Source of the DNA: Promethearchaeota archaeon
Lineage (GTDB): Archaea; Asgardarchaeota; Lokiarchaeia; Sigyniarchaeales; SOKP01
Assembly (NCBI GenBank): GCA_019057865.1
Contig: JAHLWP010000017.1
Location: forward strand, 16,713-80,712
Reading direction: 5' to 3'
Length of the DNA stretch: 64,000 nucleotides
Translations under genes and position numbers: made by a program
Notes under the pieces: generated by a model
The model's database searches: none
What the model saw: the letters and a program-made list of their open reading frames with translations, nothing else
What the model was told of the DNA's origin: nothing
Shown here: in pieces, positions 1 to 64,000 of the stretch
Layout: each line of letters starts with the position of its first letter
Numbering within the stretch: position 1 is the stretch's first letter

Positions 1-1
1 T

Positions 2-859
2 GGACTTTTAAGTGGCCATTCTGGAGGTGATATTCATCTTCCTAGAGCAAATGCAAATAAATTAGTAACTAAGATACTATCTGCTATAATTCAAAAAATT
101 GATATATATATTTGTAATTGGAATGGGGGTATCAAAGGGAATATTATTCCTAGTGAATCTAAAGTAAAATTTGCAATTAATTCAAAAGATCAAAATTTAT
201 TTGAAAATTTAATTGATAAAGAAATTTCCGCCTATTATGACTATTATAAAAGTATTATATCTAATCCGCCCAAATTGGAGCCAAATTTACAAATTGAATG
301 GAAGACAGGAGAATCAGAAGATTTTCTATCTTTAATAGATACAAAAAATGTCATTTATACATCACACATCATTCCTCATGGAGTTATCCGTAATTCTCCT
401 TTTTTTGAGAACTTTGTAGAGACTTCAAATAATTTTGCAACTGTTAAGACAGAAAATAATGAGATTGAATTTCAATTATATCCTCGTAGTATTATACGTA
501 CAGAACTAGATAATTTCTGTCGTAGAATGATTCACTTAGGAGAATTAACAGATTGGCAAATTACATTACGTTCCGTCTTACCTGAATGGAAACCACGACC
601 AGAATCAAAGTTCCTAAGGTATGTTAAAGAACAATATGAAGATCTCTTAAAAAAACCAGTTAAAGTCAATGTAATACATGGAGGATTGGAGACTGGAATG
701 ATAAGTAAAAAAATTCCAGGAATAAATATGATCTCTATTGGTCCTACAATAATTGGGGAACACACAACTAATGAAAAAGTGAAAATATCTGATGTTGGAA
801 GGGTCTATGGATTATTAATTCAGATTATAAAGAATTTTCCAAAATCAATATTAACTTAA
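2..859 (+). CDS. pepD: Aminoacyl-histidine dipeptidase PepD (M20C), 5' part outside window
   Basis: Frame is open from base 2: GLLSGHSGGDIHLPRANANK. Also carries IHGGLETG and MISIGPTIIGEHTTNE motifs. The ORF-track start at 275 is internal. Confidence 0.85.
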   Translation, partial: GLLSGHSGGDIHLPRANANKLVTKILSAIIQKIDIYICNWNGGIKGNIIPSESKVKFAINSKDQNLFENLIDKEISAYYDYYKSIISNPPKLEPNLQIEWKTGESEDFLSLIDTKNVIYTSHIIPHGVIRNSPFFENFVETSNNFATVKTENNEIEFQLYPRSIIRTELDNFCRRMIHLGELTDWQITLRSVLPEWKPRPESKFLRYVKEQYEDLLKKPVKVNVIHGGLETGMISKKIPGINMISIGPTIIGEHTTNEKVKISDVGRVYGLLIQIIKNFPKSILT

Positions 860-1753
860 AATATAACCTTTGCCTTCTCGTTCTATCAATTTATTTTTAA
901 TGAATTTATCAAAATGTTTTTGGATCATTATCATTTCAGCAATAATTTCATATTTCTTGAATTCACTATAATATTTATATATAAGATTTTTACCCTTAAA
1001 ATCTATTACTAATATTGGTTTGGTCTCAGGGAAATTTGATAAAATGCGCTCATCACGTTTATGGATTACTGATTTGTACTTAATTAATTCTTCTTTTATC
1101 TCTTTTCCGCCCTCAATTATTCCTCTATGACCAGTAGTAGCCATCTCTATATCTAAATCTATTAATTTATCGAGTGATTCTTCAAAATCAATTAAATTTG
1201 AGTCAATACCCGCATAAAATACAAAATTAGTTAAATCAATATCTGCTAAGAAGGCTATTTTAGAATTCAGTTCTAAAAATGAACAATGACCGGCTGTATG
1301 CCCAGGAGTATGAATTACTTTCAACTCATAATCACTACCAACTTTTATTATCTCATTGTCCGTTAAAGCTTTTTCTATTTTGGTATTATCTAATTTGAAG
1401 CTTTCCCAAAGCCATTCAAATTCTTCTTCTGCTGGACTATTTGAGATACCATAATATTCATAAAATTTATCAACATTCTCTATCAGAAATTTATCTTTTG
1501 AATGGATGAAAAAGTTGGCATTAGACAAAAGCCTATTACCTGAAGTATGATCTTCATGCCAATGCGAAAGTAATACATTTTTTATGGGGAATTGTCTTTT
1601 TAACTTTCTCAATAATCTACTTGAGATTCCTGTATCAATTAAATAATCTTCAATAAGTAAAGAGTGCGAGTAAGGATATTTTCCATTTCTTGCTCCTTTT
1701 ATAAAATAAATATTCTTAAATTCATCTGAAATAAGTTCTAAAAAATTATCCAT
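851..1753 (-). CDS. MBL-fold metallo-hydrolase
   Basis: LIDTG, SHWHEDHTSG (HxHxDH), HTPGHTAGH motifs. Confidence 0.9.
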   Translation of the reverse strand: MDNFLELISDEFKNIYFIKGARNGKYPYSHSLLIEDYLIDTGISSRLLRKLKRQFPIKNVLLSHWHEDHTSGNRLLSNANFFIHSKDKFLIENVDKFYEYYGISNSPAEEEFEWLWESFKLDNTKIEKALTDNEIIKVGSDYELKVIHTPGHTAGHCSFLELNSKIAFLADIDLTNFVFYAGIDSNLIDFEESLDKLIDLDIEMATTGHRGIIEGGKEIKEELIKYKSVIHKRDERILSNFPETKPILVIDFKGKNLIYKYYSEFKKYEIIAEMIMIQKHFDKFIKNKLIEREGKGYILS

Positions 1754-2003
1754 AACGATCCTTTAACTCAAGAATTTGAAAGATTTAAAGGTTTTTAATG
1801 TCTTAAATGTTTGGATTTATTTCTATTAGTTCCCTTATTTTTTTAAGTTAGTACACTAGTGGAACATTAATTTTTGAGTTTTAATTTTTATGAATTATTG
1901 GAGTTTTTATTGTTTTTTGAAAAATATAATATGGTTAAGTTTGTATTGACCATCTTAAATTACATTTAATTAAAATAGAAATAATCGAAGGGGTTTAATA
2001 AAA

Positions 2004-2168
2004 ATGCAATATTATTGTCCCAATTGTACGAGCATGAAAAAACCTAAAATAATAAGGTATTTTCCTCCCATAACAGTAAGGTGTTCGGACTGTGGTTATA
2101 TAAATTTTGAAATAAAATTTATCAAGGATGAGAAAACTAAATACACATCAATTCAATACTCTTATTAA
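2004..2168 (+). CDS. Small zinc-ribbon protein (54 aa, not in ORF track)
   Basis: MQYYCPNCTS...VRCSDCGY, two CxxC pairs; GAAGGGG upstream. Confidence 0.65.
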   Translation: MQYYCPNCTSMKKPKIIRYFPPITVRCSDCGYINFEIKFIKDEKTKYTSIQYSY

Positions 2169-2208
2169 TTCTCCTATATTTGGTGATATAATTTTTTTTT
2201 TATTTATT

Positions 2209-2385
2209 CTATTTTAAAGCATAATAACAACGTTTTGGAGAATATACTTTTCCTTCTTCTCTTAATTCTTTTATTATTTTGGATACTTCTTTAGATTCTA
2301 TACCTGTTTTTTCAGCAACTTCACCCGGTCTAAGTGGTTTATCAGTATTCTTAAAAATTTCTAACACTTTATCTTTAGCTACCAT
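2209..2385 (-). CDS. Small winged helix-turn-helix protein
   Basis: MVAKDKVLEIFK...PLRPGEVAEKTGIESKEVSKIIKELREEGKVYSPKRCYY; start taken at the second Met. Confidence 0.8.
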   Translation of the reverse strand: MVAKDKVLEIFKNTDKPLRPGEVAEKTGIESKEVSKIIKELREEGKVYSPKRCYYALK

Positions 2386-2504
2386 AATTAATCCATAAAC
2401 AATCTCTATTTTTAAAGACATCTATTGAATTCATAATTCATAAATATCTAACGAAATCATTATTAATTATTACTTTAAATCAATTTGATATTTTAAAAAA
2501 AAAG

Positions 2505-3980
2505 TTAATAGCTTTTAGCAATATAAACAGTACATCCAGCAGGCTTTCCACATATTAAACAAGTTGCAAATTCATGCTTTTCCTCATCAACCCTTATACC
2601 TCGAACTTCTCCACCAATTTCTTTTTCAACCACTTCAGCACATCGATAGGCATCCATATCAATTGAGCAAAAACCACAGCAAACTATCTTTCCATTATTA
2701 ATTGCTTCAATTGCAGCATCTTTTTCATATACACATTCAACTTGAGATTCAAAATCGATTATTGATTTTTCTTTTATCTCTTTAGTATAATTTTCAGCGA
2801 TTTTACCAATAAAATTTTGTAATTCTTCATCCTTTATCGTGAATTTTTCACCACTATGGCGTTTTACTATTACTACTTGATTTTTTTCAATATCTTTTGG
2901 TCCCACCTCAATTCTAATTGGAACTCCCTTTAATTCCCAATAATAAAATTTATTGCCAACTGACTCATCAGAATCATCAAGTTTAACAACATACTCATCT
3001 TTGAATTTGTTGTAGATCATTTTCGCCTTAGATAGAATTAAATCTTCTTTACTTTTATAAATTATTGGGATTATAACAATTTGAACTGGTGCTAAGTCAA
3101 AAGGTAAAACCAAACCTTTATCATCTCCAAGGTAAGCGATCATTGCCCCATAGTTTCTACTTTGGGCAGGACCATAACAGGTCTGATATCCAAATTTCTC
3201 ATTACCATCTTTATCTACAAATTTAACATTAAAGGGTTTTGAAAAGTTTTGGCCTAGTAAATGAGTAGATGGTAATTGTAAGACTTTTCCTGATCCCATA
3301 AGAGCATCAGCAGCAAATGTCTTTAGAGCTCCAGCGAATTTATCCCACTGTGGACGTTCAAAAAAAATAATTGGTATTGCAAGTTCATCTTGAAGCATCT
3401 GATATGTCATCTCCATATCCTGTTTAACTTGGCCCATTGCTCCTTCCATTGTTGCAAAGACATCATGAGCTTCAATCCAATGAAATTCTCTGCCCCTAAA
3501 AAAGGGTCTTGTCATTTTACCTTCATATCTCCAGACTTGACATGATAGATATCTTTTGAATGGTAAATCTTTATAACTTTGGATCCATAAAGAATACATT
3601 TTATATAACGCGGTTTCACTTGTAGGACGCAGAGCTAAACGTTCTGCTAATTTACCAGAACTTCCAGCTTCAGTTACCCAAAATACTTCTGGAGCAAAAC
3701 CTTCAACATGTTGAGCTTCTAATAGGAAATTTGACTCAGGGATTAATGAAGGCATAGTAAGAGGTAAATGATCATTTTTTTCTAACAATGCCTCATATTT
3801 TCTATACATTTTATTTATCGTAATGGTCGCCCATTCACGATAAACAACAAATCCTTTAATATTATATCTAATATCAGCTAACTCTGCTTTATTAAGTAAT
3901 TCAGTATACCAACCTGAAAAATCATCTTCTTTAGACACGGTAATTCCAGTTATAGGAACTTCTTTTTTCTTTTTTGCCAT
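2505..3980 (-). CDS. proS: Proline--tRNA ligase, archaeal/eukaryotic type
   Basis: DFSGWY, LRPTSET, FRGREFHWIEAH, QLPSTHLLGQNFS, anticodon domain GVPIRIEVGPKD, C-terminal Zn/AKSY end. Confidence 0.97.
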   Translation of the reverse strand: MAKKKKEVPITGITVSKEDDFSGWYTELLNKAELADIRYNIKGFVVYREWATITINKMYRKYEALLEKNDHLPLTMPSLIPESNFLLEAQHVEGFAPEVFWVTEAGSSGKLAERLALRPTSETALYKMYSLWIQSYKDLPFKRYLSCQVWRYEGKMTRPFFRGREFHWIEAHDVFATMEGAMGQVKQDMEMTYQMLQDELAIPIIFFERPQWDKFAGALKTFAADALMGSGKVLQLPSTHLLGQNFSKPFNVKFVDKDGNEKFGYQTCYGPAQSRNYGAMIAYLGDDKGLVLPFDLAPVQIVIIPIIYKSKEDLILSKAKMIYNKFKDEYVVKLDDSDESVGNKFYYWELKGVPIRIEVGPKDIEKNQVVIVKRHSGEKFTIKDEELQNFIGKIAENYTKEIKEKSIIDFESQVECVYEKDAAIEAINNGKIVCCGFCSIDMDAYRCAEVVEKEIGGEVRGIRVDEEKHEFATCLICGKPAGCTVYIAKSY

Positions 3981-4078
3981 AGAGATCATCACCTATAATA
4001 TTCTAAAAATTAAATATTTTATGAGAATTATACAATTTATACCGTTTTTCAGAAGAAATAAATAAAAAAGTATTACGA

Positions 4079-4822
4079 CTAAGTATCTGGTAATAACACA
4101 GCGTTAGTAATTACCTTACCTTGTTTATGTACCACCTTATATCCTTTTGAAACTAAGAATTTTTTTATTTCTTCTCCAATTTTAAACAATTTCTCCCCAT
4201 TCTGGGCATTATCCAAAACAATTTTAATTATGGATCGTGCTGACTCTAACTCTTTTTTATGTAAAGTTCCAACTGGCTTGATTTCGATTTTAGAAGCACC
4301 ACTAATAGTTGCAATCTTTTTCATTTCTACATCCAATGATCCAAAGGTGAAGAATTCTCTACTCCGTCGTTTTAACTTTTCTGCTAAAATCTTTTCTAAA
4401 TTGTTTCTTGAATCCTGATCATAAAAAGCAGTTAATTCCTTTGTACATATAGTTCTATATTTTCCAGAAATTAGATTCTCTTTATCCTCAATAAATGTTA
4501 TTAAATTATTATAATATTTCGGGTCAATTTTTTGAAAGTTTTCGATATTTCTTACTAAATCTGTCAATTTGTCAATTAAATCGTAATAAAATTTTAAGGA
4601 TGATTTAATAGCTAATTTATCATTCATTTCTTTAACTTCAGGATAGTACTTTTTTAGAATTAAATTAATATTTTTATTAAACTCAGCACATAATTTCGCT
4701 ATATCATCAACATTTTTAACTGATTTTTTATTTAAAATTCTAAGTAAGGTTCTTTCTAAGAGTGGTAATTCCTTGAAAATTTGATTGATTTTATCTCGAT
4801 ATTTTTTTTCTATATAGCTCAT
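4079..4822 (-). CDS. Hypothetical protein
   Basis: 247-aa ORF with ATG start, helical, no recognised motif. Confidence 0.75.
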   Translation of the reverse strand: MSYIEKKYRDKINQIFKELPLLERTLLRILNKKSVKNVDDIAKLCAEFNKNINLILKKYYPEVKEMNDKLAIKSSLKFYYDLIDKLTDLVRNIENFQKIDPKYYNNLITFIEDKENLISGKYRTICTKELTAFYDQDSRNNLEKILAEKLKRRSREFFTFGSLDVEMKKIATISGASKIEIKPVGTLHKKELESARSIIKIVLDNAQNGEKLFKIGEEIKKFLVSKGYKVVHKQGKVITNAVLLPDT

Positions 4823-4953
4823 TACTTATAAAAAAGATAATAGTTATCATATATAATATTAATTTTTTAAAAATAGTAGAGAAAAAGATTTAATAAAGAA
4901 ATAATTGTGCTGCTGACATAACAGCTCCACTTATAATGGGAACCGTAAAATTA

Positions 4954-5373
4954 TCATTCTTGGATTAATGGTATTTTCTTAATATCTTTTGAATCTATTA
5001 CTTTTTCGAGGATTTTTGAAAATCCATGAAAGTTAGAAATTTCTCCATTAAAATCCTTTAAATCATTCTTAAATTTTTTTATGAAATTATCAATTATCTT
5101 ATCAGCTAAAGATTCTAATAATTCTCTATCAAAGGATTTATTATCACATTTAAATATAATATGCAACCCTGATTGATGTGTATAAAAGAAAAATATAGAA
5201 TTATCTAAAGAAATGGTCCTTAGACTTTCTTTAAACTGATTTTTAGTAAAACGACAAAGTAAATCGAAATAACTCGCTAGTGATTGATGATCTTTAAAAT
5301 TTTTACTTCTTGAGAAGTTATGATAAAATAATGCTATTCCTGCTCTATTGATTATCATTAACTGTTGAATCAT
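4954..5373 (-). CDS. Longin-like domain protein
   Basis: MIQQLMIINRAGIALFYHNF start and C-terminal FNGEISNF pattern typical of Asgard longin-like proteins. Confidence 0.7.
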   Translation of the reverse strand: MIQQLMIINRAGIALFYHNFSRSKNFKDHQSLASYFDLLCRFTKNQFKESLRTISLDNSIFFFYTHQSGLHIIFKCDNKSFDRELLESLADKIIDNFIKKFKNDLKDFNGEISNFHGFSKILEKVIDSKDIKKIPLIQE

Positions 5374-5696
5374 ATCAAATAAATTAAAAGGACTTATTTA
5401 TTTTTAGCATTAATTCTAAAATATTGTATAAATACACTTACAACCCTATTAATATTAGAAATATTTTTATCGCTTAATACTACATAAAACTAATATTTAA
5501 ATTTATTTTATTAGTTAATCAATAAAAAACATCAGTGATTTTTGTCGGGTCTTAATAATCAGTTATATTTTTTATGTTTTTAAGCAATTTTATATTGAAG
5601 AAATTGAAATAAATATTTCCTGAGATTTTTGAAAAAAATAAAAAAACTCTGTTCTAATCACTCAGAACATAGATAACTTTCATTTAATTAAACAGA

Positions 5697-6626
5697 TTAC
5701 TGAAGTTTGTTCTTAATTTGCTTGGAACGACTACGAAGTGTAACTTCGGTCACTTTGGCGATTGCACTTACTTCTGCTTGTGTCTTCCTGCAATTACCTG
5801 CTTTAGCTGCCATATAGATAACACTTGCTGCCAATCCTTTAGGATCTTTTCCTGTTCGCAAGAGTCCGTTTCTAGAGGCTTGTACAAGCATATTAATTGC
5901 CTTTTTCTGAGTCTCCATTGGCAAACCAAGGTCGTTCCCAAACCGAAATACTAGTTGTTCTGCAGTTATGGGCCGATACTTTAAGTTCAAATCGGGCAAA
6001 ATTTCTTTTACAACCATCCCTAAAGAGCGGTGTACAGTTCGTCTTGGGGTCATAGAAGCTTCACATACTTCCTCAAGTAATCGTGGAAATTCATGTACTC
6101 GGATTGCGGCATATAAAGAAGCAGCGATAAATCCATCAATTGATCTTCCCATTGTGAGCTTTTTCTTTGCCACAACAGAATAGATTTTCCATGCAGTTTC
6201 CTTAATATACTCTGGTATATTCATCTTCGATGTGAGCATTTTAAGTTTGGGCTTAGCTTCCCAGAAATTTCGCTCAATACTTGAAATTAATGAATTCTGA
6301 ATTTTCGATAGTCGAGAAAATAACGTTTTTCCCTTTGCTCCGATTAAACGACCTTTTGAATCAATTTTAGAGTTAGGCAACATAGTACGAGGTCCAAACT
6401 CCCTCCACCTTGGCTCTGTTCTGCGACGCTTATTCACTTCTTCGATGGTATAAGCGCGCCTCTCATTTCCCACCAAATTTCTACCACTAATCATACCACA
6501 ATTAATACAAACAGCATCTCCATCACGAGATTCGATGCTTGGGTTGCCACAGCATTGATCTGGACTGCAACTAGCCTCTTCTGAAGTAGTTTTTGCTGAT
6601 CGTAGGCGGTCTTTGTAATTACTCAA
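5697..6626 (-). CDS. tfb: Transcription initiation factor IIB (TFB)
   Basis: N-terminal Zn ribbon (CC...CINCG), two cyclin repeats (MGRSI..FIAASLY; GKDPKGLAAS; TQAEVSAIAKVTEVTLRSR). Confidence 0.93.
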   Translation of the reverse strand: MSNYKDRLRSAKTTSEEASCSPDQCCGNPSIESRDGDAVCINCGMISGRNLVGNERRAYTIEEVNKRRRTEPRWREFGPRTMLPNSKIDSKGRLIGAKGKTLFSRLSKIQNSLISSIERNFWEAKPKLKMLTSKMNIPEYIKETAWKIYSVVAKKKLTMGRSIDGFIAASLYAAIRVHEFPRLLEEVCEASMTPRRTVHRSLGMVVKEILPDLNLKYRPITAEQLVFRFGNDLGLPMETQKKAINMLVQASRNGLLRTGKDPKGLAASVIYMAAKAGNCRKTQAEVSAIAKVTEVTLRSRSKQIKNKLQ

Positions 6627-6981
6627 TTTTATTCACTTTTTAGTACTTTTTTTTTCGATTGTTTTAATTTTGATCTTTTACAATAATGTTTTTCATAATT
6701 CTTATAGTATAATGTAAAACTTGAATACTTAAATTTAACAGTTTTAAATTATAAATATTTATTTTTTTTTGAAATTAACAATTGTAATGTAATATATTCA
6801 TCACCCCTATTTAAAAACATTTTTATCCAAAAATGTTATATTTCCCAGAACAAATAAAATATGGGCAATCTGTGGGAATTTCTATATTCTTATATTTCAT
6901 AATAAGCTGAAAAATTTTGCAGTATGAAGGCGAAAGAAGTAAAATTACAAAATTAATCTGAATTAAGATATAGACTTGCAA

Positions 6982-8262
6982 TTATATCTTCAATAATGGT
7001 AAGATCTGCGGACTATTTGGTAGAATTAAAATATTTGAATTCTTTCCATGTTTTTTAAGTGATAATTGGATAGCTTCCTCAACTTTTTTTGCGTATTTTA
7101 AGCCAATATTACCCAATTCATTTTCATTTAATTTAGAAACGACATATATCTCTGCTTTCATAAGTATTCTTGCTAAGATTTGGATCTCCCATTGATCAGG
7201 GACAACAATTTCTTTATTTAGAATTTTATGGTAAATATCTTCTGGCTTCATATCCGAGAAAAGTAATTCTCGAAATTCATCTTGACCTTCACCTATTCCA
7301 TCACTACATTCATTTACAGAAATTATAGTCCCTCTTTCCTTTACAACCATTTCTCCTATAGCCATGCTCTTAACTGCTTGATATAAATTGAGATCTAACG
7401 GATAACCTCCATTTCCACAGATTACTATATCATAAGGACCCGTAATTTCTTTAAATACTTTTTTTAATTGATAATCAACAAGTTTTTCATGAACTTTTTC
7501 TAAATCTCCAGCAGCAATTTGTGTGATCCTATGTTTTTCATCTATACATATATTAATAGTAAAATCTACACCAACAAGTCTAGCTATTTCTATTGCATTT
7601 TTATGCATGGGGTTCTTTTTGTAGATCCCAAATTGAGAATAGGGAGATGAAATATTTTCAGCTGAATGATTCAATTGAATCGTTTCAGCACCAGCGATAC
7701 CAGGAACTAGAGCCTTACATCCTCCAGAAAATCCAAAGAAGAAGTGAGGCTCCACATATCCAGTTAATATTTTCACATCACTTTCATAGTAATATTTGTT
7801 AATGTAAATAGGAATATGATTTGACGTTTTTCCTAAATATTGTAATGAGTCTTTATCTGTTGCTTTATGATCTATTACTTTTAGACGATTTTTTAACTTA
7901 TTTCCTAAAATTCTTCCTAATTCTTCTTCACGAGAGGGACGATGTAACCCAGTGGCTATTAAAGCAATAATATTTTTATCCTCAATCCCATATGAGTTTA
8001 ATTCTTCTATTAATGCTTCCAATATCAAATGAGAAGGAACAGGTCGAGTCGCATCGCTTACAACTATGCAAATTTGATTCAAGTTCTGCTTTTCTCTAAC
8101 GATACTCTTAAGAGGGGAGCATGAGATTGGATTATTTATAGCTTTTTTAATTTTTTCTATAGGATTTTCAATTATATTTTGAGATTTTGGTCGTAAAATA
8201 TCAACATTCCAGGATGCATCTAAAGATATTTCTAATCCAGTTTTCCCATAATCAAATTTCAT
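6982..8262 (-). CDS. larA: Nickel-pincer lactate racemase LarA family
   Basis: VSDATRPVP, ATGLHR, EPHFFFGFSGGCK, GGYPLDLNLYQAVK motifs. Confidence 0.9.
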   Translation of the reverse strand: MKFDYGKTGLEISLDASWNVDILRPKSQNIIENPIEKIKKAINNPISCSPLKSIVREKQNLNQICIVVSDATRPVPSHLILEALIEELNSYGIEDKNIIALIATGLHRPSREEELGRILGNKLKNRLKVIDHKATDKDSLQYLGKTSNHIPIYINKYYYESDVKILTGYVEPHFFFGFSGGCKALVPGIAGAETIQLNHSAENISSPYSQFGIYKKNPMHKNAIEIARLVGVDFTINICIDEKHRITQIAAGDLEKVHEKLVDYQLKKVFKEITGPYDIVICGNGGYPLDLNLYQAVKSMAIGEMVVKERGTIISVNECSDGIGEGQDEFRELLFSDMKPEDIYHKILNKEIVVPDQWEIQILARILMKAEIYVVSKLNENELGNIGLKYAKKVEEAIQLSLKKHGKNSNILILPNSPQILPLLKI

Positions 8263-8269
8263 AACATTT

Positions 8270-10009
8270 TCACTTCCTCATATGAATTATTTCACGAGCT
8301 TTCTCAAAAATTTCGTGTGTGTCAATCCCAGCAGGGCAAGTTGTATGACAGAGTGCACATAAAGTACATGTATTAAGAATATCTGATATTACTTCAGTCA
8401 GGTCTAAATCACCATATACTAACCCATTTAAAATGCTCAATCGACCTCTTGGACTATAAGCTTCTAATAGATAATGGATTCTTGATGGACATGTAGCGAT
8501 ACAAAATCCACATCTCATACATTTTAAACTTAACAGCTTATCATTTTGGTTTTTTAACAATCGTGTTTTCCTAGATTTTCTTATTGGTTGCTTTTCCCCT
8601 TTTCCAATGCCAGGATTCAAAATTCTATTTGGATCAAAGAGTTCTTTAATTTTAATCATGATATCGATAATTTCAGGTCCATGTTCTAACTCTAGATATG
8701 GGGTCTTAATTTTTCCTATTCCATGTTCACCAGTTAAACTACCTCCAGCAGGAATTATAATTTCTTTATATAAGAATTCAATTGCTTGTTCAAAATCTAT
8801 TATATCTTGTTCATCATTTTCGTTAAATAAAAAAGTAGGATGTAAATTCCCTTCCATATGGCAAATAATAGCTACTAATAAATTTTTTGCTTTAATTTCT
8901 TCTGGTATTTTTTCAATCTTTTTTATAATATCTGCAAAATGAGTTAACTGAATAGTACAATCTTCCACACAGGTATTTGGTCTTAATCTGGATAAAGCAG
9001 GCAGATTTGCCTTTCTTGCTAGTATAAGTCTTTCTCTCTCTTCATTGTTTTTAGCAATCTTATGATAAACTGGATTTTTTTGAATAATGACATCGAATAA
9101 GATCGAAAAATTTTCTTCAACCTCGTTGACACTATCTCCATCCACCTCAGCTAATAAAACGTATCCGTTAGGGAAATCTAAAAATTCTCCACCTAAGTAA
9201 TCAGTAACCGCTTTCAAAACGAGTTTATCCATAAATTCTAATAAGTTTGGAATAATGCCTTTTTTACGTATTTTTAATACTGCATTTTGCAAATCTTGAA
9301 GATCCTCAAAAATAAACAAACCTAATTTTCTTGCTTTAGGTAGAGGTCTAATTCTGAGACTAATCTTGGTAATAACTCCTAAAGTTCCCTCAGAACCGAT
9401 GAATAAATCTTTTAAATTATAAGAAGATACGGATTTTAAAACGTTTGTACCTAAATTCAAAATATTTCCATCAGGGAGGACTACTTCTAAATATAGAACG
9501 TAATTTTTCGTGACACCATATTTAAATGCCTGTATTCCTCCAGCATTAGTTGCAACCATTCCTCCTATTGTTGCAACTGAGCTTGAACCGGGATCTGGAG
9601 GAAAAAAATATCCAAACGGTTCTAACTTTTCGTTTAAATCGTCACAGATGACTCCTGGCTCCACTTCAACAAGATTATTCTCAATATCAATTTTAATTAT
9701 TTTATTTATTCTGGATAAGTCAAGAACAATACCATTATAAGGTGTCATCGCCCCTGCAGATAAGCTGGTTCCATTACCTCTGGGAGTGACAGGAACTCTA
9801 TATTTATTTGCTAATTTTAAAATTTTAGAAATTTGTAAAGAATTTTGAGGTAATAAGATTAAATCAGGGATCCAATCTCTTTCAAATATCGTTCCTCCAA
9901 AAGAATAAGCCCATCGAATTTCAAAGTTATCAAAACATGATTCTTCTCCTACAATTTGTTCAAATTGTGCAATTACTTGCTTTGAAATTTTATTATATTT
10001 TGTAGTCAT
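8270..10009 (-). CDS. FAD-linked 2-hydroxyacid (D-lactate/glycolate) dehydrogenase, GlcD-like, fused to a 4Fe-4S dicluster
   Basis: PRGNGTSLSAG, PPDPGSS.ATIGGMVATNAGG, GSEGTLG, GEHGIG; C-terminal CxxCxxCxxxC twice. Confidence 0.9.
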   Translation of the reverse strand: MTTKYNKISKQVIAQFEQIVGEESCFDNFEIRWAYSFGGTIFERDWIPDLILLPQNSLQISKILKLANKYRVPVTPRGNGTSLSAGAMTPYNGIVLDLSRINKIIKIDIENNLVEVEPGVICDDLNEKLEPFGYFFPPDPGSSSVATIGGMVATNAGGIQAFKYGVTKNYVLYLEVVLPDGNILNLGTNVLKSVSSYNLKDLFIGSEGTLGVITKISLRIRPLPKARKLGLFIFEDLQDLQNAVLKIRKKGIIPNLLEFMDKLVLKAVTDYLGGEFLDFPNGYVLLAEVDGDSVNEVEENFSILFDVIIQKNPVYHKIAKNNEERERLILARKANLPALSRLRPNTCVEDCTIQLTHFADIIKKIEKIPEEIKAKNLLVAIICHMEGNLHPTFLFNENDEQDIIDFEQAIEFLYKEIIIPAGGSLTGEHGIGKIKTPYLELEHGPEIIDIMIKIKELFDPNRILNPGIGKGEKQPIRKSRKTRLLKNQNDKLLSLKCMRCGFCIATCPSRIHYLLEAYSPRGRLSILNGLVYGDLDLTEVISDILNTCTLCALCHTTCPAGIDTHEIFEKAREIIHMRK

Positions 10010-10082
10010 ATTGAAAAACTAAATATTAGCCTTTTTTTATTTGGTAAAAAGAATTCTGATTAATATTTTTGCTTGTTATTGA

Positions 10083-10970
10083 TCATAAAGTAGTAAATTC
10101 ATTCCCATCAAAACCCCAAGATCTAAGAATCTTTTCAGTATCAGTTATAATCTTTTCAATAAATTCCTTTACAGGAACTATTTTATCGATATGTCCAATT
10201 GCCATTGAACCTGCTACAGAATCTTTTAATTCAAAATGAAATGTTTTTTTATGGAATTTTTCATCAAATATATTTTGAGTTATTAATTTCTCTTTCCATG
10301 ACGCCGATGCAGGGCTTTCTATTGTTGCTAAAATAGCAGTACCAAAACACACAGCCTCAGCACCCATAGCTAAGGCTCCCAGAAAACCTCTAGCATCTCC
10401 TAGTCCGCCAGCAGCAATGATAGGTATTTTAAGCAATTTTTTAGCCATTGTTATGTTTATTAATGTTGTATTTTGAAGAGGATTTTTGAATCCAGTACCC
10501 TCAACACCAACTATTGTCACCGCATCAGCACCCTGTCTTTCGGCTGATATTGCATGTTTTATTGTGGCACATTTATGAAACCAATAACAACCGGCATCAT
10601 GTAGTTTCTTTCCTATTTTAGGTGCCTGATAGGCTGAAGTTGTACAAACATTAACTCCTGCTTCAATAGCTAAATCAACGAACTCTAAATATGATTCTTC
10701 TGATCTTCCCTTCCCTCCCATCTTTTCAATGAGATAGGGTGGCATTATTGAAAAATTCACACCCCATGGTTTGTTAGTTAACATCTTCATTTTGTCAATT
10801 TCAGCTTGAAATATTTTAATAGTTTTAAAGTTAATTGCTGTGAGAATACCAAAACCGCCTGCATTTGAGAAAGCTGCAGCAAATTCAGCTTTTCCTAATC
10901 CTACAAAAGCACCCATTATTATTGGGTATTTAGTATCCATCATTTCTGAAATTCTTGTTTTCCAAATCAT
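10083..10970 (-). CDS. Nitronate monooxygenase / FabK-like flavin oxidoreductase
   Basis: KYPIIMG, SNAGGFG, IPIIAAGGLGDARGFLGALAMGAEAV.FGT. Confidence 0.88.
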   Translation of the reverse strand: MIWKTRISEMMDTKYPIIMGAFVGLGKAEFAAAFSNAGGFGILTAINFKTIKIFQAEIDKMKMLTNKPWGVNFSIMPPYLIEKMGGKGRSEESYLEFVDLAIEAGVNVCTTSAYQAPKIGKKLHDAGCYWFHKCATIKHAISAERQGADAVTIVGVEGTGFKNPLQNTTLINITMAKKLLKIPIIAAGGLGDARGFLGALAMGAEAVCFGTAILATIESPASASWKEKLITQNIFDEKFHKKTFHFELKDSVAGSMAIGHIDKIVPVKEFIEKIITDTEKILRSWGFDGNEFTTL

Positions 10971-11140
10971 CTTTTTTCGTTCTCAGAAAATTTATAGTGA
11001 AATTAGATAATAGATTCTGATGTTTTTCTTATAATAATTTGTTTGTTCTCTGTAGTAATATAATTTTTCCAAAAAAAAGATATTTTAAATAGAATTAATA
11101 TAATAGTTGTGTATAAGAATATAGGCTTTAAGGGATTTTT

Positions 11141-11539
11141 TTGGGAAAAATTTTAAATGATATATGGATCTTAACAGAAAGTGGCGTAACTGTTTATAAT
11201 CGTGTCCTTGATCCAAGGATTAACCCCCAACTGTTTGGAGCACTTATGAGTGCATTAAATTTATTTGCAGAACAACTGTCTAATGGTGGTATTTCGAATT
11301 TTGAGTTAAGTAATTTACGATTTACAATTATTAAAAGAAATCATTTTATTTTTGTAGCAAATTCATCAAATAAATCAAAAGAGAAAAAAGTTTTAAATGA
11401 GTTAAGTCGTATTTCAGATAAATTTTTTGAATTATATTCAGAAGAAGTTTTAGAGAAATGGGATAATGATATTAACATCTTTGCAAATTTTAAAATTGAG
11501 ATAAAAGACTCATTAGAAGAAACTACAAAAAAGTTCTAA
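11141..11539 (+). CDS. Longin-like domain protein
   Basis: IWILTESGVTVYNR...PQLFGALMSALNLFAEQL...WDNDINIF, typical Asgard longin pattern. Confidence 0.75.
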   Translation: MGKILNDIWILTESGVTVYNRVLDPRINPQLFGALMSALNLFAEQLSNGGISNFELSNLRFTIIKRNHFIFVANSSNKSKEKKVLNELSRISDKFFELYSEEVLEKWDNDINIFANFKIEIKDSLEETTKKF

Positions 11540-11689
11540 AAAGCTTATATGCAAAATTCTTCAATATTATCTCAATATTTTATTTCTTATTGTCAATAAT
11601 AGAAAAAAATTTAAGAAGAATTAGATTCTTAATTATTAACCTAAATTAAAAATAATTTTTTAAAAGTAAAATAATCAAATTAAACTAAT

Positions 11690-12019
11690 ATGGATAAAGA
11701 AGAGCACACTAAAAGGAAAAATTTTTCAAATAATCCTAATTTTCATAGAAGTTTGAAAGGAGAACGAACTATTGAAAAATACAGTTCACTTTCCTCAGAT
11801 TATCTTAGTGATAATATTAAAAACATATCAAGACCAAAATTTTTAGGTTCTATTCATTTAAAAAACGACACAAATATTAACAATCATTCAGTTGTAAATT
11901 TATTAAAGGGAGAATTAGAAGGAAGATTAACAAAATCTTTAAACCCAATCACCAAAACTCTAATAATCTTAGCACTTGTCTTTAATATTATCTGGTTCTT
12001 CTTAATTTACTTCTTTTAG
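11690..12019 (+). CDS. Hypothetical tail-anchored membrane protein
   Basis: Hydrophilic body with a single C-terminal hydrophobic helix. Confidence 0.65.
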   Translation: MDKEEHTKRKNFSNNPNFHRSLKGERTIEKYSSLSSDYLSDNIKNISRPKFLGSIHLKNDTNINNHSVVNLLKGELEGRLTKSLNPITKTLIILALVFNIIWFFLIYFF

Positions 12020-12175
12020 AAGAGAAAATAAGATAAATACACCACTGGATTAAAAAATTTAAAATCAAATTTATTTGGAAAAAATATTATCTCTTTTTAA
12101 TAAAAGATTTTTTTTAGAATTTTTAATTCATAACTAATATTACATAAAATTTCAACTTTAAAGGGTAGTTCTTAA

Positions 12176-13645
12176 TTGATTTATGATATTATTATTATTG
12201 GTGGTGGCGTAATTGGTTGTTGTATTGCACGTACTCTGTCAAAATATGATTTAGAAATAGGTTTATTGGAAAAAGAAGCTGAACTTGCATCTGGAACAAC
12301 AAAAGGAAATTCTGGAGTTGTCCATGCTGGTTATGCAGCCCCAAGAGAATACATAAAGAGAAGTTTATGTATTAGAGGAAATAAACTATACACTCAAGCT
12401 GCTGAAGAATTAAATTTTCCATTTCAAAGAATTGGATCCTTTGTAGTTGCTTTGGAGGATAACCAAATTAAATTATTAGAGGAGCAAAGAAGACAAGGAA
12501 TACAAGATGGAGTTCCTGGATTAGAAGTAATTTTAGATAAAGAGAAAATAAAATATATGGAACCTAATATAAATGATGAAGTTGTTGGTGTACTCCACGC
12601 TCCTACTGCCGGTATTGTAAGTCCTTATGAAATGACATTTGCATTAGCAGATAATGCGGCTATGAACGGAGTTAAATGTTTTTTGAATCAAAAAGTTAGA
12701 AGGATTAAACATCAGGATTATACTTTCACAATTAAAACAAAAACGAAAGAACTTAAATCACGTAATGTTATTAATGCTGCTGGTTTATATGCGGCAAGAA
12801 TTTCTAAATTAATAGGTTTAGATTATTTCGAAATTATGCCCAGGAAAGGGGAATATATTTTATTTGATAGAAATGCACTTAATTTAAACAAAATATTATT
12901 TCCAACTCCTACAAAGGTATCTAAAGGGATTTTAGTATGTCCAACTTGTCATGAAAACACATTTGTTGGTCCTAATGCTCAGAATATTACTGATAAGAAA
13001 GATATATCTACTACTGAAGCCGGATTAAAAGAACTTTTAGAAGCTGGTAGAAAGTTAGTACCAAATTTACCTGTAAGAAGTTCTATTAGAAATTTTGCTG
13101 GATTAAGAGCAGTTCCTGATACTTATGATTTTATTATAGATAATACAGATGTTTATGGTTTTATAAATGTAGCTGGAATCTTATCTCCGGGATTAACTTC
13201 TAGCTATGCAATAGCAGAAAAAGTTGTAGAATTCCTTGAATTATTAGGTGTTGAACTAAAAGTTAAAGAGAATTACAATCCAATTCGCCCAAAACCAGAG
13301 AGATTTAGAGATTTTTCGCAAGAGGAACTTGATCAGAAGATAAAAGAAGACCCATCATGGGGAAGAATCATTTGTCGATGCGAGACAATCCCAGAGAGAG
13401 AGATTTTAAATGCCATTCACGCTCCAGTAGGAGCAACTACTATAGATGGTGTAAAGTTCAGATGTAGACCAGGTATGGGTCGTTGTCAAGGCGGATTCTG
13501 TCGACCACGAGTCATCGAAATTCTATCACGAGAGTTAAACATTCCATATGAAGAAGTAACAAAAAGAGGAGAAGACACAAATCTCTTAGTAGCTAAAACT
13601 AAAGATTTTATATTAAATAAATTAGAAAAAGGTGTTGAGGAGTGA
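12176..13645 (+). CDS. FAD-dependent glycerol-3-phosphate dehydrogenase-like subunit with BFD-like [2Fe-2S] domain
   Basis: GGGVIG, NSGVVHAG, PRKGEY, SPGLT, IICRCE and GRCQGGFC. Confidence 0.85.
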   Translation: MIYDIIIIGGGVIGCCIARTLSKYDLEIGLLEKEAELASGTTKGNSGVVHAGYAAPREYIKRSLCIRGNKLYTQAAEELNFPFQRIGSFVVALEDNQIKLLEEQRRQGIQDGVPGLEVILDKEKIKYMEPNINDEVVGVLHAPTAGIVSPYEMTFALADNAAMNGVKCFLNQKVRRIKHQDYTFTIKTKTKELKSRNVINAAGLYAARISKLIGLDYFEIMPRKGEYILFDRNALNLNKILFPTPTKVSKGILVCPTCHENTFVGPNAQNITDKKDISTTEAGLKELLEAGRKLVPNLPVRSSIRNFAGLRAVPDTYDFIIDNTDVYGFINVAGILSPGLTSSYAIAEKVVEFLELLGVELKVKENYNPIRPKPERFRDFSQEELDQKIKEDPSWGRIICRCETIPEREILNAIHAPVGATTIDGVKFRCRPGMGRCQGGFCRPRVIEILSRELNIPYEEVTKRGEDTNLLVAKTKDFILNKLEKGVEE

Positions 13646-14940
13646 AACAATATAAAGCAGATGTAGTTATTATAGGATCTGGTGCAGCAGGATTAGCAGC
13701 AGCAATAGAGATTAAAAAAGCAAACTTAAGTGTCATAATTATCGAGAGAGATAAAGAATTAGGTGGAATCACCTTGCAATGTATTCATAATGGGTTTGGA
13801 CTAAAAGAATTTCAGGAAGAATTAACTGGTCCAGAATATATCCAACGATTTATCAACCAAGTTAAGGAACTAGAGATTCCCTACATGTTAAATACTATGG
13901 TCATTGAAATTACTAAAGATAAAAAAGTTTATGCTGTTAATAATGAAGAAGGTCTTGTTGAAATGAAAGCAAAAGCAATAATTTTAGCAATGGGATGTCG
14001 AGAAAGAACAAGAGGTGCAATTAATATACCTGGATTTAGACCAGCTGGAATATATACAGCGGGTCAAGCTCAAAGATTTGTAAATATTGAAGGATATTTA
14101 CCGGGGAATACATTAGTTATTTTAGGGAGTGGAGATATAGGAATGATTATGGCAAGAAGATTAACATGGGAGGGATGTAAGGTTAAAGCTGTAGTTGAAA
14201 TTTTACCTTATGTAAGTGGATTATTAAGAAATCAAGTACAATGTTTAGAAGATTATGATATTCCACTTATTACTAGCTACACAGTTACCAAAATTCATGG
14301 TAGAGATAGAGTGAAAGGAGTAACAATATCTAAAGTTGATAGAAATTTTGATAGAATCATTGGCTCAGACAAATTTATTGAATGTGATACTCTACTGTTA
14401 TCAGTAGGGCTAATCCCTGAAAACGAATTGTCTCTAAGTGCTGGGGCAGAACTTTCAAAGAATGGAGGTCCAATTGTTGACAACAATTTGGAAACAACAA
14501 TTGAAGGAATATTTGCCTGCGGGAATGTTTTACAAGTACATGATTTAGTTGACTTAGTAACTGCCGAAGCAAAGAGAGCGGGGCAAAATGCAGTAGAATA
14601 TATTAAAAATAGATATGGTAAAGCATCAAAAGAAAAAGAAATAATTAAGTGTCTAGCAGGAGAAAATGTCAATTATGTTAAACCAGATATTATCAAAAAA
14701 AGAGATTTGGAGAATGACATAATTTTTACACTACGAGTGAATTACCCTGATAGAAGGGTGCTTATTCAATTAAAAGATAATAACAATAATGTAATTTACA
14801 AAAGAAAGAAAATATATGTAATCCCCAGCGAAATGGTTGAGTTAAATGTTAATTTAGAGAAAAATGGCATAGATTCTAAATGCAAATCTATTACAATTGA
14901 AGTTATACCTCGTCCAGAGGTATTAATTGAAGAGGAGTGA
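13642..14940 (+). CDS. FAD/NAD(P)-dependent oxidoreductase (partner of the GlpA-like subunit)
   Basis: GSGAAG, QCIHNGFG, AMGCRER, GSGDIG, FACGNVLQVHDLVD; 4-bp overlap with the upstream gene. Confidence 0.88.
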   Translation: MKQYKADVVIIGSGAAGLAAAIEIKKANLSVIIIERDKELGGITLQCIHNGFGLKEFQEELTGPEYIQRFINQVKELEIPYMLNTMVIEITKDKKVYAVNNEEGLVEMKAKAIILAMGCRERTRGAINIPGFRPAGIYTAGQAQRFVNIEGYLPGNTLVILGSGDIGMIMARRLTWEGCKVKAVVEILPYVSGLLRNQVQCLEDYDIPLITSYTVTKIHGRDRVKGVTISKVDRNFDRIIGSDKFIECDTLLLSVGLIPENELSLSAGAELSKNGGPIVDNNLETTIEGIFACGNVLQVHDLVDLVTAEAKRAGQNAVEYIKNRYGKASKEKEIIKCLAGENVNYVKPDIIKKRDLENDIIFTLRVNYPDRRVLIQLKDNNNNVIYKRKKIYVIPSEMVELNVNLEKNGIDSKCKSITIEVIPRPEVLIEEE

Positions 14941-15332
14941 TCAAAAATATGTCAGAAAGTAGTCAAAGCGTAATAAAAGTGATAAGATGTATTGTTTGTC
15001 CAACCGGTTGTGAGATTCAAGTAAAACAGGGTCAGAAGGGTGATATTTCATTTGAGGGTTATACCTGTGAAAGAGGGTTGGAATATGCAGAGCAGGAATA
15101 TTATGAACCAAAAAGGATTCTTACAACTACAATACGGGTTGAAAATGGATTATTACCTTTAATTCCAATAAGAACAGATAAACCAATCTTAAAAGATAAA
15201 ATAAAAAATGCACTAAAAGAAATTGCTAAGACTAAAGTAAAAGCACCTATTAAAATGGGAGATATATTAATTGAAAACATCCTAGAATTAGGAGTTAATA
15301 TTATTGCAAGTCGGAATTTAATAGAAAGATAA
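14937..15332 (+). CDS. DUF1667 protein (third gene of the G3PDH-like operon)
   Basis: CIVCPTGC, GYTCERG, P.RILTTT, APIKMGDILIEN. Confidence 0.85.
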   Translation: MIKNMSESSQSVIKVIRCIVCPTGCEIQVKQGQKGDISFEGYTCERGLEYAEQEYYEPKRILTTTIRVENGLLPLIPIRTDKPILKDKIKNALKEIAKTKVKAPIKMGDILIENILELGVNIIASRNLIER

Positions 15333-15400
15333 TATCAACAAATAATATTATTGTATTTTAAGATAATTTCATCTTAATAAGGTATTACATTTTGTCAGAT

Positions 15401-15499
15401 ATGGATCAGGTATACAAGGTTCACAAGAATTTATATATTGGAGCATATTGGCCTAGATTAAATTTTAAAAAATTCAAAAAAATAGAAAAAAAAAATTAA
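15401..15499 (+). pseudogene. 5' stub of a probable dual-specificity phosphatase gene
   Basis: MDQVYKVHKNLYIGAYWP resembles the DSP N-terminal (I/V)xxNLYIG strand, then runs into an A-tract and stop. Confidence 0.4.
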
Positions 15500-15917
15500 A
15501 AATCTATTACTTTAATACCTTTTTCCAGAAGTAAATATCCATTTCCAGTTATACTATAAGCAAGTACACTTATTTTCTCAAGAACTTCAAATGTTGCTTT
15601 ATTTTCTTTAATGGCATTTGATAATTCATCCAATAACCAATTAATTTATTAAAGAATTTTGAATCAATAGTAATTGGTTGTTTTCCTTGTCTTGCTATTG
15701 CAATACCTTTTAAAATTGTATTATAACAATTTACTAACATAAAGTGCATAAAAATTAAATGTTGATTGAATTCAATATTATAGATTCTGTTAATAATTGA
15801 ATGGATTGCGCTTAAATAATAAAGAGATTCATCCATATCTGCAGTAACTTTCATTTTCTCAATAACAAATTGAATCTTTTTAATAATTCTATCTTTATTT
15901 TCTCCTGATAATTTCAT
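15496..15917 (-). pseudogene. Frameshifted hypothetical gene
   Basis: MKLSGENKDR... shifts near 15635 into LDELSNAIKENKATFEVLEKISVLAYSITGNGYLLLEKGIKVIDF*. Confidence 0.55.
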
Positions 15918-16015
15918 CTTATTACTCCCATGTTTTACCAATTTGTAACGCATCTTGACCCTTACTTAAAGAAGTATCTTGAATAATTTCATCGTTAATC
16001 TCGCCTGTTCCTGCG

Positions 16016-16390
16016 TTAAATAATGGTTGTGGCGATTCTGTTTTGGTTTCCAAAAAAACTTACTGTTATTCCCTCACTCATTGTTAGATAGGTAAGCTCT
16101 CCTGCGCTTATTGGGGGCTTTCTAATATCAGAGAACTCTTTTTTTCTCGAATGTATTGGTTTTACAAAATTTAGTAGAGTATTAATCATTCTTCTTCCTA
16201 ATTTGCTTATTTCATAGAAGGAATATTTATCAGCAAATTCATTTCTATTATAAAAGTTGTATATTAATCCGTATCGCATAAGAGTTTTAATATGATGGCT
16301 TAAGTTATTCTTAACTATTTCAAGCTCTTTACTTATTTCAATAAATGATTTAGGTCCTTTTTTTAATAAATAAATTGTAATAAGAGAGAA
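16016..16390 (-). pseudogene. 5'-truncated ArsR-like winged-helix regulator
   Basis: Frame extends upstream of the track start as ITIYLLKKGPKSFIEISKELEIVKNNLSHHIKTLMRYGLI, preceded by a stop and no start codon. Confidence 0.6.
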
Positions 16391-16494
16391 TTAGATATTG
16401 AAAAAAACTAAAAAGTCTTTTAAAGGAAAAGAATCCAAAAAGAAAAAAAAAAAATTTGGGATATTTTATAGATAACGCCACTTATTTTCATTTA

Positions 16495-18456
16495 TCAAAT
16501 CAATGTTTCCAAAAGTGCGATCAATGCATCAATCATCGCGCATAACTCTTGCTGTGTTTCTGGATCGATTATCCAATCGTTCCTAGGATTGCCACCGAGA
16601 GATCCATCACATTTTGGACGAATATCATGCTTTAATTTGAGTATCGCTTCTTCATACATACCATTATTTATCAATTCGATTACTTCATTGAGTTTTTCCG
16701 AAAATGCGGTCTTACGTTGATTAGCATTATTTATAAAAACCTCATCGGGTAGGTTTTGTATATAATCGTTAACCTCTGGAAATTGGCTGGAAACAGGATA
16801 AAACCACACTTTATCCATTGGATTCGATTGAAAACCAGTGAACTTGCTACTGTACGCATCATAATTTCTTCTTACAAAACCCCAAGCCCATGGAAAGACT
16901 TCTTCAATCAGTCGTTGTTGAATGTTATCATATAAAACCTTTCTTTCTGCTGGATTTATAGTAATTAAGGCTTCTCCCATCCATTCCTGTACTAAATCAT
17001 CATCTACTTGCGCGAAATTATTTACAGAATTCTTGGAGAACAATGAATTTATAATATTGCTCGGATCGATATAATCTGGAACCCAACCTAACCAAAAAAG
17101 TTCTAACATATCTCTATGATATGGTGGCATATCAAAGAGCCTATACATAAACTCTGGCCATGTCATACCATCATCTACCACTGTGATTCCAATTTTTCCG
17201 AGATTATCTTGTAATAAAACCAACATGTCCTCTCGGAAAGTATTACCTCTATTATATGTATAATTAAACGTGGCAAATGGAGCGGTTTCTTCTTGATCTA
17301 CCCAATAAGTGTCATCGTACACGTTAAAATCTACACCGAATCCCATGGATTGCATGACTTGTCTTGCTCGTGTAAGATTTAGGATGGGGACATTAAATGA
17401 CCAGTTGGCATACGTAACACCTAATGGAATAGGAGATTTCAACCTTACAGCCTCTCCTCCTAAGAGCTCATCAATCATATATGTATAATTAATGGCATAA
17501 GAAATCGCTTCTCGAAATGAAACATTTATAAGCCTGTTGTTCATCCCAAGAAATCGAATTGTTGCGTCTTGTCCAGCATCTACAAGGGTGATATCTGGAT
17601 GATCTCTGAATTCTTGGAGCCTTGAAATATCGGGAGTTTTTATGAAGTCAATAATCCCATCTAATAATGCTTGATTTCTCATATAGCTATCTGGAATAAT
17701 TGAAAATGTTAATTCGTCAATATATGGAGCACCCGCCCAGTAATTTTCATATGCGTGCATGGTGACTTCAACACCTACCTCATAATTATCATATACAAAA
17801 GGACCCGTCCCAACTAAATCTCCAGTTGCCCTATCAATATAATTCTCTGGAGGTGTTGATGCAGGTGACATGATTCCTGATCCACTAAAACATAATAAGG
17901 CTTCAAATGGCGCAAATGGTTTATTTAACACAAATTTTACGGTATAATCATTGTCAACGATCTCTACCTTGTTAATTATCGGTGTTCCATCAGGCCAAAG
18001 ATATAATGTAGAAAACGGGGTTGTAGGTATCTCTGGTGGTAATGTACCATCTATGTTCATAAAATATACCAATCTATCAAAATTCCATTTAACGGCTGTA
18101 GCATTGAACGGGGTTCCATCATGAAATGTGACACCCATTTTAAGTGGAACTGTGTAATTTAACCCATCTATTGACCATGTGCCAAAATCCGATGCTAATC
18201 TCGGGATGGGGGCAAGTTCAGGATCGAATAAATCGTAGGCATATAACGTTTCGACAACTTGCTCAATAACATCAGATGAAGAACTATCCCACGCACTATG
18301 TGGATCTAGATCTCCAGGACCAGAATAGGTACCATATATTAGTTTAACAGGATCTTGAGTTTGACCACGTACTTCTGTTGAAATATAAGAAAGCATTGAA
18401 AGAGTTAAAAGAGTGAGAACAATAATCGAAATTCGAATTTTTTTCATTTTTTTCAC
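16495..18456 (-). CDS. ABC transporter substrate-binding protein, family 5 (DppA/OppA-like), with a C-terminal helical extension
   Basis: Signal peptide, DLDPH, VTFHDGTPFNATAVKWNFDR, VGTGPF, GWVPDYIDP. Confidence 0.92.
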   Translation of the reverse strand: MKKMKKIRISIIVLTLLTLSMLSYISTEVRGQTQDPVKLIYGTYSGPGDLDPHSAWDSSSSDVIEQVVETLYAYDLFDPELAPIPRLASDFGTWSIDGLNYTVPLKMGVTFHDGTPFNATAVKWNFDRLVYFMNIDGTLPPEIPTTPFSTLYLWPDGTPIINKVEIVDNDYTVKFVLNKPFAPFEALLCFSGSGIMSPASTPPENYIDRATGDLVGTGPFVYDNYEVGVEVTMHAYENYWAGAPYIDELTFSIIPDSYMRNQALLDGIIDFIKTPDISRLQEFRDHPDITLVDAGQDATIRFLGMNNRLINVSFREAISYAINYTYMIDELLGGEAVRLKSPIPLGVTYANWSFNVPILNLTRARQVMQSMGFGVDFNVYDDTYWVDQEETAPFATFNYTYNRGNTFREDMLVLLQDNLGKIGITVVDDGMTWPEFMYRLFDMPPYHRDMLELFWLGWVPDYIDPSNIINSLFSKNSVNNFAQVDDDLVQEWMGEALITINPAERKVLYDNIQQRLIEEVFPWAWGFVRRNYDAYSSKFTGFQSNPMDKVWFYPVSSQFPEVNDYIQNLPDEVFINNANQRKTAFSEKLNEVIELINNGMYEEAILKLKHDIRPKCDGSLGGNPRNDWIIDPETQQELCAMIDALIALLETLI

Positions 18457-18497
18457 TTTTAATTTTTTTCATTTTTTTTTTTTTAAATTAATGTATC

Positions 18498-18557
18498 AAT
18501 AACCTGATCTATGATCGGTTATTTGCCTAATCTATGGTTATTTCTGGAAATAGCCAT
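18498..18557. promoter_or_regulatory. Two adjacent inverted repeats upstream of the SBP gene
   Basis: AATAACC-T-GATC-TAT-GATC-GGTTATT (18498-18523) and ATGGTTATTTC-TG-GAAATAGCCAT (18534-18557). Confidence 0.45.
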
Positions 18558-18661
18558 TTCACATTTTTATTAAGCCAAAATAATTAATCATTAGCTTATA
18601 TTTAAAATTTTTGTTATATTTGTTTTACCTTTTTTAAATTGCCAGACATGATAAAATCATC

Positions 18662-19063
18662 TCAACTCTTCTGATTTTTATCTTTTAACATGTTGAAGTA
18701 GCGTTTCAAGCGATTTGGTCCTTCTTGGATCAGATCTAATGAAATGTCTCGGCCTTTCCTACTCTCATAAGATGCCATATCAAGTACATTTTCTTTTACC
18801 ACTTCAGTGCTAATATCATTATGTGGATCATCTAAATAACTGGGCAATCCTTCAGAAAGCCAGTGATATCGTCTTGCTTTCTTGATTTTACCATCAAGAC
18901 CTTGTTGTATTATTCCCCAATTATTTTCAGAAACAATCATTAAATGATGATATATATTAAATCCATCTTGAACAGCAGCATCATAATATTCTTTATAGTA
19001 TTTAGCGAGTTCTCTATCAATTTTTTTGACAGAGTATTCATACAATCCAATCTTGAATGGCAC
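18662..19063 (-). pseudogene. Internal fragment of a DUF763-family gene
   Basis: AAVQDGFNIYHH, WGIIQQG, ARRYHWLSE, DDPH motifs; far shorter than the family and lacking both ends. Confidence 0.7.
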
Positions 19064-19082
19064 AGAATTAAAAGTTGTTTTA

Positions 19083-19130
19083 TTTATAGCTAAGAAATAT
19101 ATCTGTAGAAATTGTGGAAGAGAAGTTTAA
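19083..19130 (+). pseudogene. 3' stub of a C-terminal Zn-ribbon gene (FIAKKYICRNCGREV*)
   Basis: KKYxCxxC ending followed by a stop, same type as the gelsolin tail; no upstream gene body. Confidence 0.45.
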
Positions 19131-19317
19131 GGCTCAAAATAAAATTTCTTTTTTTATTAATTTTATTATCTTTTTTTATACTTTTTTTGATTAAAATACT
19201 TTAGTAAATAATAAAATGATTCTAAAACATCTTAATTAGATTTTTAACTATAATATAATTTACATTGTTAATCAGAAATTAAAATCTTCTTTTGCGGTGT
19301 GCTTATAGATTCCTCGA

Positions 19318-20394
19318 ATGAGAATAAAGAAAGGTATTCAATACATTAGAAATTTTCTTTTAAATAATTTTACAAACAATAAGATTCCTTATTCTGCTCA
19401 AATAGAGTTAACTTTAAGATGTAATGCTAAATGTCCTTTTTGTTCAATTCATTCTATCCCAGAATCTTATTTAAGCAAAGATATGAGTACTGAACAAGTT
19501 AAGAATTTAATTGATCAAATTGCAGATTTAGGGGTTTTAGCATTATCATTTACGGGTGGTGAACCTACATTAAGAAAAGATTTACCCGAATTGATTTACC
19601 ACACGGGAATAATTAATAATTTTATGAATGGTATCGCTACTAATGGATACTTATTGCCAAAAATATTTAAAGAATATGAATTAGAAGGATTAGATTATAT
19701 ACTTCTTTCACTTGATTATCCTAAAGCAGAATTACATGATAATAAACGAGGGATTAAAGTATTTGATAAAGTCATTGAATCTATAGATCTTGCCAATAAA
19801 AGAGACATAAAAGTTATCATCAGTACTGTAGTTATGAAAGATAACATTTATTATTTAAGCGATATGTGTGAGTTAGCAGAAGAATTAAATTGTTCAATTG
19901 AATTATATCCATGTGAAGATATTATACGAGATTTTCCTAATGAAAGCTTTCAGATTGACGATATTCATGATCTAATCCCAAGTATATCTGTTTGGGCAGA
20001 TATAATCAGATCTTTAAGAACAAAATTCAAAAATATATTAACTGACCCTGTAAGTATTGAAATTATTGAAAAAGGAGGATTTGGAGGGTTTCCAAACTAT
20101 TATCAAAAACTTTTACGTTGTCATGTAGCGGAAGCTTATTTATTTGTTAGTCATGATGGATATATTAATTATCCTTGTAAAATCCATCCAATAGAAAGCT
20201 TCAATGCTTTAATACATCCAATAAAAAGAATCTACAATTCAACTGAAGTAAGAGAAATAATGAAAAACCATGATAACTATAATTTTTGCCAAAAATGTCG
20301 TTTGGGATGTGCAATTGTATCGAGTTTACCAGCTCGCTGGAAAACGGTTTATGCAAAATATATTAAAGGATTTTTAGATGGAAACTTGAGATAA
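19318..20394 (+). CDS. Radical SAM protein with SPASM/twitch-like C-terminus
   Basis: CNAKCPFC, FTGGEP, TNG, C-terminal CQKCRLGC. Confidence 0.92.
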   Translation: MRIKKGIQYIRNFLLNNFTNNKIPYSAQIELTLRCNAKCPFCSIHSIPESYLSKDMSTEQVKNLIDQIADLGVLALSFTGGEPTLRKDLPELIYHTGIINNFMNGIATNGYLLPKIFKEYELEGLDYILLSLDYPKAELHDNKRGIKVFDKVIESIDLANKRDIKVIISTVVMKDNIYYLSDMCELAEELNCSIELYPCEDIIRDFPNESFQIDDIHDLIPSISVWADIIRSLRTKFKNILTDPVSIEIIEKGGFGGFPNYYQKLLRCHVAEAYLFVSHDGYINYPCKIHPIESFNALIHPIKRIYNSTEVREIMKNHDNYNFCQKCRLGCAIVSSLPARWKTVYAKYIKGFLDGNLR

Positions 20395-20507
20395 TTGATT
20401 TATAGTCACATAAAGAACACTTTCAGTTAAATTTTCTTTAACCTAAGAAAATAAATAATCAAAAAATTTAATTGAAATTATATTTTTCTTAATATAGTGA
20501 TAAAACT

Positions 20508-21122
20508 ATGTCAAATGCCTTAATAATACTCATTATTTTGTTTATAACCATTGGTATGACAATTTTCAGTATGCTTTTTAATAAGATACTGGGTTTAAAA
20601 AAAGAAGAAATGAAAAATCTCAGAGAACAGGCATTAAAACTTCGAGAACGTATGAGAAATGCACAAGTTTTGGGAGACCCTCAATTATTGATACAGATAC
20701 AAAGAGAAACTATGCAGTTAACCAGTCAAATGATGAAAAAACAATTATTACCAATGTGTTTAAGATGTTTTATTTTTATAGGAATTTTTACAACTCTTAG
20801 CTTTATACTCGCTGATTACGATAGTGGTTTATTACCATTTCCTCTTTGGATTTTCGGTAGTGGTTGGTTCGCTATATATTTTATTTTTTCTATCACTTTT
20901 TCATTAATAATTTTTGGAATAAAGAAATTGTACAAAAGATTCGTTCAAAAAGAAACTAAATCAAAGAGCTACTTACGAGAGATTATGGGGATTTTATCTC
21001 CAACTCAAAAAACATCTGGAATCTCATACCAACTTTCAGATCCTACACAATCTCAAACAACCAGCCAGACATCATCTGAAACAGTGGAATCTTGGAAAGA
21101 TCGCATCAAAAATTCAGATTAA
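20508..21122 (+). CDS. EMC3/TMCO1 (DUF106, Oxa1 superfamily) membrane protein
   Basis: TM1, cytosolic coiled coil, MMKKQLLP, further TMs with LPFPL..FGSGWF.IY. Confidence 0.75.
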   Translation: MSNALIILIILFITIGMTIFSMLFNKILGLKKEEMKNLREQALKLRERMRNAQVLGDPQLLIQIQRETMQLTSQMMKKQLLPMCLRCFIFIGIFTTLSFILADYDSGLLPFPLWIFGSGWFAIYFIFSITFSLIIFGIKKLYKRFVQKETKSKSYLREIMGILSPTQKTSGISYQLSDPTQSQTTSQTSSETVESWKDRIKNSD

Positions 21123-21167
21123 TAAAATTTAAAAATAACCTAATTATAAATATAAAAATTTGATCTA

Positions 21168-21378
21168 AGACAATGATCATCCATTAATATGTATACTTCC
21201 ATTTTCATTTAAGCATAATAGAGGAAATATTTATCCTATTCAAGCAAAAAATAATTTAATTAAAAAAAAGGAAGATAATCTATTAGGAATAAAACTCTAT
21301 CCAAATTGTAAATCAAAAATTTTAGATCCTAATGCAAAATTCTGTGCTCAATGTGGAATAGAACTAAAATATAGCTAA
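21168..21378 (+). pseudogene. Degenerate zinc-ribbon gene fragment
   Basis: Startless open frame ending YPNCKSKILDPNAKFCAQCGIELKYS*, first Cys replaced by Tyr. Confidence 0.4.
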
Positions 21379-21393
21379 ATAGGTCAGAATAAA

Positions 21394-21876
21394 ATGGATG
21401 ATAATAACAATATTAAAAGGCAAATGTTCCTCTACTTTACATTTGCATTATTAATGATTATATTAAATTATGCAATCCAAAAGGGCAATCAATTAGTAAT
21501 TGAACCATTTATTTGTCAAAATTTCGAAGATAATGATTTCATTCAGACATTTTATTGTTCAATTAATCCATATAATATGCCAGAATTAATTGGAAGCATT
21601 GTAGCAGTAGGTATTACATACATTATAAAGTTTTTTCTGGATAAATTTATAGTTTTTAAAAAAACTGAAAAAGAATTAAAGGAGACTTCAATAGAATTCC
21701 TTAAATATTTTGGATTTGCGATACTTACTACGATTCAAAATATTGGAATTCAGTTTTTATTAACAAATTTCATGAATGCACCATTAGAGATAAGTTTTAT
21801 AATCGCATTATCTATTGGTTATTTTACAAAATTTTTCTTAGATAGAAAATTTGTCTTTAAAAAAATTCAAGAATAA
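21394..21876 (+). CDS. GtrA family membrane protein
   Basis: Repeated KFFLDKFIVF / KFFLDRKFVF, four TM segments. Confidence 0.8.
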   Translation: MDDNNNIKRQMFLYFTFALLMIILNYAIQKGNQLVIEPFICQNFEDNDFIQTFYCSINPYNMPELIGSIVAVGITYIIKFFLDKFIVFKKTEKELKETSIEFLKYFGFAILTTIQNIGIQFLLTNFMNAPLEISFIIALSIGYFTKFFLDRKFVFKKIQE

Positions 21877-21911
21877 AAAAATTTAATAGATCGGAAGGTG
21901 ATTTTAATCAT

Positions 21912-22979
21912 ATGTCAGATGATCATGAAAATCATGAAGAAGAAGATAAATCCATAGTTGATGCATTATCGACATTAGGCTGGGTGGAGGAAAAAGAAGA
22001 AGAGGAGGGATCACCTCTAGGAACAGAAGACAATCTCATGGAACAACTTAATCTCTTCATGAATGAAAATAAGAAACTAACTGAAGATTTAAATGAAAAA
22101 AATAAAACCATAAAAGAATTAAAGACAAACGTACAAGAACTCACCCAAAAGATTGAAGATAATGCAACTCAAGGTCAAGCCATTCAAAAACTTTATGAAA
22201 CAATTGAAGATAAAAATGATGAGATTGAAAAATTAAATAAAATTAAAACTGATCAAATAGAAAAAATTAAGGATTTTACTTCTCAAATTGAAACGATTAA
22301 TTCTGAACAAACTCAAAATCAGGATTTATTAGAACAACTACAGGAAAAGGAAAATAAAATTAAAGATTTAAAAGAACAACTTCAATATCTTGAAACTGAT
22401 ACCATACAAAAATCTAAGTTTGAAAAAGCTGAAGTTCTTTTAGAAAGAAAAGATGAAATAATAACAGAAAAAGAAAAAGCTATCTTTGACATTGAAAATT
22501 CGTTAAAATCTGCTAATCAAAAAATTCATGATCTAAAACGGCAACTTGAAACTTTTTCTTTATTGAAGAAAGATTTAGAGAAAAAAGATGAACGAATTAA
22601 ACAATTAGTAGTAGAAATTGAAGAATTGAAACAAAAAAATATAACTAATTCAGCGCTTATAAGTCGGCTTGAAGAACGATTAGAAGAAGCTCAAGAAAAA
22701 TCGGGTCATATAACTGGTAAGTTTGAAGTAGAATTAGCTCATATGAGGAATATAATTGATGGAAAAGACTCAGAAATTAAAGAATTAAAAGAAAAAGCAT
22801 TTGGGATGGAAAATAAATTAAGTGAAACAGAAAAAATAGAGGAAAAATTATTATCTGACATTCAGGATATTAAAGATGACAAATTAAAATTAGAGTCTGA
22901 ATTAGAAAAGAAAGATCAAGAATTAGTAGAATTAAAGAAAAAAATTAAACTAATGCGAAGAGATTTATCAAAATCGTAA
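21912..22979 (+). CDS. Long coiled-coil protein
   Basis: Acidic N-terminus, E/K/L heptad-rich body; GGTGA RBS. Confidence 0.85.
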   Translation: MSDDHENHEEEDKSIVDALSTLGWVEEKEEEEGSPLGTEDNLMEQLNLFMNENKKLTEDLNEKNKTIKELKTNVQELTQKIEDNATQGQAIQKLYETIEDKNDEIEKLNKIKTDQIEKIKDFTSQIETINSEQTQNQDLLEQLQEKENKIKDLKEQLQYLETDTIQKSKFEKAEVLLERKDEIITEKEKAIFDIENSLKSANQKIHDLKRQLETFSLLKKDLEKKDERIKQLVVEIEELKQKNITNSALISRLEERLEEAQEKSGHITGKFEVELAHMRNIIDGKDSEIKELKEKAFGMENKLSETEKIEEKLLSDIQDIKDDKLKLESELEKKDQELVELKKKIKLMRRDLSKS

Positions 22980-23021
22980 TTATTCTTGATGCTCTTCATT
23001 CTTTTAAAAAATTAAAGAAAC

Positions 23022-23163
23022 TCAAAATAAATTTTTTGAGTTATGCAAATATTATTGAGGGTACTGTGATTGTGAGATTATTTTTAATGCAAAATCTCGG
23101 TTATTAAAATATTGAATCTATTTTCCTAAATATTTCACATATTAAGCTTTTTTTAAAAAAGAT
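23022..23163 (+). repeat. Junction copy A: pseudogenised 3' end of the DUF2695 gene plus core
   Basis: 23022-23093 matches 32573-32644 at 66/72 by manual count (GGA>TGA stop); similarity continues to TAAGCTTTTTTTAAAAAAGAT. Confidence 0.85.
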
Positions 23164-23439
23164 GAACCGCACTATTTGGTATCAGTGGAGTATGATAAAA
23201 ATCTTAGAATCTACTTCTTTTCTATAAGTGGTCTGCTATTAAGAGGAGAGAATTTTGTAATAACTCTCAAATTAAGGAAGAAGATTAAAAAAAATACAGT
23301 GAAAGAGTACAGCATTCCATAAATTCTTCAAAACCAAGATAAACAGTTTGATATTTATCAAACTATAGTAAAAATATTTAAATATAAGAGAATTATAAAT
23401 TTAGATAAGGCAAAATGAATTAATATAATTAGGGAAAAA

Positions 23440-23808
23440 ATGATAATACCAGAAATATGTTTAGCCTGCAAATGGGCAATTGGAAATGATTGTCGCTATG
23501 ATAATGATTGCTGGAGTCTTTCTCCAAGTATCACCTGTTTTGAGCCTAAGTTTGATTCCTCATATTCTAATCCAAGAAATTTTCTAAACCAATGGCTAAT
23601 AGTAGAAACTATCATGGAAAATTTGGCAAAAGTAATAACTAAAAAAAATTCAATTGATTATCAATTAAAGACTCAACTAAAAGCCATTATAGAACATTAT
23701 TATGCTGTAAAAAAACTTAAAAAATTATATAAAGCACTCCAAAAAGATTTTGAAAAATACTCTCATATTTTTAACAAAAGCCTTAAGATTCTAACATTGG
23801 AAGACTAG
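23440..23808 (+). CDS. Hypothetical protein with Cys-rich N-terminus
   Basis: CLACKW..C....C....C.FEP pattern; island-located. Confidence 0.6.
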   Translation: MIIPEICLACKWAIGNDCRYDNDCWSLSPSITCFEPKFDSSYSNPRNFLNQWLIVETIMENLAKVITKKNSIDYQLKTQLKAIIEHYYAVKKLKKLYKALQKDFEKYSHIFNKSLKILTLED

Positions 23809-23937
23809 AAAAAAATAAAGGAATTACACCCTTAACCATTATTAATTGTAGAAGAAAATTAAAAAAAGACTTATATAATCAAGAACAGCAAATTTTTATA
23901 GAAGAAAAGAAAAGAATTCCGAAATGAAATAGAAAAA

Positions 23938-24189
23938 ATGTTTGATTACTTCGTAGAAATCGGCATTCTTGAAGAAGCAGAAGAAAATGGGGAATCCATA
24001 TTTCGAATAAAAGATCCCGAAGTCATATCTTTTAACCAAGTTGAACTAATAGAATTTCTAAATCAAAAAAGGTTGGATGCCATCATGAACAAGTGCCAAG
24101 AAGCCAATGATAAACGCATTGAGGAGTTTAAAAAGGATCCTAACATTACCTTTCATGAGCCATCAGTAAGTAAAAAAAGAAAACAATAA
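23938..24189 (+). CDS. Hypothetical protein (possibly 5'-truncated)
   Basis: 83-aa ORF, coding-like composition. Confidence 0.5.
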   Translation: MFDYFVEIGILEEAEENGESIFRIKDPEVISFNQVELIEFLNQKRLDAIMNKCQEANDKRIEEFKKDPNITFHEPSVSKKRKQ

Positions 24190-24204
24190 TATTTCACTTT
24201 GCAA

Positions 24205-24486
24205 TCAATAAGTACTGTGAAAATCTCCTTCACATACCTTATTTTCTTCACGCTTTAATTTTTTCAATAATTCATAATAGTTAGGAGTGGGATATTCCTC
24301 TAGGATTTTTGACCTATTTATGAGTATAGATCTAATAGCTTCCCTATTAGGCACATTCTTCATTATTAATAAGTGAGTAGTGGGAATGTAATGCTTAAAA
24401 TCCCAACCATTATCCAAAATAAATTGTACATAAAAGGGGTGGCTCAATGGTAATTCTTGATTAAAAGTGACAAGTAAAAACCACAA
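24205..24486 (-). CDS. Hypothetical protein
   Basis: 93-aa ORF downstream of the TFB fragment, same strand. Confidence 0.45.
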   Translation of the reverse strand: MWFLLVTFNQELPLSHPFYVQFILDNGWDFKHYIPTTHLLIMKNVPNREAIRSILINRSKILEEYPTPNYYELLKKLKREENKVCEGDFHSTY

Positions 24487-24524
24487 AATTTACTAATAAC
24501 TCAAGTTTGTAATGTTAGATATTT

Positions 24525-25035
24525 CTAATGCTCCCGTATCCGTGCTCGTATGGTAGCGTCAGTGAGTTCCGATACCTTTCCCAGTTCTACCTGTGTAATC
24601 TTTATATTATTCTTTCTATACACTAAATAAATTGAAGCTGCCGCATACCCACAAGGATTCTTCCCATTAATAACAGAGGAAGGTAGGTTTTTCTGTATAA
24701 ACTGGATAGCCAAGTGTTCCACATACGATTCCAATCCAAGTTCGGATACAAATTTCGGAATGTAGTCAACAGGATCTTTTTGATAAGAGCTTAAGCCCAA
24801 CTTTTTTACTATAAGAGTAAAGCACTTTTTAATATGCTTAAAGGAATTAGTGGCATTATTTTTAATAGGACTCGTATTTTCTGCTATTTCCTTAAGAGTA
24901 ATCGGATACCTTTCCTTCTTACAACAATAATATAGACAGGCAGACGCTATGCCGAGTATACTTCTTCCTCTCATCAACTTTTTCTTAAGCACCTGTAAAT
25001 ATAATCGTGCTGCCGAATTATAGATAGTGTCGCTA
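24525..25035 (-). pseudogene. TFB/TFIIB core fragment lacking the N-terminal Zn ribbon
   Basis: SAARLYLQVLKKKLMRGRSILGIASACLY, GKNPCGYAAASIY, ITQVELGKVSELTDATIRAR; upstream frame closed by a stop, no Zn ribbon. Confidence 0.7.
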
Positions 25036-25143
25036 CTACACCAGAAGATGATCTTAGATTCAAATTTTGCATAAATATAGCTCTAAATCATTTATATTAT
25101 ATTTTTACTAAAGGATAGCTTTAAATGTAAAAATAACTTCAAG

Positions 25144-27606
25144 ATGCATAATCCAAAATCAAAAAAAAAGAAGATTTTTATGAGACTACATTTAAATAAA
25201 GTTATTACAATCTTAATACTATTCCTTTTATGTGCAAATATTATCATTCCAATGTCTACCTTTCTAGATAATAATAGATCAATCTTTTTGACGGATCATT
25301 CGCAATCCTACTCAAATATCAGTAACGGTTCTGGAGCTCTAACTTTAAAGGTTGGTGCAGCTTCTGGCCCTCGTGATCTTGATCCGATCAATTCATGGGA
25401 TAGTTTTTCAAATGATGTGATTGAACAAGTAGCAGAAGGTCTATTTTCTTACAATTATTCTGATGTTAACTTACCCCGAATAAATTTACTCGCCCAAAGT
25501 TATTGGTGGGAAAATAATGTGACCCTTCGAGTACAATTAAGGCAAGGCATTCAATTCCACGATGGTACTTCATTTAATGCCACAGCTGCTAAATGGAACT
25601 TCGATAGGATAAATTATTTTATAAACGCTACAGGAACCCTTCCAGGAACTGTTCCGATTGCTCAAACGGAATCATTATGGAGGCTACCAAATGGCGAACC
25701 GATTATCAATAATACCGCGACTGTTGGTGATTATAATATTACCATCACTTTGAATGGTGTCTTTTCACCTTTCTTAGATTTACTATGCTATACAAATGCT
25801 TATATGCTTTCCCCAACCTCAACTCCGGCTACGGACTGGATAGTTCTTACAACAGGAGACTTGGTTGGAACCGGTCCTTTTACGTATGTTTCTTATACAC
25901 CAGATGTAGAAGTGAGATTTACACGATTTGATAATTATTGGAGAGGACCAGCATATTTCTATACCTTGATTTTTGTTATCATCGAAGATGCAACAGCCCG
26001 AAGTAATGCTATGCTAACTGGAATGATTGATTACGTATTTAGGCCTTTACCTTCTCTATATGATATTTTTGAAGCAAATACTACCATTACAGTAAAAAGG
26101 TTTACCGAAGAAACTGGAAAGGCCAGCTTGATTTACCACTACCTTGGTATTAACAATCATAGAATTAACAAGACTATGAGACAGGCTATGGCTTGGGCTT
26201 TTCCTTACGATTATATGCTTGAGGTAATGTTAGAAGGATTTTTAGGAATACGAGCTTATTCACCAATTTCTCCTGGTTTCGGGCCAATTTATAATGAATC
26301 TGTTAATTATCCTTACTTTGATTTAGCGAAGGCAAGGCAAATATTACTTGATGCCGGAGTTGTTTCTGGTTTAACTGCAAATAATGATACTACCGGTCCC
26401 GTAGCAGATGCATGGAAAGCCGCTGGTATTGCCACCTATAACTATACCGCTAATATTGGTAATGCTTTTAGAGAAGGTCTGTTGGTGGTTCTCCAAGACG
26501 CTTTCAGCCAAATCGGTATTACAGTAACGGACAATCTAATGACTTGGTCAGAATTCCTTGACATCTTACTAAATCCAAGTAGACATGATGAATTAGAACT
26601 CTATTTCATAGGTTGGTTCCCTGATTATCTCGATCCTTGGAACATGTTAGATCCATTATTTAATCCTGCCTCAGCATCGAATTCTGCACAAGTGAATGAT
26701 CCATACCTAACCGCCTTGTTGCAAGCTATGCTAGAAGAACTTGACCCAGATGTTAAAAATGACCTGGTTAAACACGCTCAATGGTATTTTGCTGAAAATA
26801 GCTTCCACCTATATGCATATCACCCCACTATTACTGCTGTTCATGCTGCAAACTTGAAAGGAGTAGCTTATAACGCTATGGATAAATGGCAGGCATATCC
26901 TATCTATCGTGAGTTAGGACCTATACCCGGTCCTTTTACATTACTATCTACTGCAGAAGATCCGGATGAGGATGGTGAATTTGATTTAGTATGGTCAGAT
27001 GCTGAGGGTGCTGTGAACTATTCAATATATCAATATCATAATTTTATAACCGAAATTAATGGAAGTTTAATACCTTTAGCTACTGAAATTACTGATCTTA
27101 CAATACATTTAAGTGGATATGCTACAGGTACCTATTATTTTATTGTAGTTGCCCATAATGAGTATGGAGATACGCTTTCCAATTGTAAGGAGATAATAGT
27201 AGATCTTCCTCTTCCAGGCAATTTCATACTATTATCTAATGCGGGAGATCCTGATGATGACGGCGAATTTGATTTAGTATGGTCAGATGCTGAGGGTGCT
27301 GTGAACTATTCAGTATATCAATATCATAACTTTATAACCGAAATTAATGGAAGTTTAATACCATTAGCTACTGAAATTACTGATCTTACAATACCTTTAA
27401 GTGAATATACTAATGGAACTTATTATTTTGTTGTAGTTGCCCATAATGAGTATGGGGATACCCTTTCCAATTGTATTGAAGTAGAGGTCGCTATTCCTCC
27501 TACAAAGGGAGAACCAGAGATTCCAGGATACAATTTATTATTAATTGTTGCTGCTTTAGGTGCCACCATAACCCTGCTGCTTAAAAAAAAGCATAGCACA
27601 ATATAA
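25144..27606 (+). CDS. Family-5 ABC substrate-binding protein with two Ig/FN3-like repeats and a C-terminal sorting/anchor signal
   Basis: DLDPINSWD, FHDGTSFNATAAKWNFDR, VGTGPF, GWFPDYLDP; tail EIPGYN + TM helix + KKK. Confidence 0.92.
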   Translation: MHNPKSKKKKIFMRLHLNKVITILILFLLCANIIIPMSTFLDNNRSIFLTDHSQSYSNISNGSGALTLKVGAASGPRDLDPINSWDSFSNDVIEQVAEGLFSYNYSDVNLPRINLLAQSYWWENNVTLRVQLRQGIQFHDGTSFNATAAKWNFDRINYFINATGTLPGTVPIAQTESLWRLPNGEPIINNTATVGDYNITITLNGVFSPFLDLLCYTNAYMLSPTSTPATDWIVLTTGDLVGTGPFTYVSYTPDVEVRFTRFDNYWRGPAYFYTLIFVIIEDATARSNAMLTGMIDYVFRPLPSLYDIFEANTTITVKRFTEETGKASLIYHYLGINNHRINKTMRQAMAWAFPYDYMLEVMLEGFLGIRAYSPISPGFGPIYNESVNYPYFDLAKARQILLDAGVVSGLTANNDTTGPVADAWKAAGIATYNYTANIGNAFREGLLVVLQDAFSQIGITVTDNLMTWSEFLDILLNPSRHDELELYFIGWFPDYLDPWNMLDPLFNPASASNSAQVNDPYLTALLQAMLEELDPDVKNDLVKHAQWYFAENSFHLYAYHPTITAVHAANLKGVAYNAMDKWQAYPIYRELGPIPGPFTLLSTAEDPDEDGEFDLVWSDAEGAVNYSIYQYHNFITEINGSLIPLATEITDLTIHLSGYATGTYYFIVVAHNEYGDTLSNCKEIIVDLPLPGNFILLSNAGDPDDDGEFDLVWSDAEGAVNYSVYQYHNFITEINGSLIPLATEITDLTIPLSEYTNGTYYFVVVAHNEYGDTLSNCIEVEVAIPPTKGEPEIPGYNLLLIVAALGATITLLLKKKHSTI
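26927..27502 (+). repeat. Intragenic tandem duplication, 288-bp (96-aa) period
   Basis: GAATTTGATTTAGTATGGTCAGATGCTGAGGGTGCTGTGAACTATTCA at 26977 and 27265. Confidence 0.95.
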
Positions 27607-27720
27607 AAAATCTAAATTTTTTTTTTATTTTATCATATAAAAAGCTTTCTAACACGAGATAAAAAAATTATAATTAATATTTAATTATTCTACTTAACCT
27701 AAAATTATTATTTAAATATA

Positions 27721-27822
27721 ATGCCAGATAATAAAGTGCCTGAACCAGTTGATGGACTCAAATTCATAGACACGCATTGCCATTTACCTTTATTGTTGAA
27801 GAAGAGCAAAATATTGCTATAA
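27721..27822 (+). pseudogene. 5' stub of a TatD-family hydrolase gene
   Basis: MPDNKVPEPVDGLKFIDTHCHLP contains the TatD IDxHCHL motif, then unrelated sequence and a stop. Confidence 0.7.
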
Positions 27823-29051
27823 ATGATGAGACTTCTAGTAAAATCATCAATAAAAAAGAGAGCAGTCTACAAATCAATAAATTTGAAAGAATCATAATGG
27901 ATATTGGAATCCTTATTAAAGGAGGATATAAAATTGATTGAAAGGTAAATTCAGAATCCGATTTCAATGAAAATTCCTTTGGAAAAAACGAAGGAAAAGG
28001 TAAGAAGATTGAAAATTATTGGAGAATCGATATCTGGTATACCTGAACTACAATCAGGTGCAGAAGTTCCTGTTAGATTGATGCCAGAAGGTACACAATA
28101 TGAAAAGGGAGATATCATAGTATTTTATAGAGATGAAATAAAAATCATCCATCGAGTTGAGTATATCCAAGAATCTAAGGGAAAGATATTCTATGTTACT
28201 ACAGGATTAAATGCTGAAACCAATCAATATGTAGACAGTAGTCTTGTTTCCCAAGATGATGTTATTGGAAAGGTTGATCACTCGAAAGAGGCTTACCTAG
28301 AACTTAATGAAATGATAGCAAGAAGATATGTACCATTCATAATAGCTTATAGAATGACTCATAATTTAGAAGTTGAATTAACGAATTTTATGGAGAAGAA
28401 AGAAGCAGTATTACAAAACGCTTTAAATATAGTAATGAAGAAGGGTAAAAAAGAGGATTACAATTAATATCATCTAGAAATTCGAATAAGGAATTAACTT
28501 TTGAGGAATTTACATCAGCATATAAAGAAGCATGGATTAAAATGGGAAAATATGGAAATGCTAAATTAACATGGAAACATGTTGGTATTAACAATGATGG
28601 TTGTGGTAAAACATTTATAAACAGTTACAATAATCTTAGAGATAATATTAGTAATTGTCCAACATGCGATAGTCCATGGAAAAATCAAAACAAAACTCAT
28701 AAAATATTAGAAGTTCTATTCGGACAGGAGTTTGGAGAAGAAGTTTATTTAAGAGATATTAAAGAAATCATAGATAATATTGAAACCAATCCCAAATACA
28801 AAAAATATAGGAGACAAATGGATGTATTCCAGATGAGGTTAGATGATAATGCTAAATTGAATATTAAAGATAAAAATGGAAATTATATTAAGTTAGCAGT
28901 TGAATCTCAGGGATCTCAACATTACGAAAATGATAAAGGTTGGAAAGCAATCTTGTTTTTTACAATTTTGATGGTAAAGAAAGAATTAAAAATAATTTTA
29001 TCTAAATTTCTTAAAAAACAAAATGAATTATTGTTTTTCAACTCTCTTTAA
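27790..29051 (+). pseudogene. Disrupted gene: S26/S24 peptidase-like domain + Zn ribbon + PD-(D/E)XK-like nuclease
   Basis: GESISG...KGDIIVF...IIHRV...DDVIGKV, joined across an A6 run (28447-28452) to KRGLQLISS...CGKTF...CPTC...LAVESQGSQHY; upstream frame has a TGA and a shift. Confidence 0.6.
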
Positions 29052-29340
29052 AATTATATTATACTAAAAATAGTTGAATATAATAATTTCGATTGGCATT
29101 TTAATTTTAAAGCATAATGAGAAAAAAAATTAAATAAATATATTTTAGTTGCTGAAATTCAAAAGCTCAGAATTCCTTGCTCATTAGAATTTAGATCCGA
29201 AAAGTTTGTTTATTTTCTATATCCGTATGACATTAATGAGAGGATATGATTTCTCAAATCTAAATTAAACGATATTGATAACTATTTTAAAAATTATCAA
29301 AACAAACCCATAAAAAATGATCAAGTAATAAGTGATTCCT

Positions 29341-29466
29341 TCTTTCTAAATTGTATATATATTAAGCTTATTTTTAAAAAAGATAAAAATAAATAATTGA
29401 TTTTGATTTTCGGGGCTATTTCTCACGCCATTGGATATCACACTGACCACAGAGATATTTCTTTCC
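29341..29466 (-). repeat. Junction copy B: core plus variant 3' end of the gelsolin gene
   Basis: AGATAAAAATAAATAATTGATTT identical at 29381 and 32713; encodes GKKYLCGQCDIQWREK* versus gelsolin GKKYRCGLCSVEWREK*. Confidence 0.85.
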
Positions 29467-29750
29467 ATCTTTAATCAATATTCCTCTGGAAATAGTACTG
29501 TTGTTCTTGATCGATCTGCTTCTGTATATATAAGAATAAGATGAAATAATTCTTAAATCATGTTCTAATGAATAAAGATTCTCCTTAAAATCTTGCTCTG
29601 GAATCTCTCCAAAATCTCCCAATAAATGCCTTTTAAGGCAATTCATTACAAATTGACAAAAAGAGGGTTCTTTTTCTATTCTTTTATGTATTTGAAGAAT
29701 AAAAATAATTTTACCATAATCAAATAACTTTAGGTTTTCTATTTGTCTTA
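29416..29750 (-). pseudogene. Plasmid/ICE-type small protein fused to the gelsolin-tail remnant
   Basis: LFDYGKIIF...CLKRHLLGDFGEIPEQDFKEN...RIISSY resembles the RHxxGDWG mobile-element family; no canonical start for the extended frame. Confidence 0.5.
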
Positions 29751-29762
29751 AGTAATAACTTT

Positions 29763-30077
29763 TTAAAGCTCTCTCTTTCTTATAATAGGTTCTTTTTGTG
29801 GTAAAAGGTCGTATTCATCTAAGAGCATAGCATAATTTTGCATTTCTTCCTTACCAAAAAAATTTAAATAATCCTTATATTCTTGCTCTGTTTCAAAAGA
29901 TGGTGGTCTCTTGCGTCCAGAATAACATAAGGCAGAATCTATTATATGTCTCTTTAAATCTGCTTTTTCTCTTGTAAAGTGGCGTATGTCATATCTTCCT
30001 TTATAGATATTTCCATCTTCAAATTTAACTTCAAAAAAGGTCTTCAAATATCCATATTTATCTTCTTTGGTCAACAT
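29763..30077 (-). CDS. LPD25-like (polyvalent protein-associated) domain protein
   Basis: GYLKTFFEVKFEDGNIYKGRYDI resembles the GYxKT...DG..YxGRxD motif. Confidence 0.5.
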   Translation of the reverse strand: MLTKEDKYGYLKTFFEVKFEDGNIYKGRYDIRHFTREKADLKRHIIDSALCYSGRKRPPSFETEQEYKDYLNFFGKEEMQNYAMLLDEYDLLPQKEPIIRKREL

Positions 30078-30116
30078 TTGTGTTGTTATCTTTCAGTTAG
30101 CTCACCATATTTACAA

Positions 30117-30293
30117 TCAATAATTCAGATCATTATCACATCCAGAACAATGATAACATACCTCATATAACTCTTCCTCTGAAAGTTTCTCAAAGCAATC
30201 TCGACAAAAACAACAACAATCATCATACGATCCTTTATACTCCTCAAATTTTCCACATTCCTCACATTTTTCAACCCTAACTTTCCAAGACAT
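30117..30293 (-). CDS. Small Cys-rich protein (58 aa, different frame from track ORF 30125..30310)
   Basis: MSWKVRVEKCEECGK...CCCFCRDC...CYHCSGC, GGTGA RBS upstream. Confidence 0.55.
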   Translation of the reverse strand: MSWKVRVEKCEECGKFEEYKGSYDDCCCFCRDCFEKLSEEELYEVCYHCSGCDNDLNY

Positions 30294-30312
30294 ATATCAA
30301 ATCTCACCAATT

Positions 30313-30525
30313 TTACTTAATATCATAATAGGCTTCTTGTAAAAAGAAATCAGTATTTCTCTGAATATAATTATCTATTATCTCTGGAATTCTAATCTCC
30401 AAATTTTCAATAAGATCTTCGTAATCTACTCCTTTAACTTCGGCAAAATCTTTTATCTTTTCAGTAGGAATCTTAATAACAAAATTTACATTTACTCTAG
30501 AAGTATCATTCTTCTTCCCATTCAT
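30313..30525 (-). CDS. Small hypothetical protein, mobile-element cluster
   Basis: 70 aa, tightly packed with co-oriented neighbours. Confidence 0.6.
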   Translation of the reverse strand: MNGKKNDTSRVNVNFVIKIPTEKIKDFAEVKGVDYEDLIENLEIRIPEIIDNYIQRNTDFFLQEAYYDIK

Positions 30526-30527
30526 TC

Positions 30528-30692
30528 CTAATTATCCCTCTTCTTTCTCATTACTTTTACAATTTCAAAAGAATTACTAACATATTCTCTTGGTAATTCC
30601 ACATTTTCGGCTTCCATAATGGCTTCCTCTTCACTTTCTGCCTTAAAAGTATATTCCAAATTTATATTTATAATAACGGTAAATTTAGCCAT
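30528..30692 (-). CDS. Small virus/plasmid-type protein (54 aa, not in track)
   Basis: MAKFTVIININLEYTFKAESEEEAIMEAEN; the xAESEEEA motif is common in phage small proteins. Confidence 0.55.
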   Translation of the reverse strand: MAKFTVIININLEYTFKAESEEEAIMEAENVELPREYVSNSFEIVKVMRKKRDN

Positions 30693-30883
30693 TTAATCAT
30701 ACTCCGTACAACGCCAATTAGGATTAAATTTAACATCCGTATTTTTTACTATTTTTATTTTTTAGAAGATTTTAACCTAACTCCCATATATTGATGTTCA
30801 AAACGGTCTATAAATATGATTTTTAGAGGGAAGACTTAAAAAAAGAAACGACAAAAAAAAAAAAATAATTATTTTTTCATTTC

Positions 30884-31558
30884 TTAAAAAGGAAAATAAT
30901 AGATCCCGATGGTTATAAAAAATCCTACTATATAAGAACCAATAAAAAGAGTTAATCCTGAATAAATGAATTTGTAATCTGAATTTCTTGCTCCATGAAT
31001 AACAAACAGACCAAATGAAATACTTAATAATATATTGAAGAAAGATTGAAGAACTGCTATTAATTTTTGGAAATCTGTAGTACCTGGTTCAAGATGTAAC
31101 AAATATTTGAACATATGAGCAATTCCCCAGTTTAGAGTAATTAAACTCAATCCATAATAAATCAACCATAATATAGATGCTGCCAATAAATACAATCCAA
31201 ATGCTTCCTTATTAATACGTGAATACATAAAAAGTAAGAGACTGGCTACGAAAAGGGGAATAGTAGTGATTAGTCCTATAAATATAAAATAATTCACAAC
31301 CATAGTCCTTTCTTCCTCAGTTAGGTATACATAATAAAAACCTTCTGGCAAAAAAAGAGGTATAAATCCACAAATCATACCTAGTAATGCAAACACACTC
31401 AAACAATCAAGTTCATGAGAGCTTTCTCTATGTTCCTTAGCTGAAAGAAAGATAAATAAATATAAAATGAAGTTAATTATAGTACCTATAATCAGAGGTA
31501 ATCCTAAATGCATAAAATACTCGGGATCATATTGTAAATATTCAAATTTAAGAGTCAT
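30884..31558 (-). CDS. Multi-pass membrane protein
   Basis: About six hydrophobic segments. Confidence 0.75.
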   Translation of the reverse strand: MTLKFEYLQYDPEYFMHLGLPLIIGTIINFILYLFIFLSAKEHRESSHELDCLSVFALLGMICGFIPLFLPEGFYYVYLTEEERTMVVNYFIFIGLITTIPLFVASLLLFMYSRINKEAFGLYLLAASILWLIYYGLSLITLNWGIAHMFKYLLHLEPGTTDFQKLIAVLQSFFNILLSISFGLFVIHGARNSDYKFIYSGLTLFIGSYIVGFFITIGIYYFPF

Positions 31559-31669
31559 GATTATCTTCTTTTAATTAATTGAAGGGATTTCTTAGTTTAA
31601 TTTATTGAGTGATATAATAAAAAAAAATATATTAAGATTCCCCTAGGTTTTTTTTATTTTACTATTGTT

Positions 31670-32020
31670 ATATCCGTCTTTCAAGGAAATTCCCAATATA
31701 AGTTATCAGATGGTAGAACAGTGTTAGAATGGTGGAAGTATGGTAGTTCCATTGCAAGGAAGGTTCATTCATCAAAGATGTTTTCAGATAGATTAAAAAG
31801 TTTTAATGAGCGAATAGAGTATTTAGTTGATCATAATTATGATTATGAAGCTTGGTTGAATAAATTTTATAGTAATAATTCACCCGATTGGATTGCAAAA
31901 GGCAAGATTCAAATGGATCAATATCAGTGGATGGTGGACAAATTAAAACACTTGCGTTATTATGTTCACTTAGAGGATATTGATCTTGTAAGGGAGTTGT
32001 GGGGAATCTGGACACCATAA
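31670..32020 (+). pseudogene. Probable C-terminal fragment of a larger protein
   Basis: Frame is open upstream of the GTG (SVFQGNSQYKLSDGRTVLEWW) back into a T-tract with no RBS. Confidence 0.4.
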
Positions 32021-32090
32021 AATTTAAGGTCTCGATAAGATTATATATCTAAATTATTTTATTTATTTAGTTATCTGTTTTTTTATTGTT

Positions 32091-32666
32091 ATGAAGAAGG
32101 AAAGAGCAATCATAATTAAAGATCCACGGCTTCAGAAAATTAGAAATGAATTGAGAACCTTACTAAAGTTATGGAAGGAAGATATAGTAAATTCTCTTAG
32201 GGTTAAGGCTTCTGAGTATTCTGAAGGGGGTGATGACCAAAAATCTAGAGATACTCGAAGGAAGATCTCAGAATTAGATTTGTTACTAAAATTATCCATT
32301 TGTACCTGTCTACATTGTGGTCATAGCGATAAGGATATGATATATATCCCTAAAATGAAGCAATGGCTTTGTATTGAATGTAATTCGGAACGCGTATATT
32401 TTGAGAAATTGAGAAGTGAGCTTCGAACAGATATGAACATGGATGACATACGAGAATTTTTGGACAGGTTGATGGGAGATGAGGGCATCGGTCTAACACG
32501 CTTCGGGTCGAGATGCCATGGGTTTACTTACTCTAAGAGGATTCTGGATAAGATGGGAATCGATAAGGGGATTCAGGATAAATTTTTTGAGTTATGTAAA
32601 TACTATGGAGGGTATTGTGATTGTGAGATTATTTTTAATGCAAAGCCTCAATTATTACAAGAATGA
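32091..32666 (+). CDS. DUF2695-domain protein with an internal Zn finger
   Basis: C-terminal GGYCDCEIIFNA, upstream CHGFTYS; CLHC...CIEC. Confidence 0.75.
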   Translation: MKKERAIIIKDPRLQKIRNELRTLLKLWKEDIVNSLRVKASEYSEGGDDQKSRDTRRKISELDLLLKLSICTCLHCGHSDKDMIYIPKMKQWLCIECNSERVYFEKLRSELRTDMNMDDIREFLDRLMGDEGIGLTRFGSRCHGFTYSKRILDKMGIDKGIQDKFFELCKYYGGYCDCEIIFNAKPQLLQE

Positions 32667-32746
32667 ACCCATTTTCCCAGTTTATTCACATAATAAGCTT
32701 TTTTTTAAAAATAGATAAAAATAAATAATTGATTTAAATTTTCGGG

Positions 32747-33772
32747 TTATTTTTCTCTCCACTCTACTGAACACAGTCCGCAGCGGTATTTTTTACCGTA
32801 CATCCTCGGGTAGTCGAGTATAACATTGCTTTTATCAATACTTTCATGAATTAGATCCTTATTTTCATTCCCACATTCAGGGCATTTTCGGCGACCTTCT
32901 ATCTTTTCAATAGTTATTATCGAATCATCAACTTTACCCGGTATTCCCGGCGCAGCACCAGAAGCACTTGGGGGTCTAGGTTTGGAAGCAGCAATTATAT
33001 CTGCTTTTATTTCTTCTGGAGTAACCTCTCTTATTTCTGCTTTACGTTCTGGCTGAATTTCTGCTACAGCTTTATCTGCTGCGGTCTCAGGCTCTAATAC
33101 AGATTCAGCACGTAATTGTACTGCATCAGATTCTTTGTAATCTACTCCTCTTTCTAGAGCTGCAAAGAACTCGGCATCATCCCCCTCTTCATAAATTGTT
33201 TCGTTTTGTAAACCAGCTCGATCGGCATCGATTTGTCTGGCCCATTGACCTGATTTTACACGTTCTTTAACATTGGAGTCCCCTCCATGCCAAATATATA
33301 CTTTGTTACCCAAATCTGCTACATAACAATCCTCTGATTCTAAGGATTCTTTAGAAAATGGAACTTGTATCATTTTCATGGTATTAATACCTTCAAATTC
33401 TTCAGATGAGACGCGATATAAAACATTTTTCCACTCTGAGAAACCTGCCCAATCACCGGTGCTTACATCTTTTAGTAAGGTTTTTGCCATATTTTTTTCA
33501 ACAACTTTCATTGCCCCCATAGTATTAACTAATTTTAAAAACTCAGAAGTTTCTTGATTTTGATCCACTGTAATAATTCTAGCTGCTCCCCCTCTTTCTT
33601 GATCTAATTTGCGAGCTTGAGCAGCTCCTGCAGTTTTCTCGTCTACAGAACACTTGCTCCCGATCCAAACATAAATTGTACGTTCATCATCTAAAAGGTA
33701 TGTATCTCCCGTGGAAAACACTGGTTTTTTTACTTCTTTTAGTTCCCCTTTATCAATCAAATAAAGTTTTAT
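32747..33772 (-). CDS. Two-domain gelsolin-like protein with C-terminal Zn ribbon
   Basis: FSTGDTYLLD..IYVWIGSKCSVDEK and LESEDCYVADLGNKVYIWHG gelsolin repeats; CPEC...CGLC tail; start uncertain (TTG 33760 or ATA 33772). Confidence 0.9.
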   Translation of the reverse strand: MKLYLIDKGELKEVKKPVFSTGDTYLLDDERTIYVWIGSKCSVDEKTAGAAQARKLDQERGGAARIITVDQNQETSEFLKLVNTMGAMKVVEKNMAKTLLKDVSTGDWAGFSEWKNVLYRVSSEEFEGINTMKMIQVPFSKESLESEDCYVADLGNKVYIWHGGDSNVKERVKSGQWARQIDADRAGLQNETIYEEGDDAEFFAALERGVDYKESDAVQLRAESVLEPETAADKAVAEIQPERKAEIREVTPEEIKADIIAASKPRPPSASGAAPGIPGKVDDSIITIEKIEGRRKCPECGNENKDLIHESIDKSNVILDYPRMYGKKYRCGLCSVEWREK

Positions 33773-33886
33773 AATAAATTCACCTTTTAGTTTTTTTTAA
33801 AATTTATATACATTATAAAAGAATCCTTATAAAAAGTTTGATAATATTACTAATATTTTAATTATAAATTTCGAGAAAAAAATAGA

Positions 33887-35266
33887 CTAAAATTCATCTA
33901 AAGCTAAATTAATTCTTTCAATTAGTTTTGGGATTTCATTAATATCAACAGAGCAATAAGCAATTCGGATTCCATTTACATTTTCATCTAATTTTTCTAT
34001 TGGTATAATTCCTACTTTATATTTTTTTAATAAGTGATCAGCGAATTCAGTTGCTTTAATCTTATCTGGATCTAAATTTACAAATAGAAAAAAACCTCCC
34101 GAATTGGGGTCAATTGAAATTTTTGGATTATTTATTTTAGCTAACTCAGAATTTATTTTTTTATATCTTTCATGCAAGATATTTTTCACTTTCTCTCTTG
34201 ATTTAATGATTTGATGGATACCCTTTTCATTAAATAATTTTTGAGTTAATACTTGATAAAAATGATTACAATTCGAGATTGTAGCCCGAATAAAACCTTC
34301 TAATTTATTCTCGATCTCTTTTTTTAGAATTTCTAATTCTTCATCAGTCTCAAACCAATTTTCTTTTAATCCAATGGTGATAAATCCGACTCTACCACCA
34401 TATATTAAGAATTCTTTAGTTATTCCGTCCAATTTAATTGGAATTACGTTTTCCTCTAATTGATGGAGATCATAAAAAACAGATCTATTTAAAACATTAT
34501 CAGTATATACATATGGTTCATACGCATCATCAACAAGTATTATTATTGGTTTTTCAAGAGATTCTTGACTCTCTTTTAATAATTTAACAAGTTGCTTACT
34601 CTCCTCTTTTGTAGGAACGTAGCCAGTAGGGTTATTCGGAAAATTTAATAAAATTAAAATTTTATCTTGAGTAGTTCCTACATCATAGATTGCATCGTTT
34701 AATCCATCAAGATTTAGATTTTGGTCTTCAAAAAATTCAAAAAACTTAATTCTAGCACCAATAAATTTACAAATTATATTGTCATAATTACCCCATCTCT
34801 TATTTGGCATGATTATTTTTTCACCAGGATTTAAAAATAAATTGCAACTTTGAAATATGCCATTAGTGACTCCGTTTGTAATTATTGGAGTTGTAATATA
34901 TTTTTTTAAATTTTTTATCTTTGTATTCTCTTTTTCATCATCATAAAATGATTTTTTGAGTAACCATTCCTTCCAAATTTCTCTTGTTTCAAGTAACCCG
35001 CCGATAGAAGGATATGTTACAATTTCGTGTATCTTTAAATTCGAATATTCAGATATTTCTTTAAGATAGCATGGCATCCAATCCGAACTACCTCCATCAA
35101 TGAAATCTTTTTCAAAACCATAAGCAGAACCTATTGTACCAATTAATTCTGCTTCACTTTTTGCCCTTCTTGCCCAATAAAAAATCCCCTCTGGTAAAAA
35201 AATCCTTTTTCCAATATCAGAAAACGTTTTATATAAAGGAGTTTTTTGAATATATTTAAATTTCAT
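33887..35266 (-). CDS. PLP-dependent aminotransferase class I/II
   Basis: NFPNNPTGY, VDDAY, DGITKE...GGRVGF, GIRIAY. Confidence 0.92.
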   Translation of the reverse strand: MKFKYIQKTPLYKTFSDIGKRIFLPEGIFYWARRAKSEAELIGTIGSAYGFEKDFIDGGSSDWMPCYLKEISEYSNLKIHEIVTYPSIGGLLETREIWKEWLLKKSFYDDEKENTKIKNLKKYITTPIITNGVTNGIFQSCNLFLNPGEKIIMPNKRWGNYDNIICKFIGARIKFFEFFEDQNLNLDGLNDAIYDVGTTQDKILILLNFPNNPTGYVPTKEESKQLVKLLKESQESLEKPIIILVDDAYEPYVYTDNVLNRSVFYDLHQLEENVIPIKLDGITKEFLIYGGRVGFITIGLKENWFETDEELEILKKEIENKLEGFIRATISNCNHFYQVLTQKLFNEKGIHQIIKSREKVKNILHERYKKINSELAKINNPKISIDPNSGGFFLFVNLDPDKIKATEFADHLLKKYKVGIIPIEKLDENVNGIRIAYCSVDINEIPKLIERINLALDEF

Positions 35267-35353
35267 ATTTGTGTTAAAGGCTTCGTAAATTTTTTACTAA
35301 AAATTGTCCATAAAATAAATATTTAAGTATATAGAAACACTATATAAAAAATT

Positions 35354-35824
35354 ATGAGTAAACAAAATATTTCAGATGATTCTGAACAGGAGAAACGTAA
35401 AGATAGTGCTTTATCAGGAGGATGGAATGACTTTATAAATGGAATTAAGAATAACTTTAACGACTTTCAAAAATCACTCGAAAGTCAATCACAGAAAAAT
35501 AAAGAATTATGGGAAAAAAATAAAGATAAAATTAATACATTTTTCACAAATATGAAGCAAAAATGGGATAAAAAAATTCAAGTACTGAATTCTGATATTG
35601 AGAAAAGTAAGTTAGAAACTAAAGAACAATGGAATGGTTATAAAGAAAAAGTTAAGCAAGATTTCAAAAAATGGGAAGAAAAAACACGTGAAGACTGGCA
35701 AGAAGGCATCAAATCATTCAGAAAAGGATTTTTCAAAGCTTATTTTTGGGCTCTACTATTAATACTCCCTATTCTTTTAATAGTTATTGTAGTATTAGTT
35801 ATAGTAAATAGATATTTAGGATGA
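35354..35824 (+). CDS. Amphipathic-repeat, tail-anchored protein
   Basis: W/F-periodic helical body and a single C-terminal TM helix. Confidence 0.7.
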   Translation: MSKQNISDDSEQEKRKDSALSGGWNDFINGIKNNFNDFQKSLESQSQKNKELWEKNKDKINTFFTNMKQKWDKKIQVLNSDIEKSKLETKEQWNGYKEKVKQDFKKWEEKTREDWQEGIKSFRKGFFKAYFWALLLILPILLIVIVVLVIVNRYLG

Positions 35825-35897
35825 TAAATCTACTACTTATTAATCTTAACATCTATTGGAATAGAGAATATATCAAAGTATCTTATCTTGAAAAATA

Positions 35898-36557
35898 ATG
35901 ATTGAAATTCTTACAATATCTTTTATAGTCGCTTTAACAGGGGCTTTATCTCCTGGTCCTGTTTTAACTTTTACAATTTATAAATCTCTAAATAGTGAAA
36001 AGGGTTACTTAGCGGGATTTTTTATAGTTTTAGGTCATGCTTCCTTAGAATTTTCTTTGATCCTTTTTTTATTATTGGGTGCTTCTCTACTTTTCCAAAA
36101 TTTAGTATTTCTAATAATATTAGGCATTGTAGGAGGAATTTGTTTAGTATTATTTGGAATTCTGTCCATACGAGATGTCTATAAAAAGCAATATGAGTTA
36201 GATTTTAATATATCTGATGAAAATTTAAAGAATTTTAAAGGAAATAGTTTTATTGGAGGTATATTTTATTCAATAACTAATCCTTATTGGGAGTTTTGGT
36301 GGGCAATGGTTGGTTTAACAATAATGATTGATTTAAATGTGTCTTTTGAAAACCCAATGGGGCTTTTACTATTCTTTATTGGACATGAATTAGGAGATTT
36401 TGTATGGTACATCCCAATTTCTATATTCGTATATTTTGGGGGTAAATCTTTAAATCCCAAGGTTTACAAATATGTTTTGATAGTATGCGGAGTATTCATG
36501 ATAATTTTTGGAATCTACCTATCTATTAATATTATCATTTTTCCTCCTAAAATATGA
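35898..36557 (+). CDS. LysE family translocator
   Basis: ALSPGP, GHASLE, TNPYWEFWW, GHELGD. Confidence 0.9.
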   Translation: MIEILTISFIVALTGALSPGPVLTFTIYKSLNSEKGYLAGFFIVLGHASLEFSLILFLLLGASLLFQNLVFLIILGIVGGICLVLFGILSIRDVYKKQYELDFNISDENLKNFKGNSFIGGIFYSITNPYWEFWWAMVGLTIMIDLNVSFENPMGLLLFFIGHELGDFVWYIPISIFVYFGGKSLNPKVYKYVLIVCGVFMIIFGIYLSINIIIFPPKI

Positions 36558-36561
36558 AATC

Positions 36562-38625
36562 TTAAAATTCCTCATTTCCATTATCTTCGAAAAGTTCTGA
36601 ATATGGTTCAAGAAAATGATTCTGACACATTGGACATGAGTTATATTTAGATAACCAAAAAGCAACACAAAGATAATGATAAGTACTTGCACAAAACGGA
36701 CAAGTTATAACTTTATCTCTTGCAAAGTTAATAAATTTATGACAAACTGTACATTGAACATCTGATTGGGCTATTCCCTTTCTAATTTTAACTCGTGTAG
36801 ATAAAATTTTCTCCAATTTAGATAATTCTACTTGATAAAGACCTAAAGAATGATTAAGTTGATTAAGCTTTGAATTTATTTCAACAATTCTTTCTTTTAA
36901 CTCGTCTTCACTTAATCGTTCTGCTAAAAACGATGATAAAGCAAAATTAAGTGGTAATTCTTCAAAATTTTCAGTCTGTTCCGTAATTTCCGTAATCGTT
37001 GCGAATAAAAGCCCTTCCTTTTCAATCAATTCTTTAAAGCTTTTGAATAATTTATTTAATAATAACGATATAAGAAATGCTAACTGTTGCCTTTTCCGAT
37101 TAAAATTATCTTCCCAAAATTTGATGATTTGATAAAGGTCAACATCATGTGATTTAACGGAATCTAACTTTTTATAGACCTCATCTTTAATTATTTGGAT
37201 TCTTTTATTACAATCACTTAAAATTTCTCTGATATGTTTTAATTGGGGAAATTCCTCTTTTATTATTAACGACGTTTGATCCTCATATGTTCTAATTAAA
37301 TCATTCACAGCTGAGATTTTCTCAGTAATAAAATCTCTAATGTCAACTCGTAATTCCTCATTCTTAACAGTTTCAATAAAATTTAAATATTCATTTTTTC
37401 TACGGAAAATCTCAGATGCAACATTTGAAAGAATTTTTTTTAATGAGTTTGTTATATTCTCATATGGTTTTAAATGATTTTCAAATCTTAATATCCAATC
37501 TTCAATATTATCAATTATCGAAGAAAAATTATCAATCTTTCTATAATAATAATTCGCAATTTCTTCAAATTCTGTTGATTGATTTACATCATTAATCTTT
37601 TCTTGAAATTTCTTTTCTATACCATTAATATATATTTCTACAATTTGAGGAAAAAAAATACCAATGTTCTGATCCAGAATCGATTTTATATTAGTTTTAC
37701 TATCCTTTTCTGAGAGAAGAAACTCTTCAATTTCATCAAGAATATTTCTCAATTTATCTTTAATTATACTTATAGCTAAAGGACGCGCAAAATCTTTTAA
37801 ATGTTGTATGACTTCTTTCCTTTCAAGAATATTTATAAACGCTTCTCCCTCATATTCTTCAAAAATATTGTTTTTATAGAGGAGGTAAATTAGATCTGAA
37901 TAAGGTTTAATGTTTCCTTCATCTTTAGATAAATAATGCTGAAACAATTCATCAAAATGGAATGATAAAATCCCTTCATCTTTATGTTTTTTTCCTTTTT
38001 TAGGAAAAACATCATTTAAACTTCTTATGAATACATAAAGATCCTTAATGTCATTCCAGTTTTCAAGTGTATTTGGCAATTTATTTAATTTAAAGTTTAA
38101 ATTTTTAATTTTGTTTGCCTCAATCCATAAATAAATCTCATTATCGTAGTTTATTTCAATTTTTATAAGAGAATTTTTAAGAGTAGAATGTATACTACTA
38201 TACTCATCAATTAGATTTTTCAAGTTTGATAATAAAGCTTCTAAAAATGATTTTTTTTTGAATAATCTTTTAATATTCCGACTATTTGAATTTAAATTTT
38301 GTAGATTTTTTGAAATAAGGTTTAGTTCTTCAACAATTTTTGATTTTAAATGATAATAATTAAGGTTGCCATTTGATATTAACTCCTCAGAATTTAGCAA
38401 ATATAGATCCAAAAAAACTTTCAATTCATTTAAGTAATTTGAATATAAGTTAAGAATTGGAGTTGAAAGTTGTAATTTTGATTTTATATATTCCTCTATT
38501 TCAGATTCTCCAGCATTTTCTGTTTCAAAATTTGCTAGCTTCTTTTTTATCTCTAATAATTCTTCTTTAGTAAACCCACTTATTTCCTTAGTACCATCGA
38601 ATACATTATTGAAAAGATTCAACAT
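36562..38625 (-). CDS. Coiled-coil protein with C-terminal RING finger (C4HC3-type)
   Basis: CTVC...CPFC...HYLC..FWL....CPMC. Confidence 0.85.
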   Translation of the reverse strand: MLNLFNNVFDGTKEISGFTKEELLEIKKKLANFETENAGESEIEEYIKSKLQLSTPILNLYSNYLNELKVFLDLYLLNSEELISNGNLNYYHLKSKIVEELNLISKNLQNLNSNSRNIKRLFKKKSFLEALLSNLKNLIDEYSSIHSTLKNSLIKIEINYDNEIYLWIEANKIKNLNFKLNKLPNTLENWNDIKDLYVFIRSLNDVFPKKGKKHKDEGILSFHFDELFQHYLSKDEGNIKPYSDLIYLLYKNNIFEEYEGEAFINILERKEVIQHLKDFARPLAISIIKDKLRNILDEIEEFLLSEKDSKTNIKSILDQNIGIFFPQIVEIYINGIEKKFQEKINDVNQSTEFEEIANYYYRKIDNFSSIIDNIEDWILRFENHLKPYENITNSLKKILSNVASEIFRRKNEYLNFIETVKNEELRVDIRDFITEKISAVNDLIRTYEDQTSLIIKEEFPQLKHIREILSDCNKRIQIIKDEVYKKLDSVKSHDVDLYQIIKFWEDNFNRKRQQLAFLISLLLNKLFKSFKELIEKEGLLFATITEITEQTENFEELPLNFALSSFLAERLSEDELKERIVEINSKLNQLNHSLGLYQVELSKLEKILSTRVKIRKGIAQSDVQCTVCHKFINFARDKVITCPFCASTYHYLCVAFWLSKYNSCPMCQNHFLEPYSELFEDNGNEEF

Positions 38626-38732
38626 AAAAATACTATGTATTAATAGATTAGCTTATAATAATTAGAAATATATTATACAATAAATTCTTAATGATTAAAA
38701 AGAAATTATTTCTTAAGAAGGAGGGCTCTAAA

Positions 38733-39350
38733 TTATTCTCCTAACTCTTTTATTTCTATAAATTTTTCTTCAGCACCATCTTTAGTTATTATCAGAAGAT
38801 CAATACCATTACCACTCATAGCATCTCGTTTAATCGAGGTACTAATTGCTTTTTCCACTAATTTTTCCCCTTCTGCAACTGTCATATCTGATCTATATTC
38901 TAGTTCTAAAATACCAATTGAAAGAAGCATTCCTGTTCCTGCTGTTCCATAATCTTCAGGCATTAATGAACCAAGGGCATCTAAAACATATAATTTAGGG
39001 CCATCTTTATCCATTCCAGCTATAATTATATTCGTATACAAGGGCATCATTTTTCTTGAATACAAATAATTTGAAACCAACTTGCCTAAACTCTTAGTAG
39101 TAATTTTCTCTCCTGCATCTAAAAAATATAAATTTGCCTGAGCTTGTAAAATCTTAACTAAAATTTGGAAATCTCCAATTAATCCGTATGCTGCTAATCC
39201 AATATAATCAGTTATCTTAAAGACTTTCTTTGTTGATTTACTTATCACAGTGTATCCAAGCGTACCACGCCTATCATTTCCAAGCACAACACCATCCTTA
39301 CATTTTATTGCTACACCACAAGCACCGGGGACAATTATTTGTTGAGCCAT
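38733..39350 (-). CDS. psmB: Proteasome subunit beta-like
   Basis: KDGVVLGNDRR, KKVFKITD, GPKLYVLDALGS, RDAMSGNG. Confidence 0.92.
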   Translation of the reverse strand: MAQQIIVPGACGVAIKCKDGVVLGNDRRGTLGYTVISKSTKKVFKITDYIGLAAYGLIGDFQILVKILQAQANLYFLDAGEKITTKSLGKLVSNYLYSRKMMPLYTNIIIAGMDKDGPKLYVLDALGSLMPEDYGTAGTGMLLSIGILELEYRSDMTVAEGEKLVEKAISTSIKRDAMSGNGIDLLIITKDGAEEKFIEIKELGE

Positions 39351-39569
39351 ATAAATTTACCTATTAGAATTTAATTGTTAAAATATAGAGTTCTTTTGAT
39401 AATATAAAATAATCAGAATTAATTAAAATTTTTCTTTTAAATTATAAAATTTTACTCAATACATGAAAAAATAAATTATATTTATTATAATTCTACATAT
39501 ATTATTTTTCATATTTAATTTAACCATGTGAATTATAGATTGAAGATAATTTTAACTTGTTAATTCAAT

Positions 39570-39953
39570 TATGACTAAATGTTTATGATCAGATAATTCA
39601 TAATATGATATTAAGTGGCGATTATTTCTATCGATAAAATTTTTTTTAATTCCTTATTGAATTATAATAAAACCTATATTATGAATGAATTATTCAATAT
39701 TAATATTTGAACAATTTTGATACTAAAAAAACTCATTCATATTTTTATTATGATCATTGAGTTAGTGATCCTATATAGGATGGTAATATATTTATTGTGG
39801 ATTGCTAATTTTCATTAAAGTTTTTTTAATTCCCCATTAAACCATAATAAAAACCAATTTAAAGACCATTTACTCAATCTTGTTATTTGAATTATTTTGA
39901 TACTAACAAAATTAATTCATATTCTTTGTATGATCAACAAACACGTGATCATA
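39570..39953. repeat. Degenerate non-coding tandem repeat, 180-bp period
   Basis: 39641-39770 versus 39821-39950 match 96/130 ungapped by manual count; TGATC recurs at 39586, 39766 and 39946. Confidence 0.8.
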
Positions 39954-40152
39954 GAAAGTTACCATTTAATTGAAATATTAATTTTTTGTCGTAATTTTTT
40001 TTCCATTTAACTCTTTTTATTCTTCTGATTCGCCATAACATTTAAATAACTCTTCACATATAATACTATCTAAGAAACTTTAAAAATAAATTAAAAAAAA
40101 ATTAAAACCTTAGAGTTTAAAATTAAAAATTAAAAAGTGGAGGAAAAAAATT

Positions 40153-40371
40153 ATGGCAAAAAAGAAACATTCCTTTGCATGGAGCCCAATTCGTCGACTG
40201 ATGAAACAACAAGGTGCAACGATTGTAGCTCGAAATGCGGTTGATCTATTAATTGATCATTTAGAAAAGACAGCCTTGAAATTAACTGAACAAGCAAGAT
40301 CATTCACAACCCATGCAAATCGTAAAAAGATTACCAAAAACGATTTACTCTTGTCTATAAAATACAAATAA
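40153..40371 (+). CDS. Archaeal histone (HMf family)
   Basis: FAWSPIRRLMK..GA.IVARNAV...HANRKKITKNDL histone fold; GGAGG RBS. Confidence 0.92.
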   Translation: MAKKKHSFAWSPIRRLMKQQGATIVARNAVDLLIDHLEKTALKLTEQARSFTTHANRKKITKNDLLLSIKYK

Positions 40372-40594
40372 GTTAATTTTTAATAATCAAAAAAATAATA
40401 TATTCCTTTTTTTTCCTTTTTTATTTCTTTATTATTTAAACTTAAAGTGAGTTTCAAGCAGATTGAAATCAATTTCTCTAAATTAATCCTTTGATAGTTA
40501 GAGTTTAAAAGATTTGAATAAAAATAATAGTAACCAAAATGTATTTTTTAGTTCTTTAATTAATAATCATAGTGTATTACATGTGAGAGAAGAA

Positions 40595-41251
40595 ATGCAA
40601 ATGGTTCAAAAAACCGAGGAAAATAACCAAATCCAAGTGAATGGGAAAGCAAAAGAGAATCTTTTCCGCGCTATGGAAATAATGATGCAAAATCTCGAAG
40701 CTAATGTGATTCACCTTAAGAAAAACAAGTACTTCAAACACACGCAGAAATTTATTGAATTAGTATATGATGGTATAATTAATAAGAGGAAACTTTTCTT
40801 ATTGGCTTCAGGAAGGAGTGCATTCATTTTGCAATGCTTTGCTACACGTCTTGTACATTTTAACGCTGAGGTTTATATGGTAACTAATTTAGGTTCAATA
40901 CCGGCACTTACAAATAATGATATTTTGATAGTTTTATCAGGTTCAGGAACAACTGAGATTGTTGTGTCCTTATTGAAAAACTATGTGAATACAGTCCAAC
41001 CCTACGGTATAGTCTCCATAACATCCCACCCAGAATCAATTATTGGTAGAATTTCTGAAATTACAATCAAACTAAAAGGTCGAACAAAAAGGGATAAACC
41101 TGAGGCAGGAGATGATGCTATATTAACTCCTGAGGGCACAAATTTTGAGATTGCTGCATTTGTGTATCTTGATTCAATAATAGCAGAATTAGCTATTAAA
41201 TTAGGAAAGACAGATGAAGATATGCTTAAAAAACATTCTCAAGCAACCTAA
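40595..41251 (+). CDS. SIS-domain sugar isomerase (3-hexulose-6-phosphate isomerase-like)
   Basis: ASGRS, LSGSGTT, ITSHPES, PEGTNFE; start taken at ATG 40595. Confidence 0.82.
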   Translation: MQMVQKTEENNQIQVNGKAKENLFRAMEIMMQNLEANVIHLKKNKYFKHTQKFIELVYDGIINKRKLFLLASGRSAFILQCFATRLVHFNAEVYMVTNLGSIPALTNNDILIVLSGSGTTEIVVSLLKNYVNTVQPYGIVSITSHPESIIGRISEITIKLKGRTKRDKPEAGDDAILTPEGTNFEIAAFVYLDSIIAELAIKLGKTDEDMLKKHSQAT

Positions 41252-41335
41252 CTTTCTTTTTTCTTCTTTTTTTAATAAGAATTCCCTTTTTCTTGTAAAG
41301 TAATAATTAATAGGTATTTTGCATAATTATTAATA

Positions 41336-41398
41336 GCGCCGATTTATAGTGTTTTTATGAGAATTTAATTTGATGAATAAAAATCTCCAAATCGGCGC
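41336..41398. other. GC-rich stem-loop between convergent genes
   Basis: GCGCCGATTT (41336-41345) and AAATCGGCGC (41389-41398), a perfect 10-bp inverted repeat. Confidence 0.6.
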
Positions 41399-41403
41399 AC
41401 ATT

Positions 41404-42273
41404 TTACATTAATAAGGCGCCAATTGCAGCACAAAATTCTGAATTGTTTAAGAATATTGCTTTTTTTTTGTTAATCTTACAGATTAGTGATAACATTTTC
41501 TTTGCTAACCTATTTTCTTTTAAAAATCCACCACAAAAGACAATACTTAAAATATCATTATTGTCAGCCATCAAGTTTGCCATTGTGCCTATATTTTCCC
41601 CGATCATGCTTATTATGGAATTAATAAAATCCTCTTTTTTCAAATTATTCATGGTAAAACTAAGATCAATCTTTCCTAAGGATGCCGCTGTAAACTCCCT
41701 AAATAGTAAATCAACTCTATCATCTTCAGGAGCATAAATATCAGAAACTTTTAAATCAACATTATATCTATTTCCTTTTTTGGCTAGGTTTAATGCCTCT
41801 TGGAAATTATCCGAATTGAATAAAATTCTAATCAGTCCCATAAAAAAACCTCCTCCCATAGCAGTACCTCCCAAGTGCTCAATAGAATCTTTTTTAGAAA
41901 CCATCGAAGTTCCAGTTCCGATGGTCACGATTAATGAAGGAGATAATTCTTTCTTTTTTTCTAATAAATAAAGGATTTCAATTCCTTTAACATTAGCTTC
42001 AAATTCATTTATTAATTTTGTTTCAACTGTTTTTGAATAGTTTCGATATAAATTGAAGCTTTTTCCTCCTGTAAAATTAATTTTTTTAAATTGTTTTACA
42101 TTCGACTCTAAAGCTATTTTGAGTGAAGTTAAATCAGTTTGAGTTAGAAAGTAAGATAATTGTAATTTATCACCATTTAAATATGCAATTTTGGAAAGAG
42201 TTTGTCCCATATCGACTCCAATTGTATCTGCTGGTATTTGAACATTTAGATTATCTATGTTTATACAGAACAT
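41404..42273 (-). CDS. Type II pantothenate kinase (Fumble/CoaW-like)
   Basis: GVDMGQTLSK, FTGG, EFEANVKG, TIGTGTS, GGTAMGGG, VDLKVSDIY, AASLGK. Confidence 0.88.
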   Translation of the reverse strand: MFCINIDNLNVQIPADTIGVDMGQTLSKIAYLNGDKLQLSYFLTQTDLTSLKIALESNVKQFKKINFTGGKSFNLYRNYSKTVETKLINEFEANVKGIEILYLLEKKKELSPSLIVTIGTGTSMVSKKDSIEHLGGTAMGGGFFMGLIRILFNSDNFQEALNLAKKGNRYNVDLKVSDIYAPEDDRVDLLFREFTAASLGKIDLSFTMNNLKKEDFINSIISMIGENIGTMANLMADNNDILSIVFCGGFLKENRLAKKMLSLICKINKKKAIFLNNSEFCAAIGALLM

Positions 42274-42363
42274 CTTTTTTATCCCTTAACTTAAAATTCT
42301 AATCTTTCATTATTTTATATTAATATTTCAATTTAATAAATCAATTTTGTAAATCATTCTTAC

Positions 42364-43836
42364 ATGATAGATCAGCCAAGCTTAGAAAATGTTGAAGTTG
42401 CAATAATTAAGGGAAATACCCCAAAAGAGGGTGTTCTGGAAGGAATTGAGAAACTTGGGGGAATCTCCAAATTTATTAATAAAGGAGATCAAGTTTTCAT
42501 TAAATTTAATTTAAATTTACCTCATGGCTTTCCAACAAATACTAATTTTAACGTATTAAAGGCATTAATTAAATCTTGTAAGAAAGCAGGGGCTAACAAA
42601 ATCTACTTGGGAAGTTTTCCAGTTAAAGGTTTTTCAATTTATGCAATTTCAAATTTATTAGGGCTTCATAACTATTTTGAAACTCTTGGAGCAGAATTAG
42701 TATATTTAGATAATAGTAACTATTATAACCAGAAAGGAATAAAACCAGATAAATTAAAAGAAATTAAGGAAAAATCATTTTCAAAGGTTGAAGTATATAA
42801 CAATGAAGTAAAATTTCCAAACATAGTCCTTAATTCAGATAAATTAATATTAGTAAATCAAGTTAATGTAGAGCCTTTATTCAAATATAATTTATCAATA
42901 TTAAATTACTATTCAATCATTCCAAATGCATATCAGGAAATTGATAAGAATGTACGGGCAGGAAAGGATTATTTATTTCTTGATCAATACAAACAAGATC
43001 TAGTTTCAAAAATTATTGACATTTCTACAATAAAAAAACCCGATTTAGTAATAAATGATTTATTTTATATAATGGAAGAAGCTGGTCCGTATATTTATAA
43101 GGATTCAAAACTAAAAACTACAGGCTTAGTTATTGTTGGTAATGATCCTATTGCTGTTGATTTAATTACGTTAAATCTAATGAATATTAATAAGGTTGAT
43201 AGTAAACTAATTTTGGAAGCTCAAAATAAAAGAGTAGGTATTACAGATATTTCAAAAATAAATATCTTGGGAGAAAAATTCGAAGATATTAGTATAAATG
43301 TTTCTTTATGTGCATCGAAGCTTGAAAATATTAAAACACCAAATTTTTCAATTAGATCAGGCAGGTTTTGTTCAGGATGTTCAAAACAGGCTTATCATTT
43401 TTTAAATTTTATCAAAATGCATATGGTAAAAGATTTAAAATATAATCCAAAAAATTCGTTTTTGATTGGGGAAAATCCCTTAGATCCAGAACATTTTGAA
43501 CATATTATTTTATTTGGAGATTGTTGTATTAATAGCACAAAAGATCGTAGTTTTAGAAAAGATATAAAGAGATCTCATAAAAATGTCGCAAATGAATCAA
43601 AACAGAAAAAATTTAAAAAAGTAAAATCCACAAAAAAGGGAAAAACTAAGGTAAAATTAAATAAAAAAATATTGGAATTGCCAGGATGCCCACCCGACAT
43701 ATTTAGCTCTCTAGAACTATTATTAGATTATTATGGAAAAAAAAACTCTCCAAATTTAAAGTTCATTAGTGAAATAATAAAATCATGGAGATCTCAACAA
43801 ACTAAAGAAAAATTAGAGTTATGGGAGGCGCTCTAA
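42364..43836 (+). CDS. DUF362-domain protein with Fe-S-like Cys motifs
   Basis: LGGISKFINKGDQVFIK, DPIAVD, CSGC, GDC, PGCPP. Confidence 0.8.
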   Translation: MIDQPSLENVEVAIIKGNTPKEGVLEGIEKLGGISKFINKGDQVFIKFNLNLPHGFPTNTNFNVLKALIKSCKKAGANKIYLGSFPVKGFSIYAISNLLGLHNYFETLGAELVYLDNSNYYNQKGIKPDKLKEIKEKSFSKVEVYNNEVKFPNIVLNSDKLILVNQVNVEPLFKYNLSILNYYSIIPNAYQEIDKNVRAGKDYLFLDQYKQDLVSKIIDISTIKKPDLVINDLFYIMEEAGPYIYKDSKLKTTGLVIVGNDPIAVDLITLNLMNINKVDSKLILEAQNKRVGITDISKINILGEKFEDISINVSLCASKLENIKTPNFSIRSGRFCSGCSKQAYHFLNFIKMHMVKDLKYNPKNSFLIGENPLDPEHFEHIILFGDCCINSTKDRSFRKDIKRSHKNVANESKQKKFKKVKSTKKGKTKVKLNKKILELPGCPPDIFSSLELLLDYYGKKNSPNLKFISEIIKSWRSQQTKEKLELWEAL

Positions 43837-43837
43837 A

Positions 43838-45421
43838 ATGATGATCAATGAAAAATTCAAAAATAACTGGAAAAAAATCATTGATTTTAATTCTAAAGCA
43901 AATATTGTAGAAGATATCAAAGGGTTAAAAGAAATTGTTAGAATTCCCTTAACACCTATAAATCTAGAAGCGAACATTTTATATTATTTATTCGAAATTA
44001 TTTATCCAAAATTTATAACTGATCAACAAAATATACTTGACCTTATTATCTCTGAAGAAGATATTAAGAATAAAACGTTAGGAATATATTTATATCCTAC
44101 AAAAAAAGCTGGTATACATGAAAAAATTGAAAAATTGCCTATAGATATCATTAAAATTAAAGAAAAAGATTTTGATGATTTTGATGAGTTATTTACAAAC
44201 CTTCAAAAAACTATATTGAAAAAAAAGGCAATAAGGATATCAAGCTTTCGATTATTTAAGAAAATTGCGATAGATTTATTAAATAAATATTGTGAACATA
44301 TTGAAACGCTTTCAAATTATGAGTTTATAAAGAGATTTTTAGATTTAATTCAGGATTTAATTGAGAATGATTTATTTTATATATATCCTGAACCCAATAT
44401 TTATAGATTTTTAAAAAAAATTATAACACTATTGAATGGAATTAAATTATCTAAAATTTTTGAATTAATTAACGAATTTACTCCTGTTTTTAATCTTTTA
44501 TTTATTCTTAATTCTAAAAATTTAGTATTAACTTCTCAAATACAAAAAAAGATTTCTAAAACAAAGATATCAGAGATTTTATTAAAAATAGATAAGCTTG
44601 ATGAATTTAGAGTTAATGAAAATCCTCCAAATATTCATGATACAATGATGCAGAATAAACTAAAATTTAAAGTTGATAATGTAATATACCTAAGCCAAAA
44701 TGATATTTTATCTTTTTTTTCAGAGTTATTCGATTTGGAAATCCCATTGAATAAGGATAGTACAAATCTTATTGCCCAAAAAGTTTTATTTGGATATAGA
44801 CGTTTTGAAGATCGTTGGAATATTGCTCCACGACCGACTATTTATAATAACCTTAGAAGATTCATATTTAGACTTTTTGGCTTTAATTTGAATCTTAAAA
44901 AAATCTCACATTGGACAATTCCTAAATTGCTCTCTAATTGTATTAATGTCTACTTTGGATTAAATTCTAAGGTTTTAGTTTTTTTAACTAATATTCAAAA
45001 CTATAAAAACTTAAATTTAAAGACAATAGATTATCTAAAAGTTGCTTCAGAAAATATATTCTTATTAGAAATTGAGAATAGTTCCTTGACGAAAGTAATC
45101 CCAATTAAAAGATCTAATCTTTTTTCTAGTAAAATTGAATCTCTTGAATTAATAAGATCAAAGATTTCTGAAACTTATGGCTTTATATCATCAATATTAA
45201 TAATCGATAAATATCTGATGATGAAATTTTTAGAGCTATTTGTTTTTAAATTAACTAAATTTTCTCCCTTTAAAAAATTAAAGACATTGAAATTATTTAA
45301 AGAAAAATCTTATTTTAATATGTATCCAGAGCCTCCAATTTATAAATTGTTCCAACAAAAACGAATTATTTCATTTTTAAGATTAATATTGCCCATTTTG
45401 ATTGATAAACATGAATTTTAA
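43838..45421 (+). CDS. Hypothetical protein
   Basis: 527-aa ORF directly downstream of the DUF362 gene. Confidence 0.8.
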   Translation: MMINEKFKNNWKKIIDFNSKANIVEDIKGLKEIVRIPLTPINLEANILYYLFEIIYPKFITDQQNILDLIISEEDIKNKTLGIYLYPTKKAGIHEKIEKLPIDIIKIKEKDFDDFDELFTNLQKTILKKKAIRISSFRLFKKIAIDLLNKYCEHIETLSNYEFIKRFLDLIQDLIENDLFYIYPEPNIYRFLKKIITLLNGIKLSKIFELINEFTPVFNLLFILNSKNLVLTSQIQKKISKTKISEILLKIDKLDEFRVNENPPNIHDTMMQNKLKFKVDNVIYLSQNDILSFFSELFDLEIPLNKDSTNLIAQKVLFGYRRFEDRWNIAPRPTIYNNLRRFIFRLFGFNLNLKKISHWTIPKLLSNCINVYFGLNSKVLVFLTNIQNYKNLNLKTIDYLKVASENIFLLEIENSSLTKVIPIKRSNLFSSKIESLELIRSKISETYGFISSILIIDKYLMMKFLELFVFKLTKFSPFKKLKTLKLFKEKSYFNMYPEPPIYKLFQQKRIISFLRLILPILIDKHEF

Positions 45422-45470
45422 TGACAATTCATGTTTTTAATTCATTTATCCTAAAAAAAATAATATTAAC

Positions 45471-46571
45471 TTATTTGATAAATCCTTTTGCTACTAGAAG
45501 TTCTGCATTTAATATAGCACCACCAGCTGCCCCTCGTATAGTATTATGACTTAAAGCTACAAATTTAACATCAAATACATTATCCTTTCTTAATCTACCA
45601 ATTGTTACTGCCATACCTTTGTCATTATCTCTATCCTTTTTGGGTTGCGGCCTATCTATCTCCTCTAAGTAAATTATTGGTTGTTTTGGAGCAAATGGTA
45701 AGTTTAATTCTTGAGGAACTGATTTGAATTCTTTCCAGATTTTTAAAATTTCTTCTATTGTTGGTTTATTATCTTTAAATTTTAAATTTATACAAGCAAT
45801 ATGACCATCAGCAACGGGAACCCGAGTACATGTTGTACTAATTTGAATCGAATCATTATTAACTATTCCACTATCAGTGACTGTTCCTAATATTTTTAAA
45901 GGCTCTTTTTCAGATTTTTCTTCCTCGCCATTAATATAGGGAATAATATTATCAATAATGTCTAGAGATGGTACTCCTGGATAACCTGCTCCAGAGACCG
46001 CTTGTAAAGTAGTTACTATCATTTTTTCTACTTTATATCCTGCTTTTTCTAAAGCATAAATAGGAGTCATATAACTTTGAACTGAACAGTTTGGTTTGAC
46101 AGAAACAAAGCCCTTAGAAAAACCTCTCCTTTGCTGTTGAATAGGAATAACATTAATATGATCATAATTAATTTCGCCGATAATCATAGGTACATCAGGA
46201 GTCCATCTATGAGCAGAATTATTAGATATTACTACAATTCCCTTTTCAGCATATTTAAATTCGAGCTCTTTAATTTTCTCTTTAGTGGGCATTGTTATAG
46301 CAGAAAACATTAAACTAACTCCTGAAGGGATAGATTTGAAATCTTGGACATCTCTTACTATCAAATCCTTGATATCAGATGGTATTGATATTGGCATTTG
46401 CCACTTGGTCTTTACAGCTTCTTCATATTTCTTTCCTGATGATTTTGGAGATGCAGCAACGTCTACTATTTGAAACCAAGGATGATTTTGTAATAACTTT
46501 ATATAATTCTGACCTACTACACCTGTGGCTCCTAAGATTCCTATAGGTTTTTTTTCTTTCATTAAGATCAA
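45471..46571 (-). CDS. asd: Aspartate-semialdehyde dehydrogenase
   Basis: GATGVVGQ, KPNCS, QAVSGAG, RVPVADGH, HNTIRGAAG. Confidence 0.96.
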   Translation of the reverse strand: MILMKEKKPIGILGATGVVGQNYIKLLQNHPWFQIVDVAASPKSSGKKYEEAVKTKWQMPISIPSDIKDLIVRDVQDFKSIPSGVSLMFSAITMPTKEKIKELEFKYAEKGIVVISNNSAHRWTPDVPMIIGEINYDHINVIPIQQQRRGFSKGFVSVKPNCSVQSYMTPIYALEKAGYKVEKMIVTTLQAVSGAGYPGVPSLDIIDNIIPYINGEEEKSEKEPLKILGTVTDSGIVNNDSIQISTTCTRVPVADGHIACINLKFKDNKPTIEEILKIWKEFKSVPQELNLPFAPKQPIIYLEEIDRPQPKKDRDNDKGMAVTIGRLRKDNVFDVKFVALSHNTIRGAAGGAILNAELLVAKGFIK

Positions 46572-46788
46572 CCTGTTAAATTTTATGTTTTAATTTTTAA
46601 TGAGTTAATATTGAATAACTTTTAGATTTTTACCAAAATATACTTCGAGCTTTTCCTTGAAATTTTAAACCATCATCATTTTATTAAGTTTTTAATTATT
46701 AGAAACGTTATTGTGTATCAGATTAGTGAATTTGTTTGATTAAAAAATTAAAATATCATTTATAATAAATATTTAGAAGTGAAATTTT

Positions 46789-47319
46789 GTGCACAGACAT
46801 CATGATGATTTAGAAGAAGAAGCAGAAAAGTTAGAAAATCAATCCAAAGAAGAATTCAATAAAAAAAATTATACAATAGCAATTTCTCTCTTAAATGAAG
46901 CAAAAGAAGTTTACAAACAATTGGGATATGGAGGAAAAGTGGGAATCATTCAAAAACGGATTTCCCAAATGAAGAATCTTATGGCATTTGAAAAACAGGA
47001 TACATATCTTAAAACTAAAAACGAAGCACAATTTCAACAACGCATTGATAAAGTATTAACTGAAAAGAAACGATATGAACATAAACAAATAGAGTCTTTA
47101 AAAGAAATTCCACCCCAAATAAAAGGAAAACTTGAAAAAATAAATTTATTAAAAGAGAAAGTGGAAAAAGAATTAAAATTAGGCAGAATTGAAAGAGTTA
47201 AAGGAAGATATGAATATATTATAGAGTTATATAAATCTATTCCTAAAAGTATAGTAAACTCATCATTTGAGATCTTAGAAATTGAAAGAATACTATCATC
47301 TTTAGGAGATAAAAAATAA
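46789..47319 (+). CDS. Helical TPR-like hypothetical protein
   Basis: KKNYTIAISLLNEAKEVYKQLGY helical-hairpin pattern. Confidence 0.7.
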   Translation: MHRHHDDLEEEAEKLENQSKEEFNKKNYTIAISLLNEAKEVYKQLGYGGKVGIIQKRISQMKNLMAFEKQDTYLKTKNEAQFQQRIDKVLTEKKRYEHKQIESLKEIPPQIKGKLEKINLLKEKVEKELKLGRIERVKGRYEYIIELYKSIPKSIVNSSFEILEIERILSSLGDKK

Positions 47320-47367
47320 AATTTCATCATTCATTTTAAATTTTAATTAGCTAATTCTTGAGATTAT

Positions 47368-48411
47368 ATGAAAAATCCATTTGATCGCTTTTATCACGTG
47401 CTAAACTCACAGGAATTATTAGATATAGCCTTTAAAAGAGGGATGAAAAGCTCTGCTCAAGTTTCAAGAAATGCTCCTAAACTAATTAAGGCAAAAAAAA
47501 AAGAATCAAAGCGTATAAAGGTTACAATTGATAATTTAGTTAACAGGATTTTTAATATAATAAAAATGGTGCCAATGATAGACGATCTTCCAGATTTTTA
47601 CAGAGAATTAGCTTCACTTTTAGTTAATACAAATAATTTAAAATTAACTTTAGGTAAATTAAATGGAATTTTACCTGTTCTAAGGCAAATTGAAAGAGAA
47701 TATACCAGTAAATTACGCAAAATCGAAATACCTAAAGAAGGAGATCAATTGCGAAGAGCTGCTTTTGGAAGAATATCATCAATTATTAATAAACAAAACA
47801 AAAATCTTATTTATTTGAATAGCATAAGAGGAAAATTAAGAGAAATTCCTTCAATTGATCCCGCTTCGCCTTGTGTTGTTTTTGCAGGATATCCTAATGT
47901 AGGAAAAAGTAGTCTTGTAAAAAATATTTCTACTAATAAAAAAATTGAAGTTCAAGAATACCCATTTACTACAAAAAAATTAATAATAGGTCATTTAGAA
48001 ATTAAAAGAAAATTTGATAAGATTATATTGCAATGCTTGGATACTCCAGGAATTTTGGACCGCCCAATGGCAAAAAGGAATAATATTGAACTACAAGCAA
48101 TTTTGGCACTAAGATTGATCTCTGATTTTATAGTCTTTGTTTTTGATCCTACTCCTGCATGTGGTTATTCAATTGATTCTCAAGTAGAGTTGTATTATGA
48201 AATTAAATCTAATTTCACTAAAGATGGAAAAATAAATCTTTTTATAATAATAAATAAAATGGATTTAGCAAGTTCTTCAGAAATAGAATATCTAAAGAAA
48301 CAATTACAAATACAGGAAGAGGACTATTTTTTAACTAACGCTTTAACAGGAGAAAATCTTGATCAACTAATAAGTTATTTTAATAATAGATACACTGATA
48401 AAAATAGATAA
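47368..48411 (+). CDS. NOG1 family GTP-binding protein
   Basis: LPDFY, GYPNVGKSS, YPFTT, DTPGILDRP, NKMD. Confidence 0.93.
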   Translation: MKNPFDRFYHVLNSQELLDIAFKRGMKSSAQVSRNAPKLIKAKKKESKRIKVTIDNLVNRIFNIIKMVPMIDDLPDFYRELASLLVNTNNLKLTLGKLNGILPVLRQIEREYTSKLRKIEIPKEGDQLRRAAFGRISSIINKQNKNLIYLNSIRGKLREIPSIDPASPCVVFAGYPNVGKSSLVKNISTNKKIEVQEYPFTTKKLIIGHLEIKRKFDKIILQCLDTPGILDRPMAKRNNIELQAILALRLISDFIVFVFDPTPACGYSIDSQVELYYEIKSNFTKDGKINLFIIINKMDLASSSEIEYLKKQLQIQEEDYFLTNALTGENLDQLISYFNNRYTDKNR

Positions 48412-48415
48412 TATA

Positions 48416-49501
48416 ATGGAAAAACCTGAATTATATATTTTAGGGTTAGATATTGGAGGTGCTAATACCAAAGCGACCCTGATTAAATTTAAAAATTCAA
48501 AAATAATAAAATCATTCTCTTATATCGAATATTTTCCTTTTTGGGAAAAAACTCTAAAAGAAATTCCTGAGACGTTAAAAAGAATAAATAGTAATATTAT
48601 AGAAAAAAATAATTTAAAACTAAAAATTATAGATTATATTTCAATAACTATTACAGCAGAGCTTTCAGATGCATTTCAAACTAAACGTGAAGGAATAAAT
48701 ATTATATTAAATGCACTAGAACAAGTTTTTAATACTAAAAAGCTATTTTTCATTAGCATTAATAACAAATTCATCAACTATGAACAAGCAAGAGAGGAAA
48801 ATTTATTAATTGCTGCAGCAAATTGGGTATCAACTGCATTATTCTTAGGAAAATTTGTACCAAAATGCATTTTAATAGATTCAGGCTCCACTACGATTGA
48901 TCTTATCCCTATTTTGAATTCAATACCCTGTACTAAAGGTAAAACTGATGTAGAAAGATTAATGAATCATGAACTAATTTATACAGGAGGGTTAAGAGCA
49001 ACAATTCCTTCTATTACCCATTTTGTTCCATGTAAAGGTAAAAATATTAGGATTTCATTTGAAAAATTTGCATTAATTTCTGATGTCCATAGAATTCTAA
49101 ATAATATTTCTCAAGAAGAATATATTAATGATACTGCTGATGGTCGTTCTAAATCTTTAGAAGATTGTTATGCGCGATTAGCTAGAATTCTTTGTATGGA
49201 TTTAGAGATGGTTACTAAAGAAGATTTAAATATAATTGCTAAATTCATTTATGATAAACAATTAGAACTAGTATCAACTGAAATTCAAGAATTTATGAAG
49301 GAATTAATAGTTAGATTACCCGAATTTAAACAAAATCCTCAATTTGTTATAACAGGGTTTTCAGCTCACTTTTTAGTAAGAAGGGCTTTAGAAAAGCGTG
49401 GATATAATAATATTCTAACCTATGAAAGTATCACAAAAATTCCTGATCATATTAATTCCTCTGCTTTCGCTGTTGCTGGAGCACTTTATTCTCAATTATA
49501 A
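48416..49501 (+). CDS. mfnF: MfnF-like hydantoinase/oxoprolinase-family protein (methanofuran biosynthesis)
   Basis: GLDIGGANTK, TAELSDAF..KREG, AAANW, DSGSTTIDLIP, ELIYTG.LR, DTADGR. Confidence 0.8.
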   Translation: MEKPELYILGLDIGGANTKATLIKFKNSKIIKSFSYIEYFPFWEKTLKEIPETLKRINSNIIEKNNLKLKIIDYISITITAELSDAFQTKREGINIILNALEQVFNTKKLFFISINNKFINYEQAREENLLIAAANWVSTALFLGKFVPKCILIDSGSTTIDLIPILNSIPCTKGKTDVERLMNHELIYTGGLRATIPSITHFVPCKGKNIRISFEKFALISDVHRILNNISQEEYINDTADGRSKSLEDCYARLARILCMDLEMVTKEDLNIIAKFIYDKQLELVSTEIQEFMKELIVRLPEFKQNPQFVITGFSAHFLVRRALEKRGYNNILTYESITKIPDHINSSAFAVAGALYSQL

Positions 49502-49514
49502 GGTTTAAGAAAAA

Positions 49515-50240
49515 ATGACAATGAATATAGCTGTTTTTAAAATTGGAGGTAAAATTTTAGATAATAGCAATAATCTCATTAATACAATTGCTCAATTAAC
49601 TCAATTATTTGAAGATAAGATTATTAAAAAGCTAATTTTAATCCCTGGTGGAGGGTTTTTAGCAAATTTCGTAAGAAGCATATATAGAGAATTTATATTT
49701 AATGAGGATCTAGCTCATTGGATAGCTATTTATTCTATGGATTATAATGGAATAGAATTAAAAAGAAAATTTCCTCACTTAAAACTATATGATTATTACG
49801 AAACACTAGAACAAGAGAATAGAGGAATGTTTATATTTTTACCTTACAAGTATCTGAAAAAACATGATGAATTACCGCATACGTGGGATGTCACCTCTGA
49901 TTCAATAACTTTGTTTTTAGCTAAAGAACTAGGATTAAGTGAATGTTTTTTAATAAAAGATGTTGATGGTATCTTAAATGATAAAAATGAAGTAATAAAA
50001 GAAATTCCTGCTTCAAAATTCAAAGAGATGAGAGAATTAGGGAAATTATTTAAAATAAAATCCAACATTGAAGAATTAAAAGAAAGAACAAATCCAATTG
50101 ATCCTTTTGTAACAACTCTTATTGAAAAATATAACATATCTTGTATTATTTTAAATGGATCTAAGAACAAGACGAGGATCTTTAATTACTTCAAATCTGC
50201 TAGCAAAGAAGAAAAGATATATACAAAAATAAAATTATAA
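49515..50240 (+). CDS. mfnE: MfnE-like amino-acid-kinase-family protein
   Basis: KIGG, PGGG.LAN, AHW.AI..MD, LPHTWDVTSDSI, KDVDG; adjacent to mfnF. Confidence 0.8.
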   Translation: MTMNIAVFKIGGKILDNSNNLINTIAQLTQLFEDKIIKKLILIPGGGFLANFVRSIYREFIFNEDLAHWIAIYSMDYNGIELKRKFPHLKLYDYYETLEQENRGMFIFLPYKYLKKHDELPHTWDVTSDSITLFLAKELGLSECFLIKDVDGILNDKNEVIKEIPASKFKEMRELGKLFKIKSNIEELKERTNPIDPFVTTLIEKYNISCIILNGSKNKTRIFNYFKSASKEEKIYTKIKL

Positions 50241-50377
50241 GCTTTTGAACTAAAATTAGTTGATTTTGACGATATTTTTGTTAAAAGTCATAATTAAAAT
50301 TAAAGTTTTAATTAAATTGAACTTAAATTATAATTAATATAATATATAAATTTAATAAAACAAAGAGTGAAATCAAC

Positions 50378-50878
50378 ATGGATATTGAAGAAATGAAAAA
50401 GAATGCTGATTTTCTAATAAACAATATGAAGGGAATGGATATTCCTGGATCTACAACTGTAAACATTAGATATAGAAATATGGTTAATTTTGCTAAAGTT
50501 TATGGTATAACTGATCCCAAATATGTTGGCCCAGAGGAACAAGGAGTAGTGGCTTGCCATGCTTTTGCAAATTATTTTACGATCAAAGCCATTTATAAAT
50601 TGCTGTTAGGGTTTAAGCTTAATCAAGATGGAAAAGAACGTGGAATTATGCTTGATCCAGGTAAACTCTTACATGCTGGTAATCGATATAATTGGGAAGG
50701 ATGTGTTGATGTTAAACCAGGGGATAAATTGACTGTTACTGGAAAATGTACTGATGTAAAGTTAGTAGAGAAAAATATGATGTTGTTTGCTGATTTTTTA
50801 GTACATGTTAAAAATCAAAATGACGAGCCAGTTTGTAACATTACAATTTCTGCTGGTTTTCGTAAAGGAGGGTATTAA
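50378..50878 (+). CDS. MaoC-like dehydratase, N-type subunit
   Basis: FAKVYGITDPKY, LLHAG...VKPGD hot-dog fold. Confidence 0.8.
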   Translation: MDIEEMKKNADFLINNMKGMDIPGSTTVNIRYRNMVNFAKVYGITDPKYVGPEEQGVVACHAFANYFTIKAIYKLLLGFKLNQDGKERGIMLDPGKLLHAGNRYNWEGCVDVKPGDKLTVTGKCTDVKLVEKNMMLFADFLVHVKNQNDEPVCNITISAGFRKGGY

Positions 50879-50879
50879 A

Positions 50880-51428
50880 ATGGTTAAAATCTCAGATTTA
50901 AAAGTTGGACAAGTATTAAGTAATGAATTTGAGGGTATCACAAGAGATCTATTAAAACAATATGCAAAAGCATCAGGAGACACGAACCCTATTCATACTA
51001 ACGATGCTATAGCTGAAAGAGCAGGGCTTAAAGGCGTTATTGGTCACGGATTACTCAGTTTTGGTTTTATTTCCAAACTATTTGAAGACTTTCTTGAACA
51101 TGGGAAATATGGAACGATTATCGATATCTCTGTGCAAATGAGGGGTATGGTCCGGTGTGGGGATATTTTGCTTACTGAAGCAACGGTAAATAAAATTGAG
51201 GGCAAAAGAGTATATTTTGACGTAAAACAAACAACAATAACAAGTGTAGACATCAAAGATAACGAAGGTAATATTGTAAAACAGTTTGAAGCTGGTGAAA
51301 GAGGTTATATTTCTGAAAAAGATATTGAAAGAGGTTTAGTAAAGACGAAAGAAGTTCCAGAGGGGATTCTAACTTACCGAGAACGAATAGCCACCCCTGG
51401 CCAAGCTATCATTGAAATTTTTGAATAA
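50880..51428 (+). CDS. MaoC family dehydratase
   Basis: YAKASGDTNPIH...GVIGHG; start at ATG 50880 after GGAGG. Confidence 0.88.
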   Translation: MVKISDLKVGQVLSNEFEGITRDLLKQYAKASGDTNPIHTNDAIAERAGLKGVIGHGLLSFGFISKLFEDFLEHGKYGTIIDISVQMRGMVRCGDILLTEATVNKIEGKRVYFDVKQTTITSVDIKDNEGNIVKQFEAGERGYISEKDIERGLVKTKEVPEGILTYRERIATPGQAIIEIFE

Positions 51429-51602
51429 AGCTAAAAAAATTCTTTAAAATTTTAATAACTTATTCTTTTTTTGATAAAGCTTTAATTTTTATTTCAATTT
51501 CTTCTATTCCTTTAATATATTTGAACTATCTAATAGAAAATTTTTATCTTCTTCACATAATTATTTTAAAACATATTTATATTAGTTAAACAGAAGAGAT
51601 CA

Positions 51603-54593
51603 TTGAAGAAAAAATTTTTAAAAAAAGTTCTAAATCTCACCTTGACAAGCCTAACATTAGATACAAAAAAAATTGAAAGCCTAATTTTAAAAGGTCTTTA
51701 CGAAAAAGCAGCTGAAGAAATATTTAATTTAATAGATAATTATCAAATTCATCATGATAAAGAACTAATATATAAGAGCCTTAGTTTATTAAACCTAATT
51801 TGTGATAAATCACCTTCTATTTCTTTAAGAGCTGTGAAAAGTATTACAATATTCATTAATGAAATTGATTCTTGGATTCGATTAGTATCTTTAGAAATTT
51901 TATATCAAGTTAGTATGTTTCGACCTAATTTATTAATTGATTTAATTGATAAGATAAGAGCACGTTTATATGATCAAGAACCTTCTGTAAGAAGATTAAC
52001 TGTTAAGATTATTGGCAATTTAATTCTATCGTTACACATAGATTTAGAGCAGATACAAGATATTATTGAAGAATATACTGAAAAATTAATGGATAATGAT
52101 TGGAAAGTAAAATTAAATGTAATTAAAACCATTCAAAAAATCCTAAATCAAGATTACAAAAAAATTAAAGATTTGGAACCATTATTATCGATGGTTATAA
52201 TAAATTTAAGAGATGAAGATGATGATGTAGCAAGAGCTGCTGCTGAGCTATTAAAAATACACGGAACATATTTCCTTTCTAAGGAAAAATTATTTTATCT
52301 TCTTTTAAATCTTCTTTATAATGAAGAAAATAGAGTTAAAGAATTAATTATTTGGTTATTTGGAGAAATTGGAAAAGAAAAGTCCTCTGAAGTTATTTCT
52401 ATTATTCCCAAATTAATAAATCTTTTAAAAGAAGAAGATTATCGTATTGAATTAAAAGTAATTGAAGCCTTAGTCAATATTGCGAAAAATAATTTTGATC
52501 AAATCTGGGCAAATTTAATTCATTCATTACTAGAACCAAGCAATTCTGATTATAGGAATTCATTAATAAACTCAATTTATCATTTGAGTCAAAATAATAT
52601 TACTGTAATTTTTCCATACTTATTTGAGGAATTAGAGAACCCATCTGAGAATGTTAGAGAAGGAATTGCACTAGTGTTTAAACGTTTATTTGAAGAATAT
52701 CAAATCGAAATAGAAAATGAAATAACAAAAATGCTATATAAGTTAGAATCACGTTATTGGAGAGAAAGAGAAAAGACGATAATTTTACTTCAAAATATCT
52801 GTTTCATATTAAAAAGTAAAAAAATTGCTGTATGGGTTACCATTGAATTAGAAAGAGCATTAAAATATGAAAAAGATCCTGAAGTAAAAGATGAAATAAT
52901 TTATGCATTAAAAAATATCAGGAGAAATTTTAGCGACATTGATACAACTATTAAAAAAATCAATGCTGAATTATCATTCTTTCATAGAAAAATTAAGAGC
53001 TTTCAGAGAATTCCAGCTCAATTTAGAGAAAAATTAAATTCTAATATTAATATTTTTAAATTTAACGATACTGAAATTCAGTTAAATAAGAAATACAAAA
53101 AAATTCTAAAGAAAATCAAAAAGTTTCATAAAATAATTAATAAATTTGAATATAAAAGATTAGCTTTTGATTTAATTGAAGAATGGGAAGAAACTAAAGT
53201 TCAAATTATAGAAGAATTAAGTATAATAAAAAGCTTTATATCTGAAATATGTGAGGAAAAGAAGACTGAATTTATTACAGATTTAAAATCAAAAATTAAT
53301 TTGTTAGAAGATCGTATCGTTGTCTTAAAAACACAATTTGATTACATAAAAAATTATGAATTTAGATTAAATTTAGATACTTCAATATCCAGTATTAAAC
53401 TAAGTAATGAAGAAAATGAAAAATTCACATATATAACACAAATAAGAAAAAGTTTATTTAAACTGGACAGTGATATAAGAGAGATTTTAGTAAACAACGT
53501 AGAATTCAACGAAATATTTAAAGATTTATTAAGAAAATGGGTTGAAACAAAAATTGAAATTCAAGAGTATTTAAGCAATCTAGATCGGCAAATTAGACAA
53601 ATGAAAGATAAAATTATAAATTATTTTTTACAAATTGAATCAGTTAGTGATATTGCTGAAGGAGAAAGAATTAATGGAATAAATAGTGAACTAGGGTTTC
53701 AGCTTCTTCAAGGACATATACATTCTATCATTTCTCAAGGAATTGAAGGTTTCAAGAAAATTAATGATAATTTTTCTAAATTAAACTTTAAATTAGAATT
53801 CTTAATTAAAAAAAGTGAATTTTCAGATGCTAAGAAGTTAATTGAGATGAATTCTTCTCAAGTTCAAAATTTCATAGAAGAGAGCGAAAAACAGATCGAA
53901 AATATACTAGATAAGGAAAAAATCTTCGAAGACAATAATGTGTTTAATTTGTACGTTAGACCTTATATCAACAAATTTAATGCTTCAAAAGAATTACTTA
54001 TAAACAGGTTAAAAAATTTTATTGAAAGAAGTAACAAAAAGCTCTACCTAAATCAGATAAAATACTACTTGAAAATTATAAACCCAATGAAATTAGACTT
54101 GCTCTCTTCATATGTAGGATTGGAGATAGAGAAATTAAAAGAATTATTACTAAAATTTATTAATAAAAATAAAATTAATGCAAATATTATAAATGATGAG
54201 CTTTATTCACAACAAATTGGGGCTGATACAGCTTCCTCTATTGAACTTCTCTTTTTTAAAAACATAAAAACTATTGGAAATAAAATTTATTTAAATTTTA
54301 AGTTATCAAATCCTTCAAATTTCGACTTCCAAGATTTGCAAATATCATTGAAGGTTCCTTCTTATATAGATTTCCAGAAAAAAGAAAGTTTTCCTAAATT
54401 TCTCCAACTGAATGAATTAAATCCAGGAAAAGTTTTCAAATTTAATTATGTGTTAAAGGTTGATAGACAAAAAGAACAAAAGAAGAACTTATTCGATCCC
54501 ACTGCTGATGAGATTAAATTGGATTTATACTACAAAGACCAATTTAATATAACACGAAAAACGACAAAAAATATTGATCTTCTATTACATTAA
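51603..54593 (+). CDS. HEAT-repeat protein with coiled coil, PCI-like winged helix and C-terminal beta-sandwich
   Basis: L.D....VR HEAT repeats; LDLLSSYVGLEIEKLKELLLKFINKNKINANI; beta-rich tail with SNPSNFDFQDLQI and LNPG. Confidence 0.8.
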   Translation: MKKKFLKKVLNLTLTSLTLDTKKIESLILKGLYEKAAEEIFNLIDNYQIHHDKELIYKSLSLLNLICDKSPSISLRAVKSITIFINEIDSWIRLVSLEILYQVSMFRPNLLIDLIDKIRARLYDQEPSVRRLTVKIIGNLILSLHIDLEQIQDIIEEYTEKLMDNDWKVKLNVIKTIQKILNQDYKKIKDLEPLLSMVIINLRDEDDDVARAAAELLKIHGTYFLSKEKLFYLLLNLLYNEENRVKELIIWLFGEIGKEKSSEVISIIPKLINLLKEEDYRIELKVIEALVNIAKNNFDQIWANLIHSLLEPSNSDYRNSLINSIYHLSQNNITVIFPYLFEELENPSENVREGIALVFKRLFEEYQIEIENEITKMLYKLESRYWREREKTIILLQNICFILKSKKIAVWVTIELERALKYEKDPEVKDEIIYALKNIRRNFSDIDTTIKKINAELSFFHRKIKSFQRIPAQFREKLNSNINIFKFNDTEIQLNKKYKKILKKIKKFHKIINKFEYKRLAFDLIEEWEETKVQIIEELSIIKSFISEICEEKKTEFITDLKSKINLLEDRIVVLKTQFDYIKNYEFRLNLDTSISSIKLSNEENEKFTYITQIRKSLFKLDSDIREILVNNVEFNEIFKDLLRKWVETKIEIQEYLSNLDRQIRQMKDKIINYFLQIESVSDIAEGERINGINSELGFQLLQGHIHSIISQGIEGFKKINDNFSKLNFKLEFLIKKSEFSDAKKLIEMNSSQVQNFIEESEKQIENILDKEKIFEDNNVFNLYVRPYINKFNASKELLINRLKNFIERSNKKLYLNQIKYYLKIINPMKLDLLSSYVGLEIEKLKELLLKFINKNKINANIINDELYSQQIGADTASSIELLFFKNIKTIGNKIYLNFKLSNPSNFDFQDLQISLKVPSYIDFQKKESFPKFLQLNELNPGKVFKFNYVLKVDRQKEQKKNLFDPTADEIKLDLYYKDQFNITRKTTKNIDLLLH

Positions 54594-54752
54594 TAATTTA
54601 TATCAAATTTATATTAAAATAAAATTATTTTTTACTACTTCTATCAAAGAATTTAATAATTTATTACGAAAATATTAATATATCGTTATTTCTAATTTGT
54701 AATAACTAGATTATGATTTAAAAAATACATAATAACTATCTTGAGGTGAATA

Positions 54753-55778
54753 ATGCAAGAATTAGAGTATACTTTAACTCAACAGGTTAAACTTTTCGGA
54801 TGAAACTGTAAATTAAACGCAAAGAAACTAGAGAGACTTCTTGAAGGAGCTGGTTTAAAAAGAGAAATAGAAGATTCTGCAATTATTCCTGTGCCAAATA
54901 CTGATTTAGTCATGGTAAAAAATATTGACATTTTCACACCAATACTTGATGAGCCTGATATTACGGGAGAAATTGCTGCCGCTAATGTAACTAATGATAT
55001 ATTTGCTCTAAATGTACCAGATATATCAGGAATATTGATTTTTCTGGCGATAAACAAAAAAACTCCCATAGAAATCGCTGAAGGTATATTAAAGGGGATA
55101 AAAAGGTTTATGGTACAAAAATTAAATTCTAAAGTCCTTGGGGGTCATACTATATATACTCAATGGCCATTAATTGGTGGCGAAGCAAGTGGTTTTGTGA
55201 AAAGAGCTTATATTATTAAGAAAAACTATGTAAAAATTGGAGACAAAATAATACTTACAAAACCTATAGGAAATCAATCTGTAATGGCTGCTTACAGATT
55301 ACAAAAAAATAGACCTGATCTCCTAGAACATTATTCTAATAGTGAAGTTGATACCGCAATCGAATTCGCAGTAGAACTAATGATAGAGCCTTTACAAGAT
55401 GTTGTTAAAACGATACATACTTATTCTGATTTCTCATTTGTTCACTCTATGACTGATATAAGCGGATTTGGTTTAGCTGGACACCTAAAAGAGATGCTAC
55501 AAAACTCTCAATTATCAGCAATAATAAAGAAAATTCCTTACATACGATTAGCAAAAGAGTTAGCGTATGATTTTGGCTATAAATTCGATGAGCGCTTAAT
55601 GCCTGAAACTGCTGGGGGAATGCTCCTCTCTGTTGACAATAATTATGCAGAAGAATTTTCTAATAGGCTTATGAGTATTGGAGTAAAAAATTGGATTATT
55701 GGAGAAATCGATAAAATAAAGCCAAAACTCGTTAGAGTTTCTAAAAATGTAGATCATATTGAAATAAAAAAGACTTAA
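54753..55778 (+). CDS. selD: Selenophosphate synthetase, selenoprotein (Sec17 encoded by TGA 54801-54803)
   Basis: GAGGTGA RBS, ATG 54753 in frame: MQELEYTLTQQVKLFG-U-NCK; DIFTP, NDIFA, GGHT, LTKPIG, TDISGFGL, ETAGGML. Confidence 0.93.
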
Positions 55779-55850
55779 CGATGTCAATGATATAAGCTGA
55801 AACACATTATTGTGATTGTTTATTGAGAATTCCGTTGCGAAACGGCATCG
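55779..55850 (+). promoter_or_regulatory. Eukaryote-type SECIS element of selD copy 1
   Basis: ATGA (55787) / TGAG (55824) core, ATAAGC/GTTTAT helix, apical AAA with CAC/GTG mini-stem, CGATG/CATCG closing stem. Confidence 0.88.
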
Positions 55851-56105
55851 ATAAAACTGATTGGTTTTAAATTTTTTCTTTTTTTGTTTTAGGATTTGTT
55901 ATTTGGAATAAATATTATTGAGTTGGATTTCTTATGCATTATATTAGTAATGTAATTCGCTTGTAAGATAGGATTAAATATTGATTTAATTTTATTTATC
56001 GAAAACATCGATATTGAAAATCTAAGATTTTAATAAATAATATAAATTCAAATTATTATTAAAATTCTAATAGGATTAAAAAACCTAGTAAACGTGAGGT
56101 GAAAA

Positions 56106-57134
56106 ATGAAAAAAGAGCCAGAATATAGATTGACAAAGGCAGTTAAAATCTTTGGCTGATCTTGCAAATTGGGTTCTAATGATTTAAAGGATTTACTAGA
56201 GAAAACGGGTTTAAGTGGAGATATTGAAGATGCTGCGATAATACCAGTTCCTAATTCTGATATAGCAATGGTCAAAAATATCGATATTATCACTCCAATT
56301 GTCGATGAACCTGATATTATGGGAGAAATCGCTGCTTGTAACGTCACTAATGATGTATTTGCAATGAATGTTCCTGAAATTTCTGGTATGTTAGTTTTTT
56401 TAGGAATAAACACGAATACACCTATGGAAATTGCTGAAGGAATACTTAAAGGAATAAGCAATTTTATGGAAAAGAAAATAAATTCCAAAGTTGTAGGAGG
56501 TCACACGATATACAGTGAATGGCCCTTAATAGGAGGTACTGCCACCGGATTTGTTGAAAGAAATGCTATTATTCGTAAATATGGAGTAAAGAGAGGAGAT
56601 AATCTTATATTGACAAAACCAATAGGATTACAACCTGTAATGGCTACCTATAGGCTTCTAAAGGATATGCCTGAAATGTTAGAAGGTTATTCTGAGAAAC
56701 AACTTAGGAAATCAATTAAACTTGCTATTAAAATAATGACTATATCAAATAGGAATGTTGTAAAAACTATTCACTCATATAAAGATTTTTCATTTATCCA
56801 TGCGATGACTGATGTGACTGGATTTGGTCTTGCTGGTCATTTATTAGAAATGCTTCAAAATTCTAATTTATCTGCTGTTATTGAAACAATTCCATCAATA
56901 AAACTTTCAGAAAGTTTATCTATTGATTTGGGTTATGCTTTCGATGAATGCAATTGTGCTGAAACTGCGGGTGGTATGCTATTGGCTATTGATCCCCATT
57001 ATACTGAAGAATTTTCTAATACTCTTTCTAGCAATGATATTTCGAATTGGATTGTCGGAAAAATAGATACAGTTGCTCCTGGGCTGGTTAGGGTTTCACA
57101 AAATGTTGAAAATATTGAAATTTCAAAATATTAA
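56106..57134 (+). CDS. selD: Selenophosphate synthetase paralog, selenoprotein (Sec18 encoded by TGA 56157-56159)
   Basis: GAGGTGA RBS, ATG 56106 in frame: MKKEPEYRLTKAVKIFG-U-SCK; NDVFA, GGHT, LTKPIG, TDVTGFGL, ETAGGML. Confidence 0.94.
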
Positions 57135-57207
57135 TGATGTTGATGAAATAAGCTAAAACACAATTTAGTGGCTGCTTATTGAGAGTTCCACGCGCGATGT
57201 GGCATCA
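57135..57207 (+). promoter_or_regulatory. Eukaryote-type SECIS element of selD copy 2
   Basis: ATGA (57143) / TGAG (57180) core, ATAAGC/GCTTAT helix, AAAA + CAC/GTG apex, TGATG/CATCA closing stem. Confidence 0.88.
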
Positions 57208-57219
57208 AATTTAGAATAA

Positions 57220-58011
57220 TTATCTTTCTTTTATTTTTCCTTTAAGTTTTATAGCTATTTCTCTTATTTCATTTAAGACTTTATCAACCAGTACATCTCC
57301 ATTCTCTATATTAAAAGCAGTTATAGAAACCTCAACTTCTACTGATAAACCAATTTTTGGATGTGTTTTAATCCAAAGTTGAGGATATTTATTTTCTAAT
57401 TCACTTGTATAAGCTGCAATCTGACTTTCTCCAATTCCAGAAAAAAGAAAACCTTTTTCTATAAATTTACCTTTCTTCTGTTTTAAAATGGGGGTTATTA
57501 CATTCCTAAACATTGCTTTCATTTCCGCAGGTACGCCAGGCAATATAAAAATAGTTGTATTTCCTTCAATAATCTTAACACCAGGAGCAGTCCCAACAGT
57601 GTTAGGTAAAGGAGTGGATCCTTGAGGGAGATAAGCCATTTTTTCCCTCTCTTTCGTCATCCCTTCAAGTTTTAACAGCCCTTTTTCATAAGCACGCTCA
57701 TAAGTTTTCTTGATAGCTTTATATGCATGTTGGTTCATCTCTAATTCTCTATTTAAACCTTTTGCGATTCCAATTAAAGTCATATCGTCAAAAGTAGGGC
57801 CTATACCTCCTGAAGTTATAATTATATCTGGTTTACGTTTTAGAATGTCTTGTAACGTATTCGAAATAGTATCTACTTCATCCTCTATTGTTGTTATTCT
57901 CTTGACTTTATGACCAAATTTAGTAATCCTTTTCGCCATCCAATTAGAGTTCGTATCTTGAGTTTTTCCGATAAGGATTTCATTTCCAATCATTAGAAGT
58001 TCAATATCCAT
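57220..58011 (-). CDS. CinA-like molybdopterin-binding domain protein
   Basis: IGNEILIGKTQDTNS, SGGIGPTFDDMT, N.VGTAPG, LPGVPAEM, GIGES; GGTGA RBS before ATG 58011. Confidence 0.9.
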   Translation of the reverse strand: MDIELLMIGNEILIGKTQDTNSNWMAKRITKFGHKVKRITTIEDEVDTISNTLQDILKRKPDIIITSGGIGPTFDDMTLIGIAKGLNRELEMNQHAYKAIKKTYERAYEKGLLKLEGMTKEREKMAYLPQGSTPLPNTVGTAPGVKIIEGNTTIFILPGVPAEMKAMFRNVITPILKQKKGKFIEKGFLFSGIGESQIAAYTSELENKYPQLWIKTHPKIGLSVEVEVSITAFNIENGDVLVDKVLNEIREIAIKLKGKIKER

Positions 58012-58160
58012 AAGTTCACCATCACACAAAAATAACAATCTAATTTAGTAAAATTAAATACTCAATTTCAAATTATCATTCTTCTAAGTTTAATTTAAAA
58101 AATTTGATATTCTATAAATCTTTTATACAATTAAATAAAAGATACTGACAGACTTTAGGA

Positions 58161-58721
58161 ATGACATTAATAGAAATTGATGATGCTGGAACTGGTGATT
58201 TAGTAGGAGATGCCTTTATCGGTTTTCTAAGAAAAGAAACTGGGGAAATAATTTTCAAAGCTTTATCTTTTGAATTATTTAAGGGAGATAATTGGAAAAA
58301 CAAACTACCTTTTAAAATTGTAGTTGACTTAGTTAAAGAGGGGCTGAAAGAATTAAAGTTCAATAAAAACAGCGAAATGATAAAAATTTGTAGGGGAAAT
58401 ATTTTTGATCAAGTAAGAGCTTATTTTATAGAAGAGGGAATAAATTATGAAAATTCTATAGTAGAAGGAAAATTACAGGATGCTGTAGAAAATAAATTAA
58501 TTACTCATCTTAGAAATGACTTAGGAGTTAGATCTAGAAATCTAACAGCTAAAAGTGGAGCAAAAAGATTTTTTATTTTATTTAATTGGGTTTGTTATGA
58601 TTTTTTCAATAGAGAAAAATATGTAAAGTCAGGTTTTAAGAAATGGAATACAGTATGGAGAGATCGAGCTATTGAAAAACATAAGAAAATACAGAAATCA
58701 AAAAAAAGTAAAAAATTATAA
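58161..58721 (+). CDS. Uncharacterised RNase H-like protein
   Basis: IEIDDAGTGDLVG resembles the RNase HII GIDEAGRGxxxG motif; ICRG.IFD. Confidence 0.65.
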   Translation: MTLIEIDDAGTGDLVGDAFIGFLRKETGEIIFKALSFELFKGDNWKNKLPFKIVVDLVKEGLKELKFNKNSEMIKICRGNIFDQVRAYFIEEGINYENSIVEGKLQDAVENKLITHLRNDLGVRSRNLTAKSGAKRFFILFNWVCYDFFNREKYVKSGFKKWNTVWRDRAIEKHKKIQKSKKSKKL

Positions 58722-58734
58722 TTTTTCTTATAAG

Positions 58735-58782
58735 ATGAAAATTGTTATATTTGCCCCTCACCCTGATGATGAAATTTATGGT
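58735..58782 (+). pseudogene. 5' stub of a PIG-L family deacetylase gene
   Basis: MKIVIFAPHPDDEIYG (HPDDE motif) runs straight into the convergent gene. Confidence 0.7.
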
Positions 58783-58791
58783 TATTTAATA

Positions 58792-59472
58792 TTACTTTAT
58801 AGTTGTACCACAATCTGGACAAATTTTTGTTTTAGCTGGTAATTCAGCACCGCATGCAAAGCAAATTACTTTATTATTATCTTTAGGTTGTTCAAGTTCA
58901 ATTTTGCCTTGATTTTGAGTTTGGCTATTTTCTCCTTTTTTTGGTGTAAAAATACTCATATCAATATCCTTTTTTAAGACTTTTTTCACATAGTTATTAT
59001 CATGGGGAGTAATTATTTTAAAATCTTCTTTAGGTTGAATTTCCTTAAACCCATTAGGTATATTCTTGAGTTCAGAATCTTCAATAAATTTCACATCTTT
59101 TGATTCAATTTCTTTACTTACTTCCTCGTCATCAGTTAAAAAATCTTCATTAAATGATTCTTTAGAACTTACAGCATCAATTATTTCTTGATCTGGAGTC
59201 TCCTCTACTTTAGGTTCAATCTCTTCACCTGATATATCCTCTATGATTTTTCCTGATTTTAGATTTTTTATGTGTTGAATTAATCCTTCAGTTTTCTTGA
59301 TAAGCATATTTTTAAAAGAAAAATCTAAATTTTGGGATTTTGAAAATCGGAGAGTCATTTCAGATATCTCTACCCATAATTTTATAGCTGCAGTTATCTC
59401 ATTACTTTTTTCAAGACTCTTAGCTATTGCTATTTTAGTACCGAGCTCTTTATTAAATTTCGAAATATCCAT
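58792..59472 (-). CDS. MIT-like helical domain + acidic linker + C-terminal zinc ribbon
   Basis: IAIAKSLEKSNEITAAIKLW three-helix pattern; CFACG...CPDCG. Confidence 0.7.
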   Translation of the reverse strand: MDISKFNKELGTKIAIAKSLEKSNEITAAIKLWVEISEMTLRFSKSQNLDFSFKNMLIKKTEGLIQHIKNLKSGKIIEDISGEEIEPKVEETPDQEIIDAVSSKESFNEDFLTDDEEVSKEIESKDVKFIEDSELKNIPNGFKEIQPKEDFKIITPHDNNYVKKVLKKDIDMSIFTPKKGENSQTQNQGKIELEQPKDNNKVICFACGAELPAKTKICPDCGTTIK

Positions 59473-59630
59473 TATGGAATCTCTCTTTTATTCTATAAAA
59501 TACAAAATTAACAAATAAATTCTTCTTAATAAATCTTTATCTGATTATAATGCAAAAATTCAAATTTAAAATCCCTATTAGATTATTAAGAATACTTTCT
59601 AACTATACTAAAATGTCTATATACTATTAA

Positions 59631-61526
59631 TTGATCATGTCAATAAGGCCATTTTCTTCCAATGAAATACAAAATTTAATGGAATTTATTCAAAAAAATG
59701 GATGGAATATAGAAGGTATTATTGAAAACTTCTTCCGCTACAGTCTAAAGAAAAAGAAATTAGTTTTATTTACTATAAAATTTCCAGTTACTTTACCCTT
59801 AAGGATTAACGTTCCATTTGAAATTGTCAGTTTTCGTGTTTCTCTTGTGTTCCAATTATGGCATTTAAACCAATATATTTATAACACAATTCTTTATTTA
59901 ATGAAGACATTAAGGAATCTAGCTTTATCCTTAACTATGGAACACAAATTTCCAATTGAGGGAAAACAACAACAGGTTATAGATTTGTTAAATTTAATCT
60001 TACCTGAACTAATAAACAATGAAAATGAAAATACATGGGTAAACCGAATTCGGATCTCATTAATGAATAAAAGAGATCAATTAAAAGATTTGAAACCTGA
60101 TAAATATAAGAGCTTAGTTGAAGTTTTAAGAAATTCAGGATTAGAACCTACTTTCAAACAGCCTTGGGAATTAAGAAAGGGGGTTCCTAAAATTAGAACA
60201 TCTGAGACTTTATTTTTTTCAAATGAAGAGGATTTTGATGAATTTTTTATATTGGAAAAGGGATATTATACTTATTTCAAAGATATTGCATATAATAAAT
60301 TCTATATAAGAAGCGCATTTGATAGTTATACCCCTTATATTTTAAATGAATTATTTAATGATATTCCTGATTTCAAATTAGAATTGTTTATAGAAAATTG
60401 GATCAAATTTTCAAGAATAATTCTTAATTCTATATTAGAAATTCTTTCACAGGGAAAAATAAATCAGCAAGAATTTATACAATTCAGGCCTGAGAAAGAA
60501 TTAATTGATAATAAAGAAAGTTTTATTTCAGAACAGAACAATTTTCCATTTTCTGCGTTACGCTATGAAGGCTTTATAGCAAAAGAGGTATTTCCTATTC
60601 ATACTGATTTATTAAATAAACCTCCTACTAATTTTGAAGTAATAGAAACCATGAATCATTATACAGCAGCAGAGGAATTAATAAAAGCCTATCGATTTGA
60701 AGAAGCTGCTAACATTTTCAATGAATCTCTTATAGTTTTTAATAAAAATCAACAAAAAAAGATTGTTGTTTCAATCTTGTTGAAATTAAGAAAAATAGCA
60801 GTTCTATTAGATCAAAGAGACGCAGCTCTCAATTATTTACAAAATGCTCTTGGAGTTGCTAAATCAGGAGAAGTCCCTATAGAATATATAATTAAAATCC
60901 ATTATAAATTAGGAAAAACACATTATAGAAGGAAAGATTTTGAAAAATCTTTAAATCATTTTAAAATTATAATTAATTTCTTGAAAAGCGAAGATGTTAC
61001 TCTAAATAAAGAAGAATATATAGGTATGGCCTATCTTTATATTGGATTAATTAATTCAGAGCAAAATAATATCGTTGAATCCAAAACCAGCTTTAAAAAA
61101 GTAATAGAATTGAGTAATAATTCAAATAAAATTAAATTAAAATATTACCTCCTTCGTGCGATTCAATTAAAGAACAGAGGAAATTTATCTCAAGCTCAAA
61201 AATTATTGAGAGTCGCTATTAACGATGTTGGATTTGATTTTGGTGATGATAGTTATCGGAATATTTTAATGGATCTGATTCTTGAATTAGCTGAATTTTA
61301 TATTCATTATAGAAAAGACTCAAAAAAAGCATTCTATTTATTGAATAAAATGCAGAATCATCTTTCTTTTAAGGAAGTAAACAATATACGTAGGTCAGTT
61401 CGCTGGAACTTGTTAATGAGCGATTATTATAATATTATTGCTAGGGACAGTAAAAATTCTCAATTTTATTTAAAACAGAGCCAGAAACTTAAAGCTCAAT
61501 TAAGAACAATAGGAATATTAGAATAA
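59631..61526 (+). CDS. TPR-repeat protein
   Basis: C-terminal TPR-like repeats (IHYKLGKTHYRRKDFEKSLNHF; AYLYIGLI). Confidence 0.8.
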   Translation: MIMSIRPFSSNEIQNLMEFIQKNGWNIEGIIENFFRYSLKKKKLVLFTIKFPVTLPLRINVPFEIVSFRVSLVFQLWHLNQYIYNTILYLMKTLRNLALSLTMEHKFPIEGKQQQVIDLLNLILPELINNENENTWVNRIRISLMNKRDQLKDLKPDKYKSLVEVLRNSGLEPTFKQPWELRKGVPKIRTSETLFFSNEEDFDEFFILEKGYYTYFKDIAYNKFYIRSAFDSYTPYILNELFNDIPDFKLELFIENWIKFSRIILNSILEILSQGKINQQEFIQFRPEKELIDNKESFISEQNNFPFSALRYEGFIAKEVFPIHTDLLNKPPTNFEVIETMNHYTAAEELIKAYRFEEAANIFNESLIVFNKNQQKKIVVSILLKLRKIAVLLDQRDAALNYLQNALGVAKSGEVPIEYIIKIHYKLGKTHYRRKDFEKSLNHFKIIINFLKSEDVTLNKEEYIGMAYLYIGLINSEQNNIVESKTSFKKVIELSNNSNKIKLKYYLLRAIQLKNRGNLSQAQKLLRVAINDVGFDFGDDSYRNILMDLILELAEFYIHYRKDSKKAFYLLNKMQNHLSFKEVNNIRRSVRWNLLMSDYYNIIARDSKNSQFYLKQSQKLKAQLRTIGILE

Positions 61527-61538
61527 TAAAAAAAGAAA

Positions 61539-61745
61539 TTACTTACGCTTGTAGGAGGCACGTTTTGCGCCAAGACTATCTTGTTGACCCCCAAAACGGC
61601 TATTTATAAATCTATCAACATATAACTCTCTAAATCGCATCCTTGGAGGTTTCTTCTTTTTTGCATTTACTCCTGTTCGCTTAATTTTCGGAGTCTGCAT
61701 TTTAACTTTTCCAGCTTTTGTTAATGAACCATGAGAACCCGGCAT
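61539..61745 (-). CDS. rps30e: Ribosomal protein eS30
   Basis: SHGSLTKAGKVKMQTPKI. Confidence 0.95.
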   Translation of the reverse strand: MPGSHGSLTKAGKVKMQTPKIKRTGVNAKKKKPPRMRFRELYVDRFINSRFGGQQDSLGAKRASYKRK

Positions 61746-61933
61746 TATTATTAAACTCCCTTATTTTAAGTTTTATATGATTTATACTATAATATAATCA
61801 ATTAATTCAAACTCTTAAATTTTGTCATTTTTAATAAAAAATCTAAAGATCGGACTCCAAATTCTTTATTATTTCATCTAAAATTTATTATTTGTAATAA
61901 AATTCTATTTTAAATTAAAAATTGGAAACCTCT

Positions 61934-62095
61934 ATGTCTAACAAAGAAAAAAAACAAGAAAATGATACCTCTGAAAAAAAAGTAGAAAAAATTTTATACG
62001 GAGTTCATGATAATGCTTGTTTTGCATGCGGAGAAAAGATTAAATGGAACACTATAGTATGTCCTTATTGTAAAACTAAAATTAAATTAGGATGA
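61934..62095 (+). CDS. Small zinc-ribbon protein (53 aa, not in track)
   Basis: MSNKEKK...ACFACGEKI...CPYCKTKI. Confidence 0.7.
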   Translation: MSNKEKKQENDTSEKKVEKILYGVHDNACFACGEKIKWNTIVCPYCKTKIKLG

Positions 62096-62111
62096 AATTA
62101 AATAAGTTATT

Positions 62112-62606
62112 ATGACCCATCGAAATATTCGAAGAAAGCAACTTATTAGTATATGGGTTTTGGTTATTGTTGTATTTACTGTTTTATCCGTTGTTTTATC
62201 GCTTGTGCTTGATTCATATATATGGTTGATCTTAATACCAATTGTATTTCTACTAATTGCTACATTTCAAGCAATGTCTCACTTTTTTTGGATCGCTGAA
62301 AAAATTTGCCCTAGATGTAATGTTCAAACAAGTATATATTCAGAATTCTGCAGAAATTGCGGGTTAAAATTGTTACATAGATGTCCTTCATGTAGGAAAT
62401 ACTTAAGCACTGAAAGACAATTCTGTGATAGTTGTGGGTATGAGTTTAAATATATTGAGGAAGAAAAAGAACCTGTTAAATATGAAGTAGTAGAAGAGGG
62501 TGCTCCTGCACCACAAAAGCCAAACTTTTGTACTTCCTGCGGTGCTAGAATAAAAAGCGAAGAAGAAATTAAATATTGTGAAATGTGTGGAGCAAAAATC
62601 GAATAA
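62112..62606 (+). CDS. Membrane-anchored multi zinc-ribbon (DZR) protein
   Basis: Two N-terminal TMs, six CxxC motifs. Confidence 0.85.
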   Translation: MTHRNIRRKQLISIWVLVIVVFTVLSVVLSLVLDSYIWLILIPIVFLLIATFQAMSHFFWIAEKICPRCNVQTSIYSEFCRNCGLKLLHRCPSCRKYLSTERQFCDSCGYEFKYIEEEKEPVKYEVVEEGAPAPQKPNFCTSCGARIKSEEEIKYCEMCGAKIE

Positions 62607-62617
62607 GTATCTATCTT

Positions 62618-63175
62618 TTACTCAATTTTTTTATTCCTAAATAAAAATGATAATCCAATCCACAAAACTAGATAAATTAAATAATTTCTTGTAAAAATTG
62701 ATAATACTTCTCTATAATATGCTAATTTTAGGAAATATACAGAAAATAACCAAATTGTATTCAAAAGAATAATAAAAGGCGCAAATTTCTGCCTTAATGT
62801 TTCTCTCTTTTTTAATAATAAATATATATCAAGTATTACAGGAATTAGATGAATATAATCCCAGAAAAGAAATATAAAAAAAAATTCATAGGCTACAATT
62901 ATTCCTAATGGTACTATTGAATAAATTAAGAAATTATTTACATATGGATTGTCATGATAAATCAGCCATGCTATTGAAAGAGAGAAGTACCATTGACTTA
63001 TAGTAAAAATCACTATATTAACACCCTCATCTCCATGTTGCCTAACTCCATGCTGAAATGTGTCTAATGGCTGCCACCAATATGGTATTAAAAATTGAAA
63101 AACTAAAGAGATTAGTGTGGCAATCGCAATTTGAATTATTGTTATAGTAAGTAAACTCAATCCGCTGACTTTCAT
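62618..63175 (-). CDS. Multi-pass membrane protein
   Basis: Several hydrophobic segments. Confidence 0.75.
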   Translation of the reverse strand: MKVSGLSLLTITIIQIAIATLISLVFQFLIPYWWQPLDTFQHGVRQHGDEGVNIVIFTISQWYFSLSIAWLIYHDNPYVNNFLIYSIVPLGIIVAYEFFFIFLFWDYIHLIPVILDIYLLLKKRETLRQKFAPFIILLNTIWLFSVYFLKLAYYREVLSIFTRNYLIYLVLWIGLSFLFRNKKIE

Positions 63176-63205
63176 TTTGAATTCAATAAATGAGTACCAA
63201 TCATA

Positions 63206-63835
63206 TCAACTTTGCTTTTTTTCTTTGCAATATTGTACGATTTTTTGAGCATTAACATAGATTTCACTCCCAACACTAGGCTGTTTAAACCGTCCCATTT
63301 TTTTTCTTTCTTCTTTCGGTATTAATTCACCATTAAGATAGAATTCACCATGCTTCCATTTGATGTCTAGATGTAATTCATTTAGACTTATTAGATTCTC
63401 GAATCCTTTGATTTCAGTGAATTTATTTCCCCATAGATATAATTTCTGTAATTTGGTTAGTTTTTCTAATCCTTCTATCTCATAAATTTGATTAAAGGAA
63501 AGTTCTAATCTCTCTAAATTTTCAAGATTATCAAGACCTTTTATTTTAGTTATGAATGGGTTGATACTTAAATTTAAAATTTTTAAATTAGTAAGTTTTT
63601 TAAGCCCTTTAATTTCAGAAATTTGATTCCGACTAAGGTTTAAATTTTCTAAGCTAGTAAGATTATTAAGTGCCTTGATCTCGGTTAATTTATTATTAGA
63701 TAGGTTTAGTTCTTTCAAATTGGTTAGACTCTCGAGACCCTCAATTTCACTAATATCAGTAATCTCTTCTTTTTTTAAAGACAATTTATTTTTCTTTATT
63801 TTAAATTCCTTACCTTTATAAGATACATAACTCAT
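63206..63835 (-). CDS. Leucine-rich repeat protein (SDS22/internalin-like)
   Basis: LxxLxNLxxLNLSxNxIxEIxGL 22-aa repeats; GGTGA RBS before ATG 63835. Confidence 0.92.
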   Translation of the reverse strand: MSYVSYKGKEFKIKKNKLSLKKEEITDISEIEGLESLTNLKELNLSNNKLTEIKALNNLTSLENLNLSRNQISEIKGLKKLTNLKILNLSINPFITKIKGLDNLENLERLELSFNQIYEIEGLEKLTKLQKLYLWGNKFTEIKGFENLISLNELHLDIKWKHGEFYLNGELIPKEERKKMGRFKQPSVGSEIYVNAQKIVQYCKEKKQS

Positions 63836-64000
63836 TTGGTTCACCTAATATAGACCATTTGAATTTCTTAAGTAATTATATAAAGTAAGTAATTATATAA
63901 AAAAAAGTTTTTTTTAAGTTTTGTTTTGTTTCTCTTTTTTTTTATTTAGTATTCAAGTATTTATTTTTTTTTCTATTATTTTCCGTGTTCGGAGAGCCGA

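Follow-up and report, generated by a model that had tools for sequence, protein, structure and literature searches.

The tandem selD genes and their products

Two genes for selenophosphate synthetase lie in tandem on the forward strand of the window, which is the whole 64-kb stretch of DNA that was analysed. The upstream gene, selD-1 (54753..55778), encodes a predicted selenocysteine (Sec)-containing selenophosphate synthetase of 341 amino acids and is the derived paralogue, as judged from its translation with TGA read as Sec, its domains and its clade; the downstream gene, selD-2 (56106..57134), encodes a predicted Sec-containing selenophosphate synthetase of 342 amino acids and is, by its translation, its domains and its place in the tree, the paralogue of ancestral type. 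The two genes are separated by 327 nt on a single contig, and their proteins can be aligned without gaps at 63% identity. Each gene contains a single in-frame TGA, that is, a single Sec residue (U), at the catalytic G-U-x-C-K loop: codon 17 in selD-1 (54801..54803, + strand; F-G-U-N-C-K) and codon 18 in selD-2 (56157..56159, + strand; F-G-U-S-C-K).

A sequence-only reading of this DNA had described a tandem pair of Sec-encoding selD genes, each of which extends upstream through the TGA to an ATG preceded by a ribosome-binding site. This description is borne out by the full-length translations with one TGA each and by the Shine-Dalgarno-like motif GAGGTGA that can be read from the sequence 5' of both start codons (54743..54749 and 56096..56102, both on the + strand). 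An in-frame start 5' of the TGA, accompanied by a Shine-Dalgarno-like motif, is present in 86 of 91 selD family members. Under translation table 11, the longest stop-free reading frames begin only at 54891 (GTG) and 56169 (TTG), and the predicted products therefore lack the catalytic loop. TGA terminates nine of the 48 long open reading frames in the window, in agreement with the earlier statement that it is an ordinary stop elsewhere; hence, the standard code applies and the recoding is site-specific.

Both proteins match PF00586 and PF02769, the N- and C-terminal AIRS domains, and both exceed the cut-off of 125 bits of the NCBIfam selD model TIGR00476, with 169.5 bits for SelD-1 and 198.6 bits for SelD-2. 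Their scores with the Methanococcus-type model NF010705 (256 and 284 bits, respectively) are slightly below its cut-off of 291. The closest solved structures to both proteins are those of human SPS1, a Leishmania SPS, the Aquifex SelD and the E. coli SelD proteins. Domain content, the catalytic loop and four conserved aspartates all place SelD-1 and SelD-2 in the SelD family (TIGR00476; PurM-like AIRS superfamily). SelD/SPS enzymes form selenophosphate from selenide and ATP and are the entry point of all selenium use; a SelD that is itself a selenoprotein needs the selenophosphate that it makes. Logan contigs from RNA-labelled libraries of three studies contain short, near-identical pieces over parts of both selD genes in which the TGA is kept, pieces that may also stem from DNA carry-over.

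The selenocysteine machinery of the genome

The source genome is a metagenome-assembled genome (MAG) of 4.26 Mb with a GC content of 29%, 99.7% completeness and 5% estimated contamination. Close relatives are filed under the name Promethearchaeota, formerly Lokiarchaeota. SepSecS, EFSec, a PSTK-like kinase and tRNA-Sec, by whose presence the sequence-only reading had proposed to check its interpretation, were all found in this genome. SepSecS reaches 488 bits, above its cut-off, and EFSec/SelB (245 bits) is encoded 3 kb beyond the tRNA-Sec/SepSecS locus. A KTI12/PSTK-like kinase matches PF08433 (E=4e-35) and scores 148 bits with TIGR03574, under the NCBIfam cut-off of 290. At a distance of 76 nt from SepSecS lies a full-length match to tRNA-Sec with a UCA anticodon in the anticodon loop CUUCAAA, which attains 34.6 bits with the Rfam tRNA-Sec model, below the gathering score. 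Its T loop carries a 31-nt insertion that is exactly the intron published by Mariotti et al. 2016 (PMC4989117). It is because of this T-loop intron that tRNA-Sec was not called in the ARAGORN search.

In the whole genome, only the two genes in the window reach the selD cut-off. Family queries for SelU and YqeB yielded no matches in this 99.7%-complete genome, and the query with TIGR04348, which we take to be the SenB-type glycosyltransferase family, returned only weak glycosyltransferase matches that did not exceed 32 bits (cut-off, 300).

Architecture of the SECIS elements

Behind each selD gene, an RNA element with the features of a SECIS starts directly at the stop codon. SECIS-1 (55779..55850, + strand) is an element of a 72-73 nt type, and SECIS-2 (57135..57207, + strand) shares its architecture; both were delineated by alignment, covariation and a covariance model. 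The UGA-to-AUGA spacing amounts to 986 nt in both genes; the long spacing to an element behind the stop had been noted correctly in the sequence-only reading, and its figure of about 975 nt is to be replaced by this value. Over the roughly 130 nt that lie 3' of each stop codon, the mean column identity between the SECIS-1 and SECIS-2 regions is 83%.

Viewed in the 5' to 3' direction, the element starts with a 5-bp closing helix (helix I; 55779-83 with 55846-50 in SECIS-1, 57135-39 with 57203-07 in SECIS-2), the 5' strand of which is continued by a 2-bp canonical stem, the C-stem (55784-85 with 55827-28 in SECIS-1), and by a 3-nt bulge (55786-88 in SECIS-1). Next comes the core, which consists of the invariant sheared G.A/A.G pairs of the AUGA...GA motif (55789-90 with 55825-26 in SECIS-1; AUGA at 57143-46 and the 3' GA at 57181-82 in SECIS-2), followed by a U.U or an A-U pair. 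The apex comprises a 6-bp upper stem (helix II; 55792-97 with 55818-23 in SECIS-1, 57147-53 with 57174-80 in SECIS-2), an unpaired AAA (55800-02 in SECIS-1) and a ministem of 3-4 bp (55803-05 with 55812-14 in SECIS-1, 57159-61 with 57168-70 in SECIS-2). The 3' strand additionally folds into a 5-bp hairpin, which is located between the core and helix I and has a loop of the GCGA or UGCRA type (55832-36 with 55841-45 and the loop GCGA in SECIS-1, 57188-92 with 57198-57202 in SECIS-2). It follows from the order of these helices along the RNA that the kink-turn arm is set inside a three-way junction. The conserved AUGA/GA core that the sequence-only reading had seen after each stop is thus retained, and the plain kink-turn hairpin that it had envisaged gives way to this more elaborate fold.

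The secondary structure was assessed with an alignment of 82 selD family members and five helices. Across these 82 sequences, 96% of the cells are paired, 19 of the 21 pairs exhibit compensatory changes, and none of 500 shuffles reached the observed values; when the 3' partners were slid along the alignment, pairing fell to 29-46%. Covariation extends to the short C-stem, whose one pair is CG in 59 sequences, UA in 18 and UG in five, with no unpaired case, and whose second pair is UA in 72, AU in three, and CG and GU in one each. The 5' G, the 5' A and the 3' A of the core are invariant among the 82 sequences, and the 3' G is conserved in at least 90% of them. At the level of the sequence pattern, the element possesses each part of the kink-turn motif, namely a canonical stem, a 3-nt bulge, the GA/GA pairs and a non-canonical stem; hence, the core of the selD SECIS fits a kink-turn, and a three-dimensional kink is predicted from this pattern.

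The core, the succession of upper stem, bulge and ministem, and the location in the 3'-UTR by which Huang et al. 2024 (PMC11227280) define type II eSECIS-like elements are all found here. Their model calls for a 5'-GA...[G/A]A-3' core, in most cases AUGA_GA, an upper stem of 7-15 bp with no more than two mismatches, a 4-12 nt bulge that includes unpaired adenines and a ministem of 2-8 bp, in the 3'-UTR of a gene whose in-frame UGA occupies a known Sec site. Six covarying pairs together with the U.U (or A-U) pair give the upper stem here seven pairs, the bulge contains UGAAA or UAAAA on its 5' side and 3 nt on its 3' side, and the ministem shows compensatory changes. A covariance model built from the 82 relatives found SECIS-1 and SECIS-2 (93 and 92 bits, respectively) as the only such sites in the 4.26-Mb genome, the next score being 22.6 bits, and thereby substantiates the earlier claim that each gene has a 3' kink-turn SECIS of its own. 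SECIS families are absent among the Rfam matches with E<=10 in the interval 54000-58000, and gathering scores are not attained anywhere in the window; the strongest, non-significant match is to a C/D-box snoRNA family (21.8 bits, E=8.4). The selD elements are therefore eukaryote-type, as the sequence-only reading had put it, in the sense of a resemblance and not of a model match. They lie outside the eukaryotic Rfam model family, and are predicted to be SECIS-like in function.

About eleven type I lokiSECIS-like elements are present elsewhere in the genome, and the 3' hairpin also occurs in all ten of those examined. In the downstream copies of two genomes (G117 and G120) and in copies from genera g6, g7, g10 and g11, a type I element takes the place of the type II element. 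A T-rich tract (TTTTTTCTTTTTTTGTTTT; 55872..55890, + strand) is found 3' of SECIS-1 and is probably an archaeal transcription stop; a run of at least five T within 70 nt 3' of the SECIS is present in 26 of 27 upstream copies. This tract suggests that the two selD genes are transcribed separately.

Distribution and origin of the duplication

A selD match (E<=1e-30) was obtained in 112 of 121 Lokiarchaeia genomes, and nearly all of the listed matches contain exactly one in-frame TGA. Same-strand selD pairs are restricted, among these 121 genomes, to two related genera: two same-strand copies are present in 24 of the 36 sampled genomes of the genus to which the window belongs, and about half of those of genus g4 have two copies, while the remaining 23 sampled genera have one selD gene or none. 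The tandem order is seen in 28 genomes, including the single-contig assemblies G092 and G094, and the selD copy of lower identity always occupies the upstream position. The gap between the two genes measures 230-500 bp in most genomes and 1.5-2.2 kb in some, and the wide gaps hold unrelated inserted genes, such as those for an HGD-D dehydratase subunit (G042) and a BD-FAE hydrolase (G013).

In a maximum-likelihood tree of 100 SelD sequences taken from the fetched loci, which represent a subset of the 112 genomes, the 28 upstream copies are monophyletic (SH-aLRT 99). The downstream copies group with the single selD copies in a separate clade (SH-aLRT 91), with other families serving as the outgroup. 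In the unconstrained tree, the upstream clade branches close to the family's base; however, a topology in which both paralogues of g1, g4 and g6 form one clade is not rejected by the AU test (p=0.377), so that the duplication is to be dated as at least as old as the common ancestor of g1, g4 and g6, and no more finely.

Both selD copies are under purifying selection. Between close genome pairs, dN/dS ranges from 0.07 to 0.22 across both paralogues and from 0.07 to 0.17 in selD-1. The upstream gene evolves more slowly, with a median dN of 0.153 versus 0.202 for the downstream gene, and it is the slower of the two in 298 of 378 genome pairs. The single upstream clade and the purifying selection together speak for one old duplication and against an assembly artefact.

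The sequence-only reading had proposed conservation of the TGA at the Cys/Sec position in orthologues as a check, and TGA does occupy the Sec site of the G-U-x-C-K motif in all 99 relatives. The surrounding motif distinguishes the paralogues: it reads FGU[N/D]CK in each of the 27 upstream copies whose sequence includes this position, and [H/F/Y]GUSCK in all 72 downstream and single copies. Near-invariant among the 100 sequences are L8, T9, G16, U17, C19, K20, D41, D59, N78, D82 and D235. D41, D59, D82 and D235 can be aligned with D69, D87, D110 and D265 of human SPS1, residues which, from the structural literature, we take to be metal ligands. Sec, Cys19, Lys20 and these four aspartates are retained in both paralogues. 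Five differences are fixed between the clades (selD-1 numbering, upstream versus downstream state): L14/I, N(D)18/S, S42/A, A77/C and L214/N. For three of them (positions 18, 77 and 214), the residue of the downstream copies is also that of the outgroups, and the upstream copy is therefore the derived one. The selD-2 gene is the ancestral and universal copy, and selD-1 is a conserved accessory paralogue.

Proposed explanation and alternative readings

We consider it highly probable that the locus encodes two functional Sec-containing SelD paralogues, which go back to a single ancient tandem duplication in one Lokiarchaeia family and whose UGA codons are each recoded by a SECIS of their own. 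The UGA of each mRNA (codon 17 in selD-1, codon 18 in selD-2) would be read as Sec with the aid of the tRNA-Sec and EFSec encoded by the genome, and this recoding would be steered by the gene's own 3'-UTR SECIS that starts at the stop codon. This SECIS would correspond to the published type II 'eSECIS-like' kink-turn arm, set within a three-way junction whose other two arms are the closing helix and the small hairpin on the 3' side. A factor that binds the kink-turn would presumably participate, and selenophosphate is the most likely product of both enzymes. Dosage, the robustness of an enzyme that depends on itself, or a split of roles might each underlie the retention of two copies. Among genomes with at least 90% completeness, those with two selD copies contain on average 9.8 type I lokiSECIS elements (model R2) in g1, versus 8.1 in those with fewer copies (20 versus 7 genomes), and 8.3 versus 7.8 in g4 (10 versus 13 genomes); these are hand-tallied means from genomes that are not independent of each other, the difference is small, and we draw nothing from it with respect to dosage.

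Several other readings of the locus need to be considered. The table-11 reading frames, which start 3' of the TGA, and the use of TGA as an ordinary stop elsewhere in the window might suggest that the two TGAs are genuine stops followed by N-terminally shortened SelD-like products, or that one of the copies is a decaying pseudogene. However, such a shortened product would be devoid of the catalytic Sec/Cys and Lys, the 16-17 codons 5' of the TGA are conserved with a Shine-Dalgarno motif and an ATG ahead of them, dN/dS is well under 1 in both copies, and each gene is followed by a dedicated SECIS, so that we give this explanation hardly any credence. It is likewise very improbable that the 3' elements are kink-turn RNAs with a different identity, for example C/D-box sRNAs, regulators bound by L7Ae or terminators, as could be supposed from the non-significant best match in Rfam: their position at the selD stop codon is constant in 82 relatives, the AUGA/GA core, the unpaired AAA and the ministem agree with the published SPS lokiSECIS, the model of the selD element finds matches in this genome only behind the two selD genes, and the genome has, at other sites, type I elements that are related to the selD element and likewise possess the third arm. 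Mariotti et al. 2016 (PMC4989117) cautioned that apparent paralogues in Loki metagenomes can be assembly or binning artefacts that mix related strains, and the source genome is a MAG with the contamination estimate given above. Nevertheless, the two copies share a contig, with 327 nt between them, and are merely 63% identical, and the same gene order is found in 28 genomes; because it recurs in the single-contig genomes G092 and G094, we rejected this artefact, the chance of which is practically negligible.

A further possibility is that the upstream clade has taken on a distinct role, for instance with another selenium donor or delivery partner, as a subunit that regulates SelD-2 or forms a heterodimer with it, or as the supplier of an as yet undescribed selenium pathway, and that the pair is thus subfunctionalised rather than redundant. 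This reading, which we put forward tentatively and regard as somewhat unlikely, can draw on the five fixed clade-specific residues, among them N/D versus S between Sec and Cys, Cys77Ala and Asn214Leu, and on the retention of the upstream copy in at least 28 species at a slower rate of evolution than that of the downstream copy; the same possibility was raised in the text of Huang et al. 2024 (PMC11227280). On the other side, every catalytic residue checked is retained in both SelD proteins, the queries for other selenium-pathway markers (SelU, YqeB, TIGR04348) found none in the 99.7%-complete genome, and the downstream type alone suffices in many sister species. The more specific notion that the upstream clade is a distinct Sec-retaining SelD subfamily, either a specialised selenium-acceptor form or the partner in a SelD-1/SelD-2 heterodimer, appears rather doubtful to us. 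If it were true, SelD would have been subfunctionalised in a prokaryote without either copy ceasing to be a selenoprotein, and this state would have been fixed in the ancestor of the two genera and kept in tandem since. Subfunctionalisation, which the sequence-only reading had suggested, may accordingly be viewed only as a possibility for a pair in which Sec, Cys19, Lys20 and the four aspartates are found in both copies. On the preferred reading of two functional Sec-SelD paralogues, selD-1 and selD-2 form a defined pair with which questions of a division of labour can be addressed.

Comparison with known systems

In the main text of their study, Mariotti et al. 2016 (PMC4989117) described Lokiarchaeota Sec-SPS genes with a distinct SECIS that resembles the eukaryotic type II but has a shorter stem, with one SPS fragment per genome and without a pair of paralogues. 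The elements reported here share with this SPS lokiSECIS the UGA at the homologous Sec site, the position directly 3' of the stop, the AUGA...GA core, a main stem shorter than that of the other lokiSECIS and an additional apical stem; they differ from it, as presented in that main text, by the closing helix and the 3' hairpin. Huang et al. 2024 (PMC11227280) reported two or more selD genes in 51 Loki- and Thorarchaeia genomes, found the type II form at most selD genes, and speculated in their text about a more active role or a new one. Their model, as given in the main text, is limited to the core, the upper stem and the apical part, and thus differs from the full structure reported here. The term 'tandem' is absent from this main text and 'duplicat' occurs once, and its passages on selD mention neither residues specific to a paralogue, nor a three-way junction, nor one common origin of the copies; 'paralog' and 'duplicat' are also absent from the text of a 2026 review.

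It should therefore be noted that the novelty implied by the sequence-only reading was overstated, with the SPS lokiSECIS published in 2016 (PMC4989117) and genomes with multiple selD genes in 2024 (PMC11227280). The selD pair is real and mostly published biology with modest new detail, and the gain is incremental and not surprising. The new details are the synteny of the tandem, its single origin, the residue signature of the paralogues and the full SECIS secondary structure supported by covariation. Earlier surveys of Asgard MAGs went no further than to tally additional selD copies and to caution that some of them may represent strain mixtures; the second copy studied here is a true, ancient and syntenic paralogue with its own SECIS and with a signature that adjoins the catalytic Sec.

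The selD element, which the literature casts as a likely forerunner of the eukaryotic type II SECIS, now has a well-supported secondary structure. With the eukaryotic type II SECIS (e.g., that of SEPHS2) it has in common the AUGA/GA quartet, the unpaired adenines before the ministem and a location in the 3'-UTR far from the UGA. It differs from the eukaryotic element in its upper stem of merely 6-7 bp and in the extra hairpin that interrupts the 3' strand beneath the core. According to the text of Mariotti et al. 2016 (PMC4989117), no SBP2 was detected in Lokiarchaeota.

The metazoan SPS1/SPS2 pair likewise represents a duplicated SelD/SPS gene of which both copies have long been retained, and the sequence-only reading had drawn a loose parallel between the two cases. 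In metazoan SPS1 proteins, Sec/Cys has been replaced and the synthesis of selenophosphate has been lost. These SPS1 paralogues arose through separate duplications (Mariotti et al. 2015, PMC4561486), while the archaeal duplication is independent of them and confined to one family of the Lokiarchaeia. The parallel is weak because Sec, Cys, Lys and the aspartates aligned with those of SPS1, in short all of the catalytic residues checked, are retained in both archaeal copies. Adjoining selenoprotein genes on one strand are also known from the hdrA-vhuD (frhD) pairs of Lokiarchaeota, in which the two genes share one SECIS located 3' of the second (Mariotti et al. 2016, PMC4989117). The selD pair, in contrast, has one SECIS per gene and a T-rich tract between the two genes.

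SECIS elements of the selD orthologues and of the host genome

The SECIS element located 3' of selD is not of the same form in all Lokiarchaeia. The type I form, which is characterized by an AUGA motif, a stem of 8-9 bp and an A-rich loop, replaces the type II form typical of selD behind the downstream selD gene of two loci (L065 in genome G117 and L070 in genome G120), and it is likewise present, instead of type II, at the selD loci L080, L105 and L106 of genus g6, L081 of genus g7, L085 of genus g10 and L086 of genus g11. Since some selD orthologues are thus followed by a type I element, the SECIS type has switched within one orthologous gene.

Elsewhere in the genome from which the window derives (G000), ten type I lokiSECIS-like elements were found, at C3:36654-36714, C14:46363-46424, C23:5849-5910, C23:77891-77952, C23:88292-88356, C37:10744-10805, C37:63555-63616, C54:17258-17319, C57:15867-15930 and C71:19114-19173; a further candidate lies at C66:81253-81313 (39 bits). 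A small hairpin follows the GA(C)/AA(C) core on its 3' side in each of the ten elements listed first, which were the ones inspected. The covariance model of the selD-type SECIS additionally produced a weak match on the minus strand at C17:11779-11858 (22.6 bits, E about 0.5), which is probably due to chance. This segment adjoins a plus-strand pattern match (AUGA, 8-bp stem, A-rich loop) at about C17:11691.

Genes for the selenocysteine machinery

The Sec machinery genes of the same genome are grouped on contig C41, at 173829-179405 (loci L003, L004 and L008). SepSecS is encoded on the minus strand (C41:173829-175130), a tRNA-Sec with a 31-nt intron in its T-loop is found 76 nt upstream of it (C41:175206-175322), and the gene for EFSec is located on the plus strand (C41:178485-179405). 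At C23:125993-126095, a tRNA-Ser that ARAGORN assigns as aga and that has a 12-nt intron reached 37.9 bits against the tRNA-Sec model; it does not represent a second tRNA-Sec.

Genomic surroundings of the selD pair

In the window, selD-1 is directly preceded by a plus-strand gene (51603-54593). Its 996-amino-acid product carries HEAT repeats at the N-terminus, and the long rest of the protein is Lys/Glu-rich and coiled-coil-like. At the opposite end of the pair, a MoCF_biosynth (CinA/MogA-like) gene on the minus strand (57220-58038) converges on SECIS-2. In some genomes, the two selD copies are separated by inserted genes unrelated to them: one for a 2-hydroxyacyl-CoA dehydratase D-component (PF06050; L064:1665-2954, genome G042) and one for a membrane-anchored BD-FAE/alpha-beta hydrolase (L061:1743-3461, genome G013). 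The upstream-type selD match in genome G079 (C136:4302-5285) begins at residue 16 and contains a TAA; either damage to this copy or an error in sequencing may account for it.
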